A stretch of 64,000 nucleotides of DNA from a virus: positions 1-64,000 of IMG/VR virus record IMGVR_UViG_3300025853_000041. One strand, 5' to 3'. The translations under genes and the position numbers were made by a program. The notes beneath the pieces were generated by a model. That model did no database searches, was not told where the DNA came from, and worked only from the letters and a program-made list of their open reading frames with translations. Every line of letters begins with the position of its first letter. Positions within the stretch are counted from its first letter, which is position 1. Below are positions 1-64,000 of the stretch, in pieces.

Positions 1-289
1 TGAATGGCATTCCATGCATATAGAATTCACCTTCAAGAATAATATTATTATCCAAGCAAACTTGATTCAGTTTAGCAAATCTTGCCTTAACAAGGTCACT
101 TCCTGGTTCTTTCAGGCTTCTGGTTAAGACTTTTGGTCCTAAACCAAATTCCATTCTACATCCATCTTTCTTTGGAAAGATTATATATTCTTCAATCCCA
201 CCATTCTTAGCAATTGTTGTTTCAAATGCTGTCTTATCAAATGACCCATCTTTAGGGGCATTTGGTATTAAATTCGGTTTAAATTTCAT
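1..289 (-). CDS. ATP-dependent DNA ligase, N-terminal part (runs off the left window edge; not in the ORF track)
   Basis: Manual translation from ATG at 289: MKFKPNLIP...FPKKDGCRME...IILEGEFYMHG, containing ligase motif I (KxDGxR) and motif III (LxGE). Confidence 0.85.
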   Translation of the reverse strand, partial: MKFKPNLIPNAPKDGSFDKTAFETTIAKNGGIEEYIIFPKKDGCRMEFGLGPKVLTRSLKEPGSDLVKARFAKLNQVCLDNNIILEGEFYMHGMPF

Positions 290-548
290 ATTCTTCTAAT
301 GTTTCTATTTCTATTTGTTCATATTCATGCCCATTTTCACTTCTTTCCATAACAAATCTATAAGCTGTCTTGCCATCTTTATCAGTAACAATTTTTTCAG
401 CTAATTTTTGGTCTTTTTCATAATAATAGTGCATTTTTAAATGCTCTTCTATAATATTTAAACAAGCTCCTTTCATAAGAGAATTTGTTGTAACATTCAT
501 TATTGAATCATTATGTTTTCCTTTTAAGATTAATACTTTTATCTTCAT
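279..548 (-). CDS. hypothetical protein
   Basis: 89-aa ORF tightly packed in the replication operon. Confidence 0.7.
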   Translation of the reverse strand: MKIKVLILKGKHNDSIMNVTTNSLMKGACLNIIEEHLKMHYYYEKDQKLAEKIVTDKDGKTAYRFVMERSENGHEYEQIEIETLEEYEI

Positions 549-1003
549 TATTGTATGGTATTAGTTTTACTGGTTCTTCCTAAACCTGCTTCTTTTTGTG
601 CTAAGTACTTGTCATACCAATCTGCAAATTCATATATTGCATCAGCTCCTTGTCCTTTCTTTAGAAAGAAATGTGGATATCTAATGTATTTTGAATTTGT
701 TTGTGATAAGTATAGCTTTGTGGTAGCTATAACATCTTCTTTACGAATTTCAGGAAATGCTGCAAACATTGCCTTCATTCTTGAGATAGATTCTCGTACT
801 TTACCACCTTTTGCTGGGTTTTTGGCTTTAAACATTGCACAATACTCGTTGCCAACCCAACTCCAAGGTCCTTCTTTAGTCTCTTGCTTAGTACCTACCA
901 AGCTGTCCATTAATTCTTCTACAAAATTTTTTGCTAATTCTGCATCTTCAGGAGTAGAAAAATTAATGGCACTCAACTTTTTTAATGCTTGATTTTTTGT
1001 CAT
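548..1003 (-). CDS. hypothetical protein
   Basis: 151-aa ORF with start/stop overlaps to both neighbours. Confidence 0.75.
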   Translation of the reverse strand: MTKNQALKKLSAINFSTPEDAELAKNFVEELMDSLVGTKQETKEGPWSWVGNEYCAMFKAKNPAKGGKVRESISRMKAMFAAFPEIRKEDVIATTKLYLSQTNSKYIRYPHFFLKKGQGADAIYEFADWYDKYLAQKEAGLGRTSKTNTIQ

Positions 1004-2115
1004 AATACTAAATCTTTAAATTCGATGTATTCTATTTTATCTGGGTTAAAATTGTTTAAAGTAGAGTTTAACCAAACCTCATCTTGAGTATTTCTTAAGC
1101 ATAAAATCCAAATAACAGCCTTATAGTCTCCTTGTTTTAAAAGAGTCCTGGCTATTTTCTGAGATGTAAGCCCATTATGGTCAGAATCAACTTGAGTTAT
1201 TAATAAATTATCAATATTTAAATATGTGTAACCTGTCCCACCTTTATTAACCATGGCTATTTTATTGGTCTCGCCATCCATAAATTTTTTAAGGTCTGCC
1301 TCATCAGTTTGTCCATGATACACATAATCACACAAGTCTTCAGCTTGCTCTCTACTAACTGCAAAAACTAACTTCTTACCTTCAAGGGAATTAAATATAT
1401 ACTTGGCTGCACCCAATTTTGATGGTGACCTGCCAATAATACTTCTCCTATGAATTAGTCCATATTTAGTTTTTGCTTTCTCTAACCTCAGGGTCAAGTA
1501 GTTATACTGGTCTTCCTCTGATGTCATAAAAGATTTAGGTTGCTTAGTTCTCTTATCTTTATATTCAACTTTGATATTCTTATTTGTATCAAGGTCTATC
1601 ATAACAACTTTAATCTCATAATTAGATAACATACCAATATCAACAGCTTTGTTAATGGATATCTTATACAGAATTTCAAGATTTAATAACTTGTACAACT
1701 CTCTTTTAGTTTTAGTTTTACTTTCAGTTCCTGTCATAGACAATAGAACATTACTAGTCAAATCTTTTGATATTAAATTCTTTGAATTAGCTGTTGTAAT
1801 AAACTGTTCTTCATCTAAAATAATCAAACTATAATGTCCAGTAATATTTTTTAAGCCTCTCCATGTTACAGTCTGAAGTTGAGGTAAATAAGCTTTTGCT
1901 TTCCATTTTTTGAATTCAGCAGGTATATCTGTATCAGCCAATTTACTTGTGGGTGTTACCCAAAGTATTTTTCCAGTTGGTTTGTCTCTTTTGATAATAT
2001 CAATAATTATCTTAGTTTTACCAATTCTAGGGGCTAATATTAATCTACCTGATTCTCCAAAAGGAATTGAGCTTATAATTTCTTTCTGTAATTCACTTTT
2101 CTCTTTACTTGTCAT
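1000..2115 (-). CDS. superfamily 2 helicase-like protein
   Basis: Walker A APRIGKT, motif Ia LWVTPT, motif II IILDEEQ, motif III SMTGT; motif VI is degenerate. Confidence 0.75.
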   Translation of the reverse strand: MTSKEKSELQKEIISSIPFGESGRLILAPRIGKTKIIIDIIKRDKPTGKILWVTPTSKLADTDIPAEFKKWKAKAYLPQLQTVTWRGLKNITGHYSLIILDEEQFITTANSKNLISKDLTSNVLLSMTGTESKTKTKRELYKLLNLEILYKISINKAVDIGMLSNYEIKVVMIDLDTNKNIKVEYKDKRTKQPKSFMTSEEDQYNYLTLRLEKAKTKYGLIHRRSIIGRSPSKLGAAKYIFNSLEGKKLVFAVSREQAEDLCDYVYHGQTDEADLKKFMDGETNKIAMVNKGGTGYTYLNIDNLLITQVDSDHNGLTSQKIARTLLKQGDYKAVIWILCLRNTQDEVWLNSTLNNFNPDKIEYIEFKDLVL

Positions 2116-2494
2116 TTTTGTAAAAATTCTTAAACTTAACCTCCCTTTGCATATACCAATCAGACCTTAAGTATCTAGGAAGATTTTGGATACCTTCTAA
2201 TCTTGCTATCTCCTCTTCCATTGCATCCTTTTTTTCTTTAAACTCTACTAATTTGTCACAGTCATAGCATAGTATAACTTCATACATTCTTCTAACAATA
2301 GTATCAACATTATCCTTCAGTTTGCTATTAATAGTAGTAAAATTATTTCTCATAGTCCTGGCAGTCTCGTCTATAAGACGACTCATTTCATTTTGAATCT
2401 CATATATCTCATATTCTATATTGGCATTGTTTGCTTTAAATATAGAGTTCCAAAATTTTCCTCTATTATCTACATACCCACATGTCTTTTTCAT
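2105..2494 (-). CDS. hypothetical protein
   Basis: 129-aa ORF overlapping its neighbours in the operon. Confidence 0.7.
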   Translation of the reverse strand: MKKTCGYVDNRGKFWNSIFKANNANIEYEIYEIQNEMSRLIDETARTMRNNFTTINSKLKDNVDTIVRRMYEVILCYDCDKLVEFKEKKDAMEEEIARLEGIQNLPRYLRSDWYMQREVKFKNFYKNDK

Positions 2495-2673
2495 AATTCT
2501 TCTAATTCTTCTAAAATGAGTAATTGACGTGCCTTGTTAAATCCAGACTTTGGCTTAAGCTTTTTTATATTCTTTATAAATCTTACTTTAAGTTCATCTG
2601 TTATTTTTTCTCTGTCCTTAATTAACAAATACTCCATATTTGTCAATTGTAAATTTGTTTCAAAATTTGTCAT
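2491..2673 (-). CDS. hypothetical protein
   Basis: 60-aa ORF filling the gap downstream of the polymerase gene. Confidence 0.6.
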   Translation of the reverse strand: MTNFETNLQLTNMEYLLIKDREKITDELKVRFIKNIKKLKPKSGFNKARQLLILEELEEL

Positions 2674-2682
2674 AATCTTTGT

Positions 2683-4626
2683 TTAATGTACATCTGCGTA
2701 ATTTGCTCCCCATTCTGTGCTGTATCCAATTGAAACATTGAGTCCAAGCTGGTTATTCACCTGGGTCATAGCATCTTTAACTGCTTTGTCCACATAACCT
2801 TTAAACTCTCTTTTACACCATAATAAAAACTCATCATGATATTGCATACAAACTTCAATTCCTAAGGGATTCACTATTTCTCTAAACTTTTTCAACCAGA
2901 AATCAAAAACATACACACCTGTTGATTGATTCAATGTGGAAAACCTGTCTTTTTCAGCTTTTAGAAACATCCAAAATCCTGAAACAGGGTTGTATAACCA
3001 CTTTTGATTCTCAACAATTTTAACTTTAGCGTCCTTTGCTGTGCTTTTAACAGCAGCATTTCTCTTCCAATAAGTTTTATGTAGTTTAGTTGCAAAAGGT
3101 AAATCACATTTTAAAGTTTCTGCAATTTTAGGTGGTCCAGCTCCATAAGTAGCTGAGAAATTTACTATTTTTGCTTTTCCTCTAATATCTTTAATTGTAT
3201 AATACCTCTCTGCATCTTCCTGGCTTGAAAATTTAAACTCGTTGCCTAATTTATCCTTTTGAGCTTCAATTTCTTTATAGAAAACTTCGTCTTCTTTAGT
3301 AATCATTTCAGCTAAAACAGCAATATCAATATGAGGGTCAAATCCTGGGACTCTCATTTCTGTCACATAATCTGGGTCATAATTATATATGTAGTGTTGC
3401 TTAGTGTTGTCCTCTAGCCCACTGATATCACTCCCACACATAATGTATGAAGCATCAGGAACTGTTAGACAACCTCTAACTTCTTCTCCATAATATTTAC
3501 CAACTCCAGGTAAATTTGCTATTGGTTTAGCATGTTGCATCCTAAGGGTATTTGTAAAACCTTGAGCTCTTGAATAAACATATCCATTTTCATCTACACT
3601 CTTTAAAAATGCTTTGAAAAGACTAAATCTATGCCTTGCTCTATATAGTCCTGCTAAATCCTCAAGATAATCATACTTTTTAATTAGGTCTTTTACACTT
3701 GAGCACAATCCTCCACCAAAAGGTAAGGACACTTGTGGCACTTTCTCATCTTTTGCATTAACTTTGAAAGTAATGGGCTCCCAACCTAATGAGAATAACC
3801 AATCTTTCAGTTGTACAGGAGATGTAGGACTGCCTTTTGTAGTAATTACTGTTGTATCTTCAGGTAATTTCTTAAGTTTCAACAACTCTTTCCATTTGTG
3901 CCCATGAGCTGAGAGTTCACCATCTTTTTTGTACATTACTTTTGGTTGCTCTTTATCAACAATCCTGGGCATATACTGGGAAAGATTGGTAATCTTCTCA
4001 TCTATAATGAATTCAAGGTCTAATTTTGATTTTTCAGCCAACCTTAAATCTAATTTAATCTTTACTTTTTCTTGCTCTCTAAGACAATCCATTTTAAAAC
4101 CTAAATACCCAAATAATCTGAGTACATCTGAAATGTTATTATCATAAATCTGCATTGTGTAGTCCATTTGAAAGTGAAATAACTTCCTATTTATCTCTAC
4201 ATCCACCTCACATCTCTTGGTCATTTTTCTAATGAAATCTTCCCAAGTTTCTCCTGATAAAGGTCCAGCCCACTCATCATCAGCTACTACAACTTTTGGA
4301 TATTTGAATCTTTCTCCCCAAGCCTCTAAGCCATGTAGGAATCCTTTGACAGGATAATGATAGAATGAAATACTTAAAGTGTCAATTAATGTAGCTGTGA
4401 TTTTAATTCCTAATACTTTTTCAAGTGCAGGAATATCATAATCAATAATATTATGTCCTACTAAAACTTTTTGCTTCAGCACTAATTCTTTAATTTCTTC
4501 AGGATTAGTTAAAGTCCCTGACTGTATCAGTTCTCGACTATTATAAATCTCATAAGAAAATGTCCAAATTTTTGTAATACTATCTAGTAAGCCATTACCT
4601 TCTATATCAAAAAGGCAATAATTCAT
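2683..4626 (-). CDS. polA: family A (T7-like) DNA polymerase with 3'-5' exonuclease
   Basis: ExoI FDIEG, ExoII GHNIIDYD, motif A GSDISGLE, motif B RGKAKIVNFSATYG, motif C QYHDE. Confidence 0.95.
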   Translation of the reverse strand: MNYCLFDIEGNGLLDSITKIWTFSYEIYNSRELIQSGTLTNPEEIKELVLKQKVLVGHNIIDYDIPALEKVLGIKITATLIDTLSISFYHYPVKGFLHGLEAWGERFKYPKVVVADDEWAGPLSGETWEDFIRKMTKRCEVDVEINRKLFHFQMDYTMQIYDNNISDVLRLFGYLGFKMDCLREQEKVKIKLDLRLAEKSKLDLEFIIDEKITNLSQYMPRIVDKEQPKVMYKKDGELSAHGHKWKELLKLKKLPEDTTVITTKGSPTSPVQLKDWLFSLGWEPITFKVNAKDEKVPQVSLPFGGGLCSSVKDLIKKYDYLEDLAGLYRARHRFSLFKAFLKSVDENGYVYSRAQGFTNTLRMQHAKPIANLPGVGKYYGEEVRGCLTVPDASYIMCGSDISGLEDNTKQHYIYNYDPDYVTEMRVPGFDPHIDIAVLAEMITKEDEVFYKEIEAQKDKLGNEFKFSSQEDAERYYTIKDIRGKAKIVNFSATYGAGPPKIAETLKCDLPFATKLHKTYWKRNAAVKSTAKDAKVKIVENQKWLYNPVSGFWMFLKAEKDRFSTLNQSTGVYVFDFWLKKFREIVNPLGIEVCMQYHDEFLLWCKREFKGYVDKAVKDAMTQVNNQLGLNVSIGYSTEWGANYADVH

Positions 4627-4628
4627 TT

Positions 4629-4925
4629 TTAAATTATTTTAATAGAATAGATATAAATGTTATTATATCTTTTGTTGTTCTTCTCTGAACCTTGAAATAA
4701 ATACTTGATTTCTACTGTTGAACCCTGAGTAATATTCTCTGTATCTAACATTTTCAGTTTTCCATTTCTTAGTTCAGGAAATAACACTTGACCATCAGGT
4801 GTTTCTATTGTTAAAACTTTTTTGTACAAATCTGGAATTCCATCCCTTTCTATGTGGACTAAATCTCCAATCATGTGTACTGTCCCTTTCAAATTAAAAT
4901 AGTTTTTATCTATATGCTTATTCAT
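4629..4925 (-). CDS. small OB-fold protein, DUF3127/SSB-like
   Basis: Beta-rich pattern (LKGTVHMI...KKVLTIET...GSTVEIKYLFQG...RYNNI) resembles Bacteroidetes DUF3127; lies between polymerase and helicase. Confidence 0.55.
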   Translation of the reverse strand: MNKHIDKNYFNLKGTVHMIGDLVHIERDGIPDLYKKVLTIETPDGQVLFPELRNGKLKMLDTENITQGSTVEIKYLFQGSEKNNKRYNNIYIYSIKII

Positions 4926-6226
4926 ACTTTATATAAAATTAATAACTTACTGGCTCTTGTTATTGCTGTGTACAATAGCCTTTCTCGTTCTGTTTTGTTT
5001 TTGTTTAACTTAAGATTTTGGATGTTAACTATGGTTTGTCCATATGTACTACCCTGGCTTTTATGTACAGTAATTGCATGATTATATTTCAAATCAGCAA
5101 AACTCTCTTTAAAACTATAATAGTCAGTCCATGGGATAATCTTAGCTTTACACATACTCCTTAGATTCGCCAACAACTTATTAAAAGCTGCATCAGAGTC
5201 TTCGTGAATAAGTACAACATTATCAATTTGTTGCCCAAGCTCTTCATCGAATTTGGAATTGATAGAGTAATACTTAAAAGTAATAGGCTTAAATGTAGTT
5301 GTTGAGGTAAATGCTCCTGGGACTTTGCCAGCAGGATAATAAAACTTTTTCTCTAACACTTGTAAGCTTTCCACCTTAATCTCTTGGTTTGTAAAATACT
5401 CTTCTTTATATGGATTATTAAAAACTAAGGTTTCTCCAACCTCAACTTTATTGGGAGAGGGACCATATATCCTCTTTCTGACAAGATTATTAATCATGTC
5501 AACTTCTTTATTCGTCCACGCTAAATATTTTAGCTCATCTGTACCATTTACAGCAGCTAATGTTTCTATAACTTGGGGTAAATTGTCACTATATAAGTAG
5601 CCATTATCATCAATTCTATTATCAATTTTATTGAAAATAGCATCTAAATTACGACTTAAAGGTATAATTGGGTTACCTTCTCCTTGTCTGACAATTTCTG
5701 TAATCTCGACTTCTGGATATCCCTGAACAAAGATTGGTGATACGTCTTCTCCTACTGGATTCAATTGTTTGTGGTCTCCTATAAATATTACTATACAGTT
5801 GTTATTATCTGCATGTTCTTCCACATAACGTAGTAATTCAGTATTTAGCATCGAACCTTCATCAATAATTAATAGCCCAACTCCTTTGAGAGGTGGATAC
5901 TTTTCACTATAAAAAGGTTTGAAGGTGATTGCTCCTGTTCTAAAGTTTACTTCTCTTTTAATTTTTAGTGCTGAATGGACAGTGGTAAATTCGAGATTGG
6001 GTCTCTCATCTACTTTTCCTTTTAATACAGCTACTGCTTTATTTGTTGGTGCAGAACAATATATCTTTCTCATAAATGGTAGAGTTTTGGCTAATCTACC
6101 TATTAGTTCATTAACTAAGTAAGTTTTACCTACTCCTGCACTTCCTGTAATCAACAGTCTTTTACTATTTTTTAAGATTTCTAAACTTTCTACCAGTTTT
6201 TCTTCCTGGTGTGCTGTTAAACTCAT
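4922..6226 (-). CDS. SF1B Dda/RecD-like DNA helicase
   Basis: GSAGVGKT, SAPTNKA, IIDEGSM, IGDHKQL, AITVHKSQGST, LYTAITRA. Confidence 0.92.
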   Translation of the reverse strand: MSLTAHQEEKLVESLEILKNSKRLLITGSAGVGKTYLVNELIGRLAKTLPFMRKIYCSAPTNKAVAVLKGKVDERPNLEFTTVHSALKIKREVNFRTGAITFKPFYSEKYPPLKGVGLLIIDEGSMLNTELLRYVEEHADNNNCIVIFIGDHKQLNPVGEDVSPIFVQGYPEVEITEIVRQGEGNPIIPLSRNLDAIFNKIDNRIDDNGYLYSDNLPQVIETLAAVNGTDELKYLAWTNKEVDMINNLVRKRIYGPSPNKVEVGETLVFNNPYKEEYFTNQEIKVESLQVLEKKFYYPAGKVPGAFTSTTTFKPITFKYYSINSKFDEELGQQIDNVVLIHEDSDAAFNKLLANLRSMCKAKIIPWTDYYSFKESFADLKYNHAITVHKSQGSTYGQTIVNIQNLKLNKNKTERERLLYTAITRASKLLILYKV

Positions 6227-6282
6227 TTTTTTACTTCATTTTTCATTAGGTTTTTTAATATTAAAAATTCTATAATACAGAT

Positions 6283-6320
6283 AAAGAAAAATAGAGTAGG
6301 AAATTACCCTATTTTTCTTT
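6283..6320 (-). terminator. intrinsic terminator-like hairpin (possibly bidirectional)
   Basis: AAAGAAAAATAG...CTATTTTTCTTT inverted repeat directly after the stop of ORF 6324..6512. Confidence 0.6.
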
Positions 6321-6323
6321 TAA

Positions 6324-6512
6324 TTATTGTTTTTGCATTGCAAGTATTTGTTGCGTAGCATAACCTGGACCTTTCTGTATAAACTGTCCATTTGCAGGAT
6401 TACACATAATCCATCTACCTCTGTTTGATACCCTATAAAAGTCTAACCTTTTAAATAGGTCGTTCCAAACTGGTTTAACTCTTCCTCTTTTAAGCATTCT
6501 TTTAAGACTCAT
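6324..6512 (-). CDS. small basic hypothetical protein
   Basis: 62-aa ORF, co-oriented with neighbours, AT-rich leader. Confidence 0.65.
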   Translation of the reverse strand: MSLKRMLKRGRVKPVWNDLFKRLDFYRVSNRGRWIMCNPANGQFIQKGPGYATQQILAMQKQ

Positions 6513-6542
6513 AATTATTGTTTTGACCTGTTACTATTTTCA

Positions 6543-6788
6543 TTATTCACTTGGGTATATAGTATCATCAAAACTATTTGATAATACGGTTATTAATTTC
6601 TGTACTTGTTCTTGTGTCAATTGAATATAAGGTTGAGTGCTTAGCATTGTAAGCTGAAGCATTCTTCCATTTTCTGCTCCACCATAGAACCTAGTAATCA
6701 TCATACCTGTTGGCTCCTTAACGTGCTTTGCAAGAGTAGATTTTTTACTTTCTACTATACCTGCTATTGTTGTAATGTGTGTGCTCAT
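6543..6788 (-). CDS. hypothetical protein
   Basis: 81-aa co-oriented ORF. Confidence 0.7.
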   Translation of the reverse strand: MSTHITTIAGIVESKKSTLAKHVKEPTGMMITRFYGGAENGRMLQLTMLSTQPYIQLTQEQVQKLITVLSNSFDDTIYPSE

Positions 6789-6801
6789 TTTTTCCTATAT
6801 T

Positions 6802-7467
6802 TTATAAGTTTTCTTTTATCCAATCTATAAAAAGTCCACTATGCACTAATTTAGCTTGTCCCCAACATTGTTTACATAGTTCTTCAACTTCTTCTCTACT
6901 ATACATCTTCTCTTCTACAGAAGTAATGTTCACAGTATTGTCTTGGTTTAGTTTTGGCAACATTATCCAATTTGGTTTATGTTTTAATCCAAAACGAATA
7001 TAATCTTCTTCCCAAGTTTTTGATAAAGGGTTAATATCTTTCTTTTCATACTCAACTTCCCACTCTCCATCAGGATTAGCAACATATTCTTCTAAGAATG
7101 ATAGTGGTACTTGTGGTATCTGGTGTTCAAGATATTCTTTAACTCCATTAGACTCATCAATTACTCCTGTGTATTCTTTAATAGTAAGCTTAGGGTTAGT
7201 AGTTGCTATGATTTTAACATAATCTTGTCTTACTTCCCAATAAGCTTTATCATTAGTAAGAGATTGTCTTACAGTATTAGTATCATCAATATACCAATCA
7301 CCTTCTTTAATAGGCTCTATATCTTGTGATACTGTTATGTATGTATGTTGCCAATTACCTAAAAATCCTTCATGGTTATCTCCAATATATCTTAATTTCT
7401 TTCCAACTAAACATATATTAGTTCTATCTTCTGTTGGTAGCATTATTACCTGTACTGGTTGTTTCAT
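6802..7467 (-). CDS. hypothetical protein
   Basis: 221-aa co-oriented ORF. Confidence 0.8.
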   Translation of the reverse strand: MKQPVQVIMLPTEDRTNICLVGKKLRYIGDNHEGFLGNWQHTYITVSQDIEPIKEGDWYIDDTNTVRQSLTNDKAYWEVRQDYVKIIATTNPKLTIKEYTGVIDESNGVKEYLEHQIPQVPLSFLEEYVANPDGEWEVEYEKKDINPLSKTWEEDYIRFGLKHKPNWIMLPKLNQDNTVNITSVEEKMYSREEVEELCKQCWGQAKLVHSGLFIDWIKENL

Positions 7468-7496
7468 AATTTACTTTGTGTTATTTATTAATAAAA

Positions 7497-7650
7497 ATAT
7501 AAGCCTTGTTTATCTCACCTATTATATTAAAGTTGTCTTTGTATGTGACCAATAATACGTTTCCCCTGTTACCTTATCATACCTTTAGTAACCATTTGTG
7601 AATGCAGGAATTGCTTAGCCTAACTTCCTCTTAATGTTAGGTACTTATAT
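7497..7650 (-). ncRNA. candidate structured ncRNA with paired ends
   Basis: Minus-strand ends AUAUAAGU/GCUUAUAU pair; internal CCUAAC/GUUAGG and GUUAC/GUAAC hairpins; no minus-strand ORF of 60 aa or more. Confidence 0.4.
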
Positions 7651-7659
7651 TTATTAAAA

Positions 7660-7856
7660 AGTTCTTTGCCCAAATTTCAGTTATGGGGTATAGTTAGGAA
7701 TTTTACCTAATCTAGTATGGCTAACCGTATGACTTTTCCATGTCTTACTATACATCTACAATAAACACAACTGCTGATACAGTTTATAGCCTACACGCCA
7801 AGTAGTTTTACATAGCTTCGACACTACTGCTATTGTCTATCTTCAATTAAAGAACT
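7660..7856 (-). ncRNA. candidate structured ncRNA (multibranched)
   Basis: AGUUCUUU/AAAGAACU closing stem; internal AGUAGU/ACUACU, GGCUA/UAGCC and UAUAGU/ACUAUA helices. Confidence 0.4.
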
Positions 7857-7863
7857 ATTCTAA

Positions 7864-7935
7864 CCCTATATCTCATCAGCTATCATAAGATTTCGCTATG
7901 ATATTCAGATAATATCTATCTTGCTGATGAGAGGG
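7864..7935 (-). ncRNA. three-way-junction hairpin immediately 3' of the tmRNA
   Basis: Perfect 10-bp stem TCTCATCAGC (7871-7880)/GCTGATGAGA (7923-7932) enclosing two small hairpins. Confidence 0.4.
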
Positions 7936-7949
7936 CTATTAGATACTAG

Positions 7950-8326
7950 TGGAGACGCTGGGACTCGAACCCAGGTCTTTCATATATCAATAATAATATT
8001 TTATACAGCTTCACGTTTCTTTAAATTCTTTACGCTAGATTAGGACCAACTGTTAAGTTGATACTCCACCATCAAGTTAGTTACTCTTGAATACTTATAT
8101 TACATAGTTATGGACTATGCAGCCATCTGAAGTTCACCAGTAACAACATCATTAAGATGCTTACTAGCAAGAATGTTGTGAACAACACTCATGTTTGCTT
8201 CAATCTGTGCAGTTTCCTGCGTGGTAATTGTGTTTCCATTTAAGTAAACTCACCTTAGTTTTAAACAGTTATCTCTCTGTGCTGAACATTATTAAATCGC
8301 TATAAAATCAATTCCATGTCGTCCCC
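7950..8326 (-). ncRNA. ssrA: tmRNA (transfer-messenger RNA)
   Basis: 5' GGGGACG pairs with 3' CGUCUCC-A and includes the G3.U alanine identity pair; T-arm CUGGGUUCGAGUCCCAG; 377 nt long; internal tag frame 8237..8115 ends in LQMAA*. CCA is not encoded (ACUA). Confidence 0.92.
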
Positions 8327-8337
8327 AAATTCTATTT

Positions 8338-8826
8338 TTAATATCCAAAAGTTTGACAGTACCACGTTTTACCATTTTCATCTAAAACTTTTGCAATACC
8401 TGTATATTTCCAACGAGGATTTACAATGTTTTTATGATGCTTAAGACTAGCAATCCATTCTTGAACTAATCTCTCGGAAGTAACCCATCCTTTTGCTAAA
8501 TTTTCTCCTGTAAATTTAATTCCAAAAGGAATAAGATTCTCAGTTGTTATATCCATTCTATCATGACTTAGTTTTCCATGTTCAGCTTGAATCTCTGCTC
8601 TTTTATGTGCTTCAACATAAAATTTATCATCTGGTTTTAAATCATCTAAATCTCGTGATTCCCGATACCTATTTACATGAAGCAAAACAGCTCTTTCAAA
8701 ATTAGACCATTTCATACCATCAATAGATTGGTACTTTTTCTTTTTAAATAATTTCATTAAATATTTTCGATTACTACATATTACTACCACAGCAATAAAT
8801 ATTAGACCTGATATTAGTGTACTCAT
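8338..8826 (-). CDS. CAP/SCP-domain protein with N-terminal membrane anchor
   Basis: LLHVNRYRESR, LSH, GENLA, W..SLKHHKNI, TGIA...WYCQTF are CAP superfamily motifs. Confidence 0.85.
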   Translation of the reverse strand: MSTLISGLIFIAVVVICSNRKYLMKLFKKKKYQSIDGMKWSNFERAVLLHVNRYRESRDLDDLKPDDKFYVEAHKRAEIQAEHGKLSHDRMDITTENLIPFGIKFTGENLAKGWVTSERLVQEWIASLKHHKNIVNPRWKYTGIAKVLDENGKTWYCQTFGY

Positions 8827-8856
8827 ATCTTTATCTATTTTAGTTGTTATTCGGAG

Positions 8857-9117
8857 TTAGGCTTCATTAGTGTATTGGTTGTAAGCCGTTCTAAGTTCTG
8901 ATAATGTTAAGCTATCTCCATGATTTTTCAATGTTGTATAATTTTCTGAAACCCAATCCACAAACGAAAGGCTAACATTGGCTATTGGTAAATTTAAAAC
9001 TTGCCTATATTTTTCTAATAATTCAATTAATTCATTAAATGTAAAATATTGTTTATAGTCTTCATTTGGTAGGCTGTTTAAGTTATACTCTTTTTTTAAA
9101 AATTCTGTAACTGTCAT
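8857..9117 (-). CDS. hypothetical protein
   Basis: 86-aa co-oriented ORF. Confidence 0.65.
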   Translation of the reverse strand: MTVTEFLKKEYNLNSLPNEDYKQYFTFNELIELLEKYRQVLNLPIANVSLSFVDWVSENYTTLKNHGDSLTLSELRTAYNQYTNEA

Positions 9118-9136
9118 ATCTATCTTATTTTAATTA

Positions 9137-9319
9137 TTATACGGAGTTGTGTGTAATAATCATTTGTTTAGGTTCGTCTAATAATGTTTGGTCTAATAAA
9201 AGATTTGCTTTAGGTTCAAAAAGCAACCCATTTTCTGCCATTATTTTTACTGGCAACTTTCGTAATTCAGGTTTAAGTGCCTGCAAATCTTTTATGAAGT
9301 CATCTATTGTCATTTCCAT
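9137..9319 (-). CDS. hypothetical protein
   Basis: 60-aa co-oriented ORF. Confidence 0.65.
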   Translation of the reverse strand: MEMTIDDFIKDLQALKPELRKLPVKIMAENGLLFEPKANLLLDQTLLDEPKQMIITHNSV

Positions 9320-9330
9320 ATCTTTAGGTT

Positions 9331-9522
9331 TTAGTTGTTATTCGCTGCATTACATAATAAATTAAGTCTCCATACAGCAAGTTGATATTCTGCTTTTTTC
9401 AATAGCATATCATACTTACGCCATTTATTTGAATTAACTTTATACGAATCACGTCTTGCAGTATAAATTTTAATTCTGTTTTTCCAATATAGTATTGGTG
9501 AGCATTCAAATAAATTTTTCAT
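9331..9522 (-). CDS. hypothetical protein
   Basis: 63-aa co-oriented ORF. Confidence 0.55.
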   Translation of the reverse strand: MKNLFECSPILYWKNRIKIYTARRDSYKVNSNKWRKYDMLLKKAEYQLAVWRLNLLCNAANNN

Positions 9523-9819
9523 AACAAAACGTTTTATAATAATGTATATAAGTAATAAAAGAGCTGAGTATTAGGATGTGCATCTACACTTAATCTCATT
9601 TAATTGCTATTGTAAGTTCACGTTAAACCTCTCCACAAGCAAACTCTTCTTATAAACCTTTTACTCAGTAACTTAATACTTATTTCCACGCAAAGGGTTT
9701 CTTATTCATCCCAATTGGTTGAAAGTGCAATAATCATTATTACTATTAGAACTGCTGTTACTGTCATCTTTTAGAAAATATAATTAAAATAAACATCACT
9801 ATTATATATATCCATCCCA

Positions 9820-10383
9820 TTATTCCTTCCATTTAATTAAAGGACACATGTTTCTATATAAACTATAAAGCATATCTTTCAACAGTATAAAAAACTTAGC
9901 TAAAAGTTTGAATGGATACAATAATCCTCTTACTATCTTACTATCTGGATTAATAGACACTACAATTGCAATAACTGCTATCAATAAAGAAACAGCACCA
10001 ATTATAGCTAAAGCTTCAATAGGATATAAATAAGATTGGTATAAAAGAACACCAATCATAAATCCTCCTATAATACCTAAGCCTCCAAAGAATGTCCATT
10101 TAAAGACTTTTCCTGTGGAATACACAATTGAATATTTTTGATTGAAATTTGATATTGATTCTACTGCTTTTGACTTTTCCATTTTTTCTATAAAAGCTTC
10201 TGCTTTATCTGAAGTAGGAGTAATTGCATATAATCCTTTAAACACCAGTATGATTGGCAAAAATACTAAAGTTAAAACATATGACCAAAAATATGGACAC
10301 ATACTTTTAAATTTTTCTACATCTGTATTCCACACCCATTCAAAAAATCTGGCTGACCAAGAAAACTTGTTTAATTTGTACAT
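9820..10383 (-). CDS. membrane protein
   Basis: 187 aa with about three hydrophobic helices. Confidence 0.75.
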   Translation of the reverse strand: MYKLNKFSWSARFFEWVWNTDVEKFKSMCPYFWSYVLTLVFLPIILVFKGLYAITPTSDKAEAFIEKMEKSKAVESISNFNQKYSIVYSTGKVFKWTFFGGLGIIGGFMIGVLLYQSYLYPIEALAIIGAVSLLIAVIAIVVSINPDSKIVRGLLYPFKLLAKFFILLKDMLYSLYRNMCPLIKWKE

Positions 10384-10445
10384 AATTTTTTGTTTTTTAA
10401 GGTAAGATATAGCCCTTTAGTTAATTAGACCAAAGGGCACTCATC

Positions 10446-10892
10446 TTATTCCTTGATTATTCTGTATTTAATATTTAATAAGCCTTTATCTAAGTTCCCA
10501 AGGGAATCAAAAGAGGCTTTTGATAAATCGAACACTCTTACTGGATGAGGTTCTAATGGTCTCAAGGCTCTACCTTTTGTGTCCATTTTAAATGGACCTC
10601 TATCATTGACCCTAACTCTTATGGTTTCATTGTTATCCAAATTGGTTATTTCAACAATAGTGTTAAAAGGTAAAGATGGACTGGCACATGTTAACAATTC
10701 ACAGTCATATATTTCCATATTAGCTGTGGTCCTACCATTCCATTTCTCTCCATAATATGATACTACTCCATAGCACCATACCTCATCTTCGTCATAAGGT
10801 ATTCTTTCAAATACATTATCTTCTGTTATAAATGAACTACTGGATAAAAATCCAATACTCATTAATAACAAATACATTAATACTTTTTTCAT
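10446..10892 (-). CDS. RlpA-like (DPBB) lytic transglycosylase, secreted
   Basis: Signal peptide; SYYG...GRTTANME, LPFNT.VEITN, VRVNDRGPF, FDLSKASF. Confidence 0.9.
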   Translation of the reverse strand: MKKVLMYLLLMSIGFLSSSSFITEDNVFERIPYDEDEVWCYGVVSYYGEKWNGRTTANMEIYDCELLTCASPSLPFNTIVEITNLDNNETIRVRVNDRGPFKMDTKGRALRPLEPHPVRVFDLSKASFDSLGNLDKGLLNIKYRIIKE

Positions 10893-11170
10893 TATTTGTA
10901 TTTTTTGATTCTATTCTTTAAATCTGTCAAATTGTATAACAAATCTTGAATTTTTACTGACTTTTCAATCATGTCCACAGGTGTATTATTTATAGTGGCA
11001 TGGCTATATGAACCCTTGATGAACTTCTTTAGCTCATCAAGGGCAATACTATATTTCTTACCACCATAAACATACTTGAAGAAATATCTATTCGAGATAT
11101 CTCCTTTATGTACAGTCATTATTATGCCTTTATATTCAAATTCATCAACAATCACTGTGGTTTCAGTCAT
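10892..11170 (-). CDS. hypothetical protein
   Basis: 92-aa ORF whose stop overlaps the start of the RlpA-like gene. Confidence 0.7.
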   Translation of the reverse strand: MTETTVIVDEFEYKGIIMTVHKGDISNRYFFKYVYGGKKYSIALDELKKFIKGSYSHATINNTPVDMIEKSVKIQDLLYNLTDLKNRIKKYK

Positions 11171-11173
11171 TTT

Positions 11174-11743
11174 TTAGTCCTCTTTTTTAAAGTTGGATAA
11201 GATATTGTGTTTTGCCTGAATTTCAGGTTTCTTAAATCTCACTAAGATTTTTCTCAGAAACATTCTTAAAGGTGTTTCAACAATTTCCTCAACTACTGGG
11301 ACAGTAATATCATCTATATACTTTTCTCCTTCTTGCTCTTCAGCTTCTGCAAACAAATCTTCATCAAAATCACCTTGCTTTTCAGCTTTTTCAAAAAGAT
11401 TCTCTTCTTCTTCTCGCTCTTCTTCAAAGACTTGATTCTGAAGTTCTTTAGCTAAATTTAAAAAGAATTCATCATCAAGCTCAGTTTCCATTTCAGAGTC
11501 TGCAATATCATCCATCATTAGTTGCCAATTTGCAGAATGAGCACCTATCATTGTTCCAATGTGCAAAACAACTTCATCATTATTAGTATAACAGTTTTTT
11601 ATACCGATATTACAATGTGTAATATTTTCTCCTTCTTGCATTCCTGTGATTAAAATCACTGCTTCTTCCTGAGACAATAAGTCTGCAAGTGAAGCTAAAA
11701 ATGCAATGTTCTTAAAAGGTAATTCCCATTTAATTAGTTTCAT
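11174..11743 (-). CDS. acidic hypothetical protein
   Basis: 189 aa with a long Asp/Glu-rich central segment. Confidence 0.75.
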   Translation of the reverse strand: MKLIKWELPFKNIAFLASLADLLSQEEAVILITGMQEGENITHCNIGIKNCYTNNDEVVLHIGTMIGAHSANWQLMMDDIADSEMETELDDEFFLNLAKELQNQVFEEEREEEENLFEKAEKQGDFDEDLFAEAEEQEGEKYIDDITVPVVEEIVETPLRMFLRKILVRFKKPEIQAKHNILSNFKKED

Positions 11744-11764
11744 AATACTCTTTTTTATTTATTA

Positions 11765-12022
11765 TTAATGTTCTATAAATTCAACTTCATCTCCATTAAC
11801 ATCATACATATCTCTAACCTCTATTCCATAAGGAATCTTATATGTCTTTGTTACCATTGGATAATCTATTCCAACGTCTTCACAAAATTCTCGTATAGGC
11901 TCTATTGCTCGGTCACAATGAGTATCTAAAATATTCATTAAACCTTGTTTAATCTTAGCTTCAAAAGCTCTACTTTGTGCTTTTTCCTGTGCGAATTTTT
12001 TCTCTAGTTCTGCTTTTAACAT
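11765..12022 (-). CDS. hypothetical protein
   Basis: 85-aa co-oriented ORF. Confidence 0.7.
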   Translation of the reverse strand: MLKAELEKKFAQEKAQSRAFEAKIKQGLMNILDTHCDRAIEPIREFCEDVGIDYPMVTKTYKIPYGIEVRDMYDVNGDEVEFIEH

Positions 12023-12201
12023 TATAAAGGTAATTTAACTCGTTTAAAATTAGTAAGAGCAACAAAATTGTTTGCTCTGTACATTTCTCTCCCAAAGATT
12101 CTCGCTAATTTTAAGTTAGAAAAAACACTAAATGTCTTCCCTTCTGGATTAGGTCTTAAGGTAGTAACTGTGTAACGCTTAATTTTTTTAGACTTCTTCA
12201 T
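12022..12201 (-). CDS. small basic hypothetical protein (59 aa, below track cutoff)
   Basis: Manual translation MKKSKKIKRYTVTTLRPNPEGK...VKLPL*; its stop overlaps the next start (TAATG). Confidence 0.6.
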   Translation of the reverse strand: MKKSKKIKRYTVTTLRPNPEGKTFSVFSNLKLARIFGREMYRANNFVALTNFKRVKLPL

Positions 12202-12424
12202 CTATTTTATCTGGGTTATCTTTAAACCAATTTATAGCATGGTTAGTTAGCATTATCATTTTTTGTAGCTGGTCCATCACAAACATAGGTGGTAAATTTG
12301 AATTTATAACAGGATTTATAGTCTCTCCTGTTCTTACCTTCACATATGTTTTAATAACATATAGTGATTCTTGTTGTTCAATTGGCAAGCTATTGTGTCT
12401 GTAAATAATATCTTTTATATTCAT
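12188..12424 (-). CDS. hypothetical protein
   Basis: 78-aa co-oriented ORF. Confidence 0.7.
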   Translation of the reverse strand: MNIKDIIYRHNSLPIEQQESLYVIKTYVKVRTGETINPVINSNLPPMFVMDQLQKMIMLTNHAINWFKDNPDKIDEEV

Positions 12425-12618
12425 TTATTAGATTAAAAGAGGGCTTCTTTCTTAGTAATATTTTGTATAGCTTAGTCATCCCAATTATGATTTCAGCATA
12501 AATATCAGGCACCAAAGAAGCCCATTATAGTGGAGAACAAACACCGTTTAACCAGTTACGCATACTATCATTAGAATACTAATGGTATGTTTCAAATACA
12601 ATGGGTTTGTGTCTGTTC

Positions 12619-13179
12619 TTATGAATTACCAAGCCAATTTTCTGTCATTTCAGTTGCTGCCTCTACATAGTAACCTGAATTTTCTGAATATTCAGCTACT
12701 GGCTCTATGTAGTAACTACCACAAATTATTGTTTCTATTTCCTTGTGATACTTAAAACTAGAATTTACATTTCCTGAGACAATAAGCATATCTGGAAATT
12801 GATAAGCTACGTTTAACATTTTCTCACAAATGGTATTCAAAGTTGTACCTGATGCCATAAAATCATCAATAACAATAAAATAGTCATCTCCTTCACACAT
12901 AAACTCTCCTGCATGAGAATATTCTCCAGGTTTCTTAAAATGAGTAATATACACATTATTATGAGGCAATCTTGATGCTACAATACCTGCAAGAATAGCT
13001 CCACTTGAACCACGACATAGAAAATGTAGTCTTCTGTCATTTATTGGAGCATGCTCTCTAATTAATTGAGCCATCACATCACAATAGAAAATAAGATTAG
13101 GCATATTTTTACCTATTGGATATTTCATTTCAATTTCTAATCTTGAATCAGTAATAAATTTAGTTTTAGATTCTTCCAT
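12619..13179 (-). CDS. type I phosphoribosyltransferase-like protein
   Basis: PRPP-binding motif FIVIDDFMASGTT; CRGSSG loop followed by a helix. Confidence 0.8.
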   Translation of the reverse strand: MEESKTKFITDSRLEIEMKYPIGKNMPNLIFYCDVMAQLIREHAPINDRRLHFLCRGSSGAILAGIVASRLPHNNVYITHFKKPGEYSHAGEFMCEGDDYFIVIDDFMASGTTLNTICEKMLNVAYQFPDMLIVSGNVNSSFKYHKEIETIICGSYYIEPVAEYSENSGYYVEAATEMTENWLGNS

Positions 13180-13332
13180 CTTTTAAATATTTATAGAAAC
13201 TTTGATTTGTAAATCCCCAAGTCTTTTTCTCACGATTAAACCTGGATTGTAGAACATTATGTTTACCCATAAAAGTGGTGGTCACAACTATGTAAACACC
13301 ACTCTTTTCAGGTAAATTATAATCCCATGTCA

Positions 13333-13536
13333 TTATGTATAATACTTTTGAAAATTAAATATTACACCCACAGCTAAACCTGCTGCAAAGGTTCTGAGAG
13401 ACTCAGATGCATCAAAACCACCCCAACCAATAAACATAGCTAACATAATAATTAGCACCTGTACAAATTGGATGGACCTATACCATCTCTTTTGAATAAA
13501 TCTTTTCATTCCCAAGGACAATTTCTCCCATGACAC
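13333..13536 (-). CDS. small two-helix membrane protein
   Basis: 67 aa with two hydrophobic segments. Confidence 0.65.
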   Translation of the reverse strand: MSWEKLSLGMKRFIQKRWYRSIQFVQVLIIMLAMFIGWGGFDASESLRTFAAGLAVGVIFNFQKYYT

Positions 13537-13709
13537 CAGTCACCAGGATGGTTATCTAAATGAGCCTGAGCTCCACTTTGAGTAAGATATAACACCTTTA
13601 TATTACCATTAGGTAATGGATGCCATATCCTATATATTTCTTCATCTTGTATTGGTGATGCTGCTACAAATGCAAACATCACTACAAATAATAGTAATAA
13701 CTTTTTCAT
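13506..13709 (-). CDS. small secreted His/Cys-containing protein
   Basis: Sec signal MKKLLLLFVVMFAFVAA; mature part WH...AHLDNHPGDWCHGRNC. Confidence 0.7.
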   Translation of the reverse strand: MKKLLLLFVVMFAFVAASPIQDEEIYRIWHPLPNGNIKVLYLTQSGAQAHLDNHPGDWCHGRNCPWE

Positions 13710-13727
13710 ATTTCTCTAAAATTTAGA

Positions 13728-14219
13728 TTAAAATCTTATTCCAATACCTGCAAATACACTATTTACAGTATGACTGTTCTCATTCCAAATAGCACTATCT
13801 GATTTCTTATCCATACCATAGACAAGTTTACCATATAATCCAAATGGTAATGTAACTTGTGCTCCTATCTCAGGTCCTAATAATGCAAATGGTCCATCGT
13901 ATCCTTCTCTAAAGACTCTACCACCTCTAAATCCTACATTCCATCGCCATTTAACTCCTACTGGATTACCATATTCCTGACCAACACCAAATCGAGCTAT
14001 TATATGGGTATATGTAATGTTATGAAGGTCTGCAAAATGAAATATCTCTGCACCTGCATAAGGTAAATTCCACTGATGTTCATATTGAACACCAATATTA
14101 AATCCATCATCATATGCTCCAGGAGCTGTAATAATAGTAAGGTTATTACTATCATTCTTTAATTGTGCACTCATATTAAATGTCACAATTAGCACTAATA
14201 AATACATTAGTTTTTTCAT
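13728..14219 (-). CDS. outer-membrane beta-barrel protein (about 8 strands)
   Basis: Signal peptide; alternating amphipathic strands; C-terminal FAGIGIRF beta-signal ending in Phe. Confidence 0.75.
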   Translation of the reverse strand: MKKLMYLLVLIVTFNMSAQLKNDSNNLTIITAPGAYDDGFNIGVQYEHQWNLPYAGAEIFHFADLHNITYTHIIARFGVGQEYGNPVGVKWRWNVGFRGGRVFREGYDGPFALLGPEIGAQVTLPFGLYGKLVYGMDKKSDSAIWNENSHTVNSVFAGIGIRF

Positions 14220-14229
14220 AATACTCGTT

Positions 14230-14367
14230 TTATGGAGTGCATAGTAAGACTTTCGGCTTACATATCATCTCCTGTTTAAACTTTTCTTTCTTACTTTTAA
14301 GGCTGTAACTCAGACTTTCTGCTGAGCTACACCCTGTAAGTAATACAAGCACTAACAAATACTTCAT
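14230..14367 (-). CDS. small lipoprotein (45 aa, not in track)
   Basis: Manual translation MKYLLVLVLLTGCSSAESL...LLCTP*; lipobox LTG-C. Confidence 0.6.
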   Translation of the reverse strand: MKYLLVLVLLTGCSSAESLSYSLKSKKEKFKQEMICKPKVLLCTP

Positions 14368-14810
14368 CCCTGAGGTTCAAAGTATTGTCTATGCTTTGCC
14401 ATGGCTGTTACACCAAAAATGTTAGTAAAACCAGGCTTACAGCTTGGTACTCTCACCTTATCTTTTAATTCTTCTTTTAAATCCTGAAGAAATACTTTCT
14501 TTGGGCTCATAATACTGTTTTTAAATTAATATTAGTTGTGAGGAATATAATAATATTCCATATCCATAGTTAACATTATAGTATGTCCTTCTTTAGCTGG
14601 GATTAATTCTACTTCTTCCCCTCTATTAGCTCGTTCAAGTTGTTCTGTCGATATTCTAAGCTTATTAGCAAACAAACCCATAAATCCACATTATTATTAA
14701 AACTATAATTAAAGCTATCATACCTGTCCTACCCTTGTCTTCAAATTTATCATATTCTTTCATTGTCTTGATTCTTCTGTATTAAGACTAAAAAACAAAT
14801 TAGTCGGGTT

Positions 14811-14846
14811 AAACAAAAATAGTAAGCTGAGTGTTAGCTTACTGTT
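14811..14846 (-). terminator. intrinsic terminator closing the large ncRNA candidate
   Basis: Minus strand AACAGUAAGCU/AGCUUACUAUU hairpin followed by UUUGUUU. Confidence 0.65.
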
Positions 14847-15585
14847 ATATCCTTTTATTCAGGTTTCCCTAAAATACACACACCTACATTACTGCAGGTA
14901 GATATAATGTCCACAAGTTTCGATGCTTGCCATCTTTTACAAGTTGAGTCATAACTTTGCTTTCATACTAACTTCTCCTGGTAGAGATTCAAAGACTCCC
15001 ATCTTTTAGATAAATATTACTAACTTTGTTTACGAGTAGTCTTGAGAGACTATCTAGTATCTACATATAACCAATAGGTGCAGTAGAATAAGGACATTGT
15101 TATCAACAGGTCTCAATATGTTTTCTCTTGTTTAGTTTGTAAACTAAGCAGATAAGTCAAATAATGGAAGTCTTATTGAGTTGTATATCGTGCTACCTTT
15201 TGAGTAGTTTAGATATCAACTTCCATTTGCTTTCAGGTGTCAAACCTACTAACTTGCATAATGCTTTTCCTCAGTGCATTTCTGCAACCAAATACTTCAC
15301 ATAACATAATAACAGCTCTTTACAGACGACAATCTGTTTACACCATTACCTACTATATAATTTATTGGCATTTCTGCCTCAGCTCCTCATGACAAGAAGG
15401 AACATATTACACTTTTACTCTGTTGAGCCATTCCATGTAATACAATATATAATACCTTTCTGTGAAATGCAAATAAATTTACATCACAAGTAAAACTCTG
15501 TTAAGTTTTAAATTTTACCTGTTTTATACCATTGCTGGTTTATCCTTATGAGCTCGAAGGCAGCCCAATATCTTAAAATCGCTAT
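14811..15585 (-). ncRNA. candidate large structured ncRNA (~770 nt, ROOL/GOLLD size class)
   Basis: No ORF of 60 aa or more on either strand; five GNRA-capped hairpins, all reading GNRA on the minus strand; several long-range and crossing helices; terminator at the 3' end. Boundaries are approximate. Confidence 0.65.
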
Positions 15586-15594
15586 TAATATAAT

Positions 15595-15634
15595 AAAAAA
15601 CAGCATCTGAGTACCGATTAAACTCAGATGCTGT
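15595..15634 (-). terminator. intrinsic terminator
   Basis: Perfect 13-bp stem ACAGCATCTGAGT/ACTCAGATGCTGT followed on the minus strand by a U-tract. Confidence 0.75.
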
Positions 15635-15754
15635 AACATAAGTAGGCTGTAAGTCACCATACTTTGACTGCAACTATCACACAGTCCATATTAATGTGAC
15701 CAGGTGTTGCACACCATTAAGAGCCTCAAGGAGAGAAGGGCTCAGTCACAATAA

Positions 15755-16168
15755 TTACTCTTGGATTTCTCCGAAGACAATAATCTCAATCTCTTGCCAA
15801 GTATAACAGTCTTTTAGAGGTAAGTTCATAGCCCTAATCTCTGCACTGTCCTGCTTAGCAACATCTCCTGCATAATGGTTATGGTAACAGTCTTCCTGAT
15901 ACATATTTATAACCTCATCAACTAAATCAAATAGAATAACATCAGGGTCTTCACCCTCTTCATAATATTCTACTTCAACAAATATCCAGTCATCTTCAGC
16001 ATCATTTGTGCTATCATAAATGACCTTAACACCACCATCAACTTGTTCTAATATGATTTCACAACAATTTTTATTGCTATGAATGTGGTGCTCTTCAGTT
16101 CTATTTATCCACGCTAATGTAAAAATAGAAGAACAAACTAATAATAAGATTATATAAAATTTTCTCAT
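15755..16168 (-). CDS. secreted or anchored acidic protein
   Basis: N-terminal signal; D/E-rich mature region. Confidence 0.7.
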   Translation of the reverse strand: MRKFYIILLLVCSSIFTLAWINRTEEHHIHSNKNCCEIILEQVDGGVKVIYDSTNDAEDDWIFVEVEYYEEGEDPDVILFDLVDEVINMYQEDCYHNHYAGDVAKQDSAEIRAMNLPLKDCYTWQEIEIIVFGEIQE

Positions 16169-16654
16169 GATGATTTGGTTTTATATAGTGACTACTTGTT
16201 ATCGTAGTCAACTATATCGTTAATACTAACTAAACTGCCTGTTGGAGTTAAATACAATACTCTTTTCATAACTTTAATTTAAAAGATTAATACTAAATTA
16301 AAAGCAAGATGGACACACAAACTATCTGTTCCTCAAACCTACCACAGGTTAATGAATGAGTTTTAGATGTGTAATCACAAATGGTTTTCAGTAACCTTGT
16401 GTGTCCTGGCTTTATCTTCGACAACCCTACATAACACTATTCCAAATGGTTAATAAGGATAGCAGAATATATGTTTCGACGCTTCTCTGAGCCTTTTCAG
16501 CCTTGATAACTTGCCTAATTAAATTGTGTACTGCGTTAACTCGTCTTATCAAGAGCCTTTAATATAGGTTACTGTCAATTCAGCTCAGCCTATAACCTTT
16601 GTACACAATAATATAATAAGTAGTTTGTCTTCTTACTTAGGAATACGTCGAATA

Positions 16655-16888
16655 TCACGACCTTTCTGGTTCTCTAATTTCTAAATCTAACTGAAGATTT
16701 CCATTCATTAGATTGTGCTCTTCAATTATAAATAAGTTTTTATGCTTATTTAATATAGCCTCTTTCTCTTCTCTATAATAGACAATAACAGATACTGTAT
16801 AGTTATCTACTCTTTTACAAAAGAATCTTTCTACTAAACTATTAGTTATAAGATTCAATTGATTACTTAATGACATAGTATCTGACAT
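16655..16888 (-). CDS. hypothetical protein
   Basis: 77-aa co-oriented ORF. Confidence 0.65.
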   Translation of the reverse strand: MSDTMSLSNQLNLITNSLVERFFCKRVDNYTVSVIVYYREEKEAILNKHKNLFIIEEHNLMNGNLQLDLEIREPERS

Positions 16889-16890
16889 AA

Positions 16891-17061
16891 CTATAATGTG
16901 TTATTTGTCTGATATTCTTTACCATTAATACTCCAAATCATAGAATATTCACCTTCATCATTAGCTCCTGATTGACCCACAAACTGTGGATTCATATCAA
17001 TAGCATATAACTCTCTTGGTGTGACTAGAGTTCTTTCTGGGGTAAGTTTTATATGTGACAT
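16891..17061 (-). CDS. small hypothetical protein (56 aa, not in track)
   Basis: Manual translation MSHIKLTPERTLVTPRELY...QTNNTL*; abuts the next gene. Confidence 0.6.
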   Translation of the reverse strand: MSHIKLTPERTLVTPRELYAIDMNPQFVGQSGANDEGEYSMIWSINGKEYQTNNTL

Positions 17062-17279
17062 AGTTATAAGATTTAGCTATTAATTATTATGTTTGAATAG
17101 ATTTAGTTTATAGTAGAGGTAGAATATGTGGGTGAGAGGGCTGGTTAACCCACTCACACCACACATTACTAACTGCAATAATAAAAACTTAAACCAAATC
17201 ACTCAATTAAAGTTCAATTTAAAGCAAAGCACTAAGATGCACCAATGAATGATGCACCTTAATGACCTACCTAGCAAGC

Positions 17280-17570
17280 TTAGTTAGCTCGCTTAGGATA
17301 TAGGTAGCTTAAAGTCGCTACTTGCTCTTCACCTTTATCATCGGTAAAAGGATACTCACTTTTAACAACGTCAAAAAGGTCAAGGTTTACATCACCACTA
17401 GTACCCTTAGCGTTCTCTTGGTCTGTAAACATATAGAAAGTGCGTCTTCCACCTTCTACCTCACCAAAGGCAGTCTTCACACCTTCAGTCTTACCAACTA
17501 ACTTGTTGGCGTAATTACCATTGACAGTCTTAGTACAAGACTCAATAGTCAAATTGATTACATTGCTCAT
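17280..17570 (-). CDS. small beta-rich early protein, paralog 1
   Basis: About 69% identical by hand alignment to 17724..18008. Confidence 0.85.
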   Translation of the reverse strand: MSNVINLTIESCTKTVNGNYANKLVGKTEGVKTAFGEVEGGRRTFYMFTDQENAKGTSGDVNLDLFDVVKSEYPFTDDKGEEQVATLSYLYPKRAN

Positions 17571-17639
17571 AGCTGTAAAAAATTAAATCACTACTTCTAC
17601 CTAATTAAAATATATAATTAGTATAAATAAAAATAGCAA

Positions 17640-17660
17640 GAATTAGTTAGGGTCTTGAGT
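17640..17660 (-). promoter_or_regulatory. repeated upstream motif, candidate phage early promoter (copy 1)
   Basis: Minus strand ACTCAAGACCCTAACTAATTC; 20/21 identical to 18055..18075. Confidence 0.5.
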
Positions 17661-17723
17661 AGAGTTAGGTACTAAAGGTGTAGGACACACCATTGCTGAT
17701 GTGTCCTTGCCTTGCCTATACCC

Positions 17724-18008
17724 TTAGGCTTTCTTCGGGTATAGGTATGTCAGTGTTGCAACCTGTTCTGCACCTTGGTCATCAGTGAATGGATATTCCC
17801 TTTTGATTTGGTCAAACTGACTAAGGTCAACTTCTGCTGACAAGCCTTTTGCATTCTCTTGGTCAGTGAACATGTAGAAGGTTCTGCGTCCACCTTCAGT
17901 AGTACCAAAGGCTGTTGTTACAGAGTTACCTTTGCCGATTAACTTGTTCATAAAGTTGTCGTTAACTGTTTTCACTGATTTGTCGATAGTAAGAGTGATT
18001 TTGCTCAT
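17724..18008 (-). CDS. small beta-rich early protein, paralog 2
   Basis: Shares the block EGGRRTFYMFTDQENAKG with paralog 1. Confidence 0.85.
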   Translation of the reverse strand: MSKITLTIDKSVKTVNDNFMNKLIGKGNSVTTAFGTTEGGRRTFYMFTDQENAKGLSAEVDLSQFDQIKREYPFTDDQGAEQVATLTYLYPKKA

Positions 18009-18054
18009 AATGTAATGTATTAATGTTTAAGGACTATCATTAGGTCAAGTCCAG

Positions 18055-18088
18055 GAATTAGTTAGGGTATTGAGTTAAGCTTGTTCAC
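18055..18088 (-). promoter_or_regulatory. repeated upstream motif, candidate phage early promoter (copy 2)
   Basis: Minus strand GTGAAC...ACTCAATACCCTAACTAATTC. Confidence 0.5.
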
Positions 18089-18134
18089 AAGAGTTATCCC
18101 TTGGCGTTATACCAAGGGATTTCTCCTGTTTGTT

Positions 18135-18269
18135 TCAGTTTGGAAACATGTAGCTCTTTGGCTTGTCTGTTAGTCCAAAGGTTAGCATCACAGCCTGCTC
18201 CTTGTTGTTCATGTCAAGGATTGCTTGGCACTGTGCCTGTCTGTCAAGAGAGATAGTTCTTAGTCTCAT
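18135..18269 (-). CDS. small hypothetical protein (44 aa, not in track), first gene of the minus arm
   Basis: Manual translation MRLRTISLDRQAQCQAILDMNNKEQ...YMFPN*; followed by the ATCCCTTGG/CCAAGGGAT hairpin. Confidence 0.55.
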   Translation of the reverse strand: MRLRTISLDRQAQCQAILDMNNKEQAVMLTFGLTDKPKSYMFPN

Positions 18270-18343
18270 GGTAGATAGTATGTATTAATTATGCTCCCCA
18301 GAAATGATTTCGGTTTGAATTTGGACAGGGGGGAGTTTCTCTG

Positions 18344-18380
18344 CCAGAAATTAGTGGGGGTTTTACTCAAGGTGGTTCAC
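18344..18380 (-). promoter_or_regulatory. variant of the upstream motif (copy 3)
   Basis: Minus strand GTGAAC...AACCCCCACTAATTTCTGG. Confidence 0.4.
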
Positions 18381-18732
18381 ATTCTCACAAATCATCAAAA
18401 AATTTCCTACCTAAAAAAATTTTTCCCAAAAAATTATAGCCTAACCTAACCTAACTTAACCAAAGACCAGTAGGAAGATGTATAGCCACATACCTATAAA
18501 GTAGATAAAAGAACATATAGCTAACAGTCTTGGCATGTACATATAGTGTATGGGTACTGTTGCACCTAATAGATACATGATTGTGCCTAAGATTTTAACT
18601 AAGATTTTGGACATAGCACCAAATATACATATATGTATTAATAAAACCTGAAAAAAGTACACATATGTATAAAAAATCAGTCATTACTATACATATTTAT
18701 ACCCTAATGCATTATATATCATACATTTTCAC

Positions 18733-18740
18733 TATCTTTG
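18733..18740 (+). promoter_or_regulatory. Bacteroidetes sigmaA -7 element
   Basis: TATCTTTG (consensus TAnnTTTG) upstream of the first plus-strand gene. Confidence 0.55.
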
Positions 18741-18764
18741 TGGCTTAAACAATAAAGAAAAACT

Positions 18765-18983
18765 ATGGATTTAACTAAAAAAAGAATTTCTCCCTTTTGG
18801 AATGCAGTGATAGGGTCTGTGATTATGGTGACCTCAGCATTACTTTTAGCAGAGTCATCAGTTATTAATACTGTGATTGTTTTTGAAGGTGTGCTTTTTG
18901 GTATTAAGATAGGAGATGACTTAATGAAGTCCTATACTATACAGAAGAAAGAGGATGTTAAAGAGAAAAAATTGGGTTACTAG
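18765..18983 (+). CDS. small membrane protein
   Basis: 72 aa with two hydrophobic segments and a basic tail. Confidence 0.6.
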   Translation: MDLTKKRISPFWNAVIGSVIMVTSALLLAESSVINTVIVFEGVLFGIKIGDDLMKSYTIQKKEDVKEKKLGY

Positions 18984-19100
18984 TACTTGACAAAGAAAGA
19001 AAAGAACCAAAAGAAAGAAACTTGTGTATAGCTTTCCTATTATTATAAGTTTAGAAGTTTGTAGCAAGTCTTTCTGAAGTGTCTCGAAAGAAACTTGAGG

Positions 19101-19131
19101 CAAAGTTATAAGAAATTTTTCACATGTGCAA
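19101..19131 (-). promoter_or_regulatory. leftward Bacteroidetes sigmaA promoter
   Basis: Minus strand TTG-N20-TAACTTTG. Confidence 0.6.
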
Positions 19132-19199
19132 GTATCTGGCTATATTATTTTTTTATAGGTTTATACAAATACTATAAAGAAAATCTATAACCTTTTTAA

Positions 19200-19230
19200 T
19201 TGCATGTTATTCAACGATTAACTATATTTG
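19200..19230 (+). promoter_or_regulatory. Bacteroidetes sigmaA promoter
   Basis: TTG-N20-TATATTTG, ending 4 nt before the ATG at 19235. Confidence 0.7.
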
Positions 19231-19234
19231 CAAA

Positions 19235-20311
19235 ATGGCAGGACCTAGACCAACAAAGAAATACTATCCGAGGAGAAATAAAACCAAGGAACATTTTCAA
19301 CAGACAGATACTAATACAATAGATATCGAGATTCTTAAGAATGCTCCACCAGTAGAAGCAGGAGGAGGAAGTTTTAACTCACCTACAACAACTAAAGGAG
19401 ACCTTATTGTAAGAGATGCTACCCAGGATGTTAGATTTCCTGTTGGTGCAGATGGAGCTGTATTGATTTCTGATTCTGCTGAACCTGAAGGATTGAGATG
19501 GGAGACAGGACTAGTACCTGATTATATAGAATTAGTACTTGGAGTTACTCAAAATGTTGGAGGAGTAAATGGTACACAACATCAGTTTACTTGGACAACT
19601 CAAAATCATATTGATACAGCAACTTTTAGTCACGATACTGTGACAAACAATCACCAAATAACTATAAATAAAACTGGTTGGTACACTATTCATCATAATT
19701 TCTTTGCTACACAAACAGGAGCTAACAGAACAGTACAGATGGGTAGATTATGGATAGATACTGTTTTAGACTTTAAATTTTTACCTACTACATATGGGCG
19801 TGGTGTAACTTTTGGTTTATATATTGGATATCAAGCTACATACAGAAAATTTCTTAATGCTGGAGAAGTTGTAGAAATAGGAGTTCAGGTTGCTGACCCA
19901 GATGCTACTTATGTAACTAATGCTAGTCCTAGTGCAACTTATGTACAAATTGTAGCTGACCCAGCTTCTTTAGCAGGACCTCAAGGTCTTCAAGGAGTTC
20001 CTGGTGCTGCTGGTGGAACTCCTGTTAGTGTTGCTGATACAGGTACAATTATAGATGTTGATGAATTATATGGAAGCATTTGTAATGCTGCCTCACCTAA
20101 TACAAATACTATCTTCACTTTGGGGACCACAGCAGACAATGGGTTTGCTAGAGTATTTATTGATACAACAGGAGTAGTAATATTTCCTTCTGTAACAGGT
20201 GCTACTCTAATATCAGGGCATGCTTTTGAGGCTGATTACATATATGAAATGTTTTTAGAGCATATTGGAACTACTACCTATTATAGTTTCGTTAAAAGAA
20301 ATCCTGCATAA
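19235..20311 (+). CDS. fibre/adhesin protein (C1q/TNF-like domain, short collagen repeat)
   Basis: TTTKGDLIV fibre motif; ITINKTGWYTIH...FLNAGEVVEI C1q-like pattern; GPQGLQGVPG. Confidence 0.65.
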   Translation: MAGPRPTKKYYPRRNKTKEHFQQTDTNTIDIEILKNAPPVEAGGGSFNSPTTTKGDLIVRDATQDVRFPVGADGAVLISDSAEPEGLRWETGLVPDYIELVLGVTQNVGGVNGTQHQFTWTTQNHIDTATFSHDTVTNNHQITINKTGWYTIHHNFFATQTGANRTVQMGRLWIDTVLDFKFLPTTYGRGVTFGLYIGYQATYRKFLNAGEVVEIGVQVADPDATYVTNASPSATYVQIVADPASLAGPQGLQGVPGAAGGTPVSVADTGTIIDVDELYGSICNAASPNTNTIFTLGTTADNGFARVFIDTTGVVIFPSVTGATLISGHAFEADYIYEMFLEHIGTTTYYSFVKRNPA

Positions 20312-22608
20312 TGCAAAAACATATTGAACATAGACGAAGAGTAGAACTTCCTGTAATAGAACCTCACTACTTAGATTTTGGAACTTGGGAATATTGGTAT
20401 TCATGGAATAGATGCCCAATTGTTTCAAAAGAAGACACAAACATGGCAATTATTTGGAAAACAGACTTAGATAATGCTAGTAGAAGAAGTTTGTGGTTTC
20501 AAGAAGGAGAATTTGCTGAAGTCACTGGTGCCTCTTTGATAGGAAGCTTTGATACTTATATCTTAGATGGTACTACTTTCTCAGATTGGTTAACTACATA
20601 TTCTATTGGTACAGGTAAAGTATATCAACATGAAATATTTGACCAAATTAATCAAAAGAAACTTTTAACTGCTAATGGTCTAGCAATGTGTGAGATGTGG
20701 GAGAATGGTACTCCTACATATGACCCCAATGGAAATCCATCTACTCTACAAACTGATTGGAGTGGTCTAAGAGCTATGCAAGGAGATATTAATCCTGATT
20801 ACACTAGAACAGGAGATTATACACTAATTGTTATAGCAAATAATAATAATGCAAGCACAACAGGCATAATATATGGGCAAGGGGATGGAACTACAAGCAG
20901 ACTTGGTTTAGAGGTGTACATAGATAGAGCAAGTACTAAAAAACTTATAGATTTCAGTAACTTTGGGAGGGCAGCAACTGAAAGTCTTTATTTACCAGAG
21001 ATTATAGATGAAGATGATGTTAGACATATTATTGTTAAGGTCTCTGGCAATGCAGTGAATGTGTACTTAAATTCTGTTATAGTGGGTAGAACAAATATCG
21101 CTGGATACAGAGATTGGTTAGTTTCGCAAGGAGCAGGAGTAAGTTTATTTTCAGATAGAGGAGAAACAGTTAAACTTTATGGTAATCTTGCAAGCTTAAG
21201 ATTATTAGATACTGCAATACCTGACGAAGATATTCCCACTTTATATGAATTAGATAAAAGACTGTGGAGTCTAAATCCTACTCCTACACAATATTATAAC
21301 TTTTTTGTTGGAGGAGCTGGAGCTTCCTATATACCTACTGCAACTAGTCTGGCTTCTCTTATTGACATTGGGACTGCAGATATACATAGATATGAAGTTG
21401 ATGGGAGTAATAATGTACAATGTTATATTACAAGTACTTTTGACTTTAGTGTTACAGATGCTATGTCTGATAGTAGTATAACATATTTGATTGATGCAGA
21501 TGGACTTTCTCTTACTGGAGATATTGTTTCAGGAGCAGCAAATATAGAATATCTGTATGTACCGAATTTATATAACTATGCACAAATAGCTATTCAAAGT
21601 TCTAATAAACTAAAAAGATTAGTTTCAGGGGTAACAGTGGCTAATGACAGGAGATTAATATCTGTACTACCAGCTCTTCAATCTTTTGATTGCCCAAGTT
21701 TAACATCAATAACTACTGGGACTAATGGAACGATATTCGAGAATTTAACAGGACTATTAAGATTAAAAATAATTAACCTAACTAGTATTAGTTATGGGTG
21801 TGAAATCTCTTCAATGTATTTAAGTGCTAGGGGATATATATTTTCAAGTGTAAAGTCTGGAGCAAAAATATACTATAATTCAGTTTTAGGTGTTACAGAT
21901 AGAAATGCTTTTGTAAGAACTACTAGTGGTTGGGCAGTAGGAGATACTGTGGAATTCAATGGTCTAGTATATACCTGTGTAGCTGGAGCTCCAACTACTG
22001 ATGGAGAATTTCAAGGAGATGGATTACACCCTAATACTGTTCATACTAACCTTAAAAATGCAGTAAATACTGACACAAGACCTGGAGCTTCAGATATGAC
22101 TATGGTTAATGATAATGCTTTGGGAGCTGTGAGAGCAAATGTTACTGGAGTTGCAGGAAACGCTTTTACTGCTTCAGTAGGAGGAAGTAACACAGGGTCA
22201 GGTTCAGTCTCTTGGGCTACTTTTCAACATGGAGTTGATGTGCATGCATCTTTAGTTGTGGCAAGAGATTTACGTGGAGCTAATTTAATTGAGGTTGGAG
22301 CACCTATAACAGTTGACCCACCAACAGTTCCTGGATATAGTAATGTAACAGCTACATCCTTTGATATATCTTTTACTCCACCTACACCTAATGCTAATGG
22401 TACTGAGGCTTACGAGGTTTGGATTGACGATGGCACACCATATAGAAAACATTTTTATTATAGGGAGATAACAGCGACTGGCACGACGATTGACCTTACA
22501 GAAGTTGTTAACGATGGTGGGACAGTGATAGGTACTACCTTTAAAATAAGGACTATGGATGGAGATATGAATTTTAGTGATTTTACAACAGAAATAACAA
22601 TAACATAA
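20311..22608 (+). CDS. adhesin/structural protein (LamG-like, LRR-like and FN3-like segments)
   Basis: RHIIVKVSGNAVNVYLNSV...LYGNLASLRL LamG-like pattern; LPALQSFDCPSLTSI repeats; SNVTATSFDISFT...YEVWI FN3-like C-terminus. Confidence 0.6.
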   Translation: MQKHIEHRRRVELPVIEPHYLDFGTWEYWYSWNRCPIVSKEDTNMAIIWKTDLDNASRRSLWFQEGEFAEVTGASLIGSFDTYILDGTTFSDWLTTYSIGTGKVYQHEIFDQINQKKLLTANGLAMCEMWENGTPTYDPNGNPSTLQTDWSGLRAMQGDINPDYTRTGDYTLIVIANNNNASTTGIIYGQGDGTTSRLGLEVYIDRASTKKLIDFSNFGRAATESLYLPEIIDEDDVRHIIVKVSGNAVNVYLNSVIVGRTNIAGYRDWLVSQGAGVSLFSDRGETVKLYGNLASLRLLDTAIPDEDIPTLYELDKRLWSLNPTPTQYYNFFVGGAGASYIPTATSLASLIDIGTADIHRYEVDGSNNVQCYITSTFDFSVTDAMSDSSITYLIDADGLSLTGDIVSGAANIEYLYVPNLYNYAQIAIQSSNKLKRLVSGVTVANDRRLISVLPALQSFDCPSLTSITTGTNGTIFENLTGLLRLKIINLTSISYGCEISSMYLSARGYIFSSVKSGAKIYYNSVLGVTDRNAFVRTTSGWAVGDTVEFNGLVYTCVAGAPTTDGEFQGDGLHPNTVHTNLKNAVNTDTRPGASDMTMVNDNALGAVRANVTGVAGNAFTASVGGSNTGSGSVSWATFQHGVDVHASLVVARDLRGANLIEVGAPITVDPPTVPGYSNVTATSFDISFTPPTPNANGTEAYEVWIDDGTPYRKHFYYREITATGTTIDLTEVVNDGGTVIGTTFKIRTMDGDMNFSDFTTEITIT

Positions 22609-22886
22609 TGAGAATAGAATTAGTAGTGCTACCAATAGTACAAGGAATACATATAGTTGATGCTCCAGAAGGGGTAAAAGCAATGAATATAAATGTAGTA
22701 GGGCAAGACCTATCATTATTTTATATGCTAGAAAACACTTATAATATGGTACCTCAAACTTTTTTAGTTATAGTGAACACAGGAGAGGTTATTCTACCTC
22801 CTAATACAAGTGTAGGATATATAGGTAGTGTTGAAAAAGGTAACAATTTCTACCATGTATTTGAATACATTGAAACAGCCCCATAA
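22608..22886 (+). CDS. hypothetical protein
   Basis: 92-aa ORF; start overlaps the upstream stop. Confidence 0.7.
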   Translation: MRIELVVLPIVQGIHIVDAPEGVKAMNINVVGQDLSLFYMLENTYNMVPQTFLVIVNTGEVILPPNTSVGYIGSVEKGNNFYHVFEYIETAP

Positions 22887-22904
22887 AATTTATTCATAAA
22901 AAGC

Positions 22905-22934
22905 TTGTATATATTAATATTTTTATTAATTTTG
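22905..22934 (+). promoter_or_regulatory. Bacteroidetes sigmaA promoter
   Basis: TTG-N19-TAATTTTG upstream of 22958. Confidence 0.65.
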
Positions 22935-22957
22935 CTTCAGAATTAAATTAAAAGCAA

Positions 22958-23329
22958 ATGCAAGTAATATCAAACATACAAAAAGTCAGTAAGTACGACT
23001 ACTATGTTAAGCATTTAGAGATGATAAACATTCTTTTACCTGAGAAAGATTTCCCAGAGAAGATGTCTATTAAAGAGATTGAAGTTTTGGCTGCATTCTT
23101 ATCTCAAGATAAAAGTCTTATAGAAGAGGACATGTTTAATGGAGTCGTAAGGAAAAAGGTTATGGCAAAGCTGAATCTTAAACCTGGTGGTCTCGGAAAC
23201 CACCTAAAAAAATTAATAGAAAAGAGATATTTATCGAAGAATGATATCACAAAGAAAATAGTGATGAAATCATTTTTAATACCTATTGATAATCATCAAG
23301 GGTACAGAATTAAATTAGTAAAAATATGA
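22958..23329 (+). CDS. winged-helix DNA-binding protein
   Basis: MSIKEIEVL...VMAKLNLKPGGLGNHLKKLIEKRYL wHTH pattern. Confidence 0.6.
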   Translation: MQVISNIQKVSKYDYYVKHLEMINILLPEKDFPEKMSIKEIEVLAAFLSQDKSLIEEDMFNGVVRKKVMAKLNLKPGGLGNHLKKLIEKRYLSKNDITKKIVMKSFLIPIDNHQGYRIKLVKI

Positions 23330-23562
23330 GTAAACAAATATTAGTATATGATATTAACAGTGTACCAAGCAATGCAGGACTGGATATGGATAGGATTATG
23401 TATCTATATAATGAACACCAGCTTGTAATATATAGTAGTAGAGATGAGAATGGAGAGAAAACAGATAAGCCTCAAGTACTTAATGTTCCTGAAGGTACAG
23501 AAATGAAATTTATAGATTCTATAACAGATGCAGAAGGCACTCGCCTTTGCCAAAAACTTTAA
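23326..23562 (+). CDS. hypothetical protein
   Basis: 78-aa ORF in the operon. Confidence 0.65.
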   Translation: MSKQILVYDINSVPSNAGLDMDRIMYLYNEHQLVIYSSRDENGEKTDKPQVLNVPEGTEMKFIDSITDAEGTRLCQKL

Positions 23563-23806
23563 AAAAATGAATTATATATTAGCAGTAGAAGGAAGTCAAG
23601 CTTATAATATCGAAACAAAACAATCTGAATACACTATGAAAATAGTAGTATCAGAGGATGTTTATAATTGGTTATGTTCTCATGATATGGAATATACAGA
23701 TTCTAGGCAAAGAATTTTTATTTGTAATAATTTAAGGTATGTAGATATAGGTCCTGAAATGAAGGATACAGTTATGCCTTTAGAAGACAAAGGATATGAG
23801 TGTTGA
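23528..23806 (+). CDS. hypothetical protein (true start may be the internal Met near 23567)
   Basis: 92-aa ORF in the operon. Confidence 0.6.
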   Translation: MQKALAFAKNFKKMNYILAVEGSQAYNIETKQSEYTMKIVVSEDVYNWLCSHDMEYTDSRQRIFICNNLRYVDIGPEMKDTVMPLEDKGYEC

Positions 23807-24119
23807 TAGATTAAGAAACGAAGAACTTTTACATGAGTTTTATGCAAAGTATGGAGACAATTATCCAGACTTAAACTTAGAACAATTTAAAGAAATAGTT
23901 TTTACACCTTGGATTTTTTTAAGACAAGAAGTTGAGTCAGGAGAATTAGAAACAGTTAGACTAAAATATTTTGGTACTTTTCAAGTGTACCCTGGGAGGG
24001 CAAAAAGAATGCTGACCAACATTAAAGAAAGATTCAAGTACAACAAAATTGAACCCAAGCAATTTTTTAAATTAAAAGATATGCTTGAAAAATTTATTAA
24101 GAAAAATGGGATTACTTAA
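23796..24119 (+). CDS. HU/IHF-like DNA-binding protein
   Basis: Helices followed by ETVRLKYFGTFQV, resembling the HU/IHF V.L.GFG.F strand motif. Confidence 0.55.
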   Translation: MSVDRLRNEELLHEFYAKYGDNYPDLNLEQFKEIVFTPWIFLRQEVESGELETVRLKYFGTFQVYPGRAKRMLTNIKERFKYNKIEPKQFFKLKDMLEKFIKKNGIT

Positions 24120-24309
24120 AAATTTATATGATGGTTATGGAAACCTAATAAAAGGAGTAGAAACACCTTTTGAAAAGAAGAGAGTGAAGATATGCAAAGC
24201 ATGCCCTCACTTTATACAAAATACAAATTTTTGGTGTAGCTTATGCCCTTGTCACATGAAGGCAAAAGTCAAAGCAGAGAGTGCAAAATGCAAGATAAAT
24301 AAATGGTAA
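24085..24309 (+). CDS. small Cys-rich zinc-finger protein
   Basis: RVKICKACP...CSLCPC.MKAK...CKINKW. Confidence 0.7.
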   Translation: MKNLLRKMGLLKNLYDGYGNLIKGVETPFEKKRVKICKACPHFIQNTNFWCSLCPCHMKAKVKAESAKCKINKW

Positions 24310-24331
24310 TATGTATATAAAAAAGTAAAAA

Positions 24332-24913
24332 ATGACAAAAGTAAAAAATTATACAGATGAAGAATTATTAGAAAGAGTAAGTTCATTAAAATCTTTTAAG
24401 GGCTTTCCTCCAAATTATTGGATACTTGGTGTACAATCTCAAGAGGATGTATATGACCAATTTGATGATAAGTTTTATCTTTTTAAAGGTAAGAAATTTA
24501 TAATGGTTGTTTCAGGAACAACTAATGCTGGAACTACTGGTTTAAAGAACTATGAAAAATATAGTAAAGATGGAGTATTAGTTGTTAAGACAGATGAGTG
24601 GTATCATGGATTATGGAAGTTTGGACACCACAGAGGTAAGATGCCTGCACTAAAACAAATTCGTCCTATCAAATATTTCAGAGATTGGAATAAGAATGCT
24701 AAAGTAGAGCAGATGGGAGAAATGAGAGAAGGTATTAGAGGTGTTAATTTCCACACAGTTACCTATACAAAGAACCTATCACTAATTAGAAAATTCATTG
24801 GTGGTTGGAGTGTTGGATGTCAGGTGATAAATAATGTAGGGAGATATTATGAGATTTTAGACTTAGTAAAGAACCAAAGTTATGTAAGTTATTGCTTAAT
24901 AAAAGAATTCTAA
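24332..24913 (+). CDS. putative endolysin, L,D-transpeptidase (YkuD)-fold peptidase
   Basis: GVNFH...WSVGCQV catalytic His/Cys motif; no signal peptide. Confidence 0.65.
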   Translation: MTKVKNYTDEELLERVSSLKSFKGFPPNYWILGVQSQEDVYDQFDDKFYLFKGKKFIMVVSGTTNAGTTGLKNYEKYSKDGVLVVKTDEWYHGLWKFGHHRGKMPALKQIRPIKYFRDWNKNAKVEQMGEMREGIRGVNFHTVTYTKNLSLIRKFIGGWSVGCQVINNVGRYYEILDLVKNQSYVSYCLIKEF

Positions 24914-25489
24914 ATGGCGTTCCTATTCACAGTTACAGAGAAAACAGTGTACCCAAACACTGAAACACTATTAGTTAATCCTTTTAAGGAGATATGGGAA
25001 AGAGATAAGTCTAAGCAGAAGTATCATGCTTTAGAGGAGTTTGCATATATTGAATTTATGAGTTCGATGAAAAAAAGCAACCCTTATAGACAGTATCCTG
25101 AAAATCAAAAAGAAGAAAAAGTTGTTAAAGATGTGATTACAGACAGAGAGAATTGGAAACCTGATGAATTGATTAAACAGGCAATTCACAAACTTATAAA
25201 ATTTCAGTCTGAAGCATCTACAACCTATAACTATTATATGGCTGCAAAAAGGGCTGCTGAGAAGATGCAAGAATTTTTTAATGAAGTAGATATAACAGCA
25301 GTGAATCCAAAAACCTTCAATCCTGTTTATAAGCCTAGAGACATTACCAGTGCTCTAAATGATACTGAAAAAGTCTTAGGAAACTTGAAGACTTTAGAGA
25401 AAAAAGTGGAAGAGGAACTTTATGAAGAAACAAAAAACAGAAGTAATAAAGAAATTTCTTTCTTTGCTGACCCAGAAAGTTTAAGATAA
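24914..25489 (+). CDS. conserved helical protein upstream of terminase (possible small subunit)
   Basis: 191-aa helical ORF immediately 5' of TerL, matching crAss-like gene order. Confidence 0.55.
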   Translation: MAFLFTVTEKTVYPNTETLLVNPFKEIWERDKSKQKYHALEEFAYIEFMSSMKKSNPYRQYPENQKEEKVVKDVITDRENWKPDELIKQAIHKLIKFQSEASTTYNYYMAAKRAAEKMQEFFNEVDITAVNPKTFNPVYKPRDITSALNDTEKVLGNLKTLEKKVEEELYEETKNRSNKEISFFADPESLR

Positions 25490-25490
25490 T

Positions 25491-27656
25491 ATGGAGGACT
25501 ATAATGTAGCAGGCAAGGTTGATTCTATTAGGAATGCTGATGGAACATGGATTAATACTCAAGTCTTTAGAGAAGCTGGAGAACACTTCATGAAACATAA
25601 GTATTATGTCTCTGACCCTTGGGGTACACCTGATTGGCTATCTTATTGGAAAAGAGAAAGAACAAGGTCTATTGATGGATATGAAGTAGGTAATGCAAAA
25701 ATCACTGGAGAACATTATAATTATCTAAACTATTGTCCTATACAAAAAGTAGGAGAGATTAAAGGTAATGTTGCAAGTAAGGTAGAGGGTTTTCCTGACT
25801 TCTGGGATGGAGATTATAATTACTTTTGGGTAAGAAAGATAGCTAGATATGGTATAATCGATACTCTATTAAAAGGGGAAGAAAAAGAAGCAACATTAAA
25901 ACTACCAACTAAAGAAAAAGCTCTTAAAGCAAAAGAATTGTTTGAGAGCTTAAACCTGTATGTAACTATTGAGCCAGACTACTTATATGGAGGATGGAAT
26001 CTTATTGTAGGTAAGAGTAGGAGGAAAGGGTATTCCTTAAAAGCTGCTGCTATTGGTTCAAACAACTATTTTACAAAACCTAATAAGCTAACAATTTTTG
26101 GAGCTCACGATAAGAAATACCTCTATCCAAATGGTATTTTTGGTATGGCTTATAAGAACATAAACTTTATTAATGAAAACACAGGATGGGCAATGCCTTC
26201 TGATGTTATTGATAGGTTAGGTTCAGGACACATTAGAGCTTCATACATACAATATAAAAATGGAATTAAGTTAGAGAAAGGTTTTAAATCTGAGATTTTA
26301 GCTTTAACATTTAAAGATAATGCTGATGCTGCCAGGGGTAAAGATGCTGAAGAAGTTTTCTTTGAAGAATCTGGAGCCTTTGGTACACCTGGTCTATTAA
26401 AAGATTCATACAAGGCAACTGAAGATTGTGTAATGGCAGGGGCAATCAAAACAGGAATGATTACAATATTTGGTACTTCTGGAGATATGTCAGGTGGAAC
26501 AGCAGATTATGCTGATATGTTTGGAAGACCTCAAGCTTTTGATTTACTTCCATTTGTAAATGTTTGGGATGAAGATAGTTTAGATTTAACTGTTGGATTT
26601 TTCCACCCTATCAATTGGAATATGGAAGGCTTTTATGATGAAAATGGAAATTCAGATAAAGAAGGAGCTAAAAAATTAGAGTTATTAACAAGGCAGAAAC
26701 TAATTGACCATGGAGCCACCTCAACAGAGATTCAAAAGAGAATGCAAGAAAAACCTCTTGGACCAGGGGAAGCATTTGCTGCTGTATCTGTTAATAACTT
26801 TCCAATACTTGAATTAAAAAGGCAACTGCAGAAAGTTAAAGGTAAAGGGTGGCAACAAAGTAAAGGTACTCCTGTTAATATGTATTACAAAGATGGTAAA
26901 GTTGTGGCAGAACCAATCTTAGATGGTACAGCAAACCCAATCACAAGTTATTATAATGTTCCCACTGACAAAAGAGGATGTCCTGTTATTTATGAACAAC
27001 CTATTGCAGAACCACCACCAGGATTATATAAAATTGGTTATGACCCTGTTAGACAAGATTCAGGGACATCTTTAGCTTCTATTACAGTTTATAAGAGTAA
27101 GCATAGAGGCACTGAACACTATGACATTATAGTGGCAGAATATATAGGTAGATTAGAAACACCAACTGATATAGATAGAATTGCAGAGATGTTTGCTGAC
27201 CTATATGGAACAAAAATTATGTATGAAAATGAAGTTACTGGTGTAAAAACTTATTTTCAAAGAATAAAAAGACTATATTTGTTGGCAGCTCAACCTGATA
27301 GAGTTATTAGTAAGAATATTAAAAATTCCAAAGTAGCTAGGATTTTTGGGTGTCACATGAATAACCAACTTAAAGATGCTGGTGAAAGGTATGTTAAAGA
27401 ATGGTTATTAACTGTTTATGATTATGACGAAAATGGAAATGCCATTACAGTTATAGATAAAATATATTCTATTAGACTATTAGAAGAACTGATAGCTTAT
27501 AATAGAACTGGAAACTTTGATGCAGTGTCAAGTTTGTTTATGTGTATGTTTCAAGTACAAGAAGAGGTACTTGATAAATCATATGGAAGTGGTAAAGAAA
27601 ACAATACTGCAAAAAAACTTTTAGAAAACATACAAAATATGTATAAAAAGAACTAA
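25491..27656 (+). CDS. terL: terminase large subunit
   Basis: ITGEHYNYLN, GKSRRKGYS (Walker A variant), FFEESG (Walker B), FGTSG, nuclease IGYDP and GNFDAVSS. Confidence 0.93.
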   Translation: MEDYNVAGKVDSIRNADGTWINTQVFREAGEHFMKHKYYVSDPWGTPDWLSYWKRERTRSIDGYEVGNAKITGEHYNYLNYCPIQKVGEIKGNVASKVEGFPDFWDGDYNYFWVRKIARYGIIDTLLKGEEKEATLKLPTKEKALKAKELFESLNLYVTIEPDYLYGGWNLIVGKSRRKGYSLKAAAIGSNNYFTKPNKLTIFGAHDKKYLYPNGIFGMAYKNINFINENTGWAMPSDVIDRLGSGHIRASYIQYKNGIKLEKGFKSEILALTFKDNADAARGKDAEEVFFEESGAFGTPGLLKDSYKATEDCVMAGAIKTGMITIFGTSGDMSGGTADYADMFGRPQAFDLLPFVNVWDEDSLDLTVGFFHPINWNMEGFYDENGNSDKEGAKKLELLTRQKLIDHGATSTEIQKRMQEKPLGPGEAFAAVSVNNFPILELKRQLQKVKGKGWQQSKGTPVNMYYKDGKVVAEPILDGTANPITSYYNVPTDKRGCPVIYEQPIAEPPPGLYKIGYDPVRQDSGTSLASITVYKSKHRGTEHYDIIVAEYIGRLETPTDIDRIAEMFADLYGTKIMYENEVTGVKTYFQRIKRLYLLAAQPDRVISKNIKNSKVARIFGCHMNNQLKDAGERYVKEWLLTVYDYDENGNAITVIDKIYSIRLLEELIAYNRTGNFDAVSSLFMCMFQVQEEVLDKSYGSGKENNTAKKLLENIQNMYKKN

Positions 27657-27661
27657 CTTTG
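27654..27661 (+). promoter_or_regulatory. sigmaA -7 element overlapping the terL stop codon
   Basis: TAACTTTG located 13 nt before the portal ATG. Confidence 0.45.
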
Positions 27662-27674
27662 CAAAAATAATAAT

Positions 27675-30080
27675 ATGGATAAGATTAAAAAGAATGAAAG
27701 GCTAAGCACTCAACAAAAGAATGCCAATAAAAAACAGTGGTATAAAGAGAAGGCAGATGAACTAGATGCTGACCACAACAGTTTAAGAGAATCTTATGGA
27801 CAGGTATCTGACTATAAGAGAATGCAGGTGAACTATCACCTTTTCAATAATCGTTTAGACCTTAAAGATTTTGAATATGTGTGTAAGCCCTTTGGTGCTG
27901 AATCAGGTGAATTGCCTGCTACCATGGTTAACCGAGATATTTCCTCTGGTAAAATAAAAGCTTTACTTGGAATGGAGATGAAGAGACCTTTCTCTTGGAG
28001 AACTATTGCTACAAACCCTGAAGCCACTACAAGAAAAGAACAAGTTGAATTTGGTAAAATTAGAGACTTTGTTATTGCTGAGATGCTTGGACCAATCAAA
28101 CAAAAACTTGAGATGGAAGCAGCCCAGGCTAATAAAGGGAAAGAGCTTAGTGAAGAAGAAAAAATTCAAATACAACAACAAATAAAAGATGCCTTGGATG
28201 CACAGACACCTGAGGAAACTAAAAAATATATGGAGAGGGAACATCAAGACCCTGCTGAGGTGATGAGCCACCAGCTACTTGAGTACCTTATATATAAGAC
28301 TGATATACGAAGAAAATTTAATGAGGCATTTAAGCATCTTAGCTTATCAGCCAAAGAGATAATGTATGTTGGTATTTTAAATGATGAACCTCAAGTGTGG
28401 AACATCAACTCTTTAGATGTCAATGCTAAAAGAGCTACCATATCTCCTTTTATAGAAGATGGAGAATCTGTTTCTGTTGAATATAGAATGACCCCTTCTG
28501 AAATTATACAGTACTTTGGAGATGAACTCACAGATGCTGAGATGGATAGAATTTATGCTTCTTATATTAGTGACAACTCTGCAGAAGACTTATTTGATAT
28601 AGCAGACAGAAATGATGAAATGGATGGAGAGTATAAAGACTACTCTAATGTTAGGGTAGTACACACTTTATGGAAGTCTTTAAGAAAACTTGCTTTCCTT
28701 ACCTACAAAGATAAAAATGGTAAAGAGCAGATGATGATAGTAGATGAGAAATATAGATTGAATCCTGCTGCTGGAGATGTAAGTATTGAATATGATTGGT
28801 TACCTGAGGCTTATGAAACATGGAAAATAGTGGTTGAAGACCCTATCTATGTGAATATGAGACCAATACCAGGACAATTTAAAGATATAGACAATCTTCG
28901 TCAATGTAAATTTCCTTATATTGGAGTATATGTTGATGATATGAATTCAGTTCCTACTGCTCCTATGGACAGATTAAAAGTGTATCAGTACTACTATAAT
29001 ATAGTTATGTATCGATTAGAATTACTTTTAGCCTCTGATAAAGGGAAGAAAGTAATGATGAACATTAATGCTATCCCAGACAGTGCAGGAATTGATATAG
29101 ATAAATGGCAGTACTTTTTTGAAAGTTCTCCTTTTATGTGGTTTGACCCAAATGAAGAAGGCACAGGATATTCTGATGTTAATACGATGGCTAAAACTAT
29201 TGATTTATCTTTAGCCTCAGATATTGGAAAGTATATCGAATTTGCTGAATACCTGAAAAGACAAGCTGGAGCATCCTTAGGGATTACAGAAGCTGTTGAA
29301 GGTCAGGCTGGACCTGGTGATTCTGTGGGTAATAACAGACAAAACTTAATACAAACTTCAAACATACTTGAACCTTATTTTGATATTCATAACTCATTTA
29401 AAAAGAATGTTCTTACTGCTCTAATTGAGACAGCTAAAATTGCATACTCAGGTAAAAAGGCTGTAAAGCTTTCATACCCTTTAGATGATATGTCTATTAA
29501 AATGTTAGAACTGGATGTCAATCTACTTGATAATTCTACCATAGGTTTATTTGTAGCTAATTCAACAAAAGCAGAAGAGGCTATGCAAACAATCAGACAA
29601 CTTGCTCATGCAGCCATGCAGAATCAAAAAGCTGAACTCTCTGACATCTTATCTGTAATTAGACAAGAAGGTATCATTGAAGCTGAAGAGACTCTTAAAG
29701 TAGCTGAGAAGGACAGAAAAGCTGAAGATGCAGCCATTGAAGCTAATAGAGGTAAACAAGCTAAAGAACTTGAATTGATAAAACAAAAAGGTTTAGAAAA
29801 AGAACATGAGAATGAGAAAGAACTTATTGTTCTTAAGGAAAAAGAAAGACGTAAAACTGTTATTGCTCAATCAGCTCTTACAGGAATGTCTTTTAATCCT
29901 GATGCTGATGCTGATAATGATGGTGTAAATGACTATCTTGAAATAGCAAGAAATGGCGTAGATGCTGAGATTAAGCGTGGTAAGAATCAATTAGACAGAG
30001 AGAAACTAAATCAACTAAAAAAAGAGCATGAAGATAAGATGGCTTTAGAGAACAAAAAACTTAAAAAGACCTCTAAATAA
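27675..30080 (+). CDS. portal protein
   Basis: 801 aa directly after TerL; KIKALLGMEMKRPF, YQYYYNIVMYRLE, coiled-coil C-terminus with DADNDGVND, typical of crAss-like portals. Confidence 0.88.
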   Translation: MDKIKKNERLSTQQKNANKKQWYKEKADELDADHNSLRESYGQVSDYKRMQVNYHLFNNRLDLKDFEYVCKPFGAESGELPATMVNRDISSGKIKALLGMEMKRPFSWRTIATNPEATTRKEQVEFGKIRDFVIAEMLGPIKQKLEMEAAQANKGKELSEEEKIQIQQQIKDALDAQTPEETKKYMEREHQDPAEVMSHQLLEYLIYKTDIRRKFNEAFKHLSLSAKEIMYVGILNDEPQVWNINSLDVNAKRATISPFIEDGESVSVEYRMTPSEIIQYFGDELTDAEMDRIYASYISDNSAEDLFDIADRNDEMDGEYKDYSNVRVVHTLWKSLRKLAFLTYKDKNGKEQMMIVDEKYRLNPAAGDVSIEYDWLPEAYETWKIVVEDPIYVNMRPIPGQFKDIDNLRQCKFPYIGVYVDDMNSVPTAPMDRLKVYQYYYNIVMYRLELLLASDKGKKVMMNINAIPDSAGIDIDKWQYFFESSPFMWFDPNEEGTGYSDVNTMAKTIDLSLASDIGKYIEFAEYLKRQAGASLGITEAVEGQAGPGDSVGNNRQNLIQTSNILEPYFDIHNSFKKNVLTALIETAKIAYSGKKAVKLSYPLDDMSIKMLELDVNLLDNSTIGLFVANSTKAEEAMQTIRQLAHAAMQNQKAELSDILSVIRQEGIIEAEETLKVAEKDRKAEDAAIEANRGKQAKELELIKQKGLEKEHENEKELIVLKEKERRKTVIAQSALTGMSFNPDADADNDGVNDYLEIARNGVDAEIKRGKNQLDREKLNQLKKEHEDKMALENKKLKKTSK

Positions 30081-30146
30081 AAAATAGCTATTACACACTA
30101 ATTGAAAATTTTTCACTTTTATGTGAATTATTATTAATATTTATTT

Positions 30147-30154
30147 TATATTTG
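30147..30154 (+). promoter_or_regulatory. sigmaA -7 element
   Basis: TATATTTG ending 4 nt before the ATG at 30159. Confidence 0.6.
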
Positions 30155-30158
30155 CACA

Positions 30159-31340
30159 ATGATTAACGAAGATAATAACACTTTTGATGGTTTTGATGAC
30201 TCCGAAATGACAGACATAGACTTTTTTGCTGTCAATGATGGAGATGAAACACCTGAAGAAGATAAAACACAAAACCCTCCTAAACCTGAAGATTTTAGTA
30301 AGGAAGGGGAAGAGGAGCAAGAGCAAGAAGAAAGTTTGTTTGATGCTGCTGAAAATGAAGAAGAGGAAGAAGATGAATTTGAAGATTCTCGGAAACCTAA
30401 AGAAAATGGAGCTGATGAATCTTCATCAGGTTCTGGAACTGAAACAGAGGAAGGTCCTTCTATTGAAGCCCTAAACCTACTGAAAGAAAAAGGTCTAATT
30501 CAGTATGAGTTAGAAGAAAATGAAATTTTGACAGAAGAAAGAGCTGCTGAAATATTGGAAGACACTATTGAAGGAGAAATTTTTGAGCAAAGACTTGAAA
30601 CTTTATTTGATGGTTTACCAGATGTTGTTAAGGAGATTAACAAATTTGCACTTAATGGAGGTGACATCAATGAATTTTTAAATGCTGTGTCCTTAAATAA
30701 TGAGAGAGGACTAAGTACAAATCTTGATTTAGAAGATGAAGCCAATCAAGAATTAGCAATTCGCCATGGATTAAAAGGAGAAGGGTATGATGATGAATAT
30801 ATCAATGCTCAAATTGAATTCCTTAAAGATTCAGGTAGAATGAAAAAACATTCTGAAACACACTTTAATAAGTTTGTAAAGAAAAGACAAGAGGAAGAAA
30901 AAGCTATCCTCAAATCACAAGAACAAAAGAAACTTCAAGATAAAGAAGATAGACGAGCCCTTAAAGGCAAAGTGTCAACTTTTCTTAAAGAGACAGAAGA
31001 GATAAATGGATTCTCTATTTCTCCTTCTGATAAAAGACAACTACCAGACTATATGTCTGATAGAATAGTCAAGATGCAGAATGGTAATCAGATTACCAAA
31101 ATGCAAAAAGACTTAATGAGAGTTTTAAACAGTCCTACTGGTTCAGTCCAAATGGCTAAACTATTGAAATCAGCCACAGAAGATGGGGAACTAAATTTTG
31201 AGGAAATCAAATTAGATACAGAAACAAAGGTAGTAAAGAAGGTTAGAGATAATGTTAGGCGAAGTAAAAAGAGTGTTATATCACAATCAGGGGGTGTGTC
31301 TAAAAGACAGAACAGACCTTTAGCTGATTATTTTAATTAA
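30159..31340 (+). CDS. acidic scaffold-like protein
   Basis: D/E-rich N-terminus and coiled coil; lies between portal and MCP. Confidence 0.65.
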   Translation: MINEDNNTFDGFDDSEMTDIDFFAVNDGDETPEEDKTQNPPKPEDFSKEGEEEQEQEESLFDAAENEEEEEDEFEDSRKPKENGADESSSGSGTETEEGPSIEALNLLKEKGLIQYELEENEILTEERAAEILEDTIEGEIFEQRLETLFDGLPDVVKEINKFALNGGDINEFLNAVSLNNERGLSTNLDLEDEANQELAIRHGLKGEGYDDEYINAQIEFLKDSGRMKKHSETHFNKFVKKRQEEEKAILKSQEQKKLQDKEDRRALKGKVSTFLKETEEINGFSISPSDKRQLPDYMSDRIVKMQNGNQITKMQKDLMRVLNSPTGSVQMAKLLKSATEDGELNFEEIKLDTETKVVKKVRDNVRRSKKSVISQSGGVSKRQNRPLADYFN

Positions 31341-31356
31341 ACAAAAACAATAATTT

Positions 31357-32838
31357 ATGGCAACACAAATTAACAAATTGCAGGTGCGACAAGCAAAGTT
31401 CAATTCTACAAAAATGACAGACTTGAACCATTGGAGTAACCAATTAGCAATTAAACCAACAGTATTTGAAGCTCCAACAAGAGCAATCTTTGCTTCAAAA
31501 ACTAACAGTCTTAACCTTTCCAATGGAAATGTTTTAGAAGGTATCTTTGGTTTAGGGAAAACTAAGTACATCGATGACCTAAACTGGTCATGGAAAATGA
31601 AAGTAAAAGGGTATCGTCCTATGACTATCCTTGAAAACAGAACTGTTGGCTCAACCCCAGGTAAGTATCGTCAAAATATCACTATTTTAGTAGATGTTGA
31701 CTTATTTACAATTGGTGAATCAATTGGACCAGGTTCTTCTGACAAATCACAAGTATGTGTAGTTAAGGACAAAAAAGCAGAGGGAACAAGAGGATTTATA
31801 TATACTCTTCAAGTTTATACTGAAGGTGCAGAGCATTTCTTGAACCCTAAATATTTAAAGCCAGGAACCAAGTGGACTCGTATGTTTAATATGCGTGGTG
31901 AAGCTGCTGAAAGTGGTTCACACACTGAGAATTACACTAATGTTGAGTACAAGAACTCACTTGTTAAACTTCGTAAGGAGTATAAAGTGACTGATTTTGC
32001 TGCTCAAGCAGTAGTTGAAATTGCTTTCCAAGATGATGATGGAAAAGTTCGTAAATCATGGATGGATAAGCAAGAGGCTGATTACTACATGGCAATGAAC
32101 AAAGAGATGGCAACATATGCTCTTTATTCTCGTCTTGGTGACCAACCTTTGATTGACCCTGATTCAGGATATCCAATCAACCCTGGTGCTGGTATGGAAC
32201 AGCAAATTAGTTTTGGTGGAAATGTAGAACGATTTACTACAATGTCTGCTGAACTAATTGAAGCATTTTTTGATAGAATTGTGTACTCTCGAATAAATCC
32301 AGGAGATTTAGGAGAGGTAGTAGGATTATCTGGACATTATGGAATGAAAGATTTCTCTAAAGCTCTTGATACTTGGACAGGTAGTAAAGCTATTATCCGA
32401 GAAAGTTCTACATTCATTAAAGGTGCTCAAGGAGTTCATAACAACTCATTGCGTACTGGATATCAGTTTGTAACTTATGACCTACCTAATGGTGGAGCAT
32501 TTAAGTTAGTTCACAATGCTATGAATGATGATAAGTCTATTCACCGAGATATTGACCCACTTACAGGTGTGCCTTTACAGTCACAAAGGGTTACAATCCT
32601 TGATGTAACTGGTGGAAATGGTGATAGCTTATCTAAAGACAACATCAAACTTGTTCGTAAGAATAAAGTTTATGGTAGCACACGAATTTTAGGTCGAGTT
32701 GGACCAGGTGGAGTTAGCACTGGAGACAGAGCAACACATTCAGGTGATTACTATGAAGTACATATCTCAGATAGTATTGGAATAGAAATCACAGATTCAA
32801 CTGTAACTGGTGAATTAGTGAAAACTGTTAACGAATAA
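31357..32838 (+). CDS. major capsid protein
   Basis: 493 aa; position after the scaffold; TDLNH, WKMK, GAGMEQQI, Y.LPNG..KLVH patterns of crAss-like MCPs. Confidence 0.85.
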   Translation: MATQINKLQVRQAKFNSTKMTDLNHWSNQLAIKPTVFEAPTRAIFASKTNSLNLSNGNVLEGIFGLGKTKYIDDLNWSWKMKVKGYRPMTILENRTVGSTPGKYRQNITILVDVDLFTIGESIGPGSSDKSQVCVVKDKKAEGTRGFIYTLQVYTEGAEHFLNPKYLKPGTKWTRMFNMRGEAAESGSHTENYTNVEYKNSLVKLRKEYKVTDFAAQAVVEIAFQDDDGKVRKSWMDKQEADYYMAMNKEMATYALYSRLGDQPLIDPDSGYPINPGAGMEQQISFGGNVERFTTMSAELIEAFFDRIVYSRINPGDLGEVVGLSGHYGMKDFSKALDTWTGSKAIIRESSTFIKGAQGVHNNSLRTGYQFVTYDLPNGGAFKLVHNAMNDDKSIHRDIDPLTGVPLQSQRVTILDVTGGNGDSLSKDNIKLVRKNKVYGSTRILGRVGPGGVSTGDRATHSGDYYEVHISDSIGIEITDSTVTGELVKTVNE

Positions 32839-32852
32839 AATAAGATAGAGCA

Positions 32853-33674
32853 ATGGTAGATAAAGATTTAAAAATAGAAATCAGACCAATACCAGGAAGA
32901 GATGGTATAAAAAGTTTTTCCGAAAACTTGGAATACTTTTCTCAGGCTCACATATTAGCCCCTTTTGTAAACCCTGTTACACTTAAATATGCAACAGGGC
33001 TTACTCAAGAGGAAGTTGAAAAATTACACTCAGATGGTTTTCCATATGATTTAGATTCAACTTATAGGCGAGGTGTAAGTCACCCATTCTGGGAAAGTCA
33101 AATCGTAAAGGTAGAATTAAGCAATAGTCCAATCTTTCTGTATCCAGGCAAAAATCAAATTGACTTCGTGAAATATAAGTATTTATTGGTAAACAATTAT
33201 ATTTATAAAAGTGAAGAAGAGATGAATACTGGAAGCAAGCCAGAAGCAACTCATTATATTTTTAATGAAAGTGCAGCTAATAAGATTAAGGCATCTAAGT
33301 TAGAGAGTCGTAACTCTTTAATAAAAGAAGTTTCAAATCTTTCTTTAGCGAGAAAAAGGCAACTTATTTTAATTTTACTGAATGAGAACACTGATAATAA
33401 GGATGAAGATTATTTAACTGTAAGATTTGAGGATATATTTAATAAAAAAGAGTTATCTTTGGAACTTCAAGAGTTACTTAAACAGGATTCTGAGCAAATA
33501 TCACTGACTGCTGACATAAAATCAGCTATTCAGAAAAATGTACTTAAACGTACTAAAAAAGGAATTTTCTACTTTGAAACCAATTTAGGTTTCAGTGAGG
33601 ATGATGTTAGAGAGACACTATCATCTTCAGATAATCAAGAGGTTTTATTAAATATAAAATCTAAAATACAATAA
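32853..33674 (+). CDS. conserved crAss-like protein downstream of MCP
   Basis: YATGLT...HPFW...DFVKYKYL; gene order. Confidence 0.65.
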   Translation: MVDKDLKIEIRPIPGRDGIKSFSENLEYFSQAHILAPFVNPVTLKYATGLTQEEVEKLHSDGFPYDLDSTYRRGVSHPFWESQIVKVELSNSPIFLYPGKNQIDFVKYKYLLVNNYIYKSEEEMNTGSKPEATHYIFNESAANKIKASKLESRNSLIKEVSNLSLARKRQLILILLNENTDNKDEDYLTVRFEDIFNKKELSLELQELLKQDSEQISLTADIKSAIQKNVLKRTKKGIFYFETNLGFSEDDVRETLSSSDNQEVLLNIKSKIQ

Positions 33675-33676
33675 TT

Positions 33677-34891
33677 ATGAAACATACATTAGCACAGAAT
33701 AAGCAGCTCTTTCGAGTTGATGCAATAGCAGATTCTAAAACACTTGACCTTTTGGCAGATGGAGAATTTGGTGTATATGCTGAAGGCTCTGATACGAGTT
33801 TACCAGCAGCAACAGTTTGGGCTGGCTTACCAGACCGATTTAGATTTGTATCTAAATTGAATGGAGAAGTTTATTACTCTATGGACATTATTGACAAAGC
33901 GTCAGTTAGTAGAGCAGTATCACAAGATTATACTGCACCTGTGGTTAACATTTGGGAAGGCACTGTTGCCTCAACTGAGTGTGACTGCATTAGTACAGCT
34001 ACAATCAGAATTAATTTGGATGAAGAGTCACTTATGCGTGAGCGTGGACTTTCTTGGGTGAATATGGATACACATGTAGCCAGTTCTCCATCAGAGTTGA
34101 CAGCAGCTTGTGACTGTACTGGAAATCCAACTTATGACAATCACAATATTAGTCGTGAGTTGTTTAACCAAGTTAACAATGCAAATTCACCTTTTTACTT
34201 AGCAAAATTACGTTATGATGTAACAGGTTTAACTACCTATGCTGATGATGCAGCCAGAGATGCAGCAATTCCAGCTCCAACAGGAGGTGAACTTGTGTTG
34301 AACACTGCTGATGCAGCAATGCAAGTCTATGACATTGCAACAACTGCATGGATTGACGTAGCCAGCTTAACAGGATACATTTCAAATGTAGATGCATTTA
34401 TTACAGGTACAGCTATCTTGAATACAGATGCTACTCCTGCAACAGATACAGGAATGTTGATTCTTGTTATAGAAGGGAAACCAGCTACAACCAGAGATTA
34501 TAAAGACCTTGATGTTAATTATATCTTCCCAAGAGGAGTGAAATTGACACCTGCTGTTAAAATCAATGGTAATGCAGGTCCTTCTATTGAGTTCACTGAA
34601 ACACAAGATGTGGTTTATGAATTGGGTGCAGGAGCAGACTTGAGAGCAACTGAATTTGATTGCATGTCACTTTACACTAACTTGAATAACTATCCTCAAT
34701 TGAGTGATGGTATTGCAAGTGGAGATTTAGTTTATCAATTCGTTAATGGCGTTAGCTATAATGTAGTAAACTTTGAGTTTGCCACAGACAAGGTTAATAA
34801 AAATGATGGAGATAAGCGTTCTTTTGCAGTGATGTTAGCAACAGATGATGCTGGAGTTTATGCAGCATTAGAGGCTTTACTTAACGTATAA
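33677..34891 (+). CDS. virion structural protein (auxiliary capsid protein-like)
   Basis: Gene order; Ala/Thr-rich; TQDVVYELGAG C-terminal region. Confidence 0.6.
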   Translation: MKHTLAQNKQLFRVDAIADSKTLDLLADGEFGVYAEGSDTSLPAATVWAGLPDRFRFVSKLNGEVYYSMDIIDKASVSRAVSQDYTAPVVNIWEGTVASTECDCISTATIRINLDEESLMRERGLSWVNMDTHVASSPSELTAACDCTGNPTYDNHNISRELFNQVNNANSPFYLAKLRYDVTGLTTYADDAARDAAIPAPTGGELVLNTADAAMQVYDIATTAWIDVASLTGYISNVDAFITGTAILNTDATPATDTGMLILVIEGKPATTRDYKDLDVNYIFPRGVKLTPAVKINGNAGPSIEFTETQDVVYELGAGADLRATEFDCMSLYTNLNNYPQLSDGIASGDLVYQFVNGVSYNVVNFEFATDKVNKNDGDKRSFAVMLATDDAGVYAALEALLNV

Positions 34892-34910
34892 CCCTTTAAA
34901 TTAGAACCTT

Positions 34911-35615
34911 GTGACTATAAAAGATATGCATTATGACTTCAAATCGAAGTTAAATAAAATCGACAGCCAACAAACTCGGAACCTTAAAATACCTGAGATT
35001 GATTGGAAACTTAATGAGGCACAAGAACTTTTTGTTAAAATGGTAGCAAAGCCCAGACTTAAAAATAGTTTGGGTTTTGAGACCTCACAAAGAAGTATAG
35101 ATGACATTAGGACAGTAGTTAATGATAGCTACTGTCTTACTGTTGTTAATAATGTGCTTGCTTTACCAGGGGATTACTGGCACTTTCTTTCAGGAACAAG
35201 TTATATGAATAAAGGAGAGTGTGTTGAATTTCCAGCCACTATTACGATTAGACAACATGATGATGATTTTGAAAACAGCCCATTTGATTGTTCTTCATTT
35301 GAATGGAGAGTTGTAAATGCTATTTTCACTAAAGATGGAATAAAGTTACATGATGATGGTACATTTACTAACAAAAGAGCTTGTATTTCATATATAAAAA
35401 CATTACCTTATATCCATAATGCTGAAAGCTGGAGAGGTGGAGGAGGATATAATTTACCCTCAGGGGAATTATTAACTGGGACTCAGGACTGTATATTGCC
35501 TGCACACACCCATAGAGAGATTGTGGACTTAGCTGTCCTTATTGCTGCAGGAGACTTACAATTACCTGACTATCAAGTTAAACAAGCTAAATTAAACTTA
35601 AATAAACTAAACTAA
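34911..35615 (+). CDS. head-tail ring protein
   Basis: EIDWKLNEAQELFV...CILPAHTHREIVDLAV adaptor-like pattern. Confidence 0.7.
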   Translation: MTIKDMHYDFKSKLNKIDSQQTRNLKIPEIDWKLNEAQELFVKMVAKPRLKNSLGFETSQRSIDDIRTVVNDSYCLTVVNNVLALPGDYWHFLSGTSYMNKGECVEFPATITIRQHDDDFENSPFDCSSFEWRVVNAIFTKDGIKLHDDGTFTNKRACISYIKTLPYIHNAESWRGGGGYNLPSGELLTGTQDCILPAHTHREIVDLAVLIAAGDLQLPDYQVKQAKLNLNKLN

Positions 35616-35616
35616 G

Positions 35617-36201
35617 ATGGTAATAAATATATTAAGCATAGATTCTACTTTCACAACTATTACTTGTTCTTTATCTGCTGATGTAGGAAATAAAGTTCTT
35701 AAAGTTATAGGTTGGACAGGAGATACCTATTTAGATTATAACAATGTTATAGATTTAACTGCATTGTTATCTGGTGTAGATGAAAATGAAGATTTTTCAA
35801 TAACTGCAGCAGATATGGGAGTTGAAAGTTTTGCAGGTTTCTTTGCTTTTGAAGTTTATTCTGATGAAGCTGTATCAGAGGAAAGTTCTGTTATAGGAAT
35901 TGTCACCAACTTTTTACCTTACCATGAGTGTATGCTAGATAAGGTACTTAGTATTACAATAAAAAACTGTGAGATAAGTAATGATGAATGTGGAGAGAAA
36001 AAAGAAGTTCTATTTATTAGTACAGTCTTAGATACTTTATATGATACAATGAATTTTGGATTGTATGAAGAAGCTATTCAAATTATAGATACATTAAATG
36101 ACCTATGTGAAGTTTGTGCTGTGTGCCCAGACTTAGGAGAAGATTTAACTGGAACAGGTTTTGGATACAAAACAGTGGATAATATTATAACTTTAGTATA
36201 A
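35617..36201 (+). CDS. putative structural protein
   Basis: 194-aa ORF in the structural operon. Confidence 0.7.
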   Translation: MVINILSIDSTFTTITCSLSADVGNKVLKVIGWTGDTYLDYNNVIDLTALLSGVDENEDFSITAADMGVESFAGFFAFEVYSDEAVSEESSVIGIVTNFLPYHECMLDKVLSITIKNCEISNDECGEKKEVLFISTVLDTLYDTMNFGLYEEAIQIIDTLNDLCEVCAVCPDLGEDLTGTGFGYKTVDNIITLV

Positions 36202-36545
36202 TGAGTGATTTAAACAATACAAACATATTAGTAGGAAGTGTAAAAAAAGCTTTAGATATGAGGCTTATTTTAGGTGATACTATAAGCACAGACACTATTG
36301 TACTGTTTAATACTCTTAAAAAAGCACTAGAGTATTCACAAACACAATATAATGCAGGAAATCTTGAGTATTCAACAAAAATTAGAACAATAGAAGGTTT
36401 AATGAAAAGTTTGAGGTATAAATGCCCAAGCATATGTAATTACCATACACAATTTGTTAGTGCATTTGACTTCAAAGCAAGTAATGCTACTATCACCATT
36501 GATACTGTTAATTACAAGATTAGCCAACTACAAATACAAATATAA
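36201..36545 (+). CDS. putative structural protein
   Basis: 114-aa ORF with start/stop overlaps. Confidence 0.7.
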   Translation: MSDLNNTNILVGSVKKALDMRLILGDTISTDTIVLFNTLKKALEYSQTQYNAGNLEYSTKIRTIEGLMKSLRYKCPSICNYHTQFVSAFDFKASNATITIDTVNYKISQLQIQI

Positions 36546-38320
36546 TGGCACAACAAAACATCAACATAGGGACACCTAATGGACAGAATGGAGATTTCGT
36601 AAGAGATGCTTTTAGTAAAGCAGAAGACAACTTCACAGAATTATATAATATAAGTACTAATAGTGTAGATGCAGGAGCTGAATGGCGTGGAGGTTTAGAC
36701 TTTTATGTCTTTGCAAACAGCTTTAAAGTTGAAAATGTATGGTATAGTGCAGTAGCACAAACTTTAAGTCTTGCTGCTGCTAATGCAACTTTTGATAGAA
36801 TCGATTTAGCAGTAGCTAATATAAATGGTACAGTGCAAATTATTACAGGAGAAATTACAGGTGCAACACCTGCTGAGCCTAATTATGACCACGAAACACA
36901 ATTCCCTATCAAATTTATCTTTGTTTCTGCAGGTGCCACAGACCCAACAGGATATGGGAATGTTCAAATATTTGATGAAGATTTAGGAGACCCAACAGAA
37001 TGGAATTTCACAGCAGATGCACCAGAAGTAACAATTAATCCAGCCATATCCTATTCAGGAACTAAATCAGTTGAAGGTTTGAACACACTTCATGAAACTG
37101 CTTATTTTAGTTCACCATCAGCAGTAAATACAGCCGAAATGAATACTTTATCTTTTTGGGTAAAGTTAAAAGAGAACTATCAAGTAAAAGGTAAAATATT
37201 TGTTTATTTTGGTAGTGGTGCTGCTGAAACTCAAAGAGTCCCTATAAGTGTAGCTGAGATTAGACATAATCAATATGGTTTTGATGCTTTAGATACTGGT
37301 TGGCAACAAATTATTTTGCCTATTGCAGATGTGGATATTTATATTCCTGCTGTATCAGTAATTGAAATCAAACCTTACAAAGATATTGGAGGTACTACTG
37401 GATGGTATATTGATGATGTAATATTACAAACATCAACTACTGGAGGAATACCCACAGAACCTACTATACCTTCAAAAACTTCAGGAATAGAGAATGATGG
37501 TGCTGATGGTACTTCTACCTATGTAGAAGCTTCAGTTTTAGGGGCAGTAGCAACAAGTAATGATTACAATGATTTACTTAATCTTCCTGCACTAGTAACA
37601 GTAGCAACATCAGGGGATTACAATGATTTAAGTAATTTACCTTCTTTAGCTACTGTGGCTACATCAGGAGATTACAACGACTTAAGTAATTTACCAAGTT
37701 TAGCAACAGTTGCTACATCAGGTGACTATAATGATTTAAGTAATCTGCCAACTCTTTCTGATGAAATCTCAACAACTACTTTTAGACTAGTAGATGGAGC
37801 AACACCAACAAAAAAGATGTCATTTGATGTCTCAAATGTCCCAGCAGTAACAACTTGGGGAATGAGCTTTATAGGAGAAGGAACAATAATCACAGAAGAG
37901 TGGTTGACAGCTAACCCTTCTTCTCCAGTATCAAGTGTAAAAGAAGTGAAAGTAACTTTAACTCCTGCCCAACTATTGAATTTACAAACTACACCAGTTG
38001 TAGTAGTACCAGCAGGAGGAGCAAATACAGTTATAAAGATTCTAGCTATTACTGGATATCTTAACTTTAATACAGTTGCTTACGACTTTACAACACAACT
38101 TGATTTTAAATATGAAACAAGTGGTATTGAAATAAATGTAGGAGTAATTGCAGATTGGAATGCTGGAGCTATTCAAGCTTTTGATATTGATAAAACAGGA
38201 CCAAGTGGAGGAGAGTTATCAATTAATGAAGGTATAGCTTTATCTACTGTTACAAATGCAACAGTAGGTAATAGTGATATTAAACTTACAATTTTATATG
38301 CAATACAAGATTTTAGTTAA
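36545..38320 (+). CDS. tail fibre-like protein with carbohydrate-binding-like domain and tandem repeats
   Basis: MAQQNINIG...GD.VRDAF.K...NFTELY N-terminus; LSFWVK...GWQQIILP...WYIDDV beta-sandwich; 4x 18-aa repeats. Confidence 0.7.
   Translation: MAQQNINIGTPNGQNGDFVRDAFSKAEDNFTELYNISTNSVDAGAEWRGGLDFYVFANSFKVENVWYSAVAQTLSLAAANATFDRIDLAVANINGTVQIITGEITGATPAEPNYDHETQFPIKFIFVSAGATDPTGYGNVQIFDEDLGDPTEWNFTADAPEVTINPAISYSGTKSVEGLNTLHETAYFSSPSAVNTAEMNTLSFWVKLKENYQVKGKIFVYFGSGAAETQRVPISVAEIRHNQYGFDALDTGWQQIILPIADVDIYIPAVSVIEIKPYKDIGGTTGWYIDDVILQTSTTGGIPTEPTIPSKTSGIENDGADGTSTYVEASVLGAVATSNDYNDLLNLPALVTVATSGDYNDLSNLPSLATVATSGDYNDLSNLPSLATVATSGDYNDLSNLPTLSDEISTTTFRLVDGATPTKKMSFDVSNVPAVTTWGMSFIGEGTIITEEWLTANPSSPVSSVKEVKVTLTPAQLLNLQTTPVVVVPAGGANTVIKILAITGYLNFNTVAYDFTTQLDFKYETSGIEINVGVIADWNAGAIQAFDIDKTGPSGGELSINEGIALSTVTNATVGNSDIKLTILYAIQDFS
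37538..37753 (+). repeat. 4 x 54-nt in-frame tandem repeat (LATVATSGDYNDLSNLPS)
   Basis: Visible in the translation; DNA copies differ at synonymous sites. Confidence 0.9.
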
Positions 38321-38328
38321 TATTTAAA

Positions 38329-38766
38329 ATGAAAAAAAGTAAACTGATATTAAAATTTATAATAGGGATAGTGCTTCTTGCACTATCTCTATTTCTAATG
38401 AAAGAAACTTTTATTTTAGGAATCGTTAGTGTATTAGTTGCTAATATCTACAAAAGAAGATTCTTTGAAGGTTTAGCTAGAATAGGAGACATATTTACAG
38501 CAGGAGCTTATTGTATTGATGTGTTTGGATGTGTAGTCTTACAAGTACCTTTAAACTGGTTATTCTTATCTAAGAATAGCAAACATAAATTTGGCAGCAA
38601 GTATGAGACTATTAGTTATGTTTTAGGTAAAAACCAAATAGGTATAACTTTAACTAAGGTAGGAAAAGGACTTGTTGCAATTTTAGATTTTTTAGACCCT
38701 GGGCATTGCTTAAATACAGTGATATATACAGAGGGAATATTTGGCAACAAAAAAATAAGAAAATAA
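38329..38766 (+). CDS. membrane protein
   Basis: Hydrophobic N-terminal half; ETISYVLGKN...LDFLDPGHC. Confidence 0.65.
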   Translation: MKKSKLILKFIIGIVLLALSLFLMKETFILGIVSVLVANIYKRRFFEGLARIGDIFTAGAYCIDVFGCVVLQVPLNWLFLSKNSKHKFGSKYETISYVLGKNQIGITLTKVGKGLVAILDFLDPGHCLNTVIYTEGIFGNKKIRK

Positions 38767-38829
38767 GATGCTAAATTTAGCTCTTAAATGCTGCAGAAAG
38801 TATTATAATTAAACAATAAAACAATAAAA

Positions 38830-40062
38830 ATGATAAATCTAGACTTAAAAAATACAAAAGACAAAAACTTAATAAGAACTCAATTAAATTTTCAAGAGAT
38901 ATACAGAGAGTTAGGGAATATTCCAGCTCCTGTTGCAAGTGCTCCTTCTCTAGGAGACTTAGAATTATCTGCTATTGGAAATAACTTTGGTTTGGAAAGT
39001 GTTGCTTTAGTGCATGGTACAGGTCCTGGAACAATTACTTTAGAAAATGGCAGCTCTAATGTTGTAGGTAATGGAACAGAATTTACTGACTCTTCTTTTA
39101 AAGGATTAGAATATTGGTACCAAATAGTTGTAATACTGCCAGGAGGAGTACACAAATATATTTCTTTTGCAGACCCAGCACCAGATGATGTAACTCATGA
39201 ATTTTCTGGTGATGGAGTATATGATAATCCTTACTATGAAGGGGTTCCTTCAGCAACTTGGGATGGACCTTCAGGAGAATATAATTATTTAATAGGTTTT
39301 GGTACTGCGTTAACTGGATATAATAGTGTAGGATTTGGATATGCTAACATCCACAGTAATGATGATGGTGCTGTCTTTGGTCAGGAAAACAGAGTAACTG
39401 GTCTAAGAGATGTAGTATTTGGAAAATATAACATTACTGTAAGTGGAGTACAGTCTTTTCAAAGATTTATTCATGGGCAAAATAACCATTCAGGAGGTAT
39501 TAAAAATTTTCAAATATTTGGAGACAATAATAACTTTGATGGTTTTAGTGGAGGTATCTTTGCTGTTTTTGGAGATAATAATTCTGCAACTAGCAATGTA
39601 TCCAATGGAGCTATATTTGGAAGTAATAATATTATGTCAAGACAAGGGGCTCACATTTTTGGAAGTAATAATATCAATTATGGGACACCTAATTATTTAT
39701 TTGGGAACAATCTAACAGGGCATTCAGGTTATGAATTTGTTTTTGGTCAATATAACACAACTTATACACCAAATTCACTTTTTCTTTGGGATGCTGCAGA
39801 TAGATTAATAGTTATAGGTAATGGTACAGGTGCAGGAAGTCTCAGTGATGCTCTAGTTATGTACAAAAATGGGCAAACTGTTTTTGGTGCAACAGTAGCA
39901 GTAGGAGAATATATAGTAGCTACTTTACCAGTAGCCCCTGCAACAGGAAGTATGGCTTATGTTACAGATGCAACAGCTCCAACTTATTTAGGAACTCTAA
40001 CAGGAGGTGGTGCAGTAGTGTGTCCAGTATTCTATAATGGAACTGCTTGGGTATCTCACTAA
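38830..40062 (+). CDS. tail fibre/spike with beta-roll (YadA-like) repeats
   Basis: Repeated (I/V)FG.NN units; IVIGNGTG...SDALVMYKNG; fibre-type C-terminus. Confidence 0.7.
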   Translation: MINLDLKNTKDKNLIRTQLNFQEIYRELGNIPAPVASAPSLGDLELSAIGNNFGLESVALVHGTGPGTITLENGSSNVVGNGTEFTDSSFKGLEYWYQIVVILPGGVHKYISFADPAPDDVTHEFSGDGVYDNPYYEGVPSATWDGPSGEYNYLIGFGTALTGYNSVGFGYANIHSNDDGAVFGQENRVTGLRDVVFGKYNITVSGVQSFQRFIHGQNNHSGGIKNFQIFGDNNNFDGFSGGIFAVFGDNNSATSNVSNGAIFGSNNIMSRQGAHIFGSNNINYGTPNYLFGNNLTGHSGYEFVFGQYNTTYTPNSLFLWDAADRLIVIGNGTGAGSLSDALVMYKNGQTVFGATVAVGEYIVATLPVAPATGSMAYVTDATAPTYLGTLTGGGAVVCPVFYNGTAWVSH

Positions 40063-40105
40063 ACAATAAAAAAGACAAAAACCTTTTTATTTAAGGATTA
40101 ATTTG

Positions 40106-40113
40106 TATATTTG
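40106..40113 (+). promoter_or_regulatory. sigmaA -7 element
   Basis: TATATTTG upstream of the holin-like gene. Confidence 0.55.
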
Positions 40114-40170
40114 CAAAATAATATATTATAATGTCCTCATTTTTCTATTTGAACTTAAAAGAGTATTATA

Positions 40171-40758
40171 ATGAAAACAATTCAAATGCATAGACCATTT
40201 TATCTTTTAAATTTAGTATCAAATTTTAATTGGAAGAATCTTTGGATACTACTTCCAGCTCCACTTTTAGCTCAAATAGAAACTGTGATATACCCATTAA
40301 TAGCACTCTTTTTTGTTATATCTATTGATTTACTTACTGCATTGGTATCTTATTTTTGCCAGCTTAGACAAGAAAGAACAACTTCTTTGAAATTTTCAGA
40401 TTATAGATATGGAATTATATCAGGAGGAATAAGACAAACAATAGCAAAATCATACCAATATATAATGGCAGCCATTGTAGTCTTTGTAGTAGAAATCTAT
40501 GGCTTTGGAGGTGAAATTGAATTTACAGTACCATTAATTAATTTAGATGCTACTTTAACAAAATTTTTACTTTGGGCATTTGTTATGATTGAAGTAAAGA
40601 GTATTGATGAGAATTTAAAAGATGTTTCAGGAAAATCAGCCATAGGTTCTATTGCTGATATCTTCACATATTTTAGGGAAATTACTTCCAAAGTAACAGG
40701 ACAGACAAACAAAGAAGTCAAGTACTGGGAAGACAATGAAAACCCTGAAGGTCACTAA
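40171..40758 (+). CDS. holin-like protein
   Basis: Three to four TM segments; IDLLTA...S.G.RQT..K...IEVKSIDENL pattern. Confidence 0.75.
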   Translation: MKTIQMHRPFYLLNLVSNFNWKNLWILLPAPLLAQIETVIYPLIALFFVISIDLLTALVSYFCQLRQERTTSLKFSDYRYGIISGGIRQTIAKSYQYIMAAIVVFVVEIYGFGGEIEFTVPLINLDATLTKFLLWAFVMIEVKSIDENLKDVSGKSAIGSIADIFTYFREITSKVTGQTNKEVKYWEDNENPEGH

Positions 40759-40767
40759 AAAATACAT

Positions 40768-42090
40768 ATGATAAAAAAACAAATAATTAACCACCTTGTT
40801 AACAATGGTGGAAAATTAGGTACAGGAGAAACTTGGCTATCAATAGCTGAAAGATATGAAATTACAGCTCCAAATAAAAAGAGAGCACAAAAAGACAGTA
40901 AATACAGGAAAAAAGCAATAAGTAGGGAAGCTCAAAGAATGTGGCAATCCTATATAAAACAAGAAAAAAAGTTAAGTCTAGTAAAACAAACCTTTAAAAA
41001 TAATGAATTACAGTTTGAGACATTCAAACAAGAGGTAAAACAAGAGGTAGATATAGATTACGATAACTTTGAAATTGAAAGAGTAACAACTAATCCAAAT
41101 GGTAATCCTTGGATTAAAATGAAAAAGAAAGAGAATTTCTATTCTGAAGAGCATCTACAAACTTTAAAAGAAATTCTTACAAAAGAAATTACACCTTACA
41201 AATATGAACCCAACCTTTTCACAAACAATAAAGCACACTTTGTATATGGTTCAGATAAGCATATAGGAGCTCTTACTAAATTAGACTCCATTTATCAGAA
41301 CAAATATGATAGAAGTGTAATGAGAGAAAGAATAGTTTATGCTACTATTAAAAATATTGAGGAAAGTGTTGCTTTACATGGAAAATTTGAAGCTTTATAT
41401 ATTATGGATTTTGGTGATGCTTTAGATGGGTATAATCAAAAGACCACAGGAGGACTAAGAGGAACATCCTCACACACACTACCTCAACAATTAAATAATA
41501 GAGAGCAACAAGATTTTTATGTAGAATTACATAGAGAGTTGTTTGATTTAATTGTAAAAGGAGAATATGCAGCAGAAATCTATTTTGTTGCCACAAGTAA
41601 CTCAAATCATGGTGGAGACTTTGAATATGGAGCTATGAGACACCTTCAAACTTATTTGGAGTGTAAATACCCATTTATCAAAACTTATGTCTCCTACCAG
41701 CCTTATAATCATTTTGTCTTTGGAGGTCATGCAATAGTTTTTGGTCATGGAAAAGATGATGAAGATATGAAGAATGGTTTACCTTTAGTTATTAATGATA
41801 AGGTCTCTACTGTTCTTTCTGATTATATTAGGGTAAATGAACTAGATAAATACAATGTTAGTGTCATAAGTGGAGATTTACATCAATCAGCAGAAGGGTA
41901 CGCTAAAAACTTTAGATATAAGAAAGTACTATCCCAATATGGTAGTAGTAAATGGATGCACACAAACTTTGGTTCAGGACAACCTGGGCTATCATCTGAG
42001 GTGTATGTTTACAATTCTAAAAAGATTTATAAAGAGGACGAATTCTTTGATATTGAAAATGAATCCAATACAGGGATAGATTTTAAATAA
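40768..42090 (+). CDS. calcineurin-like metallophosphoesterase
   Basis: SDKHIG, DFGD, SNHG, GHG, GDLH motifs. Confidence 0.8.
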   Translation: MIKKQIINHLVNNGGKLGTGETWLSIAERYEITAPNKKRAQKDSKYRKKAISREAQRMWQSYIKQEKKLSLVKQTFKNNELQFETFKQEVKQEVDIDYDNFEIERVTTNPNGNPWIKMKKKENFYSEEHLQTLKEILTKEITPYKYEPNLFTNNKAHFVYGSDKHIGALTKLDSIYQNKYDRSVMRERIVYATIKNIEESVALHGKFEALYIMDFGDALDGYNQKTTGGLRGTSSHTLPQQLNNREQQDFYVELHRELFDLIVKGEYAAEIYFVATSNSNHGGDFEYGAMRHLQTYLECKYPFIKTYVSYQPYNHFVFGGHAIVFGHGKDDEDMKNGLPLVINDKVSTVLSDYIRVNELDKYNVSVISGDLHQSAEGYAKNFRYKKVLSQYGSSKWMHTNFGSGQPGLSSEVYVYNSKKIYKEDEFFDIENESNTGIDFK

Positions 42091-42097
42091 TTTTTAT

Positions 42098-42105
42098 TAT
42101 CTTTG
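42098..42105 (+). promoter_or_regulatory. sigmaA -7 element
   Basis: TATCTTTG ending 4 nt before the ATG at 42110. Confidence 0.55.
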
Positions 42106-42109
42106 TCAG

Positions 42110-42820
42110 ATGAATGAAAATAAAATCATTGGTTTCTTTAAAGATTTAGAATTTAATGAACCCAACCACATATATAGTGTAAATGGAAACAGGATTAAAA
42201 ATTCTGTTTCCAAACTTATTAAAAGATTTGTCAAGAAAACAGATTTTGACGATATTGCTATAAGTATTGATAATAGAGATAGTCTTCCCAATGGGACTAC
42301 CTCTATGATGTGGAAACTTAACTCTGAGGTGTCCTTATCTATTGGAACTGCAGCTCATTATTTTGGAGAGATGTATCCTTTCAATAAAATATTAAAACCT
42401 TCAAATGGTTATGAAGAGGCAATAGTTAAGTTTTGGAATGATTTACCTGACCATATAGTTCCTGTTGTAATGGAACTAAAGATGTACCATAAAGACTATA
42501 TGTTTGCAGGTACTGGGGATATTCTTCTATATAACACTAAGACAGGGCATTATATTATAGGAGATTACAAAACTAATAAAGACCTCTTTAAGAATTTTAA
42601 AGAGCAAAGGATGTTAAAAATCTTTAAGGATTTATTAGACATGCCTATAAACCACTATCAATTACAACTTTCTTTCTACCAAATATTGTTTGAACAAACA
42701 GGATATACAGTAGAAGGAAGAAAAATTATTTGGTTAAAACCTAATGGAGAATATGAAATGTTTGACGCTCAGGATTATACAAATGAATTAAAAGAATATT
42801 TAAAATCAAATAAGGTATGA
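42110..42820 (+). CDS. PD-(D/E)xK exonuclease
   Basis: GTAAH, AGTGDI, IGDYKT, YQLQLSFY. Confidence 0.85.
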   Translation: MNENKIIGFFKDLEFNEPNHIYSVNGNRIKNSVSKLIKRFVKKTDFDDIAISIDNRDSLPNGTTSMMWKLNSEVSLSIGTAAHYFGEMYPFNKILKPSNGYEEAIVKFWNDLPDHIVPVVMELKMYHKDYMFAGTGDILLYNTKTGHYIIGDYKTNKDLFKNFKEQRMLKIFKDLLDMPINHYQLQLSFYQILFEQTGYTVEGRKIIWLKPNGEYEMFDAQDYTNELKEYLKSNKV

Positions 42821-43344
42821 AATTAGAATATTATGTGGAGAAACTCCCACGTTTATTTTGGAGAGTCAAACAATTAGAAGTAGCCACAGGAGGAATAGAA
42901 GAGGGTAGTAAAAAGTTGATTCAATATACAGTAGATAACTACACAGCTTTATTAGCTGTGCCAACTCCTTCTGTAAATGAATTTGCTTTTGTAAAGAATT
43001 CCCAGGGAACTAGTTGGCTTCCAGGGACACTAGGGGGAACATACTATGGTAAAGGGTTATATATATACAGTGGAGCTGATTGGGTAGAAGCTAATATAGA
43101 AATTAACACAGCTTTAGCAGACCTTTATAGAGAACACCAAGTAGAGTTTATTACTTCTGACATAGTATTAGAAGATTCAACAACTTTTGATGGACAAATA
43201 GTTATTAAAAATGTTACAGAAGGTCCTTTAAATGTGAACACAGTAGCTTTAGATAAACTTGAAGGTTTAGACACTCAAATTATATATGGGGGAGAATCTT
43301 TTACAATAAGAAAATATCAAATAAACGATTACAGAATAGTTTAA
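42817..43344 (+). CDS. putative fibre-associated structural protein
   Basis: 175 aa; GLYIYSGADW fibre-like motif. Confidence 0.6.
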   Translation: MKLEYYVEKLPRLFWRVKQLEVATGGIEEGSKKLIQYTVDNYTALLAVPTPSVNEFAFVKNSQGTSWLPGTLGGTYYGKGLYIYSGADWVEANIEINTALADLYREHQVEFITSDIVLEDSTTFDGQIVIKNVTEGPLNVNTVALDKLEGLDTQIIYGGESFTIRKYQINDYRIV

Positions 43345-43360
43345 AATAAAATAAGAAATT

Positions 43361-44155
43361 ATGACACTTATAAGAAATACAAACAATTGGATTGAACACG
43401 CTAAAGAGATTATCTTTGCAGAAGATGGTGTTCGTGTTAGTGTAGAGGCAAAGAATAAAGACCTACTTAAATTTGGTAGAAATAGTCTAGTCAACACTTT
43501 AAAATCTACTATAATGACATTACCTGCTGGAATAGACAATGAAATCTTTGTGAATTCTAATTTAATAAATACAATGGTTTCAACCAATCCAGGAGATACC
43601 CAGACAGTAGAGCTTGAAGGGCATACAATAAGTGGTGGTTTATTTACATTTGTAGTTCAAAATGTTACTCTTACAGGTCAAACACCAGTAGCTTTATCAA
43701 CACCTCTTGCAAGAGTATCTAGAATTCGTAACAGACTTTCAGCTACTGATTTACTTGGGACTATTTATGTAACCGAGACTGACACATTTTCAGCAGGTGG
43801 TGTTCCTAATACACCTTCAAAAGTACATATAATGGTGAATGCAGGGTTAAATAATTCAGAAAAAGCAGCCACCACCATATCTAATAACGATTATTGGTTA
43901 GTCACAAAATTTTATGGGGATTGTCTTGAAAAAACAGCTACCTATGGGACTGTACATTTTGAAGTCAGATTACCAGGGGGTGTTTTCTTTAATCTAGTAG
44001 ATATAGCTGCATCAACAAATTTTTCTGGTGTACACTTTTTTGAACCCTATGTTATTATAAAACCAAATTCAGATGTGAGATTAAGAGCATTATCGAGTGC
44101 TGTTGGAAAAGATTTTTCTGGGGGAATTCAAGGGGTTTTATTAACTGCACAATAA
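43361..44155 (+). CDS. putative structural protein
   Basis: 264-aa beta-rich ORF in the late operon. Confidence 0.65.
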   Translation: MTLIRNTNNWIEHAKEIIFAEDGVRVSVEAKNKDLLKFGRNSLVNTLKSTIMTLPAGIDNEIFVNSNLINTMVSTNPGDTQTVELEGHTISGGLFTFVVQNVTLTGQTPVALSTPLARVSRIRNRLSATDLLGTIYVTETDTFSAGGVPNTPSKVHIMVNAGLNNSEKAATTISNNDYWLVTKFYGDCLEKTATYGTVHFEVRLPGGVFFNLVDIAASTNFSGVHFFEPYVIIKPNSDVRLRALSSAVGKDFSGGIQGVLLTAQ

Positions 44156-44179
44156 ATTATGAAAACAAAAAAATAAATT

Positions 44180-44950
44180 ATGATAATAAGAGAAATCATA
44201 CAAAGGGTTCAGTCACTATACTCAAAAGGAGTACAGTCTGATGATAGTAGATTGTCTTCAAGACATGTTTACAATAAACTCTTATCCACAAGGGCTAAGA
44301 TTTTAACACAAAAAATTAATAAGAGACAACCTATAAGTCAATGGGTATATCAAACTTTACCTTGTGTAGAGATGATTTCAGCTCTACCTTCTGAGTGCCC
44401 CTGTTTGCCTCCAGTTGGATGTAAGATTCTTAGAAGTAAATACCCATTACCAGCACCTTTAGTAGGGCATATGAATGGGCATGTCTTACAATCAGTTACA
44501 TCTATTGAAGGTAGTATAATATTTTCTGAGACCAATTGGGAGAAGAAAAAATATGCTGTTGGTAATAAATACACAGCAAAGAAACCTGATTTTTTTATAA
44601 GAAATAATTATCTGTATATTACAACTAAAACAGCTCCTAAAGTTATAGCAGTGACTGGTCTATTTAATGACCCACTTGAAGCAGCTAAGTATCCAAGTAT
44701 TTGTGGTACAACAGATTGTAAAGATACAACTATTATTACAGAAAGTAAGTATGAAGAGCAAACAGGATATAAGCCTGAGGATAATTGTCCTGAGTGTCTT
44801 AGTCCTTTAGATTTAGAGTTGCCTTTAGATAATGAAACAGTAGATACAGTAATAGAGATAGCAGTGATAGAACTTATTGATAGATTTGTCCCTAATGTAG
44901 AGGACACTAGCAATAATAGTACTGACACACCAAAAGAACAAAGTAAATAA
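44180..44950 (+). CDS. tail ring protein
   Basis: SDDSRLS.R, QTLPCVE, ILRSKYPLP, NNYLYI, GLFNDP patterns of crAss-like ring proteins. Confidence 0.7.
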   Translation: MIIREIIQRVQSLYSKGVQSDDSRLSSRHVYNKLLSTRAKILTQKINKRQPISQWVYQTLPCVEMISALPSECPCLPPVGCKILRSKYPLPAPLVGHMNGHVLQSVTSIEGSIIFSETNWEKKKYAVGNKYTAKKPDFFIRNNYLYITTKTAPKVIAVTGLFNDPLEAAKYPSICGTTDCKDTTIITESKYEEQTGYKPEDNCPECLSPLDLELPLDNETVDTVIEIAVIELIDRFVPNVEDTSNNSTDTPKEQSK

Positions 44951-45408
44951 TGAAAAATTTAAGAGAAAGTTATAAATTATATAAAACCTTAGTAAACAAT
45001 CCAATAGATATTAAAGACTATTTATTGTTAGCTGCCCAGTATAATTCTTTTTTGATAGAAAAAGTATTAGCTGGTAAAGAAGTTACCCTTCCTTCAAGAA
45101 TGGGTACTTTATCAATTGTAGGCAGAAAACAAAAAATAAGATTTGATGAAGATGGAAAAGTAGTTGGTTTAGCCCCTGATTGGGTAAAAACTAAAGAATT
45201 GTGGTTAAATAATCCACAAGCTAAAAAAGAAAAGAAACTTCTCTACCATACCAATCCACATACAGATAATGTGAGGTATAAGTTTTTATGGTCAAAGAAA
45301 AATGTTGCAGTAGAGAATAAAACTCTATATTCATTAAGATTGACTAGAGATAACAAAAGAGCTGTACATAAAAAAATTATGGAGGGCACTTTATATAAAA
45401 CAGTTTAA
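44950..45408 (+). CDS. IHF-like protein of the crAss tail module
   Basis: GKEVTLPSRMGTLSI, PDWVKTKELW, N.HT...YKFLWSK. Confidence 0.65.
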   Translation: MKNLRESYKLYKTLVNNPIDIKDYLLLAAQYNSFLIEKVLAGKEVTLPSRMGTLSIVGRKQKIRFDEDGKVVGLAPDWVKTKELWLNNPQAKKEKKLLYHTNPHTDNVRYKFLWSKKNVAVENKTLYSLRLTRDNKRAVHKKIMEGTLYKTV

Positions 45409-45409
45409 A

Positions 45410-45670
45410 ATGGATGGACTAGAAAACAAAGAGGTAACAATTATTGGAAAAGACAATAGTACATTACCAGAAGGAGCAAAGGTAACAAAGAAAAGAGTTG
45501 ATATTACAGTAGAACAGATTGAGAATGGATTTATTCTTAAGAAAAACTATGATATAAGCTATACTTTAGGTGGTAAACAAGATTATTTATACTACTGTAA
45601 AAAAGTTTACAGTGAAGATAACCCTATTGAAATAAAAGAAGATAAAATGCTTGCAGATTATTTCGACTAA
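45410..45670 (+). CDS. hypothetical protein
   Basis: 86 aa; VEQIENGFIL. Confidence 0.7.
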   Translation: MDGLENKEVTIIGKDNSTLPEGAKVTKKRVDITVEQIENGFILKKNYDISYTLGGKQDYLYYCKKVYSEDNPIEIKEDKMLADYFD

Positions 45671-45682
45671 AAATATAAAAAG

Positions 45683-46594
45683 ATGAGTATGTTAAATTAT
45701 GTAACTATTGACAGGATATTTTCCAAACTACACAGGGACTTAAGAGGTACTGAAACAAATGAAACTGATGTTATTGAATGGATTGGGGAAGCTTTAGATT
45801 TCTTAAAAGTACCTCAAGTACTTGAAGAGAGGGTAGCTATTGTTACTGTATCTGATTATCACGCTGAGATACCTGATAATTTACATATGGTTACTCAGAT
45901 AGCAAGAAATAATAGTTGGACAAAATCTTGTGCCTGTGAAGGAGCATGTGCTTGTACAACAGAAGAAACAGTGGTGGAAACTGCTACTCCCTGTGACGAG
46001 GACCCATGTAATACTGTAAATCCAGAAATTACTTTAGATGATTGGTCCTATACAATCTGGACCAGTTCAGAGCTATACCAAAGAAATTATACTCCTGTCA
46101 GGCTTGCCACAGGAAGTTTTTTCAACAATTTAGTATGTAAAGAAAAAGATTTATCTCTATATTTGACCTGTGAGGATGAATATACCATTGTGGGTACTAC
46201 TTGTAAGAGGCTTAGATTTAATTTTATTGAAGGTCAGGTAGCTATTTCTTATTTAAAGAATGTGGCAGATGAAGATACTGGATATCCTTTAATACCTGAG
46301 AACATCTCTTATATAACAGCAATCACTTATTATATCAAGTGGAAGTTAGCTGAATTATTTGAATGGGCAGGCAGAGAAGGTTGGGCAGGTAAGGCAGAAA
46401 AAGCTGAACAAAGATGGCTTAAGTATGCAAGACAAGCAAAGAACCAACAAAAAATGCCAAAGACTTTAGATGAATATCAAAATCTTTTAGAGCAAACACA
46501 CTACTTAATTCCAAATCACAAGAGATATTATGGTTACTTTGGAAACTTAGGTAAAAGCCAAACAAGACAATTTAATAATTTTAATCGAGTATAA
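45683..46594 (+). CDS. tail tubular/ring protein
   Basis: DVIEWIGEAL, G.VAISY...DEDTGYPLIP, AI.YYI; precedes the muzzle gene. Confidence 0.75.
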   Translation: MSMLNYVTIDRIFSKLHRDLRGTETNETDVIEWIGEALDFLKVPQVLEERVAIVTVSDYHAEIPDNLHMVTQIARNNSWTKSCACEGACACTTEETVVETATPCDEDPCNTVNPEITLDDWSYTIWTSSELYQRNYTPVRLATGSFFNNLVCKEKDLSLYLTCEDEYTIVGTTCKRLRFNFIEGQVAISYLKNVADEDTGYPLIPENISYITAITYYIKWKLAELFEWAGREGWAGKAEKAEQRWLKYARQAKNQQKMPKTLDEYQNLLEQTHYLIPNHKRYYGYFGNLGKSQTRQFNNFNRV

Positions 46595-49500
46595 TGGCAA
46601 AGAAAATAACAGAAACTGGTATAGGGCTACATTTAGATAGTGCTATCGTAGAAAGACCTAAAGGAACTTATAGATATGCCCTCAATGCAGTTATGGAAAC
46701 TGACCTTGGGGACATTTCTCTTTTATCTAATGAAGAAAGTAATGAGCCCTGTGCCTATTTGCCACAAGGTTACACTCCTCTTGGAAAAGTTTATATTGGT
46801 GATAATAGAACTGCTATATTTTCAAAAAGTGCTGATGGTTTACTTGATGAGATAGGTATATTAGATAATGCTTGTACATATACTACACATGTAAATGGGG
46901 ATTTAGGTTTTAGTATAAACCACCAGATAGATGCTACATACAGATTAAGAAGAGGATGTGAAACTACAATTTACTGGGTAGATGGAAAGAACAATAAACC
47001 TATGTATTATGTATTTGAAAAACCTCAACAATTTAAAGATGGAGCTGGAGATTGGCTTAAAACAAAATTTGAACTTCAAAGAAGTTATAGAAAAGTACCA
47101 AAATTTGAAGATGTAATTTTACAGAATTCAGGTGGTGCTCTTCCTCCAGGGTCTTACAATATTGCAGTACAATATTTAGATGAAAATCTCAATCCTACTG
47201 AGTGGATTGCCACATCAGAGGTAATTATTTGCTATGGGGATGATACCACAGAAGCATATTTAGAAATTGAAGGAGAGATTAATATTGCAGAAGGAGCAGA
47301 TGTAGAAGATTATAGAACTTTTGGAGATACAGATAAGTCTATAAAAGTAGTGATGGATAATTTAGATGAAACTTTTTTATATTATCGATTAGCTTTTATA
47401 GGAGCAAACAATGGTAGTGGTCAAATTAATGAAATCCATTTTACTGAAAAACTGCCAACTCAAAACAATATTTTTATATACACTGGAACAAATTTTGAAA
47501 CAGAGGGTACTCTTGAAGAGATAGCTGAATTCAACAGTATAATTGAATCAGCAGGAAGTATAGAACAAGCAGACAATATATTAATTTTAGGTAACACTCA
47601 AGGAAAACAAATAAACTATTGTAATCTGCAAAGATATGCTTCTCGAATAAATACAGATTTGGTCACTAAAAAAGTGTTCACAAATCAAATGGTTGATGAA
47701 GCTAATCCAAAATACCCAACAGCCAGATTTAATGGTGTAGGGTATCAGCCAGGGGAAATATACTCTTTAGGAGTTGTGTATGTATTTGGAGATGGTACAC
47801 AAACTCCTGTATATCATATTCCTGGAAAAAACCCTACTATTTTAGATTCAGGATTAAACAATGTCTCTCAAGATTTTGTTTTTGCTCCTGGAGAAAATGT
47901 ATATCCTATGTCTCCTGATAATGAGAGTCTTAACAGTGTGTACAGTGATAATGATACTTGTTCAAATTCAGACTATTGGGGTACAGATTCCATAGGAGAT
48001 GCACTAAAATTTTCAAAAGTAAGACACCACAGATTTCCAAAAAGAAGTGAGTTAGGTATTGATTTTGTAAATGTAGAAACTGTTATTGGTGGAGACACAA
48101 CTTTTTACCAAGTCTCTTTAAATATAACTGGAAATTTAGTTACAAACTGGATTTGTGATGAGGCAGGGGTGACTGCTGGAACATGTAGTGTAGTAGGAGA
48201 ACAAGTACCTATGCCAACATTCCAAGCAAGAGTCACTTTTGATGTTGATGGTGTAACTGACTATTTAATTGTAAATATTAATCCTTCAGATTATATTGAG
48301 TCAGGTTTGACTACTGCTATTAATATTACAGAATACTCAGACTATTATACCACACCTTTAATTACTATCACTAACATAGAAGAAAGTTTAGATGATGGCA
48401 CAAGTGCAAGTATTGGAGTAAGTTCAGGAACAGGAGATGCAGAACATGGGCTTCTTAGTTATCAAGCTGCTTCAGGAACTGCTGTCTTTACAGCAGAAAC
48501 AAAAATATATTCAACACAAATTTATGGGTTGAAATTTTCAAACATTGAATTACCACCTACTTCAGTAACAAATGGAGAGAAAATTATTGGTTATTATATT
48601 GTTAGAAATGAGAGAACCGAAGAAGAAAAAACTATTTTAGACACTGCTGTTTTAACTCCTTCTACTATCAACGAAAAATATATTGCTCATGGATTACTAT
48701 ATCCTGAGTTTGGGACACTTGATAGAAAAATCTCAGATAGGGTATTTGGATTAATCTCACCTGAATTTCTTTTTGAAGGTAAGAAATATCCTGAGTTCAC
48801 TAGCTTAAAACAAGAAGGTAGATTCAGTGTTATTGACAGACTAAAAAGTAAATCGAGATATCTTGATATCACTGATGGGAGTAGTTATGATTCTTCAGTA
48901 CATAAAAGTGGTGGAGGTAAAGATAAAGATGGTTGGTCAATAAAAGCCATCACAAGAGATAATATAACAGAATTTGAAAAAGTATATGATGATTTCAACT
49001 TAGTACAAGATGATGTAGAAGATATTTTTTATTTAGATGCTTTACAAAGTCGAGACATTGAAGATGATTCTTTTTCTGTATTTAATATTGCAGGAGACAA
49101 CAAAGTGGGTATTTTACAATTAAAAGAAGACACTAGTGCTGTAATTGATAACACTCTCCCTTATGTATATTTAGAAAGACCAATTGCAGATTCTTATTCT
49201 ACATTTAGGTCACTTCCTTATTATAAGGTTAGTCAAAACCTTCATGAATTTTATTTAGCTGATGGTGAGACATATGACCCAGCTAGTGCTGAAGCCACTT
49301 TATTTAATGGTGATACTTATATTACAGCTTTGAGATATTTGAATACAGTATGGTGGGACAATAGAGTAGCTAAAAGAGCAGGAAGAACTTCTGTTTGGGA
49401 TTACATTATTGGAGCTATTTTACTTGTAATAGGGACTATCTTACTAATATTTGGTGGGTCTGGAGCTCTTGTTATAGGAGCTGGTATCGCAATTATAGGA

Positions 49501-52434
49501 GGTTCATCCTTATTTGTTTCATCAGGTATCAGAAGAGATGCTTTGGTAAGAGCTTATTATGATGAGTATGATAAAGGACTTAGAGAAACTTTATTAGATG
49601 ATTGGATAAACTATGAGTATATTGATTTACCTTGTGATAGAGGTGGGAGCAATAAGTGTCATACCCCTGAAGATGATGAGATAGAGTGGGCTGCTGACTG
49701 TGTAACAGACATGTGGTTTGAATCTCAGGTTAACATATCTTTAAGATATGGAATGAGTTCAAGACCTTCTACATTCTTAGCTGCTCCAGGTAAAATAGAA
49801 TCTGGAAATGATTTCTTAGAACGACACTATGAACATTTTGATATCTATAAACAAAGAGATGTATCTATTTATCCTTTTACAAAATTAGATTCTCATATAA
49901 TGGAGAAACTTATAACATTCAATCCTGAAAGAGAAGACAGTAAAGAGTATATAGGACACCCATTAGGAGAGTGGTATAAGATAAACCCTGATTATAAAAG
50001 AACTAACAAAGAGAAAGTGTTTTTTCACTTACCTCTTGAATATGACTGTTGTTCAGAGTGCCAAGAAGATTTTCCTCATAGGATTAATTACTCACAACAA
50101 TCTTATCAAGAAGAACTTACTGATAATTTTAGAGTGTTTTTACCTAATAATTATAGAGACATAGAGGGAGAGACAGGGCAAATTACAGATTTGTTCAGAA
50201 TTAAAAATAATATATACATACACACTGAAGAAGGATTGTGGCACCAACCTCAAAACTTTCAAGAGAGAGTTACTGGAGATATTGTATCCTTTCTTGGTAC
50301 AGGAGAATATTTTAGTACTCCTCCAAGAAAAATATTAGATGATAATAAAGCATCAGGTGGTTCAAGGCATAAAGATGCAACTATTAAAACTAAACATGGT
50401 GTATTCTTTCCTTCTGAAAATGAAGGGAAAGTATATGTTTTTGATGGTAATGAGTTGAAACCTATTAGTGACCTGGGACTCAACTCCTGGTTCTCTGAAA
50501 ATGGTAAAATTCAATTGCTTTCAGATTATTATGAGACTACTGGAAGACCTTATCCTTATGATAGTAATCCTTCTAATGTAGCAGGAGTAGGGTATGTAGC
50601 AGTTTATGATAGTTTAAAGGAAAGATATATTCTTACAAAACAAGACAGAATTCTTGCTGATACAATCACAGGAGACACTGAGATATGTGTAGATAACAAT
50701 GGTAATACAATTTTGATAGCAGACTATCAAGCAACTATTGATACTTATGAAGGTAATGGATGGACATTTTTAGGTCTTGAAAACTGTCAACTAAAATTTG
50801 AAAAAATTACTTATACAACTGAAACAATAACAGGAGAAGTAACAGCAGAAGAACCTTTACCTAATGATGTAGATATTCATGTATTCTATGATACTTCAGG
50901 TTCTTTTGATGCAGCAGGGTTAGCTCAGTTACATGCAACTGTTGATGCTTGGGTAGCTAATTATGGTGCTAGTAATCCTGATTGGATTGGTAATGTATAT
51001 GAATATGATGATGCTACTGAGCAATGGCTTAAGTATGCTGACATTATGGAGAGCACTACATACTTTGGTCAAGACCTTAGTACTAAGAATGTGCTAGTTG
51101 TTTCATTTTGTAATGAAGCTCAGGGAACTCAGGGTGATGGACCTTACCATGGAGTAGGACCAGTTGACAATCCTCTACCTGCTGTGGAAGCAACTTTTAC
51201 TGCTGACTATAATAATTTTACAGAAATTACATACCCTAAGTACTTATCCTTTATAGGTATTCATTATCCTGTTGTATTTGGACCAGGTACTCCATCTAGT
51301 GATTTAACTAGTTCAAGAAACTTTGTATTACATTCATTAGCAGCATTAAAAGGAGTTCCTTATACTTTAGCTGAAGTAAATGCTTTAAGTGAGAATTTAG
51401 GTTTTGATACTGGAGAATGGGCAACTTTAAAAGCTTCTTTACAAGGGGCTAATCCTTATCCTAACAATGGTTTAGAAAATTTTGGTTGGCTGGTACAGGA
51501 AGATAGATATGTCTCAGCAGCAGGCAGTATAATCACTCCTGCACAGTTTCAAGAGGACATCACAGCTCTATTAGAAGGAAGTAATACTACAACAGTTACA
51601 GAAACTGTGGTAGAGGTTCAAGTTCCTGTTCTTAATACAGAATTTGTATCTGGAGTTGTAGGAGACATAACTAAAGCTGATAATTCGTGGACTATGAGTT
51701 TCAACTTAAAGAAAAGTTCTTGGACTTCTTGGCACTCCTATATACCAAACTTCTTTATGCATATTGCAGATAAATTTTGGAGTTGGAAAATTGGTAAGAA
51801 GGCAACAGAGAAAGTTGCAGAAGAACAAAATGTATTTTGGAAGCATAATAAGAAAGGACATTATCAAAATTTCTATGGAGAAAGACATCCTTTTACAGTA
51901 GAGTATGTGTCTATGGAAGATAAACTCAAAACAAAAATTACAGATGATATTCTTTTATATACTGAAGCAAGGAAATATAATTCTGCTATGAAGCAATATT
52001 TTGACCAAAAAGATGTCACTTTTAATAAGGCTATTTTCTATAATTCAAGTCAATGTACTGGAGAGGTTACGTTAAAAGTTAAAGATGGACCTTCATTAGA
52101 CGATAAAAATTATCTTCTTGACCAGGTAATTGATATCTCTGCAGGCACTATTATTATTGATAAAAATGAAAGAGACTGGTCTATAAACGACTTAAGAGAT
52201 ATAAGAGTAGATATTGACCAACCTATATGGGATGCTGATATAATGTCACGCCAATCTGAATATTATACAGATAAAATATTAAATGTTTCATCTTTGGATG
52301 AAAATAAAGATTGGACTGAATTAGAAAGTTTAAGGGATAAATATTTGGTAGTTAGATTAATATTTGATACTTTTGACGATGTCAAGTTGATATTGAACTA
52401 TTCCATTGATTCTCAGACAGATTCCCAAAGGTAA
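46594..52434 (+). CDS. tail stabilisation (muzzle) protein with inserted domains
   Basis: 1946 aa; YRYALNA...NE.SN, GEIYSLGVVY, NNYRD...G.IT, W.SWHSY.P, LRDKY...RL; position before the cargo genes. Confidence 0.8.
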   Translation: MAKKITETGIGLHLDSAIVERPKGTYRYALNAVMETDLGDISLLSNEESNEPCAYLPQGYTPLGKVYIGDNRTAIFSKSADGLLDEIGILDNACTYTTHVNGDLGFSINHQIDATYRLRRGCETTIYWVDGKNNKPMYYVFEKPQQFKDGAGDWLKTKFELQRSYRKVPKFEDVILQNSGGALPPGSYNIAVQYLDENLNPTEWIATSEVIICYGDDTTEAYLEIEGEINIAEGADVEDYRTFGDTDKSIKVVMDNLDETFLYYRLAFIGANNGSGQINEIHFTEKLPTQNNIFIYTGTNFETEGTLEEIAEFNSIIESAGSIEQADNILILGNTQGKQINYCNLQRYASRINTDLVTKKVFTNQMVDEANPKYPTARFNGVGYQPGEIYSLGVVYVFGDGTQTPVYHIPGKNPTILDSGLNNVSQDFVFAPGENVYPMSPDNESLNSVYSDNDTCSNSDYWGTDSIGDALKFSKVRHHRFPKRSELGIDFVNVETVIGGDTTFYQVSLNITGNLVTNWICDEAGVTAGTCSVVGEQVPMPTFQARVTFDVDGVTDYLIVNINPSDYIESGLTTAINITEYSDYYTTPLITITNIEESLDDGTSASIGVSSGTGDAEHGLLSYQAASGTAVFTAETKIYSTQIYGLKFSNIELPPTSVTNGEKIIGYYIVRNERTEEEKTILDTAVLTPSTINEKYIAHGLLYPEFGTLDRKISDRVFGLISPEFLFEGKKYPEFTSLKQEGRFSVIDRLKSKSRYLDITDGSSYDSSVHKSGGGKDKDGWSIKAITRDNITEFEKVYDDFNLVQDDVEDIFYLDALQSRDIEDDSFSVFNIAGDNKVGILQLKEDTSAVIDNTLPYVYLERPIADSYSTFRSLPYYKVSQNLHEFYLADGETYDPASAEATLFNGDTYITALRYLNTVWWDNRVAKRAGRTSVWDYIIGAILLVIGTILLIFGGSGALVIGAGIAIIGGSSLFVSSGIRRDALVRAYYDEYDKGLRETLLDDWINYEYIDLPCDRGGSNKCHTPEDDEIEWAADCVTDMWFESQVNISLRYGMSSRPSTFLAAPGKIESGNDFLERHYEHFDIYKQRDVSIYPFTKLDSHIMEKLITFNPEREDSKEYIGHPLGEWYKINPDYKRTNKEKVFFHLPLEYDCCSECQEDFPHRINYSQQSYQEELTDNFRVFLPNNYRDIEGETGQITDLFRIKNNIYIHTEEGLWHQPQNFQERVTGDIVSFLGTGEYFSTPPRKILDDNKASGGSRHKDATIKTKHGVFFPSENEGKVYVFDGNELKPISDLGLNSWFSENGKIQLLSDYYETTGRPYPYDSNPSNVAGVGYVAVYDSLKERYILTKQDRILADTITGDTEICVDNNGNTILIADYQATIDTYEGNGWTFLGLENCQLKFEKITYTTETITGEVTAEEPLPNDVDIHVFYDTSGSFDAAGLAQLHATVDAWVANYGASNPDWIGNVYEYDDATEQWLKYADIMESTTYFGQDLSTKNVLVVSFCNEAQGTQGDGPYHGVGPVDNPLPAVEATFTADYNNFTEITYPKYLSFIGIHYPVVFGPGTPSSDLTSSRNFVLHSLAALKGVPYTLAEVNALSENLGFDTGEWATLKASLQGANPYPNNGLENFGWLVQEDRYVSAAGSIITPAQFQEDITALLEGSNTTTVTETVVEVQVPVLNTEFVSGVVGDITKADNSWTMSFNLKKSSWTSWHSYIPNFFMHIADKFWSWKIGKKATEKVAEEQNVFWKHNKKGHYQNFYGERHPFTVEYVSMEDKLKTKITDDILLYTEARKYNSAMKQYFDQKDVTFNKAIFYNSSQCTGEVTLKVKDGPSLDDKNYLLDQVIDISAGTIIIDKNERDWSINDLRDIRVDIDQPIWDADIMSRQSEYYTDKILNVSSLDENKDWTELESLRDKYLVVRLIFDTFDDVKLILNYSIDSQTDSQR

Positions 52435-52462
52435 AGTTTTAAATTAATTAATTAAGATAAAT

Positions 52463-53974
52463 ATGAAAAAGAAAAAAGTTAAGAAATATCAATTGGGAAC
52501 AGGAAAAAATGGTGTTGTAAGACATTATATTGAAAGTCCTGCTGAAACTATGGTAGAAAATGATATCATGATGGCAAAAGCAAAAGCTGAAGCTGCTGAC
52601 AATCAGTGGGCTAAAGGTTTAGACTTGTTTGGGAATATGGCAATCCAATATGGAATGTCTCAAGCAGGAGGCTTAGGTGGTGTTGGACAAGGAATAGGAG
52701 AAGGAATGGGAAATATATTTGGAGGAAACAACACAAAAGGTATGATGGAAATACCAGGAGCAGTGGTTAGTAGAGCAGCTTTTGGAGGAACAGCAGGAGA
52801 AGTGCCAGTGGAAGTTGAAGGAGATGAGGTAGCAGAGTTGCCTGATGGTGGACTAATTGATTTTGAAGGTCCTTCACATGAAGATGGTGGTATAAATACA
52901 AATTTACCAGAAGGAACAGATATTTTTTCTAAGAGGATTAAAGTGAGTGGAAAAACAATGGCTGAGAGAAGATTAGCCAGAATGAAGAAGGAAAAAACTT
53001 TAACAGACCTATTAAAAGGGTCAAATTCTCATGATGTGGTTCTTAATCAAACTCTAAAAAGAACACAAGAAAACAACGCTATGGAACAAGAAAAAGATAA
53101 AAGATTACAACATGTGGTAAAACTATTACATGGAATGACAACTGCTAAAGTCAACCCAGGAACCCCTCAAGAAGCTAGTTTTGGTACATTCTTTAAAGGA
53201 CTTTTTGGTGATTCAGAAACAGGAGAAAAAGGAAGTCTGAATTTCACAGGAGGAGATTTAGTAGGTTTGGCTGGTACATTGTATTCAGCATTTGAACCTA
53301 TGAAAAACACACAAGAACAAAGAGCAGGAGATACTCCTAATATAAATGCTTTTAAAGATTTTGGTGTGGACGCTTTAGATACAATGGAGTCAGCAAAAAG
53401 TTATATAGGAAGTGTACAAGATAATGCTTTACAAGATATTGAATCTAGTAGAACTAAAGCTACTCTACAAAACAGACAATCAGCAAGAGGTGTAAATGTT
53501 ATGAGAGCATTAGACACAGCTACTCAACTTAATGCTGACAAAGCAAAAGGGGATATCTATGATAAGTTTGCCACACAAATGATGAACATGCTTACAAGAC
53601 AAGCAGGTTTAGAGAATGAGCAAGATTTACAAGTAATGACAGGAGAGCAAACTAGAGATGATGCTGATAGACGAGACAGAGATAATTACTACTCTCAATT
53701 AGCTAAAGATATTGCAAGTAAAGGACAAGGCATTCAACAAGCAGGAAAAATGCTTAATCAAAATAAAGCAAATACTGTTTCTGAAAATTTACTTAATCAA
53801 ACTTCAAAAAATTATAGAGTTGATAGTAATGGTAATATCCTTCTTAAAAGTGGAGATAGAGAAATGAGTGTAGAAGAAAGTTTAGCTTATGCACAATCAT
53901 TAGGTTTTAAGACAGTAGAAGCATACCTTGAAAGTCTTTTACCTGGTGCAACAACTGAAAAAACAACTGATTAA
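52463..53974 (+). CDS. virion cargo/ejection protein
   Basis: EVEGDE...GPSHEDGG...IFSKR motif; Gly-rich hydrophobic stretches and coiled coil. Confidence 0.65.
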   Translation: MKKKKVKKYQLGTGKNGVVRHYIESPAETMVENDIMMAKAKAEAADNQWAKGLDLFGNMAIQYGMSQAGGLGGVGQGIGEGMGNIFGGNNTKGMMEIPGAVVSRAAFGGTAGEVPVEVEGDEVAELPDGGLIDFEGPSHEDGGINTNLPEGTDIFSKRIKVSGKTMAERRLARMKKEKTLTDLLKGSNSHDVVLNQTLKRTQENNAMEQEKDKRLQHVVKLLHGMTTAKVNPGTPQEASFGTFFKGLFGDSETGEKGSLNFTGGDLVGLAGTLYSAFEPMKNTQEQRAGDTPNINAFKDFGVDALDTMESAKSYIGSVQDNALQDIESSRTKATLQNRQSARGVNVMRALDTATQLNADKAKGDIYDKFATQMMNMLTRQAGLENEQDLQVMTGEQTRDDADRRDRDNYYSQLAKDIASKGQGIQQAGKMLNQNKANTVSENLLNQTSKNYRVDSNGNILLKSGDREMSVEESLAYAQSLGFKTVEAYLESLLPGATTEKTTD

Positions 53975-53976
53975 TT

Positions 53977-55833
53977 ATGGGAAGATACTATGAAACTGCT
54001 AAACCTACCTTTGTAGATGATATTATTTACAAAGCACCTTATGAACTAATTGCAAGAGCTTTACAAACTAAAGACCTACAAGTAGAACAAGATAATGCTA
54101 CCATTGATGAATTTGATGTGTTAGGTGAAGATAAAAAATATACTGAGAAAGACAAAGAGAAAAGAAATGCTATTCTCAATGAATATAGAGCAGAGGCTGA
54201 TAAAATAGCTCAGCAAATTCAAGCTAACCCTCAGCATAGAAGTGCTTATATGAGGCAAATTGATGCTGCTAAAAGAAAGTTTGAAAAAGAAATTAGCACT
54301 GGATTCTTAGAGGCTGCAGACAGAAATTATAGTTTACGAGAAGCTGAAAGAAAGAAAATAGAGGCTAGAACTGATATAGGTGCAGAACAAAAAGCTGTTG
54401 CCCTTGCTCAATTGGACCACCTATTTAAAGGGTCTGATGCTGAGGAAGACAATGTTTATCAAGAAGGTATGCATATATATGAGAAGTTAGATGAAGAGAA
54501 ATTCATTAAAGATAAGAAAGCTGTAATCACAGCTAACTCTATAAAAACAAAAACTAATAGAACTGATGGTTGGTATTTTACAACTGATACAGGAGACAGA
54601 AAATTTATTGAGGAGGATAAACTAGACGATATCTTTGAAAATTCTACTGGTGTAGGTAAATGGGAGAAAGCTTTGTTGCAAAGACTAGATTGGCAAGTTG
54701 ACCAAGGAGTTATTACACCTGAAGAAAGAGATAGAACTTTCTATGAATCAAGAGAAACATTTAAACAAGATTTTATTAAGTCTTTAGAATTTGAACAAAA
54801 AGATACAGCAGAAAATATTTTATCCAAAGATGGTACTGCTGCTCAAAGACAAAGTCTTTCTATGGCTTGGGGTAGATATAATAAAGAAATGGATGAAATA
54901 GAAGATACAGGACAAGTTACTATTGATAGAGATATGATTCCTGTGCCTGAAGAAAATAAAACTGAAACTGATATGGAAGCTACTGCCTATAATGCTTCAG
55001 CTAAAAACTTTAAAAACTCTATTAGAGAAAGATTATTGGCTTCAGGTAATTTTACTACTGAAGTTCCTGTAAGTGGGGATGCACCTCAAACTGAAGCTGC
55101 AACTGCAGGTGTACAGACAGATGAAGAAGCTCTTAATGCAGCAGTAGAGGCTGAGTATAAAGAGACTCTTGACATTTTAGCATTACCTTTAGAGCAAAGA
55201 CGAGATGCTACTAAAAGTATGATTGAAAATGGATACTTACCTTCAGAAATTAATAATCTGATTAACTTTGCTGAGAACAAAAAAGAAGTATATGATGCTG
55301 CTGTTATGACCAGTAAAGAAAAGAAAACATTTAAAGAAGATACTTATAGTCTTATTCCTCCTACTTTAGTGGGACAGGTTACTTTACCTGATGGAACAGT
55401 CAAGAATATGACTAAAGCTGAATTTGAAAAAACAGCAGAGACTTTAATACCTACTAAAAAGACAGTAGAAAAACCTTTATTTGTAGTATCAAATGGAGAG
55501 AAAATTGCTGCTTGGAAAAGCTCCTCAGGTAACTTAATTAAAATTAGAACAGTAGATGGAGAAGATGTTCCTTTATCTGAATATGACCCTAATGGAGAGT
55601 ATGAAGCAGGTAAAAAAGCAGGTACAGAAAAAGCCACAGAAGTTGTTGGAGTTCAAGAAGACTTTGATATTAATAAAATGAGTCTTTCAACAACCAAAAA
55701 ATACAAATCAAATAGTCCACTACAAAGAAAAACTGAGAACCAAAAACTCAACATTCATGTAACAACCTCTGAAGGTCCTATGGTATTTAGAATCAACAGA
55801 ACTAAAGAGGGAGATTACACATCAATAAAATAA
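53977..55833 (+). CDS. virion cargo/ejection protein
   Basis: 618-aa helical ORF between the muzzle and the giant protein. Confidence 0.65.
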   Translation: MGRYYETAKPTFVDDIIYKAPYELIARALQTKDLQVEQDNATIDEFDVLGEDKKYTEKDKEKRNAILNEYRAEADKIAQQIQANPQHRSAYMRQIDAAKRKFEKEISTGFLEAADRNYSLREAERKKIEARTDIGAEQKAVALAQLDHLFKGSDAEEDNVYQEGMHIYEKLDEEKFIKDKKAVITANSIKTKTNRTDGWYFTTDTGDRKFIEEDKLDDIFENSTGVGKWEKALLQRLDWQVDQGVITPEERDRTFYESRETFKQDFIKSLEFEQKDTAENILSKDGTAAQRQSLSMAWGRYNKEMDEIEDTGQVTIDRDMIPVPEENKTETDMEATAYNASAKNFKNSIRERLLASGNFTTEVPVSGDAPQTEAATAGVQTDEEALNAAVEAEYKETLDILALPLEQRRDATKSMIENGYLPSEINNLINFAENKKEVYDAAVMTSKEKKTFKEDTYSLIPPTLVGQVTLPDGTVKNMTKAEFEKTAETLIPTKKTVEKPLFVVSNGEKIAAWKSSSGNLIKIRTVDGEDVPLSEYDPNGEYEAGKKAGTEKATEVVGVQEDFDINKMSLSTTKKYKSNSPLQRKTENQKLNIHVTTSEGPMVFRINRTKEGDYTSIK

Positions 55834-55840
55834 AAAATTT

Positions 55841-58800
55841 ATGAACGAAGAAGATATCTTACAACTCAAATTAGCTGGGTACATAGTAGAGAATGGGAAT
55901 ATATTAAGTCCTGAAGGTCAGTTTTTATCTAACGTAGAAGTTAATGGTAAAGCTTACAATTCTCTTGATTCAGAAGAAGATTATAATTATCTTAAAGAAG
56001 CTGAAGAAACTATTTTATCAGATAGAACTGCTGCTGAAGAAGCCAAAAATCAACAAAAAGAAAAGATTACTCAATATGAAGCAAATCCTTTAATTTTTGC
56101 TGACCTTGATGATGTGTCTGATGAGGTGTTTACTGAATATATGGACAAAAAGGCTGAAGATAATGAGCCTGGAGCCTATATGCTTAAAGATGATTTGATT
56201 GCTGAAAAGAAATCAGAAGCTATTCAAGAGGACCTAGTTAATAATTTAGAGACAGGTGAGCCATTAAGTACAAACACAATCTTCACTGAAATTCAAAAAG
56301 ATACTATGTTTCAAGACAAAGGTATTAATTTTGATATTTTAAAAGAAGTATTACCTACTGAGAATAGAATAAAAGAAATTGAAAACGTAGATGAAGATGT
56401 GGACACTATACTAAAAGGTGTCACATCTGAAAAAAAGGATAAAGATAGAAATATTTTTAGCAAGTTAGGAGATTGGATGTGGGATGGCATATATAGTGGT
56501 ATTGCTGCATTGACTCCTGATGGTGTTGGAATGGATGATAAAGACCTTAAAAAAGAGTATGTTGGGTTAAATGAAAAAAGAAAAAATCTTTTAAAACCTG
56601 AGATTGCTAAAATAAGTAATGTCTTAAAAGAAGAATTAGATTTTTACAATAAAGACTATGAAGAAAATTATTCCAATGCTGGTGCTCTATTTGGTAGAGA
56701 AGACCAAGATATTAATAATTATGTTAGACGACAATTACAATCTAAAATAAATTATTTAGACTCTTTTGTTGATGATGCAAATGTTTATAACTTAATCAGT
56801 GAAGAATTTTTAACTGATGTGGGAACACTTGGGTTAAGAGATGCTCATGATGCTGTTAAGTATCGTGCCCATTTAATAGGTAAACTAGAGAATGGAGAAG
56901 AACTAACACCTACTGAACAAAGAGCTGTTGAGAATCTAGGAAGAATAGATTTATTGGGTGGTTTAGATTTAGAACAAAGTACATTATATAATTTAACTTA
57001 TGGTGCAGGACATTCTGTATCTTATTTAGCTGGTGGTGTCTTTGGTAGAATGGCTGGTAAAGTTGTTGGTAAAGGCATTGCCAAAGGTGTTACAGGAGCT
57101 GTTGGGTCTAACTTTGCAAGTAAATTAGCCACTGCAGGTGGTAAGCAAGTTGTAAAAGAGTCTATTGGAAGAACAGTAGGTTTAGTAGGAGATATTGCAA
57201 CTCAAGCTACACTACATACTTCTAATTTAGCAAATACTATTGACAATTATTATGGAACAGTTCATATGGGCTTTGATGAAGATGGTAATAAAGTTCTAGA
57301 AACAGATAGAATGCAATATGAATCTGTTCAAAGAGATATAACTTTATATGAAGATGCATTAAATAGTGGACTTGTTCCTGAAGACCAACTAGAAGCAACA
57401 AAAAGTAATCTAAAATACCTAAAACAAATGTTTAGTGAGATGAAAGAGCCTCAAACAGTTGGAGGTGCTCTGGCTAAATCTTGGACAGGCAACTTTGTTG
57501 AATCTGCTTCAGAGGTGGCAACTCTTAATGTTCTTAAAGGTATTCCTAATAACCTTGTAACTAGAAAACTAACTGAAGGACTTAGAAAAACACCTACTTG
57601 GAAAAATTTAGTTTCAAAGACAAAATCTTTCACAGCAGGACCTACTAATATTCTAAATAAAATAAATAAGCCTTTCCCTAAAACTATGGAAGCTTTGAAC
57701 AGCTTCTCTGGGAATAGATTAGGAAATGTCACTATTGGTGGCAACTTAGAAGAGGCATTAGAAGAAGTTGCAGTACAGGTAGTCCCAGTTTGGGGAGAAA
57801 CTGACAAAGAAGCTGCAGCAAGAAAAGATGAACTACTTCATGGAAGTTTCTATTTCAATGTTTTAGCTCAAGCTCCACTACAAAAAATAATTATGAGCCC
57901 TGTTGGTACTGCCATCAGAGGTAAAAATTATATAAATAGGAAATTAGATGCAGATTACAGACAAACTAAAAAGAATTTCAATGAGTTAATGAAAGACTTA
58001 CAAAAAGGAGGTCTTGAAAAAGAAGAGTTTGATGAAATACTAATGGCTGCAGGAAGTGGAAACTTTAGCCAACTAGAATATAAGAACAAGATTAAGGAGT
58101 TAGATGAAAGAGGTGAAACTGTACAAGCTAATAAGATTCGAGAAAATAGAATCTTTAATGCAGCTTTTATGGCAATGAAACATGGTAAAGGCAAAGAGTT
58201 CATTTCTGCTTTAGAAAAATCTTTAGCTAAGCAACAAGCACCAACTACAATTCCTACACAAAAAGAGGCAGCTACTATTGCTGCAACTATACAGGCTATT
58301 ACTGAAGCAAAAGCTGTTCAAAAAAGTATGAAAAAAGTTGAAGGGCTACCTAATGCTGAATTTATTTTGAACTTAGAATATAATAAAAGAAACTTAGAAA
58401 AGAATAAAGAAGGTATTAGAGCAGAATTGTCTGCTATTGATGCTTCTGAGTTACTAAGTGATGAGCAGAAAGAAGGGCAAAGACTTATGTGGGATGGTCT
58501 TATGGAAGATACAGAAAAAGGTCTTAGGGTTTTAAATAAAAAGATAGAAGGTGAAAAATCACCTACAAAAATAAAAAGATATAAGGATGAGGCTTCTATG
58601 ATGGTGTTTGCAAAACGTCATTTAGAACAACAGAAAAAAGAAGGAGTAGAACAAATGAGCTTAGAGACAGCAATAGAAGAAGCTTATGGTAAGTCTATTT
58701 CTAATTCGAGTAAGAAGAAAGTCCTTAAAACAATGGAAGCAGTAGAAATACTACAAATAGCTCAACAAGAAGCTAAAGAAAAAGCTGCTCCAATAGTAGA

Positions 58801-61800
58801 AGAACCCACAGAAGAGGTTAGCCCTGAGGACAGTCCAGAGACTGTTGAGGGGAATGAAATCACTGATACTGGCATCCCAGAGGCTGCACCTCCTGTGACT
58901 ACAACTCCATTTGGCACTGTCTCAACAGATAGAAACCAAGAAGTTGAAATGTTAGCAGAGGAATTCAAAGAAGCAGTATCAGAAGATATGGAAACTATTG
59001 AAGGTATGATTGAAGATGCACCTGAAGCTCCACCTATGGACATTTTTATGGACATGGATGAAGATGAGATGATTGAATCTTTAGGAGGTAAAAATCAAGG
59101 TAATCCTTTAGTAAGTATAGGTAACAAGATGAAAGATTTTGTTGCAAAGGCTAAGAAAACCACAGGTAGAGATGTAACTTTTGAAGATTTCTTATTAGCT
59201 GTTGCTGGTAGAGGACCAATATCTGATTACAAAAGCTACTTAACCTTATTTGCAAATGCTTGGAGCAATGCAGGTTTAGGTCAAGTAAATGCTCAAGAAA
59301 AGTATATAGCTGCAGTTGAGATGGCAAACCTACTTAATGAAAAAATTGAGATGGCTACCAATGAAGTTCTAGAAATATCTCCAGAGCAAACTAAAAAATT
59401 AGAAACAGAAGAAAAAGCTTTAGGTTTAACAACCACTGAAACAGAGGTAGTTAATCGTGATGCTAATGGAATTCCTGTTGTTACTCAAAAAAGAGATAAT
59501 GTCTTTGACGAGATTTACAAGATTAATAATGCTGCACTTGAGTTTACAGAAGAAGAAGTAACTGACCCTGAAACAGGAGAGGTATATATTCGTAGAACTA
59601 CTGCTCCTATTGCAAAAAGAAATGAAGAAGCAGGCACAAATATTAATAATCTTGTACATCCTGACAAAAATAATAAAGGAGATATTGTCACTGTTCCTAA
59701 ACCTGTCCCAGAAGAGATAGGAAGTATTATGGTTTCAGTGAGAAATGATAAAGGAAGAACAGTTAAAAGAATATCTTTTGCAGAATGGGCTGAAGAGAAT
59801 AGAGGAGACATGAGTATGGAAGAATTCTCTGAAACTGATGAATACATTGCAAAAGTTCCTATGTTTTATGTAGATAGTGAAGGACAAAAAATAGGCTGGG
59901 TAGCAGAGGCTGACTGGTTTAACCCTTCAACTGAAGGAGAAATGTCTGAAGCTGACAGAAACAACATTAAAGTAAGTAACCTTTCTGGAACTGAATTAGC
60001 TGAAATCGAAAGAAAAAAGCAAAGTGCTCTTTCATTAAGAAAAGAAATCTTAGCAGGGAATGTAGAACAATTTGAAATAGTTTCAGATGGTACTTCATTT
60101 GTTAGGTTATACTTCAAACAAGATGAAGAAGGTAACACTATACCTCCAAAACCTTTATCTGAGGTAGCTCCTGATAGTCAGATAGCAATAATGGGAGTTA
60201 ATGGTCTGCATTTTGTAGATGGTCAAACTCAAATTAGTACTGATGATATAATCAATTGGGGAGACAGTGATTCTGGTTTCTCAAGAAAAGTAGAAAAAGT
60301 TTCTGCTGATGGGAAATCTAAAAAGTTTGTTGTAGAGAATGCTAATAAAGCTGTATATCTTCAACATGTAGCTACTGTCAATGGAGTTAAAAAATATGAG
60401 ATTAGTCTCACTCAAAGACAAAATGATGAAAATGGTGCAGGTGTACCTAAATCAGTAATTGAGACTGTAAGAATTTTGGCTGCTGCTAATACTATTTTAA
60501 TGAATGATACCTTTAGTGTTAAAAAACCTGGTAACATTCCTTTCATTGCTAAGGATAATCCTTATAGAATGACAAAAGAGCAAGCTCAACAGATTCATGA
60601 TAAAGTTAAAAAAGAAACAGGACTTTCTTTATCTACATCTCTAAATGAGTTGATAGAAGGACTTGTTAACATTAAAGATGCTAAGGGAGGAAAAGTGAGT
60701 AGTGGTCTTACAATAGCTAGTCTATCTAACAGGTGGGACAAAGATAATGGTCATGCTGTTAAAGATTCACAGTTTGTTGAGAATACTAAATTTGGTAGAG
60801 ACACACATTTAGGTAAAATTGTATCTATTGCTAAAACAGATAATGGACAATTTGAAGTAAATGTTATTGCAGAAAGTTATATTGACTACTTAAAGGACAC
60901 ACATAAGACTAATATGATGGGTTACAATGTAGGCACAAGTGATAATCCTGTATATACTCCTGCTATTCAACAAGCAGTTAGAATCAAGCCAATCAGAAAA
61001 GTAAAACCAGTTAATGAAATTGTAGAAGAAAACACTACTGCTCCTACTGTTATACAAAAAACAGAGAAGATTGTAGAAGAAGTTAACAATATGGATGAAA
61101 TTGCTGAGGTTTTGGATATTGAAGTGGAAACCAAAACTGAAGAGCAAAAAGTTGCAAGAGAGGCTGCTTTAAATAAAGCCATTGCTACTATTGAAGCTCT
61201 TGGAGGTCAGGTAAACACTGTTGAAGAAAGTGATGAACTTATTGTTTCTGAAATGACTTCAGCACAAAATGTTACTGATTCAATATTAATTACTGAAGGA
61301 TTAACAGTAGAACAAGAAGAAGACCTTATTGGTAGTCTTGCTGCTGAACTGGCAGATAAAAACGCTGATTATAAGCAGATAATGATGAACCTAAATAGTG
61401 ATTTAGCTCATGCAAATACTGCTATTACTAATTCTAAAAATGATTTAATTGATTTTAAAGGTAATCCTACTGTGGATGCTGTGTTAAATTCTTTAAATAC
61501 TTTGAGCACACAAATTCAAAAAGTAAGAGAGAATAGAGATAGGCTGTTAGCTGAAGCTTCTGATAGAGGCAGAAGAGACAGTTTTGTTGTTGATGTTTAT
61601 GAGGAGACAGAAGGAATGTCTGAAAAAGATTATGGTAAAAAAAGTAATGAAGCATTACCAGTAGATAAACTGGGGACTGCTTTGAAAAGAATATTTGCTA
61701 AAGTAGAAACAGGGCAAAAAGGATTCTTAGGTAGAAATAAAATTGCACCATTTAAAAGTATGTATGATACTGTTTTATTAACACTATCTGAATCTATTGG

Positions 61801-64000
61801 AGCAACAACAGACTTTAAAGATATGATGAATATCTTAAGAGAATACTCTGATAGTAACTATTGGATGAAATCTTTAATTGAAAAATTAGAGGCTTCTGAT
61901 GAACAAATACAAAATGCTTTTGTTTATAACATGCATGCTCAAAAAGTTACAGCTTATTTTTCAGGTTTTACTCAAAACAATAATACTTTGAATGCTACAT
62001 TTTATGAGAGTAATTCAAATTCTGCAGTGAGAGCCATTAAAAGAAACTGGCAAGATAACTTTAATAGAACTGCATTAAATGATATGGGTCAATTGAACTT
62101 GGAAGAGGTTAATAGGCTATACAATGAATACTTAAGTTGGGGTAAAAGTCCTGAGAAACAAGATTCTGACACTTTAAGATATTGGTTAGACAACTTTGGT
62201 ATTCGTTTATCAGAGAAGACCATGGAACAGCTTATGTTAGGAGAACTAAGGATTGTAAAAGATGGTGTAGCAGTTAAGCAACCATTTAAGGCTTTATTTG
62301 AGCATTCTGCAGGTGTATTCAATATTTTGAATGAATACCTTATAAAAAACAAAGATGCAAAAGGAGACTTAGGTTTCAGCACAAACACAAAATTAAATCC
62401 TTTCAGTGATATGCACTCTTTATTAGAGCAATTAGCATATCTGGAAGCTAAAAATAATAATAAATATGCCAGTACTACAAGAAGGTCAGGTGGTAAAACT
62501 TTATCTGAAGTAGAGAATATGACATATTTTTACCAACAAATAAGAAAACTTAAAAACTCAGTATTGAGTAAAAACAGTTATGTTGATAAATTAAGAAAAA
62601 CAAGCTTTGCTCAAGATTCTTATATGTTGAGAATGCTTAAAGAAGACCCTGAATTTGTTGAAGCTTTTGACCATGGTTTGATGGACCTTATGGCATTGAA
62701 AGATATCTATAAAGATTCTCCAATGTTTGCAAGTATAGAAGAATTAAGTGAAGAAGATTATCAATTAGCTTTAAGAATTGCATTCCAAGCTAAAGGTAGA
62801 GATGCAAAAATGGACAAGAAAACTGGTTTTAAAATCAGATTATCAAACATGAATACTCTAACCAATTCTGATAAAGGTAGAATGGTAATGTTGAAAACTT
62901 TTGTCTATGATTTTTTCAGAAGTGAACAAGCTTTTGATAAAGACGAAAAGGGGAACTTCGTATTTTCTGATAATTTGAATGAATTGATGTGGAATGATTA
63001 TGTGATGCCTGAATTAAGAAGAATGCACACTTTCATTAATTCAAATCAAGTGACTGATATCAAAGGATATTCAGAGGGAGCTGTTAGATTTAATGTGTTC
63101 CCTGTCCTTAATACTATTACAAACAAAAAAGGGCAAACTATAAAAGAAGCTATTGAAGCTGGAGCCAGTTTAGAACAAATTAAAGAACAGTTTAAAACTG
63201 ATGCCACTAAAGAAGTAGAGAAAAATACTTTTGCAGAAGCTGAAAAAGTTTCAACTAAAAGAAAAACTAATAATGATGCAGAATATTTGGCAGGAAGAAA
63301 AGTTGGAACTCCTGAAGAAAAAAACTTTTTAGCTGAAGTTGATTTTATTTTGAATTCTAAACTGAGTTCAATGAATTATATGCAAATGGTTGCAGGAGAC
63401 CCAGCATTATACTATAAATCAAAAGCTGACAGTACCTCCAAAAATTTAAAAGAGGCTACTAAAGCTTCTATGCAAAGTGCTATTAACCTTGGTAAAAGGA
63501 TGGCAGCAATGATTGCACCAGGAAAGAATTTAGCCAACTCAAAAGGAAACAAGTATATTCAATTATTTATGGATGACATATATGGGTCAGCTTCTAATTT
63601 AGAAGACATTATAGGTTGGCACTATCCTGTTGAAGAGATTGATGAGATGAATCCTGAAACAAAGATGTCTTACAGAGCAATGATTAAAGTTTCTGTATCA
63701 GGAGACACTAAATATGACAAGATATTGAAAGCACAGTTTGATACTGTTTCAGATTTTATTGGAATTGAATCTACTGATGCTCAAGAATACTCAAGTGTTA
63801 AAGAACATCTTTATATCCTTGAAAAGCAAGGACGTTTACCTCAAGAGACAATTAATGAAATTCGTGAAAAGATTGATATGCAGCATAAATTTTACCACAC
63901 TAAATCTAATGTGGGTAAACCTATTCCTGCTGAGTTGTCTTTGAGCACTATAATTAACAGCAAAAATAAAGCAATTGATGGTAAAACACAATTAGAGATT
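55841..64000 (+). CDS. giant virion protein containing the crAss-like virion RNA polymerase (partial, at least 2720 codons)
   Basis: ATG at 55841; no terminated ORF in this frame in the track and the frame is still open at the window end; GDPALYYK, KRMAAMIAPG and IESTDAQEY near 63400-63790 resemble crAss-like RNAP blocks. The catalytic DxDxD motif was not seen in the window. Confidence 0.8.
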   Translation, partial: MNEEDILQLKLAGYIVENGNILSPEGQFLSNVEVNGKAYNSLDSEEDYNYLKEAEETILSDRTAAEEAKNQQKEKITQYEANPLIFADLDDVSDEVFTEYMDKKAEDNEPGAYMLKDDLIAEKKSEAIQEDLVNNLETGEPLSTNTIFTEIQKDTMFQDKGINFDILKEVLPTENRIKEIENVDEDVDTILKGVTSEKKDKDRNIFSKLGDWMWDGIYSGIAALTPDGVGMDDKDLKKEYVGLNEKRKNLLKPEIAKISNVLKEELDFYNKDYEENYSNAGALFGREDQDINNYVRRQLQSKINYLDSFVDDANVYNLISEEFLTDVGTLGLRDAHDAVKYRAHLIGKLENGEELTPTEQRAVENLGRIDLLGGLDLEQSTLYNLTYGAGHSVSYLAGGVFGRMAGKVVGKGIAKGVTGAVGSNFASKLATAGGKQVVKESIGRTVGLVGDIATQATLHTSNLANTIDNYYGTVHMGFDEDGNKVLETDRMQYESVQRDITLYEDALNSGLVPEDQLEATKSNLKYLKQMFSEMKEPQTVGGALAKSWTGNFVESASEVATLNVLKGIPNNLVTRKLTEGLRKTPTWKNLVSKTKSFTAGPTNILNKINKPFPKTMEALNSFSGNRLGNVTIGGNLEEALEEVAVQVVPVWGETDKEAAARKDELLHGSFYFNVLAQAPLQKIIMSPVGTAIRGKNYINRKLDADYRQTKKNFNELMKDLQKGGLEKEEFDEILMAAGSGNFSQLEYKNKIKELDERGETVQANKIRENRIFNAAFMAMKHGKGKEFISALEKSLAKQQAPTTIPTQKEAATIAATIQAITEAKAVQKSMKKVEGLPNAEFILNLEYNKRNLEKNKEGIRAELSAIDASELLSDEQKEGQRLMWDGLMEDTEKGLRVLNKKIEGEKSPTKIKRYKDEASMMVFAKRHLEQQKKEGVEQMSLETAIEEAYGKSISNSSKKKVLKTMEAVEILQIAQQEAKEKAAPIVEEPTEEVSPEDSPETVEGNEITDTGIPEAAPPVTTTPFGTVSTDRNQEVEMLAEEFKEAVSEDMETIEGMIEDAPEAPPMDIFMDMDEDEMIESLGGKNQGNPLVSIGNKMKDFVAKAKKTTGRDVTFEDFLLAVAGRGPISDYKSYLTLFANAWSNAGLGQVNAQEKYIAAVEMANLLNEKIEMATNEVLEISPEQTKKLETEEKALGLTTTETEVVNRDANGIPVVTQKRDNVFDEIYKINNAALEFTEEEVTDPETGEVYIRRTTAPIAKRNEEAGTNINNLVHPDKNNKGDIVTVPKPVPEEIGSIMVSVRNDKGRTVKRISFAEWAEENRGDMSMEEFSETDEYIAKVPMFYVDSEGQKIGWVAEADWFNPSTEGEMSEADRNNIKVSNLSGTELAEIERKKQSALSLRKEILAGNVEQFEIVSDGTSFVRLYFKQDEEGNTIPPKPLSEVAPDSQIAIMGVNGLHFVDGQTQISTDDIINWGDSDSGFSRKVEKVSADGKSKKFVVENANKAVYLQHVATVNGVKKYEISLTQRQNDENGAGVPKSVIETVRILAAANTILMNDTFSVKKPGNIPFIAKDNPYRMTKEQAQQIHDKVKKETGLSLSTSLNELIEGLVNIKDAKGGKVSSGLTIASLSNRWDKDNGHAVKDSQFVENTKFGRDTHLGKIVSIAKTDNGQFEVNVIAESYIDYLKDTHKTNMMGYNVGTSDNPVYTPAIQQAVRIKPIRKVKPVNEIVEENTTAPTVIQKTEKIVEEVNNMDEIAEVLDIEVETKTEEQKVAREAALNKAIATIEALGGQVNTVEESDELIVSEMTSAQNVTDSILITEGLTVEQEEDLIGSLAAELADKNADYKQIMMNLNSDLAHANTAITNSKNDLIDFKGNPTVDAVLNSLNTLSTQIQKVRENRDRLLAEASDRGRRDSFVVDVYEETEGMSEKDYGKKSNEALPVDKLGTALKRIFAKVETGQKGFLGRNKIAPFKSMYDTVLLTLSESIGATTDFKDMMNILREYSDSNYWMKSLIEKLEASDEQIQNAFVYNMHAQKVTAYFSGFTQNNNTLNATFYESNSNSAVRAIKRNWQDNFNRTALNDMGQLNLEEVNRLYNEYLSWGKSPEKQDSDTLRYWLDNFGIRLSEKTMEQLMLGELRIVKDGVAVKQPFKALFEHSAGVFNILNEYLIKNKDAKGDLGFSTNTKLNPFSDMHSLLEQLAYLEAKNNNKYASTTRRSGGKTLSEVENMTYFYQQIRKLKNSVLSKNSYVDKLRKTSFAQDSYMLRMLKEDPEFVEAFDHGLMDLMALKDIYKDSPMFASIEELSEEDYQLALRIAFQAKGRDAKMDKKTGFKIRLSNMNTLTNSDKGRMVMLKTFVYDFFRSEQAFDKDEKGNFVFSDNLNELMWNDYVMPELRRMHTFINSNQVTDIKGYSEGAVRFNVFPVLNTITNKKGQTIKEAIEAGASLEQIKEQFKTDATKEVEKNTFAEAEKVSTKRKTNNDAEYLAGRKVGTPEEKNFLAEVDFILNSKLSSMNYMQMVAGDPALYYKSKADSTSKNLKEATKASMQSAINLGKRMAAMIAPGKNLANSKGNKYIQLFMDDIYGSASNLEDIIGWHYPVEEIDEMNPETKMSYRAMIKVSVSGDTKYDKILKAQFDTVSDFIGIESTDAQEYSSVKEHLYILEKQGRLPQETINEIREKIDMQHKFYHTKSNVGKPIPAELSLSTIINSKNKAIDGKTQLEI

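Follow-up and report, generated by a model that had tools for sequence, protein, structure and literature searches.

A Phage-Borne tmRNA Family with Long Tags and a Conserved, Predicted Helical Core

The minus strand of a phage genome, between positions 7947 and 8326 of the 64,000-nucleotide stretch analysed here (the window), probably encodes a functional tmRNA that belongs to a clade found only in phages and whose 40-residue tag contains a predicted helical core. In textbooks, tmRNA tags are short degrons. In this clade, which is present in more than 100 phage genomes, including those of three cultured phage-host systems, the tags are 24-49 residues long and share an invariant, predicted helical core on which purifying selection acts, an indication that ribosome rescue does more for phages than copy the host function. 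For comparison, the 27-residue tag of mycoplasmas is called "unusually long" in the literature.

Results

A tmRNA Gene on the Minus Strand

The virus record whose first 64 kb constitute the window is 105,181 bp long, has a GC content of ca. 32%, and is rated complete by CheckV; the hosts of the phage are probably of the Flavobacteria type. The sole RNA family that Rfam matched across the 64-kb window was RF00023, tmRNA, with a score of 57.3 bits (E 8e-20, model positions 1-374; the gathering score for this family is 47). The match corresponds to a complete one-piece gene, which we refer to as copy A; its features are listed in Table 1. ARAGORN revealed neither a tRNA nor a tmRNA in the window, and both copy A and the second tmRNA gene of this phage (copy B, described below) went undetected by this program.

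Table 1. Features of the tmRNA locus. Positions are those of the window unless the virus record is named.
Feature	Position	Strand	Remarks
Complete one-piece tmRNA gene (copy A)	7947-8326	-	380 nt; Rfam RF00023
Acceptor stem, 5' strand GGGGACG	8320-8326	-	Pairs with 7957-7951; read from sequence
Acceptor stem, 3' strand, discriminator A, then CUA	7947-7957	-	Rfam and sequence
T-arm, 5-bp stem, loop UUCGAGU	7958-7974	-	Rfam, sequence, family covariation
PK1-region signature, tmRNA nt 48-77	8250-8279	-	Identical in the five first homologues
Frame-setting context UAAAU, tmRNA nt 85-89	8238-8242	-	U at -5, A at -4
Tag template, 40 sense codons, GGA to final Ala-Ala	8118-8237	-	Translation
Tag core, residues 11-23, Q-x-x-A-N-M-x-x-V-x-x-hydrophobic-hydrophobic	8169-8207	-	Tag alignment
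Tag stop codon UAG	8115-8117	-	Sequence; the family uses UAA or UAG
Hairpin, 6 bp, 5-nt loop, counterpart of host helix 5	8103-8119	-	Read from sequence
CAP-domain ORF, 162 residues	8338-8826	-	Pfam E 3e-11; ends 11 nt before the tmRNA 5' end
tmRNA copy B	record 103,911-104,311 (locus L001, 1501-1901)	-	RF00023, 57.4 bits

The tRNA-like domain of copy A consists of an acceptor stem and a T-arm, without an anticodon arm. In the 7-bp acceptor stem, G3 stands opposite the U at 7955, which makes it the G3-U70 alanine identity pair; the same pair is present in all 84 unique full-length members of the family described below. CCA is not encoded in copy A, since the discriminator A is followed by CUA, and most 3' tails across the family read ACUA or ACAA. 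At the end of the tag, the final Ala codon and the stop codon fall within the 5' arm of a hairpin, just as the final GCU and UAA do in host tmRNAs. The region downstream of the tag (PK2-PK4) is short, and the Rfam alignment there has low posterior probabilities.

When the joined 5' and 3' parts of the 84 family sequences were analysed with RNAalifold, compensatory covariation was observed in the acceptor stem, in helix 2, and in the T-arm. Helix 2 comprises approximately 20 pairs, each represented by 3-6 pair types and each formed in 72-84 of the 84 sequences. Judged by these sequence features, copy A is a real tmRNA, and the canonical tRNA-like domain ascribed to it in the preliminary description is confirmed.

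Copy A is probably cut out of a longer transcript, since the CAP-domain ORF ends only 11 nt upstream of it. A scan for σ70 promoters and terminators around copy A was uninformative; a "terminator-like" match on the plus strand is the T-arm hairpin. Directly downstream of copy A, approximately 475 nt (window 7472-7946) contain no credible ORF and gave no Rfam match at gathering thresholds; the corresponding stretch beside copy B is approximately 10 nt long.

A Family of Related tmRNA Genes in Phages

Relatives of copy A were collected by scanning IMG/VR for the PK1-region pattern, which was found in at least 118 distinct contigs, the longest of them 166 kb. From IMG/VR contigs, 108 full-length tmRNA genes of 304-561 nt were extracted, 84 of them unique. 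Because the family was collected by its PK1 pattern, its count is a lower bound, and covariation within PK1, a region conserved in the family, would be uninformative.

Among isolated phages, a blastn search revealed tmRNAs of this family in Cellulophaga phages phi14:2 and phi38:1/Calle and in the Flavobacterium psychrophilum FpV4 group. These represent three lineages that are distinct in the ICTV taxonomy: phi14:2 belongs to Crassvirales, the FpV4 group to Fipvunavirus, and phi38:1/Calle to Pervagoviridae. The tmRNAs of phi14:2 (KC821624, 4031-4502), phi38:1/Calle_1 (MT732432, 42950-43311), and the FpV4 group (KT876724, 81947-82361) contain frames of 38, 30, and 35 codons, respectively. They share with copy A the PK1 signature, the resume context, the Q/ANM/V core, and a hydrophobic, small-residue end, while their nucleotide identity to it (approximately 77-83%) extends over only 27-58% of the RNA. 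Each isolate genome carries one such gene, versus two in the phage studied here.

The PK1 pattern was also searched for in 185,579 bacterial and archaeal species, with a single match, in a phage-like MAG contig of 4.9 kb. A counterpart of this contig, equal in length and from the same sample, is listed as viral in IMG/VR, and Rfam found no other tmRNA above threshold in the MAG that holds it. A tag-profile search of 401 Flavobacteriales genomes yielded the same contig as its only match to the tmRNA family. As far as searched, then, the clade appears to be restricted to phages of Flavobacteriia-type hosts and absent from bacterial chromosomes.

ARAGORN detects 60 of the 84 family members and misses 24; in 51 cases it reports a C-terminal sub-part of the long frame. 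The starts that it chooses look heuristic, as they differ between near-identical homologues, and because of this inconsistency the program was not used for setting the resume codon. Since ARAGORN misses some genes, usually shortens the tag, and places its start inconsistently, genes of this family are unannotated or mis-annotated in public records: the tmRNA is unannotated in records of the FpV4 group, and small "hypothetical proteins" are annotated across the gene in phi14:2.

Phage tmRNA genes are known in mycobacteriophages and in Bacillus phage G (PMC4131195). In a survey that found tmRNA in 402 of 18,146 phage genomes, phi14:2 and phi38:1 appear in the supplementary table (PMC9004378), and the tmRNA of Calle has also been recorded (PMC8776804). 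The presence of tmRNA in phi14:2 and phi38:1/Calle was therefore already known; what is new here is a second paralogue with a 42-residue tag. In the literature searched, no published description of the long tag, the conserved core, or the phage-only clade was found.

The Resume Codon and the Open Frame

The putative resume codon of copy A, GGA at 8237-8235, stands behind UAAAU, 12 nt after the PK1 region, and opens a frame of 40 codons that ends in Ala-Ala-UAG. In the Rfam alignment, this GGA occupies the position of the consensus resume codon. The tmRNA of E. coli likewise resumes 12 nt after PK1, and there the near-invariant A86 sets the frame four nt downstream (PMC2481249). In all 84 family members, the codon located 11-13 nt after the PK1 pattern is GGA, GGC, or GAC and is preceded by UAA(A/U)(U/C), and host Flavobacteriales tmRNAs have UAAxU before GGC at the same place (approximately nt 90-96).

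Taken alone, an open frame of 40 codons in a single sequence is not overwhelming evidence. However, an open frame extends from this context to an AA-type end in every one of the 84 unique full-length homologues, over 24-49 codons (median 35), which is far beyond chance; in the other two frames of the tag stretch, the mean number of stops across the family is 3-5. The distance from the resume codon to the conserved GCN-AAY-AUG of the core takes eight distinct values between 15 and 51 nt, all of them multiples of three. In 83 sequences, this segment is free of in-frame stops, whereas the two alternative frames contain 110 and 45.

Variation within the frame follows the codons. Family mean entropy in the tag frame rises from 0.77 and 0.74 at the first and second codon positions to 1.22 at the third, and pN/pS, calculated over a minimum spanning tree, comes to 0.55 in this frame versus 1.01 and 1.15 in the shifted frames. 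The core has the lowest value (0.29), whereas the N-terminal spacer (0.77) and the C-terminal part (0.74) have higher ones. We conclude from these sequence comparisons that the whole long frame is under selection at the level of the peptide. What doubt remains over the resume site concerns the first nine residues, which are weakly constrained.

Resumption at GGA 8237, as proposed in the preliminary description, is thus supported by the Rfam alignment, by the position of the U(-5)A(-4) context 11-13 nt after PK1, and by the eight N-terminal length classes. The conservation of the long frame at the codon level, which that description had suggested looking for in related phage tmRNAs, was observed. 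Neither an in-frame stop in any homologue nor a conserved downstream resume context, either of which it had set against its own reading, was found. Of the two programs that it named for fixing the resume codon, Rfam places it at this GGA, while ARAGORN finds nothing in the window. Its estimate that the tag makes up about a third of the RNA also holds, the tag and its stop occupying 123 of the 380 nt of copy A. A length of 40 residues is exceptional in comparison with bacterial tags, as had been stated, but it is ordinary within the phage family and is not a peculiarity of this phage.

Anatomy and Conservation of the Tag Peptide

In an alignment of 75 distinct tags, Q11 and M16 (numbered as in copy A) are invariant, and A14, N15, V19, and the terminal A-A are conserved in at least 90%. 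The conserved residues are encoded by 2-4 synonymous codons, including UUR and CUN leucines; among all codons, the AUG of the core alone does not vary across the 78 distinct templates. The tags are built of four parts: a polar N-terminal spacer that varies, the predicted helical core, a linker that is likewise variable and in many cases acidic, and a hydrophobic-Ala-Ala end. The last two residues are Ala-Ala in 71 of the 78 distinct tags and Val-Ala or Gly-Val in the remainder, and A-V-A-A is the commonest ending; copy A ends in M-A-A and copy B in I-A-A.

The tag of copy A thus has the hydrophobic-Ala-Ala C-terminus of a ClpXP-type ssrA degron; its length, and that of the tags of the family as a whole, lies outside the 8-15 residues of the canonical degron. 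Tags of host Flavobacteriales have 8 or 9 residues and are mostly GENNYALAA. Searches of Pfam and of the ESM Atlas with the tag peptide gave no meaningful match.

AlphaFold2, supplied with the tag alignment, predicted a helix over residues 6-24 (pLDDT of the block approximately 77-88) and a weaker helix over residues 29-39. By helical-wheel reasoning, the conserved residues would lie on one broad face of the predicted helix. The amphipathic helix envisaged in the preliminary description is therefore upheld as a predicted helix, but its amphipathicity is modest, with a hydrophobic moment of 0.25-0.3 over the core.

The core codons of copy A also fold into a perfect 8-bp hairpin, capped by a UUCA loop and matched to helix 5 in the Rfam alignment. 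This hairpin inside the frame is absent from many family members (z near 0) through synonymous changes that keep the peptide motif, and some subgroups form different hairpins nearby instead. The hairpin was therefore rejected as the cause of core conservation, and, since the same peptide is encoded without a stable hairpin in many relatives, the core is conserved mainly at the peptide level.

Two further observations concern the core. One family member (locus L038, 2559-2705, minus strand) has a frame of 49 codons without A-N-M that still ends in I-A-A, i.e., a divergent tag on the same RNA scaffold. A protein of the MotA/TolQ/ExbB family (locus L161, 1180-1917, minus strand) contains nine residues, Q-I-E-A-N-M-E-x-V, identical to some cores. 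The match also occurs in three other Flavobacteriales genomes, with E of approximately 0.005 per genome over 401 genomes; being at chance level, it was rejected as a case of mimicry.

Alternative Explanations of the Long Frame

Resumption further downstream, with a shorter tag and with the upstream codons serving as an untranslated spacer, we consider unlikely. Candidate sites do exist: in copy A, GCA at residue 10 follows AAACU, a semi-canonical context, and would give a tag of 31 residues, and the starts that ARAGORN chooses in homologues would give tags of 9-33 residues, a C-terminal sub-part of the frame in 51 of the 60 members that it detects. Second contexts of the UAAAC/UAAUU type occur inside the frames of Calle_1 and phi14:2, and the weak constraint on the N-terminal spacer is also what an untranslated stretch could display. 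However, the ARAGORN starts are unstable among near-identical homologues, and no internal context is conserved in the family, while the context behind the PK1 pattern is fixed in 84 of 84 members. The strict maintenance of frame through eight N-terminal length classes, with zero stops against 110 and 45, likewise argues for translation from GGA. Since the core lies inside most of the alternative tags, even a downstream start would leave a tag of approximately 20-31 residues. Still less credence is given to the notion that the invariant AUG of the core is a conventional start codon and that the RNA doubles as an mRNA for a peptide of 15-30 residues, which we regard as exceedingly improbable. 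The complete lack of variation of this AUG would fit such a role, and Bacteroidota start translation without a strong Shine-Dalgarno sequence. Yet the Q, A, and N codons located 5' of the AUG preserve their amino acids through synonymous variation and keep the frame set by the resume context, which is unlike a 5' leader, and no in-frame start codon precedes the resume codon as far back as the upstream stop that closes the frame.

The core might instead be an RNA element, a helix 5-like hairpin in the template, with the open frame a mere by-product. The perfect hairpin of copy A, its alignment to helix 5, and the other hairpins formed nearby in some subgroups are what this explanation can call upon. 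It is made very unlikely by the many members that retain the peptide motif while lacking a stable hairpin, by the excess of third-position variation and the low core pN/pS, which are seen in the tag frame only, and by the position of the invariant Q, A, and N, which lie 5' of the hairpin and use two to four synonymous codons. We attach equally little probability to the view that no tagging takes place, the RNA being a decoy that ties up the host's SmpB, AlaRS, or EF-Tu, or else a decaying gene copy. A decoy role has a precedent in the proposal made for the RNA of mycobacteriophage DS6A, which consists of the tRNA-like domain (TLD) only; that tmRNA can be inhibited by a molecule reduced to the TLD has been noted (Hudson et al. 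2014, PMC4131195). The Rfam score of copy A, about half of that of host tmRNAs (57 versus 110-145 bits), could also be taken as a sign of decoy function or decay. A decoy, however, would need neither a codon-constrained open frame, nor an AA end, nor a stop inside the terminal hairpin, all of which are conserved, and decay is at odds with the structure-preserving covariation across 84 variants. Tagging with the long peptide thus remains the preferred reading.

The Phage Genome and a Second tmRNA Gene

Copy A is located in a minus-strand arm of the genome, near genes for a family-A DNA polymerase and a Dda-like helicase. The DNA polymerase is at most approximately 42% identical to that of any isolate, so the phage has no close cultured relative and could not be placed by its polymerase. 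Elsewhere in the window, a giant plus-strand ORF (55841-64000) of more than 2,720 residues continues past the window end. No genes for SmpB, ClpP, Lon, SspB, or tRNAs (the latter sought with Rfam RF00005 and ARAGORN) were found in the phage genome, and its only tRNA-like genes are the two tmRNAs, both of which must therefore depend on host factors.

Copy B contains a tag frame of 42 codons with an Ala-Ala end. The two copies match closely at both ends, with approximately 96-99% identity in about the first 158 and about the last 125 nt, but cannot be aligned over approximately 110 nt in the middle of the gene, where the C-terminal half of the tag is encoded and the sequence immediately behind it lies. 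The paralogues thus share the core, while their tags differ in the C-terminal half, the middle cassette. A compensatory change from U-A to C-G in helix 2 distinguishes the copies, which indicates that both are kept as folded RNAs.

The genes lie within a collinear duplication of approximately 3 kb (window 6721-9648 and record 102411-105181), whose two sides are 68% to 97% identical; most of the CAP-domain ORF (window 8338-8737) is missing from the copy B side. In 36 related, mostly complete phage genomes searched with Rfam, exactly one full-length tmRNA gene was found in each, and a pair in one genome is therefore unusual.

Discussion

By analogy with bacterial tmRNA and its general pathway, the phage transcript would be processed like a tRNA and would then receive CCA, host AlaRS would charge it with alanine via G3-U70, and host SmpB would bring it to stalled ribosomes, the phage itself being without smpB. 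Translation would restart at GGA, the 40-residue tag would be added, and the tagged protein would be released. Given the AA end, the C-terminus may still direct tagged chains to host AAA+ proteases.

What the core would contribute is a matter of more tentative proposals. It could possibly be an added docking element for an adaptor or a protease, or could otherwise alter the fate of rescued chains. Somewhat more doubtful is a broader proposal that Flavobacteriia phages reprogram trans-translation, with the core handing rescued proteins to a specific partner, unlike the host pathway with its 9-residue degron; the partner might be a dedicated adaptor or protease, a sequestration route, or the core might act as a protease-jamming decoy. 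If such reprogramming took place, two paralogues with different cassettes would give two fates to rescued proteins or would evade a host counter-measure. A host partner seems likelier than a phage one, as the gene is found in unrelated phage backbones; no conserved neighbour gene suggests itself as the partner, since even the most widespread family of flanking ORFs is present at 21 of 124 loci at most. The two roles put forward in the preliminary description, a changed fate of rescued proteins (through a different protease or adaptor, or a folded appendage) and the replacement of a host tmRNA cleaved by defence RNases, stand as hypotheses. Since phi14:2, Calle, FpV4, and their hosts are in culture, the idea that phages use ribosome rescue in their own way is directly testable.

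Copy A resembles the SsrA RNA of host Flavobacteriales in its tRNA-like domain with G3-U70, helix 2, Gly resume codon, and Ala-Ala end. It differs in the length of its tag (40 versus 8-9 residues), in its lower Rfam score, and in its shorter pseudoknot region. A model for an upstream recognition element combined with a C-terminal AA degron is offered by the 11-residue ssrA tag of E. coli, which is bipartite, with an SspB site and a ClpX degron, and is bound by SspB in extended form. The upstream element of copy A is, by contrast, a predicted helix of 19 residues, and SspB (PF04386) was found neither in the phage genome nor in a Bacteroides control genome.

A precedent for a longer tag with changed protease specificity comes from Mycoplasma and Mesoplasma. 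According to one paper, their 27-residue tag is thought to have evolved for recognition by Lon, and an internal hydrophobic stretch matters there (PMC8403727, citing Gur and Sauer 2008). By eye, the mycoplasma tag has no sequence similarity to the phage tags, which are longer (median 35) and keep the ClpX-type AA end. Mycoplasmas also lack ClpXP, while ClpP is present in a Bacteroidota control genome.

Mycobacteriophage Bxz1 (NC_004687, 100059-100495) likewise carries a one-piece tmRNA gene, for which ARAGORN gives a tag of 25 residues, approximately twice the length of its host's tag. The Bxz1 tag contains A-E-I-E-A, a hydrophobic pair, E-E, and an Ala-rich end, which echo A-Q-I-E-A, E-E, and A-A of copy A. 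The two differ in that Bxz1 is an actinobacterial phage whose tmRNA belongs to an unrelated RNA lineage, lies in a tRNA cluster, and has a tag ending in ALV rather than AA; the likeness, which concerns a few residues, may reflect convergence or chance. The tmRNA of Calle, too, is located among or near tRNA genes, of which the phage studied here has none. As the Bxz1 tag has 25 residues, long tags may be a wider phage trait.

Follow-up and report, generated by a model that had tools for sequence, protein, structure and literature searches.

The window, as we call the whole 64,000-nucleotide stretch of DNA that was analyzed, belongs to a viral record of 105,181 bases that is rated complete. On its minus strand, an interval free of credible open reading frames (ORFs) runs from the stop codon of a 137 amino acid gene at position 15755 to the start of the next small gene at position 14763. 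The first-pass annotation had proposed a giant non-coding RNA here, in a region without a credible ORF, and the longest ORF within it is indeed no more than 51 amino acids, whether translation table 11, TAG as glutamine, or table 4 is used. Alternative codes (TAG as glutamine, table 4, or TAA as glutamine) yielded no credible gene in the region, and each of the TAA-as-glutamine frames requires 5-8 read-through codons. The extent of the RNA gene was refined to positions 14817-15570 (minus strand, 754 nt) using the nhmmer match to a family profile, homology to the metagenomic locus L077, and covariation among 25 members. A strong terminator-like hairpin at 15600-15634, with a stem of 13 bp and a U-run behind it (-23.2 kcal/mol, z -4.9), belongs to the upstream 137 amino acid gene and lies outside the RNA, 30 nt before it. 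This hairpin had been raised as a caveat to the original proposal, together with the lack of an obvious dedicated promoter; both caveats hold, no promoter being seen between the hairpin and the RNA. At the other end, the predicted 3' terminator is present as a hairpin at 14820-14844 followed by a U-run at 14812-14819, where intrinsic termination is likely, judging from a listing of terminator-like sites and the hairpin fold.

Direct nucleotide comparison did not at first lead to relatives of this RNA. BLASTN searches with the element gave no match in 50,697 phage records or in 24 related crAss-like records, and the copy in locus L080 likewise found none in the phage records; at identities of ~55-60%, BLASTN is too weak for RNAs of this lineage. 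Used as single queries, the flanking 137 and 163 amino acid proteins and a 765 amino acid ORF did not lead to related viral loci, and the upstream 137 amino acid protein has three homologues in a large protein collection. An alignment-based metagenome scan with the family of the 137 amino acid protein provided the first key homologue, L077, in which a stretch with few ORFs comes after the protein homologue and can be aligned to window positions 14816-15547. The window RNA and L077 positions 2810-3521 are 60% identical over 736 nt (E = 6e-33), with long invariant blocks lying between hairpins whose two strands change together. Two invariant blocks served as search patterns: an exact 22-mer was found in 17 viral loci, and a degenerate 24-mer from the 5' end in 59 loci in viral contigs. 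With the nhmmer family profile, the element is recognized in 64 loci from viral and metagenome contigs, 40 of which are full length at 708-811 nt; the BLAST links of relatives to the window have E-values from 1e-10 to 6e-33. A 20-mer scan of bacterial genomes gave exact matches in four of them, namely two Prochlorococcus single-cell assemblies, one Aliarcobacter MAG, and one Ilyobacter MAG, but because none matches the family profile, these were treated as chance and rejected as hosts.

The 137 amino acid protein itself (window 15755-16168, minus strand; L077 2195-2617; L078 88-504) is hydrophobic at its N-terminus and conserved as FGEIQE at its C-terminus; the motifs CC, CYHNH, and CY.WQ are invariant, and no Pfam or PHROG family is matched. 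The window and L077 have its gene next to the RNA, whereas L078 does not. The 95 nt between its stop codon and the terminator hairpin (window 15660-15755, minus strand) fold as a closed unit of several hairpins (-29.5 kcal/mol, z -2.3) that is unalignable with L077.

The homologues allow the coding question to be asked again, namely whether the hairpins are incidental to a series of very short genes or to the remains of a gene in decay. The neighbouring genes of this arm are tiny (32-49 amino acids), and two minus-strand ORFs of 49-50 amino acids extend into the 5' edge of the element (15508-15673), as such an explanation would have it. However, no ORF is conserved across the members, the mismatch rates at the three codon positions (0.39, 0.37, and 0.42) lack codon periodicity, and of the 24 indels relative to the nearest homologue, 3 are multiples of three and 21 are not. 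Covariation over 38 helices is overwhelming, and we judge the probability of a set of short or decayed genes to be negligible; the 754-nt element is non-coding.

Folded as a single sequence, the element reaches -188 kcal/mol (z -2.26 relative to shuffles), which is mildly unusual, and because this is only modestly better than shuffles, the proof of structure has to come from the homologues. RNAalifold predicted 143 pairs from 15 sequences, 106 of them with compensatory changes. Pair counts were based on an alignment of 25 non-redundant full-length members, the structure of which comprises 197 pairs in 38 helices, two of them pseudoknotted. Overall, 90.8% of the alignment cells are paired, compared to 68.8% in shuffled alignments and 36-43% with the partner positions shifted by 1-3 columns; the corresponding covariation scores are 0.658, 0.24, and 0.11-0.13. 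Both sides changed in 168 of the 197 pairs, and not one of 500 shuffles reached any of the observed structure measures. Covariation among homologues, on which the first-pass annotation had made its proposal depend, is present, and the element is a genuine, intricately folded structured RNA.

The approximately 38 conserved helices form two domains, joined via a pseudoknot and a variable A-rich linker. All five GNRA hairpins claimed from the single sequence are found with exactly the coordinates and sequences proposed, and all show compensatory changes across the 25 homologues: ACCA-GCAA-UGGU (15528-39), GGCA-GAAA-UGCC (15367-78), UGCA-GAAA-UGCA (15275-86), CCUGCA-GUAA-UGUAGG (14883-98), and AGG-GAAA-CCU (14861-70), all on the minus strand and corresponding to helices 4, 13, 18, 36, and 37 of the alignment. 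The proposed pseudoknot is real, as both of its crossing helices are supported by covariation. Helix A pairs 15219-15227 with 15163-15171 (88% paired, double changes in 6 of 8 tested pairs; helix 21), and helix B, which crosses it, pairs 15174-15180 with 15112-15118 (89% paired, double changes in 8 of 8; helix 24). The two long-range helices that had been suggested fared differently. The one between 15092-15098 and 14906-14912 is 99% paired, with double changes in 4 of 6 tested pairs (helix 26), whereas that between 15517-23 and 15105-11 pairs in only 6-15 of the 25 sequences and was rejected, the 15105-11 strand pairing instead with 14939-14947 (helix 25). The 5' end is connected to the 3' domain by a 3-bp helix (alignment columns 12-14 with 813-815, 92% paired).

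The family to which this RNA belongs became apparent from its 3' half. RF02032 is a 416-position Rfam model of the conserved GOLLD 3' domain, with a gathering cut-off of 150 bits. Rfam scans at gathering thresholds of the 64-kb window and 38 related loci placed nothing over the element, nor did a scan of 1.9 kb (14300-16200) at E<=10. When nine small related loci were scanned permissively, however, RF02032 was placed on six; each of these matches lay over the 3' half and spanned the whole model, with scores of 116.9, 100.3, 85.7, 70, 68.1, and 57.6 bits (E-values from 2e-30 to 1e-12). In the window, a cmscan of a 451-nt slice (14790-15240) matched RF02032 at 14824-15224 on the minus strand, covering positions 1-416 of 416 with 39 bits (E = 5.9e-9), and the copy in a related crAss-like record (L056) scores 51.7 bits. 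The wider scans were blank because the window RNA and every scored member of the lineage lie below the cut-off. That cut-off is an operational inclusion rule and not a biological trait, although automatic Rfam annotation would omit the element. Neither the E-values nor the chain of homologues nor the common motifs depend on it, and we therefore file the element as an evolutionary member of GOLLD.

The first-pass annotation had left open a diverged ROOL or GOLLD RNA or a new class; the end-to-end match to RF02032 bears out a diverged GOLLD and speaks against a new class. ROOL (RF03087), a large ornate phage and prophage RNA that is often near tRNAs, forms an RNA-only cage, and is of unknown function (PMC5737381, PMC12286853), resembles the element in general class, but it was excluded, as neither its sequence nor its structure gave a match at E<=10 in the 1.9 kb or in two narrow slices. 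Group I and II introns and RNase P, which had also been put forward for checking, gave no Rfam match in the 64 kb at gathering thresholds, in the 1.9 kb, or in the narrow slices; an intron reading is further rejected on the grounds that the upstream 137 amino acid gene is complete to its conserved C-terminus.

The 3' domain occupies 14817-15227, with the RF02032 match lying within 14824-15224. It starts with a UCAAAAG-loop hairpin, the 22-mer CUAAACUACUCAAAAGGUAGCA at 15191-15212, which aligns to the UCAAAAG hairpin of RF02032. The alignment to the model also shares a CUCAAG/CGCAAG-loop hairpin, a UAC..GNRA..GUG hairpin, and the terminal hairpin with its ..CUCA loop, and all four are conserved in the 25 members. 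Flanked by strands of the two pseudoknot helices, A and B, is the A-rich linker (15120-15162), which is unalignable and variable in length (alignment columns ~493-591); its counterpart in the GOLLD RNA env-38 is a disordered linker (PMC12286853). The terminal hairpin (14820-14844) aligns to the last hairpin of RF02032 and is the equivalent of L27; its stem covaries (helix 38), its conserved loop is AACACUCA (14828-14835), and the CUCA of that loop is invariant in 25/25 members. The ACAC within the loop (14831-14834) pairs with an upstream GUGU linker (14876-14879) in a tertiary pseudoknot. Two of the four pairs covary, with canonical pairing in 25/25 members for each: column pair 873:920 is GC in 18 and AU in 7, and column pair 872:921 is UA in 21, AU in 2, GU in 1, and CG in 1. 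Cryo-EM of env-38 showed that L27 pairs with J24/26 (PMC12286853), and the pairing here matches that interaction by position rather than by residue-level alignment.

Two further features tie the lineage to GOLLD. A tRNA lies inside the linker in 6 of the 64 loci (tRNA-Ser, Leu, or Asn in L100, L114, L120, L133, L134, and L136), and a tRNA within the linker is a known GOLLD trait (PMC12286853). In addition, a GOLLD sequence catalogued in RNAcentral (URS0000710B35, from the Kretsch 2025 supplement) has the same UAUCUAAACU..UCAAAAG..GCA signature. On sequence and model alignment, the 3' domain is homologous to that of GOLLD.

The 5' domain (15228-15570) carries three of the five GNRA hairpins and helices 2-20, nearly all with double changes, and is 50-61% identical to its relatives. 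Near its beginning is the conserved block AGGAUAAACCAGCAAUGGUAUAAA (15523-15546), from which the degenerate search pattern was taken, including an ACCA-GYRA-UGGU hairpin that is invariant or covarying in 25/25 members (helix 4). No matching Rfam model was found over this domain. Its putative counterpart in the env-38 cage is the cap domain (PMC12286853), and a comparison of short motifs by eye finds UUGAG-hairpin-CAAUAAGAA common to the two.

Two other explanations were weighed. The element could represent a class of giant phage RNA of its own, which resembles GOLLD in size and setting but is not related to it: on the element and 38 related loci, every Rfam family stays below its gathering score, the 5' domain has no Rfam model, and within the lineage the two domains are conserved to about the same degree, unlike in textbook GOLLD. 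Such independence is hard to square with end-to-end RF02032 alignments at E-values of 5.9e-9 in the window and down to 2e-30 in relatives, with shared signature loops and covarying tertiary pairs between L27 and the linker, or with the linker tRNAs of some relatives and the catalogued GOLLD of the same signature, and we hold a new class to be very improbable. The other explanation is a modular locus, in which a GOLLD 3' domain and an unrelated 5' RNA with a separate function are fused or share a transcript. The halves are separate three-dimensional domains in the solved structure and are said to evolve independently (PMC12286853), Rfam models the 3' half only, and in some jumbo-phage loci the nhmmer matches cover only one half. 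Yet both halves occur together in 40 loci, in the same order and with the same spacing, the 5' end is tied to the 3' domain by the 3-bp helix, and the 5' half shares the UUGAG-hairpin motif seen by eye in the env-38 5' domain; an unrelated 5' RNA thus has very little probability indeed. Overall, a diverged GOLLD RNA gene in a crAss-like phage is the best explanation, with a probability of roughly 0.9, and the element belongs to a large sub-threshold GOLLD lineage of uncultured phages.

The window RNA would be transcribed together with the minus-strand early/middle gene arm and would end at its own terminal hairpin and U-run. Directly after the U-run, ~35 nt before the next gene, is AACCCGACTAATT (window 14798-14810, minus strand), which is one mismatch from ACCCNNACTAATT, found ahead of three other minus-strand genes at 17641, 18056, and 18349. 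Motifs of the ACCCNNACTAATT type have 6 matches in the window versus 1.4 expected, and a similar ACTCGACTAAGT occurs just after the GOLLD of L081 and L090. In four other loci, GOLLD is followed on its own strand by a Pistol self-cleaving ribozyme (RF02679, 55-56.5 bits). In L082 (3451-3512, minus) and L095 (2050-2111, plus), the ribozyme lies directly against the terminal hairpin, and in L080 (4605-4666, plus) and L092 (1979-2040, minus), it is 225-270 nt downstream. The ribozyme may set the 3' end of GOLLD in these loci. In the open-access literature, one paper (PMC5737381) mentions both Pistol and GOLLD without linking them, and no other paper with both was found.

The suggestion that the carrier is a crAss-like phage is borne out by its large terminase subunit (TerL), portal, and major head protein, all of which match crAss-type PHROGs. 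TerL is 61% identical to that of Flavobacterium phage FpV4, and the host is probably of the Flavobacteriia type. TerL proteins of the crAss type (25-33% identity) were detected in 23 of the 50 GOLLD-bearing IMG/VR records searched, and in 7 of these 23, a major head protein of the same type was also detectable at the distance expected, though in none of the records of 185-409 kb; other carriers include jumbo phages with tRNA arrays. A genome-wide search with RF02032 did not recover even the copy in the window, making its negatives unreliable, and it was replaced by nhmmer with the family profile on eight fully fetched, near-complete relatives (TerL 57-82% identical), none of which has a GOLLD copy. 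The two crAss-like copies, those of the window and L056, are 51% identical, whereas the window copy is 61% identical to L077 or L118; the gene is therefore sporadic in the clade. No annotated protein family recurs beside the RNA across the loci, and the search for conserved neighbours found only clade-level synteny of unannotated proteins. In two GOLLD-bearing crAss-like records, TerL and the major head protein are interrupted by TAG codons only, with 9+2 and 4 in-frame TAGs in G028 (C1:8082-9944 and 89895-91202) and 2+1 in G070 (C1:90554-91759), a pattern that suggests TAG reassignment; a relative, G007, has a tRNA with anticodon CTA at 22924-23000.

ARAGORN called no tRNA gene in the whole 105-kb genome. 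A tmRNA, not called by that program, is present at window 7947-8326 (minus strand; Rfam 57.3 bits, full length), on the GOLLD strand and 6.5 kb downstream of the RNA, and tmRNA genes are also near GOLLD in L100, L102, L110, L114, and L138. Across the lineage, tRNA or tmRNA genes occur in 32 of the 64 loci, in every case on the GOLLD strand and never opposite it, and 15 are within 500 nt. Several of the eight GOLLD-free relatives, on the other hand, have tRNA arrays. As the literature says only that GOLLD is "often" near tRNAs, a tRNA neighbourhood is not defining for the family.

GOLLD RNAs (RF02032; Weinberg et al. 2009) are among the largest and most elaborate bacterial and phage RNAs known and have no known function; a member of the family would be expressed as a stable RNA that rises during lytic growth. 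The likeness of the window RNA to GOLLD extends over the homologous 3' domain, the arrangement of two domains with a pseudoknot and a variable linker, the linker tRNA in some relatives, the terminal loop that pairs with an upstream linker, and a phage setting in which half of the related loci are co-oriented with tRNA arrays. At 754 nt, it is ~80 nt shorter than the 833-nt env-38 and thus of a similar size class. It differs from GOLLD in its score of 39 bits against a 150-bit gathering cut-off, in its terminal loop, AACACUCA, and in its carrier, a crAss-like phage without a tRNA gene, and from env-38 in the invariant ACCA-GYRA-UGGU hairpin of the 5' domain, which was not seen there. No paper pairing GOLLD with crAss-like, Flavobacterium, or Cellulophaga phages was found in the open-access literature. 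Structured-RNA candidates have been mined by covariation from IMG/VR, the same sequence collection (Fremin et al. 2023, PMC10690425); the motifs of that survey are 29-151 nt, and a 754-nt RNA is accordingly not described there as a unit.

Cryo-EM of env-38 revealed an RNA-only 14-mer that forms a hollow cage, with the 5' domains as caps and the 3' domains as rings (Kretsch et al. 2025, PMC12286853). By homology, the window RNA would self-assemble without protein into a large, closed homo-oligomeric cage, in which its 5' domains would be the caps and its 3' domains the rings; by this analogy, it probably forms an RNA-only cage. Our best guess is that such a cage would serve in trans, as a scaffold or container acting on translation or RNA metabolism in the course of lytic growth. 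That role cannot depend on phage-encoded tRNAs, since the window phage has no tRNA gene. We also entertain, as a tentative and rather doubtful extension, that the lineage is a distinct branch of GOLLD missed by annotation, all of it below the Rfam cut-off, with its own 5' cap domain marked by the invariant ACCA-GYRA-UGGU, common in environmental crAss-like phages of ~90-125 kb and in jumbo phages, and independent of phage tRNA genes; the cap may alter the size or stoichiometry of the cage relative to the 14-mer.

The window RNA is a new, divergent member of the known GOLLD family and not a new kind of RNA. Its match was recovered by scanning a narrow, 451-nt slice after wide scans had missed it, and other claims of new large phage RNAs merit the same recheck. 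The size of the sub-threshold lineage, 64 loci reached from two short patterns, implies that GOLLD is more widespread in uncultured phages, crAss-like ones included, than catalogue scans suggest. That no protein family travels with GOLLD fits an RNA-only machine. Finally, a complete 105-kb phage that has GOLLD without any tRNA gene, and close relatives that have tRNA arrays without GOLLD, argue against GOLLD holding or serving phage tRNAs.
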